From Eledone cirrhosa (lineage: Eukaryota), in NCBI GenBank assembly GCA_964016885.1, contig OZ024742.1:234608001-234672000 (forward strand): DNA of 64,000 nt, read 5' to 3'. Shown here one piece after another: positions 1-64,000 of this stretch. The position numbers and the translations under genes are program-made. Under the pieces are notes generated by a model that was not told where the DNA came from, did not search any database, and saw nothing but the letters and a program-made list of their open reading frames with translations. The stretch's first letter is position 1; each line of letters begins with the position of its first letter.

Positions 1-839
1 TGCCATGCTAAACATGTGTTGCTACTGTGTTTGTCTCACACTTTCTGTGTAAAAGCTTTTTTTTGTGTGTGTGTGTATAATCTACACATTGTAAAAAGTT
101 ACAGTTTGTTTAACAACATTTTGAAACTTATATAATATTTCCTCTGAAGTATTATAATTTTTTTTTTTAGATAAAAAAATTAGCGTTATTTTTCGCTAAA
201 TCTAAAAATCCTGTGGTCAATATATCATATGTAAACACTCAATAATTTAACATACTTATCATTAATCAAAATTGCTTTATAAGCACACATTTTTCAGGAG
301 AGTACAAAAAACATGGTGATTTACCAATCTCTGAGTAGCTGTTGCTCAGTTCAAAAACTTTATTGCTTTCAAAATATTTTTTCTCTTTGCTTATGCTTTA
401 TTATTTATGATTATTTCACATTCAAGAAAGATTGTCACTGGTAGATGTTCCAAATAAGTCAAGCATTTAATATCTTTTTTTCAAATCTCTTCTTTCTCAA
501 TTGATTCTTTTACATATGTATATATGCTTGTGTGCATGCATATATATGTGTAAATGTAAATTTTTATATATCGTTATGATATATATATATATATAAATGT
601 AATCTGAATTTTTCGAATATTAGTAATAACATTCGATTCGTTTGCAATTATGCAAACAAGCCTCAATTTTATAGCCATGTCAGTAGAATGAACACTTCAT
701 TCTTGCTCTTATCTTGGCATGCGAACAGAACTGCAGACACTAATGTTTCTGGGTATCACCCTTCATCAGTGCAGCTCACTGTTCACCTGCCAAACTCTCA
801 GAGCTAGTGAAAATATATGCTATTTTCTAAAATATACAG

Positions 840-917
840 TGACTGATCAGCCTGATTTGCATATTAGCAGACTGGCTGATCAGTCAGATCTGCATATTAA
901 CAGATCCACTGATCAGA
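840..917. repeat. 33-bp tandem repeat (~2.3 units) that also folds as a 13-bp perfect hairpin
   Basis: TGATCAG recurs at 844, 877 and 910. TGACTGATCAGCC (840-852) is the reverse complement of GGCTGATCAGTCA (874-886). Confidence 0.85.
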
Positions 918-1499
918 TTACATTTATTGTATTCAGCCATGTAGAGCGAAATTTTCTTTCTTTTTTCTTTCTTTTATATATATATATATATATTATGGTT
1001 TTATAAATATATAAGTATGTATGAGTTGTTATATTAAAATGGTGACATCACTTTCAGTTTATACATGCTTATTTACAAACACAAACACAAATATGTATAT
1101 ATGGTGTTAAAGTTAGTTGTGTGGAAGGATAGATTAGAGACTGTAGTCCGTTAGATACAAAACTATGGATGATCATGGATGGAAAGCTTTTATCATCTGC
1201 ACAATCAAAGCTCACCTAGAAGTAAACAATAAATATGGCTGTTTCCAGCCAATAGATCTCAAATCAGAGGAAAAACAAGGCTAAGTGTATGGCATTCATG
1301 CAAGATGTATTATATAAGCAAAGTTAACCACCATCAGTTCCTTCCTTCCTCTAAACACTCAAGCACACATTCATGTGCATGTACATGTTGGTGGACGAAT
1401 GCACACACAGAAACCTATACATATACACACACATGTGCAAGTCTTCATTGGTATATACAAATATACATGTGTTTATATGTGAAGGCACATACATAGCAT

Positions 1500-1735
1500 A
1501 TTGGTTTGGGTGATCATGCGTTTGAAGTATTGTTGAACAAAACATTTTATTTCACATTGCTCCAGTTCACTCAGCTGTAAAAATTGAGTAGTACCTGTAA
1601 TTCAAAAGGTCCACCTTTGTCATATACTGTGTCATGTGTTTGTGGAATGCTCAGTTACTTGCACATTAATTTCACAAGCTGGCAGCTCTGTTGTTTGGAC
1701 AAGTGGAACACTCATAGTCAGAAACAAAAGAGGTC
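1500..1735 (+). mobile_element. Degenerate CORE-type tRNA SINE
   Basis: TTGAACAAAACATTTTATTTCACATTGCTCCAGTTCACTCAGCTGTAAAA block is shared with copies at ~3830, ~17920, ~27900(-), ~46750(-) and ~55590. Confidence 0.6.
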
Positions 1736-2545
1736 CAACATTGTTTATTTATAAACTGGTGTCAATTCAAGAAGCATAACCAGTGTTATATAAAAAAGAA
1801 AAACTTTGATATTGAACCAATATCAATTGATTTAGCTTCTGTTCCCATGTGATCTTATTGTTCTCTGTTCTTATATCTGTAGTTCTCTATATCATCTGCC
1901 ACTAAATCATCACCCTTCATCAACATTGATTTTACATTCATTTTTTCCATGTTGGGAGGAGTTAGCCAGATCTGCTCTGCTTCATTCTCTCCATCTTTTT
2001 TCAACCTGTGTCATCTCTTCTCTGAAGGCTTATTTTCAAGTCTGTCCTAACTACTTTTTCACCCCAGTCTTCTTTGGTCTAACTCTATTACTGATCACCT
2101 TACTTTATTGATTTACAACATTTTTTTCACCTAGAATATATCATCCGTTTCCATTTCTAAATCAGCATAGTTATGTCTTTTGTATATATATGCTATTGCT
2201 CTTTGTACCTAGTTATTTTCACTACTTACTGCATCCAGCTACTTTTGTAAAATAATACTGTCCATCCAACAAGACCTACTCAACTTCACTCAGTATCTAC
2301 ACTTAATTCCTATGTTCCACTACCATAAGAATCAGTATCATGATTCTTAACTATGCTTTATATAATTACCAATATAATATAGCTTATGAATAACTATGAA
2401 TACAGATTCACACCCATGTGTATTTAGTCTTGCTGTGAAATTATATTCTTGAGAGCCTTTTCAGCAGTTTTGGATGATGATGATCTTTTCTGAAGCATGG
2501 GCTTAATTTCCCAATGGAACCAAATACATATGTCTGTATATTTAA

Positions 2546-2765
2546 GCCTTTAATGTTCAAACCAGCCCAAACCGGCCAGAATTCTCTACCTTTTTCTGTT
2601 GAAACTGGCTGTAACTGGTCACTCAAACTGATGTTAAGGTATTGTTCTCAAAATAAATACTTTCAAAATCTCATAGATTCGATATTATGTGAGATAATTA
2701 TGTGAGGTAAAGCCTTTACCATGAAAATATAATAGTATATATAGAGTAATGTGAATGCTAAAGGG
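2546..2765 (+). mobile_element. piggyBac-type MITE, family A (220 bp)
   Basis: TTAA on both sides (2542-45, 2766-69) and a GCTAAAGGG terminus. Near-identical to 36855-37074 (inverted) and 37743-37960. Confidence 0.9.
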
Positions 2766-3759
2766 TTAATTATGCTACATATAACATAAACGTTTGTCTC
2801 TACATGCAAACTAAAGTAAGTGTTCTCTAACATCTATATTATATCATCAGTTTTTCATACAATATTAGTTTAGCCAATCCACTTATAGATCTTTCTTATT
2901 ACTTATGACATACACCCCAATAAATGAAAGTGTTCTGTTTTGTACTGCTTAATTAATACAGCATCAGATGGTATCTCTTCCTGCTCTGTACATTCTGAGT
3001 TCAAATCCCACCTCTTCGGATACTTTGGGAGGGTCATTGCTGCCAATAAAAACATGCACCTGTTGGATTTCACTTCAATTTATTATAAGCACCCAGTCTA
3101 TTAGTTTAATAGCCAGGTGGTTGTTTAGTTGTTGTTGATTGTCAAAGCTCTTTTGTCACACATTCTGTGACCTCCTCGATGACTACGTGGTTATTTTGTG
3201 TCTCTCCTGTGTTCTGTCCTAAACCATCTTGTTTTTGTGTGTTGTGTATTTGGGCTTCACATGCATTATATCTGGGTTTGCATGTAGTTTTATTTATTTA
3301 TTTATTTATCTATTTCAATATATTTATTTGTTTATTTATTTATATGTTTATTTACATACTTGTCACTAGTTGGTTACATGTTCTATCTTTGTATGTCTTT
3401 ATCTTGTCCTTAGTCACTAGTTGTGAGGTTGTTGCTATTCCACTCATGTTTTCTGTTTAGCTTTGGTTGGAGTTCGTTTATGTTTGTCGTTTCTGTAATC
3501 TATCGGAGCATTGCATATGTTCTGTGTGTGGATATGATTTTTATCTCGAAGTTCTCTAGTGTGCCCCCTCATGTTCCATTCCTGCATAAACAAATATAAA
3601 AATGAAGTATAAACCTGCATCACCTAATCTAAGGGAGAAAACTCTAGCCCCTATCACTATCATTTTTTGTCCTGAGTTTTCTCAACCTGACGTTGTATAT
3701 CTTCCAAAACATAAACGTACGTAGGCACCAATTCATAATGAAAAAGGAGAGCACGTAAA

Positions 3760-3980
3760 TGTGTGTAAATTGTAGGCGATTGCCTTATGTCGTGGGTTCG
3801 ATTCCTAGACTGGTTTGCATGATGTGTTCTTGAGCAAAACACTTCATTTCATGTTACTCCAGTATACTCAGATGAGAATTAGTACCAGCAGTAGATGGGG
3901 GCTTAACCCTGTGATGGACTGGCGTTCTGTCCAGGGGGAGTCTTGTACTCTCACTCGTTTAATGCCACAGAAACCAAGAT
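3760..3980 (+). mobile_element. CORE-type tRNA SINE
   Basis: B box GGGTTCGATTCC, core TTGAGCAAAACACTT, and a 3' part CCTGTGATGGACTGGCGTTCTGTCCAGGGGGAG. Confidence 0.7.
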
Positions 3981-4275
3981 ATTTTTTTCTTTGACCTGTG
4001 ATTGACTCTTGGTGGAATTGGGACATGTGCAAACTGGTTACAACAGCCAGTCTGCTCCATGTAGCTCAGATTTGTTGTTAATGTTTGGTTTATGCTTGTT
4101 TATAAGAAGAGTCTCTTTTATTTATGTCCCTCAATAATCTCTAAAACCACAAATAAATTGAAAAAAAAAGAGAAAAAACCACATCAAACACAGCCATCAT
4201 GGTGGTTATATATTTATTTGTGGTATAAACACAGCATGGCCAGCACAGATAATAATAGTTCTCTTGAGCAAATTT

Positions 4276-6260
4276 TATTCAGCCTCATCACTTTCTGTGG
4301 AGCATAAGCCATTTATGACCCTCCACCACTGCACACGATACTAGGCTGCTCTTACCACTCCACTTCAGTTGACTTCCTTTTTTCTTAATTCATCCTCAGT
4401 GTCATGCCTCCAGCTGCCTCGGGGCCAGCCTTTCTTCCTCTTACTCTATGGGTTCCAGATCAGGGATTGGCATGTGGTGTTGGATGCTCGTTTCCTGAGG
4501 GTATGCCCAATCTATCTCCACTTCCTCTACAGGATCTGCTTTGCCACTGGTTCTGTTCCACCCGCTCCTACAGATCTTTGTTTCTGATTTTCTCTGTCCA
4601 TTTGATGTTATAGATGTGCCTCAGACAAGTGTTGAAGAATATCTGGATCTTCTGCAGTTGTCCTCCAAGTTTTATATGCATACAGCAGTACTGCCTTTAT
4701 GTTGGTGTTGAAGATACAAAGTTTAGTTCTTGGGTAGATCTCTTTTGATGCCTAGACGTTCTTTAGCATAATGAAAGCTGCTCTTGCCTGGCTGCGATGT
4801 CTTGGTCAGTTTCCCCACGTTGATCAACCACACTTCCCATAGGCTCTCCTCCGACTGTGACTGGTGTGTTGGCATCGGTGTTGATCTTCATCAGCTCAGT
4901 TTTTTTTCTTGTTTATCTTAAACCCTGTCCCGGCTGACATGGTCTCCAAGTGCAAGGTCTTGTCCTGTATTTCATCATAATTGTGTTGTATCAAGAGTGG
5001 CAGTTCATCAGCAAAATCGAGGTCATCCAGTTGTGTCCAGGGTATCCACTGAATACCATTGTTCCTGTCTGTTGTAGTGGTTTTCATTATCTAGTCAATG
5101 ACCAGGAGGAAGAGAAAAGGTGACAGCAAGCACCCCTGACAAACTCTGATCTTCACCTTGAGACTCTGATAATTGGCTGACATGAGAAATCTTACAGCTT
5201 ATGTCTTGATAAGTGCATGGGATGAGGGAAATAATCTTCCCAGGCACTCCATATTGCATTAGCAGCTTCCACAGTGTCTGTCTGTCCACACTATCTAATA
5301 CTTTCTTGTAGACTATGATGCATAGGCTGGTGGACTGATCAGTACAGGATCTGTTCCTTCGGAATCCTGCCTGCTGATTGCAGAGCTTGGAATCGACTGA
5401 TTTCCTTATCCTCTCCAGTAGTATTTATTCTGTTGAGAACCTTCCCAGCACTCACAGGAGCATAGTCCCTCAGTAGTTGTTGCAGTCCCTTAGGTCACTT
5501 TTCTTTGGCAGTTTGATGATGATCCCTTCCTTCCATTGGGTCAAGATATCTTTCATCTCCCAGATCTTACTGAAGAGGCTGTGTAGCATGTTGACAGCTG
5601 TCTCTATGTCTGCTTTTATGGCTTCTGCTGGTATTTTGTCCGGCCCTGCAGCTTAACACTTTTCAGAGTCAGGATGGCTTTCTTGATCTCTACTTTTGAG
5701 GGATTGTCACAGTTGATGAGTAGTTGAGTCTCTGCTGATGGGATATCTTGTAGTATTTTAGAGGTGGGGCAGTTCAGCAGCTCCCTGAAGTGCTCTGCCT
5801 ATTGTTTAAGTTGTTGTCAATGGGTTCCCATTCTTGTCCTTCAATGGCCCCTCTCTCCACTGGAATTTATCTGCTAGCTTTTTGGTCACTTGATACTGGT
5901 CTTTCAGGTTCCCCTGTCCTGCTGCCTTCTCTGCTACACTGGCCAGGTTATTGATGTAGTCTCTCTTGTCCTACTTGATGTTTCTCTTCACTTCTATGTC
6001 AGCCTCTGTGTACTCTTCCTGTGCTCTTTCCTTGGATTCTCTTGTTCAGCTCATTTTCAGGGTGGCTTTCTTCACTTCCCTTGCTTCCAATTTCTGGATG
6101 TTATCTGCATAGAGCCATTCATTGTTTTGAGTCTTCTTGTTGCTAAGAACCTCTTCACGTGTTATGCCAGAGTTTCTTTGTGTGTTGCCACTGTGTCTCA
6201 ATATCTGTCCCACTGTCTTCTATCAGCTTTTGTAGAGGCTGCTATCGGTTTGAGAGGCTT
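4276..6260 (-). mobile_element. RTE-clade LINE, 3' ~2 kb, disrupted
   Basis: Minus-strand RT remnants such as QLDDLDFADELPLL and DRQTLWKLLMQYGVPGKIISLI, with multiple frameshifts. The 3' tail is near 4280. Confidence 0.85.
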
Positions 6261-6472
6261 ATCTAGCATTAAAAACCAACTCTTGTAAATTCCTAGTGGT
6301 TCAGTTGAAATTACATCCCCAATCATGAACAGAGAACTTCTAATTACAATGCTGATACAGTGAAAATTCAACTATAAACTGCAGATGTTGCCAAAAATCA
6401 CATGGGTTGTTAAAAAAACTTTAACTTTTGAGAGATTGTCACAGTTGAGTATTGGACCTATAGATTGCTTAA

Positions 6473-6817
6473 TCTTATTGTTACTATATTTCTCAGGAAA
6501 CATACTGCCCATGATTTTCAATTAATTTTGAAAATAATTAAGAATTTATAAGGCAATGGTGAAATTTGAAACCGAGGTGTGATGTTACTATTAACACACA
6601 CTGACTGGTTTGTATCGATTAACAAGCAGATCTGATTTTTTTTGTTGTTGTTGATGTGCGTATATGTGTAGGTGTGTGTGTGTAACACACACATCAGTGT
6701 TTGGAAAATAACTTACGTGAAAATTATGAGAGAAGGTTTTTAGGTAGGTACTTTAAAATAAAAAGTTTTGTAACATAGAACCAGGGTCAGTTTCAGAGCG
6801 TTTTGGTATCAAAAGGG
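6473..6817 (-). mobile_element. piggyBac-type MITE, family B
   Basis: Ends GGTATCAAAAGGG|TTAA (6818-21), with TTAA at 6469-72. Related to 19741 and 20077. Confidence 0.65.
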
Positions 6818-6938
6818 TTAACCAATTTCCCAGATATTTCCACAATTAATGTAGGGGCAGTAATTATCTTTTGTCTGCTTCTCTCATCATTTCTTCCTCT
6901 TCTCATTATCTCTCTTTATCCATCCCTCTGCTTATTTA

Positions 6939-6942
<4 letters not shown>

Positions 6943-6973
<31 letters not shown>
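6943..6973. repeat. (CT)n microsatellite
   Basis: Read directly. Confidence 0.95.
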
Positions 6974-6977
<4 letters not shown>

Positions 6978-8403
6978 TTTACCAAAGATCAAACTTGCTC
7001 CCACTACATGTCTTAGTCAGTTTGAAGTTTGGCGTTATCTTCCTTGCCCTTCATGACAAAAATTGTTATTGAATAGCGCTAGGTTAACCCTGATTATACA
7101 GGCCCTGGTCATCTTGTTATTCTTTCATCATTGGTGTGTCTGTGACTGCAATGTATTCTTTCTTGGCAGGTCAAGCAACTATTGTTTTGTTCAATATGGA
7201 TGTAATTTTGATTGACTGAAAGTTCATTTTGGTTTAGTACATTGAGTATGATTAGCCTGCACTTCACTGTTGATACCTTATTGCTTGATTCTTCCAATTA
7301 TATTTTTCAACTCAATTTTTACCTCCAGAACAAGAATAACTATATATTAAGAAATATCTAAACTTCAAAACATCAAACTTTATACCAAGATATGAATTCA
7401 TTTTTCATTTTTTCAATCAGTAAATTGTATTGCACTTCATCATAGTACCGAATTGGTTCTTAGTTCTTATGTATTCATGTACCTTGAGGTACACAAGACA
7501 GCACAGTCGATCCCCCACAGTTCTCTCCACACCTGTCCTACTAATTCTTGTGCATCTGAAGTCCTCATGGAATGCTCAGTGCCATGTTGAGAAAGGAGGA
7601 AGGTTAAGTGTTGAGCTAGCAATCCAACACTGTAAAACTCTATAACTGCTAAAGAAACAGCAAGCAAGATACTTAATAAGTGTCTAAAATATGTGATAAA
7701 CCATAATTTCTTATTTCAGTTTTTTCCCCAGCTTGTTTGAAGTACAATTTCTTATGATTTCTTTTGATTTTCAGAATCTGGTTTTCTGCACGGCCCTTTA
7801 AAAATTAAACAAATTATTAAATTCTGATTAATTTTCTTCTTTTATACACATACCATTTTTAAAAAGAATTAATTCCTTTTTATTTCATCATAAATGTGTA
7901 AATTAGAAACTCTGAAGTAAATAGAAAAATTAAGTTGTTTTCTACAACATGACATTCTACTTTTTAAAGATTTTATCTTAGCCCACTTCTTTTCTTTTTT
8001 TAAATATAACTGTTTGTTTGACTTTCTACAAAAACCTCATCATTTAAATAATTCAAAATTCTGAAATTAGTCCTCTGGCTTTTTGAATTTCTGTAGTATA
8101 TGAAACAGATTTCTGTTGTGATTTCTTTTTATATGTATCCTTGAACTTTGACTTTCAGTGCTAATAAGGTATTTATCAGGTAAAGTATCACCTGAAAGTG
8201 TAAAGCAAAGGTATGTCCTCATAAATCTATCATAGATGTTTACTTTCAGCTGAATGTTGCAATATTTCAGCTCACTAATTGGCTTTTATTAGTTAATAAC
8301 AATAGATTTACTTCTCAGTAAGCTATCCTTTCATTAACATCTGCTTGTTGATGAGTCCTGTCAGTGCTCTTTTTCTTCGTGAGTTTTCATTTACCTTTAT
8401 TAT

Positions 8404-8619
8404 TGGCAGAATCGGTAGGGTGTCGGGTAACAAGCTTTGAGGCATATAGTTACATCCTTTTGTTTTGAATTCAAATCATAACTGAGGTTAGCTTTAACTT
8501 CCATCCTTACAGGGTCGATAAAATAAAGTACCAGTAATGCACTGTGTCGATTTAATTGACTTTGCACTCCCCCAAAATTGTTGGCCTTGTGCTTAAATCA
8601 GAAACCATTATTATTATTG
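8404..8619 (+). mobile_element. tRNA-derived SINE (GCCTTTCATCC..GGGGTCGATAAA core, (ATT)n tail)
   Basis: A box TGGCAGAATCGG, B-box-like GAATTCAAATC, and the same body as 28137-28324. Confidence 0.85.
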
Positions 8620-9369
8620 TCAAACTAGATGGGACACCATTGTCTCATTGCTTGTCACTCTAAATCTTATTTTACATTGTTAATCTTAAAAAGTACCTCA
8701 ACTGCCCACAGCCTTGTTTAGGAGTGTATACATTCCTTTTCTTTAGGAGTCGTTAACAATTACCATTAGGTTTTTAGATTCTTTTCCCCAGCTTGAAGGG
8801 TTTCTAATTAATTGAGAATTTTTTAACTTGAGTTATTTCCCTTAGCTAATTTTTTTTTTTTTTTTATAATCATCCAAATTATTACTGGCCAAAATCTTTG
8901 TACCATTTTGCTATATTTAAATTTCTCTCACATGATCAAAGTAAGCTTAAGTAGGCTATGCAATTCTAATGAGATCCAATAAGCCGTCTCCTTTCTTGCA
9001 AACAAAGATTAGGTGTCCCTCCTAAGTATGTTTTTGAAATTATTTCTTAAATAATATAAATTATCTCCCCTTTTCTTTCGTGTTGTTTTGGAGTCTTTTA
9101 CAATTTCCAAGAGGGAAATTTCAATTAATTGAGAATTTTATTCTTTTTCTGCATTCATTAATTATTAAATTCCCTCACCCCTTTAACATATTCATCCATA
9201 GAATGGACTGATATAATCTAACTATAAACTGAGCTATACTCACAACTATTTGATATTTCATTCAATATTTAAGTATTGAATGATTCATTAAGAATTATAT
9301 TTATTTATGCCATCTACACCAGAAAGGTTGTTTGACAAGACTTAAGGGTTTCTCTAGTTTGTGTCAGTT

Positions 9370-9660
9370 TTTATTCAAAGTGACTGCTATCCTAAACGGG
9401 TTGCCTTCACTATAGCTTACAGAACTCATGTCTACCCAAGGAATTCTTATTTATAGATAGGCTGCCTTCCCTGCAGCTTACAGAGCCCACATCTACTATG
9501 TACAGACTTATTTATTCAGAGTAACTACTCTCATAGACCGACTGCCTTTACTATGGCTTATGGAGCCCATGTCTAGTCCATGTGGTCTTAACTATTTGGA
9601 GTAACTGCCTTTCTAGATGGGTTGCTTTCCTCATTGCTTACAGAGTCCGAGTCTATCTTG
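9370..9660 (-). repeat. Four degenerate ~60-80 bp tandem monomers matching the RTE 5' leader
   Basis: Unit AGAGTRACTGC..TAGAYGGGTTGCCTTCAC..GCTTACAGAGCCCAYRTCTAC also occurs at 45595-45735 and reverse-complemented at 28415-28540. Confidence 0.75.
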
Positions 9661-9855
9661 TTCACAAAAGAAATATAATACGAAATAAATAATTTACTTT
9701 AATAGACACTGACGTAGAATATCAGTAACCAGGTCATAGATGTATGTCAAAAAACCTTGATACCTAAAAATATATTACTATCAATACAACTCAATAATTT
9801 ATAATTAGATATTAAAGTCTTTCATCATGAATGGTTACTAATGCTCTAATAATAA

Positions 9856-10285
9856 TTGTTTCTACTTTTGGCACAGGGCCAGCAATTTGAAAGGAAAAGG
9901 AAAGTCGATTAAATCAACCTCAGTGCATTACTGGTACTTTATTTTATCAGCTTTAGTGCATTACTGATATTCTATTTTATCTACCCTGTAAGGATGAAAA
10001 GCAAAGCTAACCTTGGTGGGATTTGAACTTAGAACGTAAAGGGCCATAACTATATTCCACAAAACTTATTGTCTGGTGCTCTACAGATACTGCCAATCCA
10101 TCATCTTTATAATGCTATAATAATGATGATGATGATTGTTTCTACTTTAGGCACAAGGCCAGAAATTTTGGGAGAGGGGAAAGTCAATTAAATTACAGGT
10201 GCTTTATTTTATCGACCCCATAAGGATGAAAGGCAAAACTAACCTCGGCTGGATTTGAACTCAGAACATAAAGGGCAATAACTCT
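9856..10285 (-). mobile_element. Two adjacent tRNA-SINE copies
   Basis: TTGTTTCTACTTT.GGCACA.GGCCAG...TAAGGATGAAA.GCAAA...GATTTGAACT occurs twice. Confidence 0.85.
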
Positions 10286-10304
10286 TATTATTATTATTAT
10301 TACT

Positions 10305-11500
10305 ATTTTGCTAAAGCTTTTAATTCTGTGCCACACAAAAGACTTATTGCATAACTCTCTGCAGTGGGTGTGAGTTATGATTTTTATAACTGGTTGAAGT
10401 CCTTCATTCTCAGTCAGAAAGAGGTAGTCACAGTTCTAGGACAGCATTCTTCACCCTATAAGATGATATCTAGTGTACCACAGGGATCTGTTCTTGGTTC
10501 CCTTTTGTTTGTTTATATTAAGGACATAGAGGCCAACTTAAAGAATGCCACAGTGCTGAAATATGCAGATGACATCAGATCTCATCAGACTTGAGATAAA
10601 AAGGACATATCCTGTATGCTATAGATCTTTCCTGCATTCAGACCTAGCAAGGATTATGAACTGGCAACTCCTGGCAGTGGACAAGTGTACCACCATGCAT
10701 TTTGGGAGGAAAAACCCAGTGTTCAGATACTCCCTCCACAACACCAATCTCAAGGTGTCTTCTTGTGAGCGTGACCTGGGCATTATTGTCAACAGCATTG
10801 GACAAAGCACATCTCTAAAATTGAAGAATGCTGAGGGTGGCTTAGCATCAGTCAGTAAGACCTTTGTTGGCCACTCTCCAGCTATCTATTTAAAGCTGTA
10901 TATAACTATGGTGCTTCCACACTTAGAATTTGGATCACCAGTCTAGAACCTCTATCTTGCTCAGAATACTGATCTCCTGGAAACTGTTCAGAGACGGGCA
11001 AACTAACGAATACCCTCCATCAGGCATCTACCAATGCCTTGCTTCCCTGGGCATGGATACATTGAAGCTTTGACATCTGGCAACTGACTTGGTAGACACC
11101 CAAAAGATTATTAACCATCTTTCCAACAGCAACCTTGAGTACATTTTTGAATTCCGTCTGTCTAACCCCCATGGACATGCTTACAAAATCAGAAAACAGT
11201 ACAGCTCCTATGACTTTTGGAAACATTTTTTTACACTCAGAGTTGGTAAAGCATGGAACAAACTACCTGCATCAGTTGTTAGCTGTCGGCACACTGCATC
11301 TTTCAAAACCTCCATGCTTCCCAAAATTTGCCAACACTACAACAGACACATACGCATGCACGCATGTGTGATTGTATCTGTGTGTATATCATGCCTCATA
11401 CGCTGTTCATTTTCCTGACATTTGTACATTATTCTATATACTATATATGCTCATTTGATGAGTTGTAATTCACCTGAGTACTATACACAATAATTTCATT
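10305..11500 (+). mobile_element. CR1/L2-clade LINE, 5'-truncated 3' end
   Basis: SVPQGSVLGSLLF, KYADD, ERDLGIIV, PHLEF and FFTLRVGKAWNKLP motifs, frameshifted. Confidence 0.9.
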
Positions 11501-12122
11501 TGGGTCGATAAAATAAAACACCAGTGATGCACTGGGGTCAATTTAATCGCCCCCCTCCCCTCCCCCTCCCCGAAAAAATTGTTGGCATTGAGCCTAAATC
11601 AGAAACCATTATTATTATCATTGATTTAGTAATAACATTAGTGATAACCAAACTTTAATCTTACTGTGTGTGTATATTTTTTATGGCTTCAATGACTCTA
11701 ACATTACACAATTTTTTACTTATTACTTTTTTTTACTTAATTTTAAACTCAATTGGTTTTTAGATTAAAAATAAAAAGCATTTTAGATTCATTTCAAAAC
11801 ATAAATTTGTTGATTGTAGTTAGAGATATTTGTTGGATATTTCTTTAAACTATTTTATAAGAATGAGTACCACATCTTTAATGAGATTTATTTAGGTAAT
11901 TTATACAATTTTAGAATATATGAATACATGATTTTCTCATATAAAGTTGATTCAAATATTACTGAAAATGTTACAATATCTCCACATTCAAGATATATTA
12001 CAGCAAAATTGTAATATGGATAGCACTGAGTCAGTGAGAGAGTCTATGTTTGCGAAAAATAGTAGTCAAACCCTATCATAGATTTTACAAAAAGATAGGA
12101 ATGCTTTTATTTATAGGTGTAT

Positions 12123-12327
12123 TGGCAGATCGTTAGAACATTGGACAAATGTTTAGTAGTATTTGTTCCAGCTCTTTAGATTCTGAGTTCAAATCACACT
12201 GAGGACAACTTTCCCTGTCATTCTTCCAGGTTCAATAAAATAAAGTACCAGTTAAATACTAGAGTTGATATAATTGATTTCCCCTTCCCACAAATTGCTG
12301 GCTTTGTGCCAATATTAGAAAAAATTA
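12123..12327 (+). mobile_element. tRNA SINE (older copy)
   Basis: TGGCAGATCGTTAG ... CTGAGTTCAAATC ... ATAAAGTACCAG ... TTGCTGGCTTTGTGCC. Confidence 0.75.
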
Positions 12328-12782
12328 TAGGTATGCTCAATCAGGGCTGATTGGAGCTAAGCATCAACAAAAGCAACATGGACATAAGTTTTATAAGGTT
12401 CCAGCTTGCTCTGGCATATTTCCAAATCATACGTGAAGTCCTCTAATTTGCATTTTTTAAAATGAACATAAGGAGTATAAAAAGAAAATATTTAAAAAAA
12501 ACAAGTACAAAAATTGCTTGCTTGGATATATATTTTTGGAAATGTTTTAAAATAATTGCATTAAAAATAATTGTTTTGGTTTGAAACTATTAATTTGGAA
12601 ATGATTGCATCAGTAATAAATCTGGTTATCAGCTTGCTTCTAGTTTTAGCTTCTGATTAAATTTCCCAGCTTTTATCTTCAAATTTCATCTTCATTTAAT
12701 TTCTTTCATTTTCGTATTTTACATTTTTTTTTGTTCATTTCTTATTAAATGATTATTTACTATTTTGTTTATTTATTTATTT

Positions 12783-12835
12783 ATAATAATAATAATTAAT
12801 AATAATAATAATGATAATAATAATAATAATGATGA
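12783..12835. repeat. (AAT)n microsatellite, tail of the adjacent Tx1 element
   Basis: Read directly. Confidence 0.9.
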
Positions 12836-13805
12836 TTTCATTTATTAGCCACAAGGGCCGACATGTAGGGGACAATACAAAGACAGGGACAGTGGGGGTT
12901 TACAATAAGGTCGAGTAAAAGTGCACAATGGCAAGACTAATTTAACAATGAAAATATAAAAATATAAAATAAACTATGCATAAATATAACAAAATAAATT
13001 CCCCGATAGGGGGTGGACGACCCTGGGGTGATTCGGGTACCCCACCAATCCTGAACCACCCTGCGCTTCTAGGGCACCTAGGGAGAGCACCCCTCTCCTC
13101 AAGTTAGCCAGCCTATAGGCGCATGGTCAGAGTAGGCCCATTCACACGAGCCATTCTCGCCACATTCACCCACCTTTTAGCAAATGTACTGGGGGGCAGC
13201 ACTTCTCTCTCCACCCTCACCCTCCTTTCCAGGTGAAACTTGAAGAAGTTGATGAGGGATTGGCCGAAGAGAAAAGTGTCTGTCTTTAGTCCTTTCAACC
13301 TGGTCCACCATATAATCTCTTTCGCAACTGCCACCAGACAGAGGAAAATGTCCTGCTCTTCCTGACCTAAGGAAGGTGGCGGCTCGATCTTCACTATGGA
13401 CTCAGCCGATAGCCGGATTCGTTCCACACGTGACAGTAGCTGTTCGACATAACTCCACAAGTCAGTAATGCACGGACATTGGACAAGTGCGTGCAGAACG
13501 GTTTCATCGTTCTGTGCGCATCTTGGGCAGGTCCGTCTGACAGCACTTCCGTGCCTGTAGAGTTTATCCCGAACTGGCAGTGCCCCCCAGTAGCACTGCC
13601 AAGTGAGGGATTTCTGGAAATTGTCCATCGTCCCCGGCTCAAAAGTCCTCCGGTACAGACTAGTCAGTTCGACTTCGTCGAGGCCCAAAGCTTCTCCGAG
13701 TGCGTCATCGCACTTGCCCACCACTAATTCTCTATAGAACTCGAGAGTGGAAGTTCCACTGATCGCATTGCCCGCTTGGTAGAGGGCAGTGAGTGCCTGG
13801 CAAAA
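12836..13805 (-). mobile_element. Tx1/L1-clade LINE 3' fragment (zinc-binding C-terminus plus 3' UTR)
   Basis: WQCYWGALPVRDKL..CPRCAQNDETVLHALVQC zf-RVT-like motif. Stop at 13113, minus-strand AATAAA near 12841. Confidence 0.85.
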
Positions 13806-16277
13806 CCAGAAGATGTTGTTTGGACAGCTTGAAGGGAAAGAAAGAGGCAACAACTTGATCCCTGAGGCGGAACAAACTAAGACATTCTGGAGAGTATATG
13901 GGAGCAGGATGTTAAACATAATGACCAGGCAGTTTGGATTGAGACAGTACAAAAGGAGATTAGGGAACAGGCACACCAACAAACTGATTTGAGTATCACA
14001 GTTGAAACTCTTAAGGGGCAAGCCAAAAAACTAACCAACTGGAAATCACCAGGCCCAGATGGTGTGCAGGGGTATTAGATTAAAAATGTAACATCCCTCC
14101 ACCCGAAACTGACAACCATGTTCAATGACTGCTTGATGTCAGGTGAGGTATCAGAGTGGTTGACAAAAGGTACCACAGTTCTGGTAATGAAAGACCGAAT
14201 CAAGGGTAATGATGTTACCAACTATAGACCTATCACATGTCTGTCCGTAATGTGGAAACTGTTAACAAGCATTGTGTCTGAGGAAATCTACCATCACCCC
14301 CACACAAACAACTTGTTACCGGACGAACAGAAAGGATGCCGAAAGAAGTCCCGTGGTACAAAGGACCAGTTACTTATTGATAAGATGGTAATGAGGAATT
14401 GCAAGAGGAGACACACTGGTCTTGCATGGGATGGATAGACTACAAAAAGGCATTTGACATGGTACCTCATTCTTGGATCACCAAAAGCCTAGAGATCTTC
14501 AGGGTGGCAGATAACATCAGACAGTTGTTGAGCAAAAGTATGAAGTCCTGGAAAACAGAGTTAACATCGGGCGGAGAATCCTTGGGAGGCGTGAGGATCA
14601 AGAGAGGTATCTTCCAGGGAGATAGTGTGTCCCCTCTGTTGTTTGTCCTTGCCCTGATCCCCCTGACCATTATACTGCGAAAAGTGAGAGCAGGATACAA
14701 GTTGGGAAAGGGAGAGCTTACCATCAATCACCTTCTCTGCATGGACGATCTTAAGCTCTTCGGGAAGAGCGAGAAGGAGTTGGATGTGCTTGTTGACACT
14801 GTCCGTATTTTCAGCCACGATATATGTATGGAATTTGGTGTTAGTAAGTGTGGAGTCCTTGTGATGAAGAGGGGTAAATTGAGCAGAAGCAATGGAATCC
14901 AGGTACCAACAGGTGAGATGATAAAGGAAATTGACACTGAAGAAGGATACAAGTATTTGGGTATTCTGGAGGCTGACGACATCAAGAACAAAAAAACGAA
15001 GGAATTGATAAGATCTAAATACATTCGGAGAGTAAGGAGCGTATTAAAGTCACATCTGAACAGTAGGAATGCCATAAGTGCAGTAAATTCCCGAGCTGTG
15101 TCTATTATTAGGTACAGTGCGGGAATTCTGAGATGGAATGTTGCTGAACAAAAAGAAATGGATAGGAAGACTAGGAAGCTATTGACTATCTACAACATGT
15201 TCCACAAGAGGAGTGATGTCAATAGACTCTACTTAAGGAGATCTGAAGGTGGAAGAGGTCTTATCAGCATAGAGGACTGTGTTCAGATGGAGAAAAACAA
15301 CCTACACAAATACGTGACCGATAGTAAGGAGCCAATGCTCAGAATTGTACTGAAGGAGAGGACAATAGACCAGGGGATGTCCAAGGAGAAAATAACAACA
15401 AGGAGAAAGAGCAACCTTCATGAAAAATCCCTTCATAGTACCTTCTTTGAGAAAACGGATTTCAGAGATCCACAGACATGGAACTGGTTGAGAAGAGGAG
15501 ACCTTAAAAAGGCTACAGAAGGAATGCTAATGGCTGCGCAAGAGCAGGCCCTCAAAACAAAGTGGCTGAAACACCATATTTACAAGGAGGAGGCTAGCCC
15601 ACTGTGCAGGATCTGTGGAGAGAGAGAGGAGACTGTGGCTCACATTGTATCCGAGTGTAAACACCTAGCCCAGACTCACTATAAAGGCTGGAGACATGAT
15701 GTGATGGGCAGGGTGATCCACTGGCACCTATGCAAAGTAAACAAGTTACCACATTCTGAGAAGTCGTATGAGCATAAGCCAGAGTCGGTGATAGAAAATG
15801 ATCAGGTGAAGGTGCTACGGGATTTTAGGATACAGACGGACAAGAAACTGGAACACAATAGACCTGGCCTGGTGGTTTTGGACAAGGAAAAAAGATTGTG
15901 CCTGATTGTGGATGTGGCCTGCCCATTCGACACGAGAGTGCAAGAGAAGGAGAGGGAGAAAATTAACCGATACCAGGACTTAAAGTGGGAGGTAAAAAGG
16001 ATTTGGAACTGCCATGAAGTCAAAGTGGTTCCGATTGTCATAGGCGCACTAGGTACTATCTCAAAAAGTTTCCAGGGATGGTTAAAGAAAATTGACCCCG
16101 CCCCACTTTTTGGAACACTTCAAAAGGCATGCTTGCTGGGAACAGCAAGAACCTCCGATACGTGCTGAATATCTGAGGCTGCAGGTAGTGGCTTGATATT
16201 CATTTCAACAAACTTTCCAGTTAACTAACATCAATGACTGAGACTCAAAGAACAATAATAATAATAATAATAATAAT
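13801..16277 (+). mobile_element. R4/Dong-clade non-LTR retrotransposon (RT, CCHC, restriction-like endonuclease), 5'-truncated
   Basis: NYRPITCL, IDYKKAFD, GIFQGDSVSPLLF, CMDDLKL, YKYLG, CRICGEREETVAHIVSEC, RHD and NRP[G]LVV..IVDVACPFD. Ends in (TAA)n. Has frameshifts and a stop. Confidence 0.9.
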
Positions 16278-16452
16278 TGTTTCTACTTTTGGCACAAGGC
16301 CAGCAATTACCCAGTGTATTACTGGTACTTTATTTTATCGACCCCCGTAAGGATGAAAGGCAAAGTTAACCTCGGTGGGATTTGAACTCAGAATGGCAAG
16401 GGCCGTAACTCTGCGTCAAAGCATGGCGTCCGACCCTCTATCGATACTGCCA
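16278..16452 (-). mobile_element. tRNA SINE (young copy)
   Basis: Near-identical reverse complement of 28137-28324. Confidence 0.9.
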
Positions 16453-16465
16453 AAATAATAATGGT

Positions 16466-17088
16466 TTCTTTATTGGCCACAAGGGCTAACACAAAGAAAA
16501 ACATTAGAGATGGCACAGAACAGTACAGGACGATACAAAGTGGGTTTTGGTCATGTAAACAGGTTATAACAAAATCGGGCTAGAAATAAAAAAAATTCAA
16601 ACAACAAAAATTCCCCAAAAAGGAGGAAACCCCCGAGGGTCACTCGTGGCGAAAACCACACAAAAAAGACCACGGCTACCCTGACCACCAGAGCAAGCGC
16701 CCTCACTCAGTTTTCCCACTCCTCAGTCTACAGGCGCATACTCAGAGCGGGCCCGTTCACTTGGACCAGACTCACCACTTTCACCCACCCTTCAACAAAC
16801 TTATTAGAAGACAGCACTTGCCTCTCCACCCTGATTTTCCTCTTCAAGTGAAACTTGAAAAAGTTAATGAGGGATTGGCCAAAGAGGAAAGGGTCCGTCT
16901 TCAACCCTTTCAACCTTGTTCACCACACAATCTCTTTTGCCATGGCCACCAGGCAGATGAAAACTGCCTGCCCTTCCTCCTCTCGCCCTGCGTGCATCTC
17001 GAACACGCTCGGCTGACAGCACATCCGTGCCTGTAGAGCTTATCCCGAACCGGCAACGCTCCCCGGTAGCACTGCCAGGCCAGGGATT
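16466..17088 (-). mobile_element. Second Tx1-clade 3' fragment with an internal deletion
   Basis: GQSLINFFKFHLKRKIRVERQVL..ALSMRL parallels the 13113 ORF. Bounded by AAT repeats. Confidence 0.85.
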
Positions 17089-17311
17089 TAATAATAATGA
17101 TAATAATAATAATAATGAAAATTCTGTACAGTGCTCAGGTCCACTACAACTCATCAAAGGTGCATGTATAGTAAATATTTCAATAGTAATTTTCATTAAT
17201 TTTATCATTTTTGAGAGCAGTGGATAGCAGAATTGTTAAAGAAGTAAAAATGAGAAAGGATATTGACAATGGATCCAGAATAAAGAAAATGAAGATATCT
17301 ATGTATAGACA

Positions 17312-17312
<1 letters not shown>

Positions 17313-17351
<39 letters not shown>

Positions 17352-17810
17352 GTTTAACGTCCATCTTCCACGCTTGCATGGGTCTGGACGGGACTTTTCC
17401 CACTTGAGGCAAGAGTGGTTGTCTTGCTTGCATAGGACTGTCTAGCGGGTTTTCTACGGCTGGATGCCCTTCCTAACACCAACCACATTTACAGTGTGGA
17501 CTGGGAGGTTTTTACCGTGTTACCTACACGGCCACATTACAGTGTGGACTGTGTGGTTTTTTTTGTCGTGACACCTACACGACCTCATTTGTTTCGGGCT
17601 GGATGTTGTGACACCAACATAACTTTACATTGAAAGGGGTGGTGTGGATGGGGTGTGTGTAGTGGGACGGGGGTGTATTTTGTTAGAGGTGCCTACTGAC
17701 TGTAGTAGGTTTCACTTTGTACTTGGGTAAGGCGGATCTTCTCTATTACTGTGTCCCAGGTTTTTCTGGGTCTGCCTACTCCGTGGCTACCGTCTATTTT
17801 TATTGCCCTG
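17313..17810 (-). mobile_element. RTE 3' end with (GAT)n tail
   Basis: (CAT)n, then CGTTTAACGTCC...GGATGCCCTTCCTAACACCAACC. Near-identical to 63166-63600. Confidence 0.85.
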
Positions 17811-17839
17811 CAATATATGTATATACAATAAAGGCACAT

Positions 17840-18135
17840 GATTTATTGGTTAGAGAGTTGGATTCACAATCATGAGGTTGCGAGTTTGATTCCTGAACCG
17901 TGTGATGCATTGTGAACTTGAAAAAGATACTTTATTTCATGTTGCACCAGTTTACTCAGCTGTAGAAATTTGTTGCGACTTCACTGGTATCGGCCCTTGC
18001 CTTTTCTTTGAACAACATAGGTGGTGTGAAGAGGGGAGACTAGTATGCATGAGTGGCTGCTGGTCTTTCACAAAATCATCTTGCCTATGCTTGTGTCTTG
18101 GAGGAGAACTTTCTAGGTGCAAATCCCATGGTCAT
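17840..18135 (+). mobile_element. CORE-type tRNA SINE
   Basis: GAGTTTGATTCC B box followed by TTTCATGTTGCACCAGTTTACTCAGCTGTA. Confidence 0.65.
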
Positions 18136-18698
18136 TCATATATACATGTTAGGGTTAGGCTTCATTGGGGTTAGAGTTCCCTTATCAGCTTGTTAGCGTA
18201 TGTACGTACATGTGTGGATTATGCAAAATGAATCTGGTGAATCAGACAAAATATTTTTATTTTTTCATTTGATATCTGTTATCAATGATACCTGAAATAA
18301 AATGCTTTGGGAGTAGAGGTATTTAGTGACATCATTACACCCCTTTATGTTGTAAGTTCAAATGTCACTAGAGCCAAATTTGTTATTAACCCAGGCAGTG
18401 GGCTACCTGAGATTTCACTCATCATAAAGCAGGCTGCACTACTAAAAGAATTCAAGGAGTATTTTCATTATGTATGCCATTCAGAAAGCCAAACAGGCTA
18501 CATGGTGACTGTAGTTTACCCATGGCTGTTTTATCCCCTCCAGGGTGTCAATAAAAAAAATACCATAAGCCAGATGATCTTCACTCTCAACTTCTGAATC
18601 TTCTGTGGTTTTTCTATAAGATATATTATTATAGCAAGACTAAATATATATATATTCATAATCTTGTTGTGTTCGATTTTTGGTATTAGTGTGGGTGT

Positions 18699-18739
<41 letters not shown>

Positions 18740-19006
18740 TGTGTCTGTTTTTGATGTTTAACATTCCTGTATTTCTAGTTTATTATAATTCCTCTTTCAT
18801 CAATGAACCTTTGAGGTTTGGGTTGATGTCTAACAAAGATATATGTGTGTGTGTGTTTGCAGATGAAACTATTTATCAATCTTTGCCCATGATTTATGGA
18901 TGAGAAAAATGATGATGTAAAAAAAATCAAATATCCTTTTTCTTTTACTGGTTTCCACCATTGAACTAAGGTTATGTTTGGACACAGCCTTGATGGATAT
19001 ATATCA

Positions 19007-19395
19007 TCATCATTTTTTTACATCTGTTTTCCACACAGGCATGGGTCAGTTGGGTTATCATGCTCTGAGATTAAACTGGTCAGATGATTATGTGTTGCTC
19101 ATACATTTCGTTTCGGCATGGTTTCTACAGCTGGGTGCACTTCCTAATGCCAACCACTTTACAGCAGGGGCTGGGTGCATTTTATTATGACATCAGCATT
19201 ACTCCTTTACAGCATGGGTTAAGTGCATTTTATCATGACATCAGCATTACCCCTTTACAATAAGGGCTAGGTACATTTTATTGTAGCACCAACACATTTT
19301 ACAGAATGGATTGGGAGTATTTTATCATGGCATTAGCCCTACCATTTTATAGCATGGGCTAGATGCATTTTATCATGGTACTACCACTTTACAAA
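19007..19395 (-). mobile_element. RTE 3'-UTR-derived repeat with internal ~43-bp tandem units
   Basis: Repeated TTTACAGCATGGGCTAG.TGCATTTTATCATG units. Confidence 0.7.
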
Positions 19396-19740
19396 GGGGA
19401 CTTTTCAAACTACCATAATTGATAAAATAAGAACCAACATAGTTTTAGGGAAACCATATTTATAGATTACACTTGAATTTGAAGTCCTTGCTTCAAATCA
19501 TATTCAATCATTTTTAATGTTAACATCTAAAATATGTTGTTTGTTTGTTTTCGTTATTTACTTTGTTAATAAGTTGTTTGATAAAATTATTTTATTATTT
19601 ACTACTTTAATCCTTTTTGTTGGTTGTTTTTGTTGTTGTTTTCATTGCCATTCATCTATTTTGTTCAATTTAAAAAACAAAGAAAATTAAAGGATTGACA
19701 GCTCATATCTTATTACCAGCACTGTACTGTCTATGATTAG

Positions 19741-19991
19741 CCCTTTTGATATCAAACTACCTGAAACAGCACCTGATTCTATGATACCAAACTATTTATT
19801 TTAAAGTGTTTATATTTATCTAAAATCCTTCCATAATACTTTTATGTAAGAACCTTTATTAAGTTATACTCTAAACACCAGCTTAATAATGAGAAAGTTA
19901 GTTATATAAACTAAACCCCTCCTTGATTATTTTCGAAATTATTTGAAAATCAGAAGCAGTGTCTTTCATTACAAATATGATAATGAAAGTG
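19741..19991 (+). mobile_element. piggyBac-type MITE, family B
   Basis: CCCTTTTGATATC ... GAAAGTG|TTAA. Confidence 0.7.
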
Positions 19992-20076
19992 TTAAGATGT
20001 TTACCTAATTACAAATAGGTACCGTGTTGTGAAACTATGCTATTTCTAACTGCTGTAAGCTAAAGATGCTGTTTAA

Positions 20077-20447
20077 CCCTTTTGATAGCAAACCACCTGA
20101 AACTGGTTCTTATACTATACCATGCATTAGCCCTCAACCTCCTGTCTCATAGCCATCTGCCACCTGCCACTTGCACTGGTACAGATGTGTCCTCCACCTC
20201 CTGCTAGATCATCCTACTAGGGTTTTACTCTCATTTGACACAGAAAGCTACAGGCTGAAAGAGGCCCCGCAGCAAACCTCACATCAGATGGCTTGATATC
20301 TGACCTAGGATGACCCCAGTCTCATCGAGCAAGAGCAAAGAAGAAGAAGAAGAAAATCTTAATAATGAAATAATTAATGATTTTAGTAAAACACAAATTC
20401 TTCATTAATTAATTCAAATACATTGTATTTCATTAGAAATGAAAGTG
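20077..20447 (+). mobile_element. piggyBac-type MITE, family B, interrupted by a LINE 3' fragment ending (GAA)n
   Basis: TTAA|CCCTTTTGATAGC ... GAAAGTG|TTAA, with a GC-richer insert at ~20120-20355. Confidence 0.6.
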
Positions 20448-21108
20448 TTAAAGCTATTTTGTTAACTTTCAGGTCTGAATTAAAACCATCATATCAGTTT
20501 TACTTTGAGAGGAATGAGCTTTACCAGGTTCACTTTCCATTGATACACTGCATGATGATGAAAACTTAAACATAGTTCCTGAATAGAATATGGATCTCAC
20601 ACATAATATACAAACTATCAGAAATAAGATTAAATTCATTCATCATTGACTTAAGATTGCAATTTGAGAATTAAGGATTTGAAATGTGTTCATCCCAATG
20701 CAAATGATCATAATAATAGTTGAGAAAAGGCCATAAAATAACCCCGGAGACAGAAATTATGCAACACTTTTTCTCCATCTCCAGGGGTGCTTTTTTCAAT
20801 TACTATTCATAGTAATTGGCTGTTATTATGGTCATTTGCGTTGGGACATATACATCTCCACTTTCAAATCTTCCCTGTACCTAAGTCAACCATTTTGTAT
20901 ACTCTTAGGGATTTTACTATTAAATATTTTAATGTTGCAAATATTTATATACATAGGACTATAGTCCAAAACATTAAGACCCTCTTCTTGCTATTTCAAG
21001 CATTAAACTAATATATTCCTTCCATATACTGTACTGTTTGTGTTGTTATTTCTGTTTACCTTTTACATACACATATATATATATATATTTATATTTACTT
21101 TATTTCAG

Positions 21109-21196
21109 ATCTACACCAAACCTTCGTACTTCCGTTAAAAACCTGTTGATGCCACAACATCGGGAATGCCAAGCTGTTATCAACTAGTCAAAGATA

Positions 21197-21246
<50 letters not shown>

Positions 21247-22018
21247 TATATATATGGAAAAAAAATTATAAATATTTTCAGTGCCTTGTGGAAATCTGTT
21301 TTCTACCTTGAAACTTCCTTTTAAGTATTTCGAAGCTGTTCAATATCATTACCACCTCCTTTTTCAACTTCTCTTTTTCCATTTTTTTTTTTTAATAAAG
21401 AAAAAGAGAAGCTAATTTTTAGATTTAATACTGTATATTTTTTAAATTCGTAATTTAAAATTGAATTTAAAAAAAACAAAATTAAACTATTGAATATTGA
21501 AGTCTTATTTTTATTTTATTGCTCCCACAAAAAAATTAGTGGAGACCTCATATGACTTCATTATCAATATATTGTATATTTATTGTAATAAGTATGCGTT
21601 TATGTATCTATAAAAGCCTCCTACAAAATCTTCATTTAAATTTCCTAGTTAAAGAGCCAATCATTAAAGCCTCTTTGTTGAAATATTGAACCTGTTGATC
21701 TTTGTTAAAATCTATTAGCTATAGACATTGACATGTTGATCTTATTGCTATAAAAGGAAGAACCTATGTATTTAGAGATTTGTTCATATTTTTGATAATA
21801 AATATTTTTCATGTGTCTCTTTTGATGGGCTTCAAAAACATTTTCCTATTTTACATGCCCCTCCAATAACTAAAATATATAAATATATTTGTTAGTAAAT
21901 TACACATACTTACAAACAGACAGGCATCAGTTTTGTTTCGAAGCCATTTGAAAATGTTCATCTATATTTTCTCTTAAAACACAGATATACATGTAAGCAT
22001 ACATATATATTCATGTTA

Positions 22019-22054
<36 letters not shown>

Positions 22055-25000
22055 AATTTGTTATTTTATATTTGAAGACCTGTGTATTTCTTTTTACTTA
22101 CGTCTTAAATGTATCCATCTTTTTGTTAGGACTAAATTATAATTTATCATAATACAACAGTAATGAATCTCGTATCACACCAATAAGCAACTTGTCATAA
22201 TACCTAATTAATTCATCAACTGTAGACAGTTTGCTACATTATTCTGTTGTATAATGACATAAATTATCTGTTGTTTATAATATGATAGCACTGAATTTAT
22301 CCCATTGATGTCAGATATTTCACAACCAGAAATGTTTCTATTATGAGTAGCATTACAGCAATAAGCTAGTCATTGCATTGTTGTGATATTTAGAAATCAG
22401 TTATACCATAACTATAATTGATTCATTAGTGCATCAATATAACCACAACAAACTAGTCATTGCAGAGTTAGCCATATTTCAAGTTACATGTGTCATACAT
22501 CAATAATAATAATAATAATATCATCAATATTATTTATATTTTTGCAGTTCAATCAGATTTCCTAGATTTTAATAAAAACTGTTTTCAGAATAAAAATGTT
22601 TTTCTATTTCATGTGCACTGATTATTGCAAAATTTAGATGTATGCAATGTAACTTTTAATTTGTATGTAAAGTTCAGATTTCTGCAGATAATACATTGAT
22701 GTTTTGAATTTATCTGAAGCTTCCAATGTAATAAGTTAAGTTATTCTAAAAATTATCTGATGTATATTCTTAGCATTTAGATAATAGTGTCACTGATTTT
22801 TGAACAGTTAATATAATATAATCCTTCCACATACTATTAATAACTCCTAGAGCTTATTTATTTTCAGTTTTTCATAGTACTAAGTATATTACACATAAGT
22901 CTGATTTTTGTTTTCCATTTTGGTAGATTAAGTACTTTATTTAAGAATATGGTTTATCATCTGCAGCAAAATATAAATTCATAGTCTATATGTAAAACAC
23001 TAATGCTAAAAAGTGACATGAAAGAAAGAAAAAAAAGTTCAATTTTTTTGTGTTGCAAATGACTGAAATTTTTCATCTGGATATGGTGTAGATACATCCT
23101 GCTCTCATATCTTACAGCCAAATAAAGTTTCATACTTGTTTAGGGAATACTATAAACTAATGCAGCTGAGAAGCTATTCAATTATGATAGTTGTTCCATT
23201 ACAGTTAATGTTTTTCTTCTGAGGTATATGTCTATAACATCAAGGAATAGTATTGCTATCATTGTAATTTTCATGTAGTCCAAATGTGTGATAGGTTTTG
23301 TTGTTGATGTCATTGTCAGTACCTCAGTATTTTTATTGGGTTGTCTACTTTCTATTCAGAATGCTAAGAGTATAATAATTCTGATAGTTATATCTTTTTG
23401 TTCTAATAAATACTTTTCATGTTAAGGTTAAATAAAAATCAATATTCTATAATGCATACACATATTTATATATAACAAAGCAGCAAGCTATTAGGTATCA
23501 CTTCACACTGTTTAGACTTTATTCTTTATAGATATAAATCCTCACTTTATTTCACCCTTGATTTTATTTTTATAATCACATCATCTTAATTGATGCTGTA
23601 AAGTGATAATAGTACTCAAGTTAGATTTAGGTGTATGAGTCCTCCTATTCACTGACACCCCCCCCCCCCTTTTCTTAAATTCATTACTTGGAGATATACT
23701 GAAGTTCAATAAATTCATATTCCATCATTGGCACTGTACCTTTCCCTGAATAGGTCACTAAACACTTGCCTGGCAGCAAGCGTAGGTCTAGAAGGACTAT
23801 GAGAAGGCTGCACCAATTGGAAATAATCTATAGTTTTGATGATTTATAGTACCAAGACAATTTTATCACACAAGAATTTAGAAAATATTTTTATGCGTTT
23901 GACATTGCACTAAATTATTTATTTCCATTTCTGGACAAGGACAAAAGGGTTTAAAAATCAACCTTGTAGTTAATACTGTATAAGATTATTATCAGGTGTC
24001 AAACTGTTACCTAAATGCCTGACAGCCAATATATTTGTAGACAATTTTATCTTTATTTCTTTAAAAATATTTTTAATTAACTTTATTAATTTGTATCTCC
24101 ATATTATATATCATCTTGTTTGCAGAAATTATTTTTGAAATATATAGTTGAGTGAAGTAACTCTAAATCAGGAAATTTGGCCACTATGGAAAATTATTTA
24201 TATATATATATATATGGACTTAGTTCTTTGTTAATATTTGAAAAGTTGTATTTTCCTTAAAGGCTAACAAACATCTGAATATTTCAGTTTATTGTTCATA
24301 GCTTTTGAATTAAAATAATACTGCTGCAGATGTTAGTATGTTATAATTATACTATCATGTTAGCAAACCTGATCCCCTGGTATTAGACATTATAAGTACC
24401 AATTTGAAACAGAAATAAAAAACAATAGATCCCTGCCATTGGATCTGTCATTTTTTAAGTGTCCCAAATTGATACTTAGAATATTTAATATCATTTACAT
24501 TAAAATCTTGTTTTCTGCTCGCATATTACTGAAGTTCCTTTCTCTGTCAAGATTCAAATAAATTAATTCAGTATTAGGAAATTTAGCAATGAGGGTGATA
24601 TTGTAATAAATAAAAATACTAACAATAGTAATAATAACAACAACAAAAGTATTGGAAGGTGGAGAAAAAAAAAATTAGCTGTGGCATTCTAGAAAATTGT
24701 AGATTGGAGTCTGATTGCAAATTCACTTTACTGCCAAAGCATGGCTTTTGCCTAAATGATTAAAATTAATAAAACTTGCTATTACTGTTGTATATTCTAC
24801 AACAAGCCAAATCTCCTTCAATTTTCATCCTATGTCTGAAATAAAGAAAGGTACATGGTGTTATAATATAGTCTTTGATATATGTTCATGACAGGATGTT
24901 CATGGCTGACATCTAGCTAAATAACAACAGTGCACACTTCCTTCCTTCTTATGCCATTAAGTCAACTAACAACCTCTCGTGACTACCTTGACAAGCAGGA

Positions 25001-27625
25001 TACACATGTCGGAATTTTCATAGGAGAATACAAAAGTGGTTCCCCATTGCCTCCCTTTGGATGTTTTTTTTTTATAAAACATCATCTTGTTGGTTAAATA
25101 AGGTCAAGTTCACTACACCTAACTGAGAAGTCAGAATGTAAAGAGCTAGGGCAAATACTCCAATGTATTTTGACCAATATTCTAATAATTCTGTCTATCC
25201 CAAAAAGATGTAAGGCAAATTTGACCTCAGAGGGATTTGGACACAGAATCCAAAAACTATTTTCATTTGAAAATTAAGCAACTAAATGAATAAAATAAAT
25301 GAATAAAATAAATGAATAAGCAACTAAATGAATAAAATAAATGAAATTAGCTTTCTCAAATCATGTCAATAATTGTTTCTTGTAATTTTTGAAAAAATAA
25401 TGAATTTTGAAATACATTATAAATCATGATACATGCATTATATGTTATAAACAATGTAATAATGTAAAATAATTATATTTATAAGTTACTTTTTGGAATG
25501 ATATCTTCAGAAACAATTAAGAATGTATTATCATTGAAATTTCACAGATTTTGAAAATGAATTAAGATTAATATTATTTTTAACTAAATATGTAATTATT
25601 ATTTGAATATTTGTGATCACTTTTTTTTATAATGCTTGTAATATTATTTGTCACTTTATGAATTGGAAATTAAGTATTACAATGGCTATATCAGAATCAG
25701 CTTACTATACTTCCTCAATATAAAACAAGCTAATTACACACACTACCTCCCCACCCCTTTCTGTTGCAAAAAAAAAAAAAATCATGAAGATTTTTATCTA
25801 TTGCAAATATTTTTTATCTTAAAGATATCCCCTCTCCAAAAGTTAGAAGCTCATTTCCATTTGGCATGAACTTGATAACTACTTATGGGCTTGCTATTAT
25901 TTTGCCACATGAGATTTCATGCTTTATTATAAAATTCCTACCTTTTATGTTAAAAGTTCTTATCTCTTGTTATTTTCACTTTTACACCAGCTTTATTTTA
26001 CTTACTTTAACTTAGGATATAAATTCTAATAGATATTTAAGCTGTATTATAAATCATACATAATTTACAGAATAATATTAATGTTTGTATTAGACATGAT
26101 TCTCTATAAATGTTCCATTGAACTCTATCATTACTGATGTACATGTATATAACTTGTATAGCAACTATAAGTATTGGTGAAATGTTTTGGATGTTTTTTT
26201 ACATCAAAGCAGATCCAAATATAACATTGTTGGACAATTTATTATCTAACTTTAGAAAATTCAGCATTTTTATAGGTTATAATAAAATACTGTAATTTAG
26301 TTTACAATTGCTACTTAAGTTATATTTTTTAAATTAGAGAATGAAGTATTTATTTTCTTTCTCTTTTTGTGATATTGAACAGCACACTATAATTCTATTC
26401 TGTACCATGCAAAATTACTTAACTCTATTGTAAGCTCAAAAGCTTGTAGATATTATCATACCTTTTTATTAATTAAATAGTAAAAATATTGTTAATTAAA
26501 AATAATAATGATAATGATAATTTCTGAAAATTCATAGATGTATAAAGTCAATTTAACTAGTACTTAATTCATTGATCCTGATGGGATAAAAAAATGAAAC
26601 TTAATTCCTTATCAAACAATATTAGATTATGTATTGCAGTGTAACTCCTAAATAAAACGTTTCTTTTCTTTATTTTGTAAATCTTAAGGTTACTCTATAT
26701 GATTTAATCTGTTCCTTCCTAAATGCTGCCAAATAATATCTGATTTTAGTGGCATTATATCTCTGAGTGAGACCATTTTTAGACTGCTTATTACACTATA
26801 TTTCAACAAAATAAACATGAAAATCAAACAATTTATCTCAATTTATCTTTATTGAAGTCAATAAATGCTATATCAGAAAAAAAAGCTCATTAAAAATATA
26901 GAACCATCTAAGAGCTGTATATCTCTGTACATATCAAATGATAGATTTTTCCTCTGTGGAAAACCTTTTAGAAATAAAAATTTGAAAAGAATTCCGATTG
27001 AAAAGTCATTGGTTATTTAAACGAAGATGGAAAAAAAAATGAAATAGACTGTTTGATTTGCCTAACCCTATATCTGAAATATACCAATGTAATTAACTCA
27101 CTTGACTGTTTAAATGGAGCTTGTCAGAATTTGGGTTAATTATAATTAGAAGGAAAAAATAATATCTTCTATCTGAAATGTATCTTCAATCAATGTTAAC
27201 TGTTCACTGTTTACAGTCAAATTTATTTTTCTTTTCTTAAACAGAAGCCCTATGGATTGTTGATGCATTATTTTTTGTAGATGTTGCTAGATTGTGCTGT
27301 TATTGTACAGAATAAGCCTTTTATAAAACTTGTTGATTATTTGCCTGTTAAAAAATTAACAATAAATGAAAAATTGTATATTGTAAATAATAGAGTTTTT
27401 AAAACGGATGTAGATTTGTTTTGTTCCCATTTGTTATAAAACCTGTCAAGCTATTGATTTAAAAGTTTAAAAAACTGACAGGGGTAGTTTCACTGCAGTT
27501 TCAGTGTAACGATATTTTTTTTGTTTAAGCTTTTATTTTAAAGTGCCAATTTGTATCCAAAACTATTTCTATGTTCTAACACATTTGTTTTCCATTCAGG
27601 TAATAAAACTTGTCCTAGAGTATTT
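21109..27625 (+). other. Candidate terminal exon with a ~6.5 kb 3' UTR of an unidentified upstream gene
   Basis: Strong acceptor TTTACTTTATTTCAG|21109. A short GC-richer segment stops in all frames. The tract is long and almost TE-free. AATAAA at 27602 is followed by a GU/U-rich stretch. Confidence 0.5.
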
Positions 27626-27739
27626 TGAAATGTCTTTCTTTATTTCTTCTTGTTTTTGTTTTTTTTAAAATATGTATATCAAAACATTTACAATTATTAT
27701 ACACCATAAACTTTACACTGCAACAATGAGAGCTCCAAT

Positions 27740-28025
27740 TGATATAAAGAATGGAACTGCTTGCACATTACATTAAAGTGACTGAACATTCCTCAGACAC
27801 ATGCACCCTTAACATAGATTTCAGGGACATTCAGCATGACACAATATGTAAAAGCATTGGCCCATTGAATTACATGTACAACTCATTTTTGCCAGCTGAG
27901 TGAACTGGAGCAACATAAAATAAAACATCATACTCAAGGACACATCATTCTGCTTGATCTGGGATTCAAACTCACAACTGTATGATCATGAGCTGAACAC
28001 TCTAACCATTAATCCATATGCCTTT
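27740..28025 (-). mobile_element. CORE-type tRNA SINE
   Basis: CAGCTGAGTGAACTGGAGCAACATAAAATAAAA..CTCAAGGACAC..GGGATTCAAACTC. Confidence 0.75.
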
Positions 28026-28136
28026 ACTTTTATTTGAGGATGTAATAATCTTGCTCTAGCTTTCTCACTTTTTCTTTCTTGTTGTTTTGTATGATTTGAA
28101 TCTGCAACCTTTAACTCCTTCCTTTATTACCTACCA

Positions 28137-28324
28137 AGGGCGGTAAATTGGCAGTATCGGTAGAGGGTCTGACGCCATGCTTTGTAGCATAGAGTTACGG
28201 CCCTTTCCATTCTGAGTTCAAATCCCGCCGAGGTTAACTTTGCCTTTCATCCTTACGGGGTCGATAAAATAAAGTACCAGTAATGCACTGGGTAATTGCT
28301 GGCCTTGTGCCTAAAGTAGAAACA
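28137..28324 (+). mobile_element. Full-length tRNA SINE with a 14-bp TSD
   Basis: TSD TTTATTACCTACCA at 28123-36 and 28325-38. A box TGGCAGTATCGG, B box GAGTTCAAATCC. Confidence 0.95.
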
Positions 28325-28344
28325 TTTATTACCTACCATCATAT

Positions 28345-28415
28345 ATATATTGTATCAATAGTGTATTGATATTGTTTTGATATTGTATCGATATTATTTC
28401 GATATTGTATTGATA
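28345..28415. repeat. 11-bp tandem repeat (GATATTGTATY) x~6
   Basis: Read directly. Abuts the 5' end of the RTE. Confidence 0.8.
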
Positions 28416-31400
28416 GTGAAGGTGACCCGTCTAGGACGGTAGTCACTCCAATTAAAAATGACTGCACAGGGCAGACATGGACTTCATAAAACTGTAGTGA
28501 AGGCAACCAGTCTAGGAGAGTAGACACTCTGAATAAAAACTGATATAGGGGTTAGAGGACACTTGAGTCCAGTAAGACCTCTCTAGTGTTGGTGGCATGG
28601 ATAATGTACCCAGTCAATACTGTAAAGTTGTTGGTGATAGGAAAGGCTTCCAGCCAGAAAAAAACATGCCAAAATTGTGGAAAGTACAACACATAAAGAG
28701 TCACACTAATTCTATGTACAGGGCAAACACTAATCATGTTAGTGCTGCACACAGTAGTGGGGTGGCTAAAGTAGCTGTGTGCGAGAACCCTTTGACCATC
28801 ATCAAGCAATTGCACAGCCTTTTCGTCTTCCAGGTTCAAAGAACTGCCACTCAAAAAACTAAGCTGCCAAGTTACACATCTCAGATATGCCTTTCTCAAT
28901 GTTGGCACCCTGAAAGGTAAATCAAGTGAAATTGCGGAGCTGTTAGAGAGGAGAGAAGAAGATGTATGCTGTGTACAAGAAGTGAGATAGAGGGGTGCCT
29001 CAGTGAGACTACTCACAGGCAAAGTACATAGACACACATTTTTCTGGATAGGAAATGACGATGGAGTAGATGGTGTCGGTGTTCTCTTAGCTGAGAAATA
29101 GACAGATAAGGTGATAGAGTAAGTGACAGATTTATCAAGCTTAGAATAGATAGCTGTAGTAAATAGAATGGTGACAATTACATCTACCTATGTACACCAG
29201 GCAGGACTGAGTAAAGAACAAAAGGACCAATTCTATGAGGAACTTTTAAGACAACCTCAGTTACTGATGAAGAGAGACATCATCATCCTGGCAGGCAACT
29301 TTAATGGACATGTTGAACAGTACCAGGATGGATTCACTGGAGTTCACAGCAGATATGGTATTGACTGAAGAAATGAAGAGGGAATGAGGCTCCTGGAATT
29401 CTATGGTGCAAATGAACTAACCATTTGCAACACAAATTTTAGGAAACCGGCCAGCCATCTGGTCACATACCAATTAGGCAAACACACAAGCCAGATTGAT
29501 TTCTTACATGTAAAACAAGATAGACAGGCAGTAATAAATGCTAAGGCCTTCCCTGGGGAAGAATGTGCAGCCCAACACAAATTAGTTATTAGTGACCTCA
29601 GAATAAACACAAGGCAGAACGAGATATACAGGAAAATATGAAAACAGAAGGTTTGAAAGCTGAAGGACCTTTCTGTTAAATATAGGTTTAGAAAGGTCCT
29701 GCAAAATGCATTTAATGAGAGGGGAGACAACTTTGATACATATGACAGGACAATTCGAAATTCTTACATGACAGCCTATTGTTAGTTACTGGTGAGACTT
29801 GTAGCTGGAGCAAAGCACCATCCAGACAGAGAACGGCACAGTGGAAAGAGCCATTAAAGCCAAGAGATAAGCATGGAAAGACTGGGGAAATGGGGTAGCA
29901 GACACTAGTACCAGGCAGCTAAGAGATAAGCTAGACAACAGGTGTACATAACTTGGAAAGAGACTGAAGAAAGAAAGTTTGCCAATGTCTTACAACATAA
30001 GGATCAGAGACGTGAAGTATTCTGCAATGCAGTGGAAATTAGGATGTTGTTAAGGAAAAGTGTGTTAGAAATGACACTGCTGAACTGACTCTCAAAAGAA
30101 AGAGGCCTGGAAATGTTACTCGGAGAGGCTGAAGAATGTAGAAAATGAATGGTAAGAGATTGACTGCTGAGACGCTAAAAACATTGGGAGAAGTAGGATC
30201 CAAACTAATAACCTGCATAGTCAATCAGGTAATACTGGATAGAGTCATACCCAATGAATGGCACAACAGTAAAATCATAAATTGGTACAAAGGTAAAGGT
30301 GATGCTCTAGAAAGGAGCAACTACAGAGGAGTAAAACTAATGGACCAAGTTATGAGAGTGACAGAAACAGTTCTAGCAAAGCTAATTAAAGAAGGAGTCA
30401 AATTAGATAAGATGCAGTTGGTTTTTTATGCCTTGGTAAAGTACTTCTTAGTGAGACAACTACAAGAGCCAAAAATAAGCCACTATATTTAGCTTTTGTT
30501 GATCTAAAGAAGGCCTTTGACAGAGTACCTTGATCTGGTAGCCCTTAAGAAAATAAGTGTTTAAGAATGGCTTGTGGGAGCAGTGCAAGCCATGTACAGA
30601 GGAGCTGTCAGTAAAGTAAGGCTAGAAAGTGAGTTTAATGAGGAAATGAAGATAATGATAGGAGCTCCTCAGCTGTTCATCCAAGTCATAACAGAGGAGT
30701 TTAAGACTGGCTATCCATGGAAACTTCTCTATGCAGATGATCTGGGAGCCAGCTATTTATCACTGTCACTCATTCTTTCTCCAGAACACAAGACAAAACA
30801 GATGGCTTAAAATCTTAGACATATTGGTGACTAAACAGATTCACAATGGATTCACATGAGGCCACCAAAAGTCACTTTATTTGGAGCCACTTCATAGTGT
30901 GAAAGAAACTCTATTGAGGAGTTGAGAGGAGTATTAAATTACTGCTACGTCTATATCTATGTGTGTGTGTGTGCACGCCCGTGCGTGTGTGTATGTGTAA
31001 TAGTAATATATGAGAACAGTGAAGCATAAATGAACTGAGAGAGAAACTAGGCATAAGAGGAATCAAATGCCGTGTGCAGGAGAGGAGATTATGTTGGTGT
31101 GGACATGTGATGCGTATGAAGGATGACAGCTGTATAAAAACGTTCAGAGCGCTCAAAGTCAATGGAAACCTTGGAGTGGGGAGACGCAGGAAGACTTGGG
31201 ATGAGGTGATAAAAGCCAACCTTGCCCAATTTCACCTCTCAAAGGTGATGACACAGGACCGAGACCTCTGGCCATACACAGTTATACAGAAGACCTGACT
31301 TCCCACGGCTACAAGCCGAAGCATATATGCCATATGCCCCAACCCACCCTCTGATACACCCTCATGAGGACAGGCCAACATAAATGCATCCAGTGAAGCC

Positions 31401-31680
31401 CCCAGCCCACACTGTAAAGTGGTCGTAATGGTGACACAGCAAGAAGTGCCCAGCCCACACTGTAAAGTGGTCGTGTAGGCGTCACAACAAAAGGCACCCA
31501 GTACTATTTATAAATGAGGTTGGTATTAGGAAGAGCATCCAGTTGTAGAAATCAAGCCAAAATCAGTTTTGTATGAGCAAGACATGGTCACCTGACCTAG
31601 CATTGCCCATAACAGGACAACTTGTCTAACCCATGCTAGCATGGAAAAATAGATGTAAAACGGTGGTGATGATGATGATG
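28415..31680 (+). mobile_element. Near full-length degenerate RTE LINE (5' leader, APE endonuclease, RT, 3' UTR, (GAT)n tail)
   Basis: DVCCVQEVR, ILAGNFNGHV, SQIDF, NYRGVKLMDQVM, LLYADDL and RRLCWCGHVMR. Many stops. Part of the RT C-terminus is replaced at ~30745-30990. Confidence 0.9.
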
Positions 31681-31914
31681 TGTGTATATACACACAAATA
31701 TATATATATATATATATCGTCATCATTATCATGAAATATATGTATATATATGTCAATACTCATCTTTGTCCATTTCTTAGAGGGTTCTAAACCCCACTAT
31801 CAGGCTAAAATTTCTTTAGTAAAAAAAATACGGCGAAAGCTTCTATTTCTAATTTTAAACTCACTCACTGTTTCAAAACATACTTACTTGTCATATATAT
31901 ATATTATGTTGGTA

Positions 31915-32152
31915 CCACAAAACATCTAGCCCACACTGTAAACTTGTCGTGTAGGTGTCACAACAAAAAGCACTCAGTCGACACTGTAAAGTGGTTGGCG
32001 TTGGGAAGAGCATCCAGCCATAAAAACCAGCCAGAAACAGTCCTATATGAGCAAGACACAGTCATGTGACCCAACTTGCCTCTAAATGGGACAAACATGT
32101 CTAACCCATGCTAGCGTGGAAGATGGACGTTAAACGATGATGATGATAATGA
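31915..32152 (+). mobile_element. RTE 3'-UTR fragment
   Basis: GGTTGGCGTTGGGAAGAGCATCCAGCC...GGACGTTAAACGATGATGAT. Confidence 0.8.
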
Positions 32153-32347
32153 TATATATTTAGAAAGAGAGAGAGGAACTACTTTCCCAAATTGACACTC
32201 AATTCCTCCCCACACACGCACACCATTTCTGTAACCTCCCTTTATCCTTGCTTCATACACAACACATACACATGCACGCACACCACTCCAGCTACCACGT
32301 AATACACACTCACATTCACAGCACTGTATATACTACCCAACACACAT

Positions 32348-32875
32348 ATCTGGAACCCCTATCTTGCTCAGGACATTGACCGCCTGGAAACTGTTCAGAG
32401 ACGTGCAACCAAGCGAATACCCTCCATCAGGCATCTACCATACTCTGAGCGCCTTGCTTCCCTGGGCATGGATTCATTGAAGCTCCGATGCCTGGCAACT
32501 GACTTGGTAAACACCCACAAAATTGTTAACCATGTTGCCAACAACAACCCTGAGTACCTTTTCGATTTCCATGTGTCTAACACACGTGGACATGCCCACA
32601 AAGTAAGAAAACAGCACAGTTCCCATGACTTTCGGAAACATTTTTTCACGCTCAGAGTTGCTGAAGCATGGAACAAACTACCTGCATCAGTTGTTAGCTG
32701 TCGAGACACTGCATCCTTTAAGGCTTCCATGCTTCCCGAGATCCACCAACACTACAGCTAACACATACACACATGTACTTCCCTAACATTTGTGTATTAT
32801 TCTATGTACTATATTGACGAGTTGTAGTGCACCTGAGCACTTTACACAATAATTTCATTATTATTATTATTATTA
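32348..32875 (+). mobile_element. CR1/L2-clade LINE 3' end with (ATT)n tail
   Basis: NTRGHAHKVRKQ..FFTLRVAEAWNKLP. Same family as 10305-11500. Confidence 0.9.
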
Positions 32876-33070
32876 TATACCTCTGTACACACAGAACTAT
32901 TAATATTTATAATGAATGATTTTTAATTAGTTGTTTAAATAAGCAAAAATTTGGGGAGATTTAGTAATATAATTAACTAAATTATTAAGTGAGGGGCCAG
33001 TGATGTCACATGGGAAGTTTGCAGGTTTCTTTTGGGTGGCTCTTCTGTCTGTGCGTACTGTGTGTGACAT

Positions 33071-34366
33071 GTGTATGTTAATGGCTGCTATGATTCCTAT
33101 GTCAAAAGTATCGACCCCGATTTCATTACAGTCATGGAAACATGGGCACATTCCTTACTCTATGGTGGGGTCTTCAGTATAGCTAGCTACAACTTGTTTC
33201 GTAAAGACCATATTAATCGTGGTGGTGGTGGTGTGATGGTCTATGTTCATTCAAACTTTTCAGCAATTTCTTCTGTTGATTTGAACCAATCACAAGAAGA
33301 AGTATTTTTCTGCGATATACGTATGACCACGTCAACACTTCTACTTGGAGTTGTTTACCACCTCCAAATTACCATCAGGACACACAGCTGTGTGTTATCC
33401 TCAGAGCTGCCACCAGCTAAACAGCCACTTATGTTTTTATTGCAGGCGACTTCAATCACCCTGAGATTGATTGGGAAACCTTTCATTGGCCACAAAGTGC
33501 AAATGATTTCCTTGAGCTAGTGCTGGACTCGAACTGGTTCCAAGTAGTCACCTCCCCAACAAGAGGTGACAACACTTAGAATCTATTCTTTACCACTACT
33601 CCTGAAACGGTTGTTAGTGTTACTACTGAGGAACCTTTAGGTGACTCTGATCATGCTATGATCATTGCCAATCTGTCTCTTATGAGCAGTAACAAAAACC
33701 ATGTCCATCTCCAAATTGTTCGCTTTGACTGGAATAAAGCAGACTGGAACTCTTACTGCACCGAGCTGCAATGCCCAAACTGGCTTGAATTTTACAACTC
33801 TGGAGACGTGAACACTATACTTCAGAACATCCTGAACTCAATATGGACAGCATGTGCAGCATCATTACCGCGTAAGCACAAAAAACATCCCAAAAGTGCA
33901 ATTTGGGAGACTGCAACAGTCCAACTTGTCACGAAAGAACGTTATAATGCTGAACTGACATACAAAGTGCATAAATCAGATATCAACAGAAAAAAGCACA
34001 ATAAATCATTCAACCATCTCAAGCAGGTGACAAAAAGGGCAGTGCTTGAATTTGAACAGTGTATAGCAACCAGCCCTGACAGTAAGGTGTTCTGGAAATA
34101 TGTACATTCAAAGCAGAGACCTCACTCTCCAGTTGGTCCTCTTTGCAATCCCCACACAAGCCAGATTACTGACGATCCCAAAGAATGCGCATAACTCATT
34201 GCTGAATGCTATGCAGGCATTTTTACTGTTGAAAACCAAACGTACCATCTCCACCACCTCTGACATCAAATCTATAACAACTATGGAATTTACACCTGCA
34301 ATGCTGCGACGTCACCTTAAGAATAAGCGCAACTATGCCTCTCCTGGTCTTGATGGTGTTACGTTC
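33071..34366 (+). mobile_element. CR1/L2-clade LINE 5' part (APE endonuclease and linker)
   Basis: ITVMETW, FRKDHINRGGGGVMVYV, AGDFNHP, LGDSDH, KVFWKYV and SPGLDG. Confidence 0.85.
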
Positions 34367-34824
34367 TTTGGCATGTCTTCAACAGTAACAATCGACATCA
34401 ATTATAATTCAGAAAAGATAAAACCTGCCTTTACAGACAATCAATCTATTGTTACAAAGGATGTACGTTTTCCCAAGAGAAAAGTTGATTTAAGTTTAAA
34501 GCTTGATAGAAATATATAGGAAACATTAGCAATATATTATGTATCTGATAGTGATTTATTAGACTTTCATCTTACCTTTTGTGTTTATCAATTATGTTTG
34601 AATTGCAAATTCTCTAATCAAATTCAGATGTTATATTTCTACATATTTAACAACATACATGCAGACTTAAACTACTGACCACAGTCATGACTTCAAATCT
34701 CACCATGGCTATTGTGTTCTGTGCTACTTGAGCAAGGCACTAAATCTGAAAACCTCAACCTGACTGACTGAATGCAGGTACTGCACCTACTTGGCTTCCT
34801 TACATTGGGTATTCAAAATACAAA

Positions 34825-35185
34825 TCATCATTATCACCATCATTTGGCATCTATGTTCCATGCTTGCATGAGTTAGATGGGCTGGCATGTTATGAGGCTA
34901 GCCTGATCAGGTGATCACATCTTGCTCATATGCTCTGTTTTGGGCTTGGTTTTCTATGCTTGAATGCTTTTCCTAAGGCCAATCACTTCACAACATGAAC
35001 TGGGAGTTTTTCTTGTGGCACAAGCACTACCACTTTACATGGTGGGCTAGGTGTTTTTTGTCGTGGCACCAGTATGACCACCTTATAGGGTGGATGGGAT
35101 GCTTTTTTGTCAAGGTGCTAACATAACAATCTTATAGAGTGGACTAGGGTGATTTTTGTTATGGCACTAGCATGACCATTTTGCA
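34825..35185 (-). mobile_element. RTE 3'-UTR fragment with tandem units
   Basis: Same family as 19007 and 54147. Confidence 0.7.
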
Positions 35186-35639
35186 GAACCCATCACCTAT
35201 TTAAGTAATTTAAAAAATGGATTATCCTAGTATTTGAAATAGATATTTCAGATTCAAATCTATAAATATACAAACATGTAACAAAAATGTATTGCTGTGT
35301 TTGATTACAACAAAATGATAGAAACACAAAAGACTGTGTTTAAAGAGAAAATGTCTGATAAGCCTTAAATGAATTAACCTCTAAATCTACAGACTTATAA
35401 TAGTAGTAATTTATTCTTATATTTAACATTTAATAATAACAAATTTTTTAATTAGCTGGTAAAACTTCTTTATTGGACAAACTAAAATACAAACAAAATT
35501 CATATAAAAGTTACTTTAAAAAAAATTAACTGAAACAAGGAGTTACATGAACTCTGAAAAATTTTGAGATTCTTTGAATATTCACTGCCTCTTTCGTGAT
35601 TGTTTTTATTTTGTTATTGTTTTTTTTTTTTCTCACTAC

Positions 35640-36480
35640 TTTTCAATGCCATAGATTTTAGAAACTCTTTTGGCAATATCTTGAGGTTGTATGGAATCCC
35701 AGAAACAATTATCATCCAGATAAGTTCACATCAGATAAACCCCAAAGCATCCAGTGGATGCTTTTCCCCTATATGGATGATCTTGATTATTTGGATGACC
35801 TGGCAACTCTCTCTTTAAAGAGATATTATGTGTTGGAAAAAACTAATTGGCTAAACAATTATGCAAAAAAGATGTTTTTAGCATCAATACCTCAAAAACA
35901 CAAGTCATGTGCATAAATCTCAACAGCCCTGCACATATCACTGTCTAGACTATGTAGAGGACATCACATACCTAGGTAGCATTATCACCAAAGTCAATGG
36001 GGCAAAAAAAGGACATTGAAACTAAGATTACCAAAGCTCATGGGCCAATCACAAGACTTCAGTTGATCTGGAAGTCTAAGCAATATAGTTGTAGGATTAA
36101 GATTAGACTAGCAATGTTAAATATTTCCTAATACTAGAGACATGAATAAGATCAATGCTTTCTATAATTGGTGCCTGAAGAAAATCTCTTGCTTCTTCTG
36201 GCCCAACAAAGTGTCGAATAAGGAGCTACACCACAAAACTGGTTGCAATAGTGTGGTCATGAAATGATATAGTGGCGGCTAAAGTGAGCTCAGAATACAC
36301 TAGGACAGGACACCAAAAATAGCATTAAGATGGACACCACATAAAAAGTGAAAGCCTGGATGCCCAAAACTACCTAACATAAAACAGTTGAAGGTGAATG
36401 AATGGGGCAAGGCACAGAGTTGTTAAAGACTCGAGAAAAAGGCATCAAAACATCAGAGCCTTATTTCTCTAGGAAGAAGA
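35640..36480 (+). mobile_element. Highly decayed RTE LINE fragment
   Basis: ILRLYGIPE, DDLDYLDDL and TYLGSII remnants. Confidence 0.7.
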
Positions 36481-36854
36481 GTATTGATATTGATTTATAC
36501 ATTTTAATTTTCCTATTTTTTTTAACATGTTAAGGTGATCTATTCCTATGTATATAAATACATATCTTTAGGTCAGTTTCAAATTCAGAACCTATATTTC
36601 TAATACAGAGTTTCAAAACACCAATTCAGAGCAGAGTTTAGCAGAATATAGTAGCTATAACTGCTGAGTCTAAATATCTCAAACTGTTGCAAAGACATCT
36701 ATAGATAATTCTGTACAAAAATGGCAACTTGAAATATGAGGTTAATAGTTCAGCCTATCTCAACTAACTCTAATATTTATTTATATTTGACACTGTAATT
36801 ATTTATAATTTAAATACTTTTATCACCTATATAGACAAACATTTTATGCATTAA

Positions 36855-37074
36855 CTCTTTAGCATTCATATTACTCTAGATATACTATTATATTTTCATG
36901 GTAAAGGCTTTATCTCGTATAATTATCTCACATAATATCGAATCTATGAGATTTTGAAAGTATTTATTTTGAAAACAATACCTTAACATCAGTTTGAGTG
37001 ACCAGTTGCAGCCAGTTTCAACAGAAAAAGGTAGAGAATTCTGGCCGGTTTTGGCCGGTTTGAACACTAAAGGG
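36855..37074 (-). mobile_element. piggyBac-type MITE, family A
   Basis: TTAA|CTCTTTAGCATTC...GAACACTAAAGGG. Reverse complement of 2546-2765. Confidence 0.9.
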
Positions 37075-37136
37075 TTTAAAAGGTGTTACTATAATGTTGT
37101 TTGTCCTATATTTTAATTAATTTTTTTTTCTTACAG

Positions 37137-37208
37137 GTTCAAATCCTTGAGAAAGATGAAGTTAACAATTGTAGAGATAGCAAACTTTTCAGCACGGTAA
37201 CGGTATAA
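37137..37208 (+). other. Candidate small exon (VQILEKDEVNNCRDSKLFST[VTV*])
   Basis: Very strong acceptor T-rich tract CTTACAG|37137. Possible donor GTAACG at 37197, or stop at 37206-08 with AATAAA at ~37258 and ~37308. Confidence 0.35.
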
Positions 37209-37364
37209 ATGGATTAAAAGGATTACAATTGTACAGAGAAATTTCTGATTAGAATTTAATAAAGAACCACATGCTAGAAAGGCAATGTTACATTATCATA
37301 AGAATTTAATAAATGGGTGACTAAAATTATAAAAATTATAAATAATTAAAAAGTGTAAATGAGG

Positions 37365-37685
37365 AGAAAGTCGATTAAATCGACCCCAGTGTATTACTGG
37401 TACTTTATTTTATTGACCCTTTAAGCTAACCTCGGTGGGGTTTGAACTCAGAATGTAAAAGTATGTAACTATATGCTGTAAAGCATGTTGTCCAGAGTGG
37501 GATTTACGTATAAGCTAAACAAGTTATAGCTTAGGGCCCCCACCTATGTCAGCGACAATTTGTCGCTGACATAGGACATCTGGACATATAAAGGGCCCCA
37601 TTGTCTCAAATAGCTTAGGGCCTCATCAAATCTAAATCCAGCCCCGATGTTGTCTCATGTTCTACTAATACTGCTAATCACCATA
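37365..37685 (-). mobile_element. tRNA SINE interrupted by a hAT MITE
   Basis: GTCGATTAAATCGACCCCAGTGTATTACTGGTACTTTATTTT...TTTGAACTCAGAA. Resumes after 37654. Confidence 0.8.
37493..37646. mobile_element. hAT-superfamily MITE (154 bp) with an 8-bp TSD and a central palindrome
   Basis: TSD ATGTTGTC at 37485-92 and 37647-54. Imperfect TIRs CAGAGTGGGATTTA / TAAATCCAGCCCCG. Confidence 0.85.
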
Positions 37686-37742
37686 CCTAAGTGTCTGAGA
37701 TAATGAGACAGCATGTAATTCATCTTAGAAGAAGTCTTTTAA

Positions 37743-37960
37743 CACTTTAGCATTTAAACCGGCTATATCCGGTCACAATTCTCTCACTCTTTCTGTTGAA
37801 ACCGGCCGTAACTGGTCGCTTATATTGACACTAAAGTACTGTCCTCACAATAAATAACATCAAAATGTCAGATTCGATATCATGTGAAATAATTATATAA
37901 GGTAAAGCCTTTACCACGAAAATACAATAGTATATATAGAGTAATGTAAATACTAAAGGG
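37743..37960 (+). mobile_element. piggyBac-type MITE, family A
   Basis: TTAA at 37739-42 and 37961-64. Collinear with 2546-2765. Confidence 0.9.
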
Positions 37961-38289
37961 TTAAAGCATGGATCTACTGATTCATTTGAGTGAGAATTTA
38001 TATTTTCTCTATATAACATTAACATAAGACTTCATAACATTTTTATAACAACAACTTTTAATAAAAATAATTTTAAAAAAAAGCATTTTTTAACAACTAC
38101 TCTTAATAATTTAATTTTGGGCAAAATTGTATTTTTCAGAAAAATATAAATTGATTAAATAAAACCACAAAAGAGAAAAATAAGATATAGAAATTACCAT
38201 GAGAAGTAATATTTTCCAGTATTTGAGTAAATAAAATATCCATAGGAATAGAATATTCTTTTCATAAACTGGATGATAGTTTGTTTGAC

Positions 38290-40944
38290 TTAATCATCAG
38301 ATACAAATCCAAAGACAGAATCCATATCAAACCAAGCATACTTGTCAACTGAAGGTGTTGTTGAGTTTTTACATTTTGTAGATCTGAAGAACTTCTTAGA
38401 CTGGGCATCAGATTGTTTCCCTTTCGGTTTTGATTGATAACTATCATTTTTGTTTTGTTTTGTTGGAGTTTTGGCTTTGTTGTTATTAGATCCTCCCAAC
38501 ATTCTAGATTTCCTGCTTCTTGTTGAAGTATTATTATCAAGATTTTCTTGGTTTTCAGTTGAAAAGGCTGCTTCTTCAAACTGAGATTGGGGAACATTGT
38601 TCTTCTTTGGTGAATTTATGTTCTTCTGGTGTTGTTTCAGCAATGGAGTCCTTATGGTGTTTTCTCCATTCCTTTGGCATTCAGAGACTGATGAGTCTGA
38701 ATCAGAAACAAGCAACATATCATCAGAGTTAAATACCACTTTTCTCTTCCTGGAACTTAGGTAGCTTGATTTAAATGAATTCATTCTTGAAGGTGTCATA
38801 TTTATTGGATGTTGAGGAGTCATCAAAACTGCTACATGAGGTTGATTCCTTGTAGCAAACCCTGGGCTTTTCATTGTATTTTCATACATTTGCTTCTTCA
38901 TAGTTTCTTTCTCCATTAATATTTTATCTATTTTTTCTTCAAGCTGGATATTGTCGTCCCTTTGTAGTTGAATATCCCGTTTTAGTTCAGAAATTTCACT
39001 TTTATATTGTAAGATTTCTTTTTCAAATTCATTTGTCTTTTCCTTCAGATCATTTTCATACTTCAGTTTCTGTTTTTTGGTCTCATTTTCATTTGTTTGG
39101 AAAATTTCTTTTGCTTTAATGTCAATTATTTTCTGGTTTTCTTTTTTATATTTGTCAAGAGTATTTACCATTTCTTCCTTTTGATTTTCATTTTCTTTTA
39201 AAATCTTCTCTTTATCTCGAACAGCTTTTTCTTTCACAATGGTCATTTCTTTTAGTTCTTCTTGACAACCCATTAAGACCTTATTTTTCTGTTGACAGTC
39301 ATCTAATTCCTTTTGTATTGCCTGAAATTTACATTTATATTCTTCAAGTTTTGTTTCTTTTTCCGTTATTATATCCGAACATTTATTTGCCGAAATGTCA
39401 TTTTCTTCAACTTTTTTATTTAATTTGCTAATTTCTGATGAATATTTATTTTCATCATTTTTCATTTTTGATTTTAGATTAGATATTTCATCCTCAAGTA
39501 GATTACGTTCATTTTTTAGCTCAGATATAATTTTGTTCAGACTATTAGTTTCATCTGAAGATTTTTTTTCAAGTTCTTTATTTATTTTTATGGAATCATG
39601 TAATTGCTCCTCCTTCTCTTGAAATTTACTTTTTAATATTTCTAATTCATCATTCAAGATTTCATATTTTTCTTCTAAAGTTTTAAGTTTTTCTTTTGTT
39701 TTCTCATGCACATCAACAACATCTACATGTATAGCCTTTGCATTAGTTATTTCATCATTTAAAGATATAATATTGTTGTTAAGGCTATTTATCTTGGTAG
39801 TTTTGGAGTTTAACTGAATTTGCAGATTACTTTTCTGGGTTATTTCTTGTTTCAAATTTTCATTCAACTCTGCTTTCTCCAAAATTAACATATCTTTATC
39901 ACTCTTCAAGTCTTCTATCATTTTATTTGCTGATGTATATTTAACATTTATTTCTCCGTGCTCTTTTTCTAGTTTTTCATAAGTTTGATTTGCTTCTTTT
40001 AAAAGATTTTCTAAAGAAGCTTTCATTAATAAAGTTTCCTTGATTTTCTCAGCTGATTCAAATTTAAGGGTTGTGTACTTAATCTCCATCTCAGAAAGAA
40101 ATTTTTTAGATTCTTCACAATCAGATTTTAGTTGGGTTTTCACCTCTTCAGTATCATGTAGGTCTTTATCTAATTGTTTCACCTTTTCATTTCCACAACT
40201 AATTACATTCTGTAACTCCTCAATAACATTTTGCATATCTTCTATTCTTTTTTCTAAACATTTTCTTTGCCTTTCTTTCTCTAGAATAATATTGTTAATT
40301 TCATTTTTTAATTTATTTTCTTCTTCCTTGGCTGAAATATTCAAATCATTGAATTTTACTGAAAGTTCTTCAAATTTTTCAAAATATTCTCTTTCTTTAT
40401 ATTTTAATTCGCTGCTTTCTGCTTCACATTGCATCAATTTATTTTCGACAGTCTGTGAATGTTCTTTGACAATGTTACACATTTTCCGAGTACAATCAAT
40501 TTTCCTCAAAATTTCTTCTCTATTGGTCATTTCTTCTTGCATCTTAATACTTAAATTTTCATTTTCTATTTGCAATTCCATAAAAGATTTTCTAAGATTT
40601 TCAGTAGTTTGGGTTAATTCTCCAATCTTTTTCTCTTTTTGTTTGTTCTCAGTTTCTGTAGAAAGTTTCCATTCCCTTATTTTTTCAGCTTCCTGTCGAA
40701 GGCGGCTATGCAAGGTAAATAGTTTGCATTCAACATCATGAGTATTTATAGACTGTTTCTGACTCTCGTTATTTTCTTTGGAAATAAGCTTTTCTTGGAA
40801 CGATTGATACAGTGTTGTACTTTTGTGCATAATAAGGGGCATTTTAATTTTTTTTGTCAAACTAATACCAGAGTTAGAACTATTTAATAGATTTTCATCA
40901 GTCTTCTCATGAACTTGAGACATCGATGATAAAGAACTCTGCAT
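38290..40944 (-). CDS. SYCP1: Synaptonemal complex protein 1 (transverse filament), single-exon ORF, 884 aa
   Basis: The N-terminal motif LHSRLRQEAEKIREWK...LRKSFMELQIENENLSIKMQEE...TRKMCNIVKE matches the conserved SYCP1 motif (vertebrate YSKLYKEAEKIKKWK...QRKAIQELQFENEKVSLKLEE...TRHLCNLLKE). It has a long coiled coil, a second motif EMVNTLDKYKKENQKII (cf. EMVALMEKHKHQYDKII) and a basic S/T-P-rich tail. Confidence 0.92.
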   Translation of the reverse strand: MQSSLSSMSQVHEKTDENLLNSSNSGISLTKKIKMPLIMHKSTTLYQSFQEKLISKENNESQKQSINTHDVECKLFTLHSRLRQEAEKIREWKLSTETENKQKEKKIGELTQTTENLRKSFMELQIENENLSIKMQEEMTNREEILRKIDCTRKMCNIVKEHSQTVENKLMQCEAESSELKYKEREYFEKFEELSVKFNDLNISAKEEENKLKNEINNIILEKERQRKCLEKRIEDMQNVIEELQNVISCGNEKVKQLDKDLHDTEEVKTQLKSDCEESKKFLSEMEIKYTTLKFESAEKIKETLLMKASLENLLKEANQTYEKLEKEHGEINVKYTSANKMIEDLKSDKDMLILEKAELNENLKQEITQKSNLQIQLNSKTTKINSLNNNIISLNDEITNAKAIHVDVVDVHEKTKEKLKTLEEKYEILNDELEILKSKFQEKEEQLHDSIKINKELEKKSSDETNSLNKIISELKNERNLLEDEISNLKSKMKNDENKYSSEISKLNKKVEENDISANKCSDIITEKETKLEEYKCKFQAIQKELDDCQQKNKVLMGCQEELKEMTIVKEKAVRDKEKILKENENQKEEMVNTLDKYKKENQKIIDIKAKEIFQTNENETKKQKLKYENDLKEKTNEFEKEILQYKSEISELKRDIQLQRDDNIQLEEKIDKILMEKETMKKQMYENTMKSPGFATRNQPHVAVLMTPQHPINMTPSRMNSFKSSYLSSRKRKVVFNSDDMLLVSDSDSSVSECQRNGENTIRTPLLKQHQKNINSPKKNNVPQSQFEEAAFSTENQENLDNNTSTRSRKSRMLGGSNNNKAKTPTKQNKNDSYQSKPKGKQSDAQSKKFFRSTKCKNSTTPSVDKYAWFDMDSVFGFVSDD

Positions 40945-41049
40945 TTTGCATGTAATTTTTGAACAAGTTTCTTTTCATATAATAGTTTTAAACATCGCAT
41001 TGAAGTTCAATAACAAATGATTAGTTGTCGTCTGCTGAAATACAAAAGT

Positions 41050-41150
41050 AAAGCCGAGAGAAAAACGCTGTGGAATGTAGTAGCGCCCCCAGCGGTAGTT
41101 CGACAGAGTTGCCTCCCTTGTTTCGCGCAGGCGCCAATCGCCATTTATAT
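41050..41150. promoter_or_regulatory. Putative bidirectional core promoter (SYCP1 / SNRPA1)
   Basis: CpG-rich patch between the divergent ATGs. NRF1-like CGCGCAGGCGCC (41124-35), CCAAT (41134-38), YY1-like CGCCATTT (41139-46), GC-box-like GCGCCCCC (~41083). Confidence 0.65.
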
Positions 41151-41286
41151 TACATGTTACCATTTTTTTTCTTTTGTGAATTGAAATTTATGATTGTGTA
41201 GTTGAATATACTTCAGAAAACTGATTGTGGATTATTATTATAATTAGTGTTACCTTTAATAATTTATTGGTACTAAACATTCAAAT

Positions 41287-41368
41287 ATGGTTAAACTATC
41301 TACTGATTTGATAGAACAGTCAGCTCAATACACCAACCCGGTAAGAGACCGTGAATTAGATCTCCGAG
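41287..41368 (+). CDS. SNRPA1: U2 snRNP protein A', coding exon 1
   Basis: MVKLSTDLIEQSAQYTNPVRDRELDLRG. Donor GTAACC. Confidence 0.97.
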
Positions 41369-42046
41369 GTAACCACGTTTTCTTTTCAGCCATTTCCTTC
41401 CTCAAACTTTTTCCATAATTTCTACTGACCAATTTTTGTTAAATTTATGGTTTAGTTGTTATTAAAAAAGAATACGAGTATCCTACTAGTTAGTATATCT
41501 CCCTGTTTTTCTTCGTGAAACTCAGAAAGCAACAAAATAGCCGAATGCTAACTGAAATTTTTAAAATCCTTGTACATTTTCAAATTGTCCTGTTGCAATA
41601 AATTAAATCTGTGTAAAAATTAATATGTATCGGTTGGGTTTATTTAGAGATTATCATTTTAAATCGAACTTTTCAATTTTTAATACAGTATTAATGAATT
41701 TTAAATATTACAAAAACAAATAAATAAATATACAACTGGTTCCTAACCCAAAGGTCGCAACATTTGAAGTTGTCCGGCATTTATTTTGAGTTCATTAATT
41801 TATGGCAAATTATCTCAGTCTAAAATTCTGTTGCTATTTACGAGACATATTTTTCATAACGTACAACTTCAGTATTTTCTCTATATCATACAATTATTGA
41901 TGATAATCACATTTTCATGGTCATTTTCGACGAGTGAAATAACGGTGTCATTTGAAAAAGTTGGGAACCACTTATTTAAAAAAGACATTACTGTTGTGTA
42001 TTATATATAATTGGGTCTCTTAATAGATTTTCTTATTTTATTTCAG

Positions 42047-42087
42047 GCTATAAAATTCCTGTTATTGAAAATTTGGGCGCTACTTTG
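42047..42087 (+). CDS. SNRPA1: U2A' exon 2
   Basis: TTTCAG| (G)YKIPVIENLGATL |GTAAAT. Frame is preserved. Confidence 0.95.
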
Positions 42088-42177
42088 GTAAATATCTTTC
42101 TAACAACACAAAATTTGTTTGTTTTTTCCATGCATCATGTGTATATCATTTACCATCCGTTTTCCCTGCTAACAAAG

Positions 42178-42210
42178 TATTATATATATATATATATATA
42201 TAAAATAGAC

Positions 42211-42263
<53 letters not shown>

Positions 42264-42270
42264 GACTAGA

Positions 42271-42308
<38 letters not shown>

Positions 42309-42377
42309 GACTGTGTATATATATATATATACAAATAAAATAGACTATGTGTATATATATATAAAATAGACTATATG

Positions 42378-42411
<34 letters not shown>

Positions 42412-42446
42412 TAAAATAGACTATGTGTATATATATATATATATAT
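42178..42446. repeat. Compound (TA)n minisatellite with AATAGACT(A)TGTG spacers
   Basis: About six TA tracts separated by a recurring AATAGACT motif. Confidence 0.9.
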
Positions 42447-42799
42447 CATTACTGTTTAACGTCCATTTTCCGTGCTCTAACCACTATCATGAAGTTGAAA
42501 ACATATAAAGCTATACATATTCTGAAAGTGAACCTAGAAAAATAAACAAAGTATTTTAAACTGATGTAAGAATCTATTTGCATCCCCCGAAAATGGCTCA
42601 AAATATAAATTCCTGCTTTTTTTGGTAGTTCAGAGCCCCCCAAATCAATGTGCAACAATTAGGAAATCTTTTAAATCTAAAAATTCTTGGCTATAAAAAA
42701 ATCATTAATGCAATAGGCAAATGAGGCTTCATATTTCTGCAATATGTTACACATTCAGGGGGTTGAAAAGCAGAAAAAAATGTTCATGGTACATATTGA

Positions 42800-43240
42800 T
42801 GGGTGGTTGGGTCAAGAAAATGAAATGCACTCGAAATGAGTATAATATGACAAGAAACGATCAAAAACAAAAGCTATTCACAAACAGCATGTCTCATCAA
42901 TTTTTGTACTTTATCGTGAGAAAAAAGATAGGATCAACTATCTTCATGATGTTCTTGATTGGAATCCAACTGATGTCGTCATAACTTGGCCAGAAAAATT
43001 GGCTTGCAGGACTTTTGTGATGAAGGAATTTAATAGAAACATCAGTGTTCCAGTGAAACATAATGTGCCAATCTGGTGCAAGCATATGCTTTATATTTCA
43101 CTGAATTCAACTTAGGATCAAAATAGTACAGTACAAGTGGATGTATTGTGGCCTGAGAATTGTTCCAATGAAACCCTTGAGCAGCATCTTGGACCACAAA
43201 TGCATAGTTCTCAGAGAAATCCAAATAATAAGCCAAAAAT
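42800..43240 (-). mobile_element. Internally deleted DDE transposase relic (Sola2-like, tentative)
   Basis: LDFSENYAFVVQDAAQGFHWNNSQATIHP is directly followed by the C-terminal IKFLHHKSPASQFFWPSYDDISWIP. Confidence 0.65.
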
Positions 43241-43679
43241 TAGTTGTTTACTAAATTCCTCCAAATTATTGATTGTTTTTATTATTACTTGAAACATATA
43301 AACAATATCTTTCATTAGAAATATGGTAACAAAAGTGTTAATGTTTTTAGTTAGTGTATAGCTTGGTTTCTGAGGCACTTTTGAAGATTTTGTCTCGTGA
43401 TTTATAGGCAGGATACTCTGGAACAGTTTCCAATTGTTTTACAAAGCTTATCAAATGAAAAGATTTTGACTGGTAAAGATACAAACATACTACCAACATG
43501 TAAAGTTCTAACCTTCACAATCCATGCCACTACATGAAATTTCACCTGCCAACATCCAAGATGACTACTACATTAATAAAAAAACACCCTCTTTCCTACT
43601 CAACCAAGATAAGCATAAAAAATAGAAACGCAAAAATAGCTGCAACATCAATTGTCTCTAAAGTTAATATTAGGATGCA

Positions 43680-45740
43680 CATCATCATCATCATCACAGT
43701 TTTACGTCCGTTTTTCCATGCTTTCATGGATTGGATGGGTTCTTTCCAGCACAGCATCCCTCCACTCACCACAGTCGTTTGACAACTTGACTGTGCACAG
43801 TGATTTGACATCAGTTCTCAACTTTTACCCAGGTCTTCCTTGGCCTCTCTCTCTAGTGTAGCTTCCTTCCACTGGGATTTCTTAGCACTTCTTCACTCAA
43901 TGATCATTGTCCATATTCATCACATCACCATACTAGCACAGTCTTCTCTCCTGCACACTAACTACAGCTGATTCCACTTTATATCCAGCTTTCCCTGCAG
44001 CTCATCCATGTTTTGTTGTTCACACACATTAGCATTGCACATCCATCAGAGCATGCTCGCTTCATTTCTATCTAACATTTCCATGTTCTCTACATTTATT
44101 ACCCAAGCAACATTGCACTCTGCACACATGCATCATGCAGCTGGCCTTTCTTTCATAGAGAAAAAACCTTTTGTTAGCAGAGGTAGTAGCTCCCTGGACT
44201 GTTTCCATGTTCTTATTCTAGCTATTATGCCCTCAGTGCAACCTCCTTACCTAGTAATTTGATTGCCTAGGTAACAGAAGCTATCAACTAATTCTAAGAA
44301 GCTTTCTTTGGATTGGAAAACATTTATTTTACTGATGCTCTTACTACTAATTATCTCTATGTATTTGCCACATACTAAGTTTATCTTTTCTGTTAGCCTG
44401 CCTGCTATCCCACTCTACCTCTTATGTATTCACAAGAGCAGGGCCACTTTCCTGATTGGATCAAGGACCTGTCTTATTTCCTACTTACCAAGACTGGTTT
44501 TTCCTAAGTTTTCTCTAAATCCTTTTGACTCTTAAATTCTGTTGTTAATGTTGGAATTTCTTCTCTACCTCTTCCACTGATTTGGCTATAAGAACCAGGC
44601 CATCAGCATACAGAAGTTCCCATGGACAACCTGTCTTATTGAATTCCTCACTAAACCCATTACTCTACCAAACTGACAGCTCTGTACATGGTTTGTACTG
44701 CTCTCACAAACCATTCTTCTACACTTAGTTTCCTTAAGGACGATCGGATGACTGATTGTGGTACTCTGTCAAAGCCTTCTCCAGATCAAAAGCCAGATAT
44801 AGTGACTTATTGAAGTTGTCTAAGAGTGTCTATGGTGCTCCTCCCTGACACAAAACCAAACTGCCTGTCATTTAATTTGACTCTTTCCCTAAGCAGTTGT
44901 GCTAAAACTCTTTCTGTTACTTTCATTACCTGGTCCATCAGTTTTATATCCCTGTAGTTACTCCTTTCTAGTGTGTCACCTTTTTTCTTGTAACAATGAA
45001 TATATTACTAGGCCAGTCATTGGGTATGACTCCATTATGTACTAGCTGATTGATTGTGTAGGTGACTAGTTCAACTCCTAAAGATTTCAGCATCTCAGAA
45101 ACTATCTCTGATGACCTTATTATTTTTTATATCCTTCATTGCTTTTTTAACCCTATACCTATCAAGTTTGATGGCTGGTCCCTCTGTTGGGTCAGCTGAG
45201 AATATTCTCTTTTCCAACTCATTTTTCACATTCAGCAATATCTCGTAATAGAATTTCCAGGCCTTTTTTTGTGTGGAGGGTGGGGGTGCACTAGTCTAAT
45301 TTCAAACACACTTTTCCCTAAGAACATACTGCTTAGAGATGTGCACATGACTAGGTTAGCCACCCCACTACTATGCACAGCACTAACATGACTAGTGACA
45401 GTCCTGTATATGCAGTTAGTGTGAATCTTATATTCTATGATGGTTATAGTTTTTGGCAAAGTTTTTCTGGCTAGATGCCCTTCCGATCGCCAAACACTTT
45501 GCAGTGTAGGCTGGATGTATTTCGTCAAGCCACAAGCACTTGAGAGGTTGTCTCACTAGATTGAAGAGTCATCTCTAACTTGTGTCAATTTTAATTTAGA
45601 GTCATTGCTCTTTTAGATGGGTTGCCTTCACTAAGGTTTGCAGAGCCCACATCTACCTTTTGCAGTCTTCTTCAGAGTGACTGCTCTCTTAGACGAGCTG
45701 CCTTCTCTGTAATTTATGGAATCTATGTCTACCATTAAGG
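43680..45740 (-). mobile_element. Decayed RTE LINE with its 5' leader (endonuclease region deleted)
   Basis: (GAT)n tail at 43680, RT remnants, a 5' UTR matching 28590-28780, and leader monomers at 45595-45735. Confidence 0.8.
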
Positions 45741-47773
45741 AACAACAGCACGCCACCATTATCTGAGCTATGAAAAGATAGCAACATGTCCAGATGGTCA
45801 CTACACCCCATTTGATTCATCACTGCATGTTTGAGTCTTGTGTAGTTGTCATGGTACAACTGGTACAGCAGATCTGTGAGTTGTACCTTATTGTTCAGCT
45901 GAGTACTTACATTCCTTAAAGATTGCTCAATCAGAGGTTGACATGGGTTTACACAACGAAACAACAATCAAACTATTTTGAGTTTAGTACCACAAAATAA
46001 TGAAATCCCTTGTCATAAGTGAACTGTATTTGTATTAGGACTTGTTTTTAGGTAAGTGGATTAAGTCAAAGGAGAGTGTGATTTTTTTTTTTCATAGATA
46101 AGCTGCATTAGAAGAAAACCAAGAACAGATCTCAAAACACTGAACCTCACTAAATAGATGATAACGGAACATTAAGAGTATAGAGAAGCTGTGCTGGAAA
46201 AATTCTGTCCAGCCCATGCAAGCTTGGAAAAACAGGCATAAAAAGGATGATGATTGTACAGTGCTAGTGACAAAATATGAATGATGCTTTGATTGACAAA
46301 CTAGTGTGGCAGTAATAGTACTAGCAGTGGTACCTAACCATACCTAGGTTTATTACTACCTAAAGTAAATATAATCACATGAATTCTCTATATTTTGGGT
46401 AATTAGCTTTAAAAAGATGTTGATAATTTTCAGTTGGTCCTGGAATACTGATTTGGTCAGAATTATTTCATTAAAAAAATGCCGAAAATGATTTAAATTG
46501 AGCTTCAGAAAAATGTGCAAATTTAGAACCTAGAATGAAATTTTATCCTTAAATTTTTTTATAGTTTGGGAAAACTTGCTTTTCTTTATTTATGTGACAG
46601 TCATCACTTTAAGCCAGTTTTTCATGCTTTGCATGAGTTAGATGTCACCTGGACTTTATCCCAGGTTCATGCATGTTAAGTGACAGAGTACAGTCTGTTG
46701 CAGAGCTAGCCCCTATCCCCCAGCTGCCACAGTATACATATCAGTTGAGTGAACTGGAGCAACTGGACATGTTTCCATGCTCAAGAACACGATGCACCAA
46801 CCAATCTAAGGATCAAATCCACAACCTTATAATCTTAAGCCCAACACACTAACCATTAGGCAATACATTATAAAGCTCTCTGTAAATACTGTAAAGTGGT
46901 TTGTGATAGGTAGGGCATCCAGCCACATAAAACCTGCCAAACAAAGGGTTTGGAGGATGCTTCAGTTGTGACAATGACATAACAACCTCTACTGTGCACG
47001 CCAAGAAAACATAAGACCGTACATAAGTGAGATGCAGACTTCCCCTGTACGCGGCCTGTCTGGGAGGTCAGTAGCCCTATTTCAGTTCTGACATGGTCTA
47101 TCTAGATCTGTCTAACCCTTGCTAGCAGGGAAAGCAGACATTAAACAATGATGATTTCTGCCAGGAGCTAAAGATAAACAAATTTCAGAAAAATTCACAT
47201 AACGTATAAGATTCTCTGTGAAAAGATGCTTTACTATGCCACATTTCAGCTATCTACAGCTACATCATTTTTCGTCTGCTTTTCCATGCTGACGTGGATA
47301 GGATGGGACTTTTTGAGACAGAATTTTACGATTTGATGCCAACCCTTTTAGTTGCTTCTTGTTTGTATATAAAGATAATTGACTATTTCATTTGACTAGC
47401 AATCTTTGTAGCATGGGACGTAGGAACTGAGCGACAAATGATCCTCTTTCTCTCTCTCCCCCTCTCTCTCTCTCTATATATATATAAGGCTGCCTCAAAT
47501 CAACAACAATAATGATTTCTTAAGGTACAGAAGAGATGAATGCATAAAAATACAATTGTGACATTAAAAAAACAAATTAATGGTTTAGAATTTTTACCAT
47601 ATTTCATATTTTACTTCTTATATGAAACCATTCAGAATTGCTGGCTCACTGCATTTCTGCAGGTTCAATATTTTGTTTTTTTATTTTTTATGTATTTTCA
47701 TTTGGCTTGATTTCTTTTTTATGTTAGAGTATCATTTTTAAAAGACATTTGAACTGGCAATGTTTACTTGTAG

Positions 47774-47880
47774 GATCAATTTGATACCATAGACTTTTCT
47801 GATAATGAAATTCGGAAACTAGATGGATTTCCTCTCTTGAAACGCCTAAAGTGCCTACTCTTGAGCAATAACAGAATTGT
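47774..47880 (+). CDS. SNRPA1: U2A' exon 3 (LRR)
   Basis: TTGTAG| DQFDTIDFSDNEIRKLDGFPLLKRLKCLLLSNNRIV |GTAAGT. Confidence 0.97.
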
Positions 47881-48019
47881 GTAAGTATACTTTATGATCA
47901 TATATATATATATACCATCATTTTACAGTCCTTTTTTCTACACACACACATATATATATATATGCATTTCTTCATAAGATCAGCCAAGTTTCTTGTGGTA
48001 TTTACAGTGTATGTATATA

Positions 48020-49135
48020 TCCCGAGATCAACCCATTCAAGTCCAAGGTGATAAACATTAGCTACGGAGAGGCCGAATTCCATGACGCTGTACTCAGTAT
48101 CCATCCCCTCTTGTCTGGGGCTTGGCTAACGCCCAAAGACGCTGGCTACATTCTTGGCTCTCCAATTCTCTCGAAAGCCATAAGAGAGTGTCTGGAGACC
48201 AAACATGCATACCTGTCCCGAATAGCAGAGAGGCTGCACCTCATTGACGCTCACCCAGCGCTCTTCCTCTTAAAGAACTGCTTTGCCCTCCCCAAATTCC
48301 TGTTCATGCTACGTGGTGCACCTTGTCACCCCCAAGCAGATCTTCTTGGTGAACTCGATGCCACTATCCAACGCTGTGCAGAACACATCTGCAATGTCAA
48401 TTTCGACAGCATCGACTGGCAACGAGTGAAGCTTCCAGCGAGGTTCAGTGGCCTCGGCCACCGATTTGCTTTGGATCTGGCACTACCAGCCTATTTTTCC
48501 TTAATCTTCTCCAGTTACACTCTCATCAGAGAGGTCTTCAGCGAGACACCCGAACCTGGTGTGGCCCTAGAGCTCGAGCAGGCTGCGGCCGACTGGACAG
48601 GCGTAGGCTTCTCTGTCCCCCAGTATAGAAATGTCCAACGTAACTGGGACATTAAACGCGGATCACATTGGACCAACACTGCCTCATAGCAAACAGCGGT
48701 GCACTTCTCATCAACCAGTACTCTTCTTGAAGACGTGTGCACTCATATCAGAGTGGCCCAACACATCAGCCTCCTCATGTGTGACCCACATAAATACATA
48801 AATTCCTTTGTGGGGCTGTCATTGACAAATTTGCCTTGCACCCACTATCATGCCGCCAGAGCTCAAGCCAGTTCCCCCAACATGTCACTCAAACGACATA
48901 TTGAGAAGGAGCCTGGATGCAGCTGACTTCCCATCACAACTGGAGCCAGCAGGTTTTGACTGCGGAAACAGTAAGTGCCTCTACAGAATTACCCTAATCC
49001 CTTTCGAAGGAGGTAGATCTCTCATCTGGGCCACCACTTGTGACTCGTTCTCTGCCTCCAACTAGTCACTTCAAATCCAGTACTGCTGCTCACAATACAG
49101 AGGAAAGGAAGACAAACAAATACTGGGGATTGTCC
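48020..49135 (+). mobile_element. CRE-clade non-LTR retrotransposon fragment
   Basis: ILGSPI..AHPALFLLKNCFALPKFLFMLR..WQRVKLPARFSGLG..DLALPAY, then RLE-domain remnants (NDILRRSL..LEPAG..ITLIPFEGGRSLIWATTC). Confidence 0.8.
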
Positions 49136-49139
49136 GGTA

Positions 49140-50267
49140 TCACATGTCTATACCAACGTAGTCTTCTCTCTTCCACACTACATCCAATTCCTCTTTTGCC
49201 AAGTTTTACCTTCAGTTTGCTTATGCTATGTCAATATTACACATCCATCGGAGCATACTCGACTTATTTCTTTCTAGCCTTCACAGGTCTTCTGCAGTTA
49301 AGGTTCATATTTCACTGCCATGTAGCATTGCAGTTCACACACAGGCATCACGCAGTCTATCCTTCATTTTGTTGTTAGTAGTAATAGATCTCTATATTTC
49401 TTCCAGCCTGTTCTTATCCTAACTATTACACTTTCAGCACATCCTTTCCCACTACTAATTTGATCGCTTAGGTAGCGAAAGCTGTCAACTTATGTGGAGA
49501 TCCCCTGGCAACTGAGGGGATCTATTTCATGTGTGCTCTTTCTGCTTACTTCCCCTGTATTTTCCGTTGGCCTAACTGCAATCCTACTACATTTCTTGTG
49601 TGTCCATAATTTACATTGTGTGTGCCTTATAAAATTTCTGCCCGCCCCTTTCTGACATATTGAATAAGGCCACTTTCCTGATGGTGTCACCTTCCTGTCT
49701 TCTTTTCTACTTATTAAAACTTTCATCTTTGCTAAATTTACTTTTGGGCTCCTTAGCTCTAGGTTCTTCTTCCATTCTTGAAATTTTGCTTCTAACTCTC
49801 CTATAGATTCTGCTATAAGGATTAGGTCATCAGCATATAGGAGTTTCCATGGAGTGCCAGTTTTAAACCCCTCAGTGGTGGCCTGAAGCACACTGATAAA
49901 CAAAAGTGGACTGAGGACTGATCCCTTGTGAACCCCTACCTGCACTTCATAATTATCATTACTTATTGCTAACTCTCACTCTGCTGGTTGCTCCTCTATA
50001 TATGGCCTGCACGGCCCTCACAAGCCATTTGTCTACACATAGCTTCCTAAGTGGCCACCAGATTATAGAGCATCGGACCCTGTCAAAGACCTTCTCCAGA
50101 CCTACAAATGACTTACACTTAGATAAATACCTCTCCTGTAGTTGTCTTACCAGAAAGAGGGCATCAGTAGTACTCCGGACTATATCTCATCTAACCTGAT
50201 TCTGTCCCTAATTAGCTGTGCTATAACCCTTTCAGTAACTTTCATGACTTGGTCTATCAACTTGATG

Positions 50268-50268
<1 letters not shown>
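49140..50268 (-). mobile_element. RTE LINE RT fragment with a degraded PHD-like insert
   Basis: VGVHKGSVLSPLLF, LLYADDL, GKWPYSICQKGAGRN..CKLWTHKKCS. Confidence 0.85.
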
Positions 50269-50320
<52 letters not shown>

Positions 50321-50473
50321 ATATATATATAATCGTGTGTGTCTTTTTTAAAAATAATGTTTCCTATAAAAACTATTTTCTAACTAAGAAATAATACCCC
50401 ATCACTGGGACATGTCTCATATTATCTCTGAATACACATGTCTAAAATGTCTAATATATCTCCTTCTTTGCAG

Positions 50474-63165: not shown

Positions 63166-64000
63166 CATCATCATCATCATCATCAACGTTTAACGTCCGT
63201 GTTCCACGCTTGCATGGGTTTGGACGGGGGTAGTCCCACTTGAGGCAAGAGTGATTGTCTTGCTCGCATAGGACTGTCTGGCAGGTTTTCTACAGTTGGA
63301 TGCCCTTCCTAACACCAACCACATTTACAGTGTGGGTCTGGGAGGTTTTTACCGTGTTGCCTACACGGCCACATTACAGCGTGGACTGTGTGTTTTTTTG
63401 TCGTGACACCTACACGATCTCATTTGTTTCGGCCTCGATGGCGCGGCACCAACATAACTTTACATAGAACGGGGTGGTGTGGATCGGGTGGGGGTGGTGG
63501 TGGTGGGACGGGGTGTATTTTGTTAGAGATGCCTACTGGCTGGAGTAGGTTTTACTATATATTTAGGTAAGGCGGGTCTTCTCTGTTACTGAGTAGCGCC
63601 AAAGGTCTCGGTCCAGTGACATTGTCTTGGAGAGGTGTAAGTGTGTGATGTCGGAGTTTATCAGCTCGTCCCAGGTTTTTCTAGGTCTGCCTATTCCGTG
63701 ACTACCGTCTATCTTTATTGCCCTGCACTTTGTTATACAGCTATCGACTTTCATGCGCATCACGTGTCCATACCAACGTAGCCTTCTCTCGAGTAAACAA
63801 CATCTGATCCCTCTTATCTCTAATTTTTTCCTTAGTTCGTTTATGCTTTGCCGTTCACGTATATTACTGTTACACATCCAGCGGAGCATGCAAGCTTCGT
63901 TCCTCTCTAGTCTGCGTATATCCTCTGCACACAATGCCCAGGTCTCACTGCCATGCAGCATTGCTGTTCGTATGCAGGCATCGTACAACCTGCCTTTCAT
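63166..64000 (-). mobile_element. RTE LINE 3' end, open ORF, continues beyond the window
   Basis: MKGRLYDACIRTAMLHGSETW..RRLRWYGHVMRM..GRPRKTWDE. Closely matches 58751-59490 in inverted orientation. Confidence 0.92.

Follow-up and report, generated by a model that had tools for sequence, protein, structure and literature searches.

A single-exon SYCP1 gene head-to-head with SNRPA1 in the octopod Eledone cirrhosa: a probable case of retrogene replacement

Replacement of SYCP1 by one of its own retrocopies is already known from two chordate lineages. In amphioxus (Branchiostoma), Garstang & Ferrier (2018, PMC5803294) described a SYCP1 gene with a single coding exon whose parent is absent, and which lies head-to-head with CHIC around a predicted bidirectional promoter. 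The same article attributes the sole, single-exon SYCP1 of Ciona to retrogene replacement, which is said to be common in the compacted tunicate genome. The portion of the text available to us names SYCP1 retrocopies of amphioxus, Ciona and mouse and does not name octopus; it also states that cephalopod and tunicate SYCP1 proteins are frequently grouped with each other, probably as an effect of long branches. Functional retrocopies whose parents were lost have been described in human as orphan retrogenes (Ciomborowska et al., PMC3548309). The teleost hatching-enzyme genes are essential reproductive genes that repeatedly lost all introns and kept their promoter (Nagasawa et al. 2019, PMC6385490); in the model given there, which was accompanied by reporter assays, the upstream promoter was copied through an extra upstream start.

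The SYCP1 gene of E. cirrhosa resembles that of amphioxus in its single coding exon, its absent parent and its head-to-head partner around a predicted bidirectional promoter, but the lineage is independent and the partner is SNRPA1. Whereas the amphioxus gene has a multi-exon 5' UTR across 3259 bp, only 342 nt separate the two start codons in the octopod, which has kept an ancestral 5' word; movement of the gene was argued for amphioxus, whereas for the octopod we can only infer it (PMC5803294). As in Ciona, a single-exon gene is the sole copy, yet it stands in a 3.0-Gb genome with long introns. It also fits the pattern of the human orphan retrogenes and, in being an essential reproductive gene without introns but with promoter sequence probably kept, that of the hatching enzymes; unlike in the latter, the carried element is predicted from sequence as part of the normal first exon. 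Retrogene replacement of SYCP1 is therefore not new in itself, and the octopods would be a new lineage for it. No report of an intronless cephalopod SYCP1 or of SYCP1-SNRPA1 linkage was found in a literature search that covered mainly open-access journals, although the exon counts in Table S1 of PMC5803294 may include octopus, and the exon count of octopus SYCP1 is probably visible in public annotation.

The SYCP1 reading frame and its conservation

We analysed a stretch of 64,000 nt of E. cirrhosa DNA (the window). SYCP1 occupies positions 38290..40944 on the minus strand as a single exon that runs from ATG to TAA (2655 nt, 884 aa) with no internal stops, which agrees with the uninterrupted 2655-bp frame reported in an earlier note on this DNA. 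Vertebrate SYCP1, by comparison, has about 30 exons. The product matched the Pfam family SCP-1 (PF05483) over aa 74–208 (E=3.4e-15; 55.6 bits against a cut-off of 23), and the sole PDB matches to its N-terminal 170 aa were the human SYCP1 N-terminal structures 6F62 (E=7.7e-16) and 6F5X. The closest database protein was an Octopus sinensis SYCP1-like protein of 888 aa, with 73% identity over 100% of the query. Both conserved motifs that the earlier note had mentioned were present. The N-terminal region CM1 (40300..40725, minus strand; aa 74–215) was recognised by Pfam and PDB, and the C-terminal WFDxDSxFGF end (38293..38340, minus strand; aa 869–884) by alignment; this end was common to seven of nine aligned SYCP1 sequences, the two turtle proteins being without it. 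Alignment with mollusc orthologues also showed that the central part is a long coiled coil and that parts of the C-terminus are conserved, and the SCP-1 family profile matched the human SYCP1 C-terminal structures 4YTO and 6F63 at the level of the alignment. An Atlas search with SYCP1 returned generic coiled-coil clusters only.

In three runs of one sample, which may be the one used for the assembly, single contigs covered the region 37940–42150 without any difference or gap; an assembly artefact as the source of the intronless gene was ruled out by these contigs. A candidate plus-strand exon at 37137–37196, which would have placed SYCP1 within a plus-strand gene, had no Pfam match.

Identity to the O. 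sinensis protein differed by region: CM1 reached 90% and the last 16 residues 94%, the TP/basic patch 80%, the coiled coil 71% and the tail 53%. When neutral point mutation was simulated, the frame stayed open in three of 1000 runs by the time of 7% amino-acid change, and at 13% in none of 1000. The gene is thus intact and, as judged at the protein level as a stand-in for dN/dS, appears to be under purifying selection, as the earlier note had supposed.

Ancestral introns and a divergent neighbour

Scanning of metagenome contigs yielded 34 confirmed SYCP1 loci from 196 pattern matches, mostly animal DNA; they form 14 groups by exon sequence and so do not represent 34 independent lineages. An AAG/GT boundary directly after the equivalent of Lys103 was found in 31 of the 34, whereas two (L004 and L005) were uninterrupted and one was cut by the contig end. 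Of 13 loci that were examined further, 11 had a GT after the equivalent of Gln125 and four had a phase-2 GT within codon 148, the pattern for the latter being unmatched in the others. The octopod CM1 runs unbroken across all three of these ancestral intron positions. Two of the loci (L006 and L009), which are 100% identical to C. virginica SYCP1 along 47 aa and on this basis were assigned to oyster, have three coding exons within aa 1–102. In many short SYCP1 proteins of the databases the similarity breaks off directly behind Gln125, the pattern expected of intron read-through, and an internal block of 24 aa distinguishes two Mytilus SYCP1 models whose accessions are consecutive. Lophotrochozoan SYCP1 genes are stated to be multi-exonic (PMC5803294, in the portion available). 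Because of the conserved intron positions in other loci, the oyster introns and this published statement, the intronless coding region of the octopod is, on sequence grounds, a derived state. The earlier note had favoured a retroposed copy over an ancestrally intronless gene, and the introns in the oyster coding region argue against an intronless state across molluscs. Clean removal of several introns points to a step through cDNA.

SYCP1 (minus) and SNRPA1 (plus) are divergent, with 342 nt between their start codons, an arrangement that the earlier note did not describe. SNRPA1 exon 1 lies at 41136..41368 on the plus strand, with the start of a transcript contig at 41136 and the ATG at 41287. 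It is followed on the same strand by exons 2–4 (42047–42087, ~47772–47881 and 50474–50599) and exons 5–7 (~54760–54862, 55287–55487 and ~56620–56714), giving at least seven coding exons between 41287 and ~56716. The introns are about 0.4–5.7 kb long and contain repeats, in accord with the multi-kb, repeat-filled introns of the earlier description. In sequencing run X4, the spliced SNRPA1 contig (depth 49.5) had a GT..AG joint that left out 678 nt; from the same run, five contigs of 151–332 nt at a depth of 2–3 fell on SYCP1 and its 3' edge, and a similar piece lay outside the gene at 36254–36404. Farther from SYCP1 are a dual-specificity phosphatase gene and a phosphodiesterase gene, presumably CDC14 and PDE10, respectively.

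In O. vulgaris, SYCP1 (CAI9726211.1) and SNRPA1 (CAI9726212.1) have consecutive accessions on the same sequence of 128.6 Mb, from which it follows that the pairing is common to Octopus. The arrangement is, judging from these records, older than the split between E. cirrhosa and Octopus, and the Octopus SYCP1 genes are presumably intronless as well. No Sepia SYCP1 accession was found for comparison with Sepia SNRPA1 (CAE1289418.1). Among the 34 metagenome loci SNRPA1 was not detected (best E 0.09); the start codon was located together with upstream DNA in no more than about five (L006, L009, L019, L028 and L035). A divergent partner is not special to retrocopies. The intron-bearing SYCP1 of oyster faces a uDENN/DENN-domain gene, which we take to be DENND5, with 532 nt between the start codons, and at locus L036 a transaldolase gene lies on the opposite strand upstream of an intron-bearing SYCP1.

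A word shared upstream of SYCP1 genes

The 5' region of the octopod gene shares a 12-mer with that of oyster SYCP1 (41028..41039, minus strand), which is predicted to be an element of the first exon (5' UTR). The 9-mer at its core, AGCAGACGA, stops 83 nt short of the octopod ATG, and in oyster the word lies 79 nt before the ATG after removal of a predicted 5' UTR intron of 88 nt (L009, 3954–4041). The identical 9-mer was found upstream on the sense strand in the octopod, in oyster and in loci L019, L021, L022 and L023. The 8-mer core AGCAGACG was sense-upstream in 5 of 19 other intron-bearing locus groups and antisense in none, against a shuffle mean of 0.28, and 0 of 500 shuffles reached five groups for any of five 8-mers; this 8-mer was picked post hoc, and four of its five loci look like related annelids, and about four of the lineages with the word are independent. 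The remaining 14 groups, several of them with short upstream DNA, were without the 8-mer, as were the 5' regions of L004 and L005. The 12-mer alone is weak, as a word of at least 12 letters was shared in 96 of 3000 shuffles, whereas a word of that length with at least five G/C was shared in only 6 of 2704 real windows. The shared word was not in register in a MAFFT alignment of the promoters. The octopod and oyster regions also share an AT-rich 13-mer, out of order.

Donor-like sites follow the word within 5 nt in L023, 21 nt in oyster and 64 nt in L019, and at 116 nt in L021; such sites, if real, would mean that the word is transcribed. In L022 and the octopod no donor-like site was detected downstream of it. 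In the octopod the word can also be read as a T-tract and CAG of a splice acceptor (~41036); donor-like sites lie upstream of it, and on this reading a 5' UTR intron would have been retained. In L019 and L023, however, no T-tract precedes the word, which is thus not simply a splice acceptor. When compared with the DPE and TCT consensus, the AGACG within the word fits a DPE and would thereby predict a start at 41060, where the context is TCT-like, although the start so predicted showed no consistent initiator in the other loci. Next to it lies a GC- and CpG-rich core (41059..41134) of 55–61% GC within surroundings of 21–26% GC, a predicted bidirectional promoter. Words resembling the consensus of CTCF, E2F, CCAAT and YY1 were seen by eye in this core.

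Taken this way, SYCP1 might carry part of its own meiotic promoter within its transcript, as a DPE-like first-exon element of lophotrochozoans, AGCAGACGA, so that a full-length retrocopy landing beside a housekeeping promoter would be born competent for meiosis and could replace its parent. We put this forward tentatively, as a proposal that is rather doubtful at present.

Origin of the single-exon gene

The reading that we prefer, with a probability of roughly 60%, is retrogene replacement: a near-full-length spliced mRNA was copied and inserted beside SNRPA1, and the multi-exon parent was then likely lost. Spliced SYCP1 mRNA, abundant in meiotic germ cells, would have been reverse-transcribed, presumably by a LINE-type enzyme, and the copy would have been inserted head-to-head with SNRPA1, a housekeeping gene. 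It would then have been transcribed divergently from the GC-rich core shared with SNRPA1, and the first-exon element brought along may have helped to keep expression meiotic. With its own element and an open neighbouring promoter, the copy could have been expressed in meiosis, leaving the multi-exon parent dispensable, and its protein would continue to build the transverse filaments of the synaptonemal complex. Retrogene replacement is favoured by the single copy, the absence of three ancestral coding introns, a neighbour different from that in oyster and the regional conservation of the protein. Neither a poly(A) tail nor a target-site duplication was recognisable by eye in the AT-rich 3' flank, as expected for an old event.

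The most serious alternative is loss of the introns in place, in which cDNA recombined with the resident SYCP1, once or stepwise, and left the ancestral promoter where it was; the pairing with SNRPA1 would then be older than the intron loss or the product of a rearrangement. Retention of the ancestral word at its distance from the ATG would suit such a course, as would the possible acceptor, since intron loss by cDNA conversion is expected to be biased to the 3' side; the missing T-tract in L019 and L023 weakens this second point. In-place loss would also require that all of many introns disappeared while the adjoining SNRPA1 kept its multi-kb introns, and the lack of SNRPA1 upstream of the other 34 loci, within the limits of the few with upstream DNA, does not favour it.

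The positions of candidate former neighbours bear on the same question. SYCP1 lies on a contig of 379 Mb (C3). The best octopod match of the oyster DENN-domain gene is on C6, where no SYCP1 remnant was found in 200 kb. As human neighbours of SYCP1 at 1p13 we take SIKE, BCAS2 and AMPD; in the octopod SIKE is on C3 at 5.6 Mb from SYCP1, BCAS2 on C1 and AMPD on C17. Movement of SYCP1 to a new locus appears likely, with SIKE counting against it and in favour of in-place loss. Coleoid genomes are described as heavily rearranged, with linkage groups spread over 1–8 octopus chromosomes (PMC9068888, in the portion available); a change of neighbours is expected anyway because of this scrambling, which can also account for the separation from the DENN-domain gene without any retroposition. 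On balance, we regard in-place loss as possible but unlikely.

A multi-exon parent might instead be hidden, unassembled or too diverged to be found, the present gene being a second, germline-specialised copy. The assembly searched (3.0 Gb) is in 1796 contigs, and the searches scored the best 150 of 251 candidates for the gene's own CM1 and, after a stricter first look, the best 50 of 1505 for P0024, which leaves some room for such a gene. P0024 is a more distant, cephalopod-like SYCP1 of 910 aa with 64% identity in CM1, probably from squid or cuttlefish by similarity, on contigs of up to 3076 nt. Nevertheless, the octopod CM1, the gene's own DNA, an abalone CM1 and P0024 each matched only this locus. 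In the same assembly a nemertean SNRPA1 query used as a control recovered five short exons at 54–80% identity, so that a multi-exon SYCP1 parent should have been visible. Searches of the genome with Pfam profiles gave no matches, either for SCP-1, which missed the known locus itself, or for JIP_LZII. Furthermore, O. sinensis, O. bimaculoides and O. vulgaris each have one SYCP1 of 888 aa in the same protein cluster, and no second octopus-like cluster was found among the cluster representatives searched. SYCP1 here is the only detectable copy, the parental one being absent within the completeness of the assembly and the best-scored candidates, and we consider a hidden parent very improbable. The genome search for an intron-containing paralog that the earlier note had proposed thus gave a single locus, and its suggestion that copy and parent may coexist found no support.

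Even less probable is that the copy gained favour because its parent was Z-linked and silenced in meiosis, which the copy escaped. The putative Z is contig C28, as judged by one marker only, an exon that we take to be SPAG9/JIP. The preprint in which this gene is Z-linked describes an old cephalopod Z, with ZZ males and ZO females (PMC10925132), and SYCP1 now lies on another contig, both of which would allow an escape. None of the candidate former neighbours is on C28, however, and the word 'meiotic' does not occur in the available text of that preprint. The sex-chromosome idea of the earlier note therefore gained no support. Of its suggestion of an orphan retrogene, the derived intronless state, the conserved protein and the missing parent stood.

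That SYCP1 was intronless ancestrally in molluscs can practically be dismissed: two of the 34 loci are uninterrupted frames (L004, and L005, closest to Elysia) and a full SYCP1 of 1149 aa (P0028) was called on a 12.4-kb ENA contig, but L004 and L005 may be transcripts, and oyster, the mollusc-like L028, annelid-like and other loci, provided that they are assigned correctly, share identical intron positions.

Retrogene replacement in the octopod is of a kind already known; what deserves further attention is its recurrence, together with the conserved 5' element. The element is short and testable, and may explain how a SYCP1 retrocopy keeps germline expression. If SYCP1 does carry part of its promoter in its transcript, this would explain why the gene has been replaced repeatedly, in amphioxus, Ciona and octopods and perhaps in the animals represented by L004, L005 and P0028. 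The octopod adds a protostome case with a large genome to the two chordate cases of a single-exon, sole-copy SYCP1, and because the same essential meiotic gene has become single-exon in separate lineages, the recurrence seems to stem from the gene itself rather than from any one lineage.

Neighbours and flanks of SYCP1

Opposite-strand genes of housekeeping type were also found upstream of intron-bearing SYCP1, and the partner varied by lineage: a DENND5-like gene in the oyster (L009:1-3570), a transaldolase gene in one metagenome contig (L036:1-1700) and, in another, an exon (L024:3778-4149) that had no Pfam match and that we take to be ARFGAP2/3-like. In the octopod assembly, contig C28 is likely the Z chromosome, because it carries an exon (L083; G000:C28:59357071-59357271) that is presumably SPAG9/JIP3-like.

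In the window, short repeats of very high copy number (36880-37080 and 37361-37965) began about 320 nt past the SYCP1 stop, and none lay inside the SYCP1 ORF (38290-40944; GC3, 25%). An inverted pair among them, at about 36920 and 37915, is suggestive of a MITE. A 60-nt exon-like segment with a strong acceptor (37137-37196, plus strand), 1.1 kb past the stop, had no Pfam match; it may be a chance resemblance or belong to an unrecognised convergent transcript. Fragments of transposon ORFs, some LINE-like (reverse transcriptase) and others of DNA-transposon type, were recognised by eye at 13113-16168, 28600-34500 and 57236-64000.

Words upstream of SYCP1 and a possible GC donor

The conserved AGCAGACGA word upstream of the SYCP1 ATG was preceded in three annelid-like loci (L021:2095-2126, L022:495-524 and L023:2158-2186) by a direct repeat, TTGACC-N-TGACC, which resembles a nuclear-receptor site; the repeat was found in neither octopod nor oyster. 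The words CAGATGGCG, GGGGGCGCTA and CGCCAT, which read by eye as CTCF/YY1-like, occurred close to the SYCP1 promoters of the octopod (window 41075-41092 and 41139-41147), the oyster (L009:3677-3692) and metagenome locus L019 (4868-4882), as well as upstream of octopod DENND5 (G000:C6, about 18359410).

In the database proteins P0160, P0161 and P0119, read-through past the conserved intron at the Gln125-equivalent position started with Ala instead of Val, which is compatible with a GC donor.

Uninterrupted ORFs and protein length

Full-length SYCP1 ORFs without interruption were also seen in two animal loci, L004:234-3389 and L005:239-4264 (closest to Elysia; 1341 aa, with TPNVRTA repeats in tandem), and in the animal protein P0028, called whole from a 12,413-bp contig. 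If genomic, L004, L005 and P0028 are additional independent cases of intronless SYCP1.

Cephalopod SYCP1 measured 884-910 aa, whereas the bivalve and gastropod proteins measured 1015-1177 aa; the shortfall of 100-290 aa was mostly in the coiled coil. Synaptonemal complex width is related to SYCP1 length, and the shorter cephalopod protein would predict a narrower complex.
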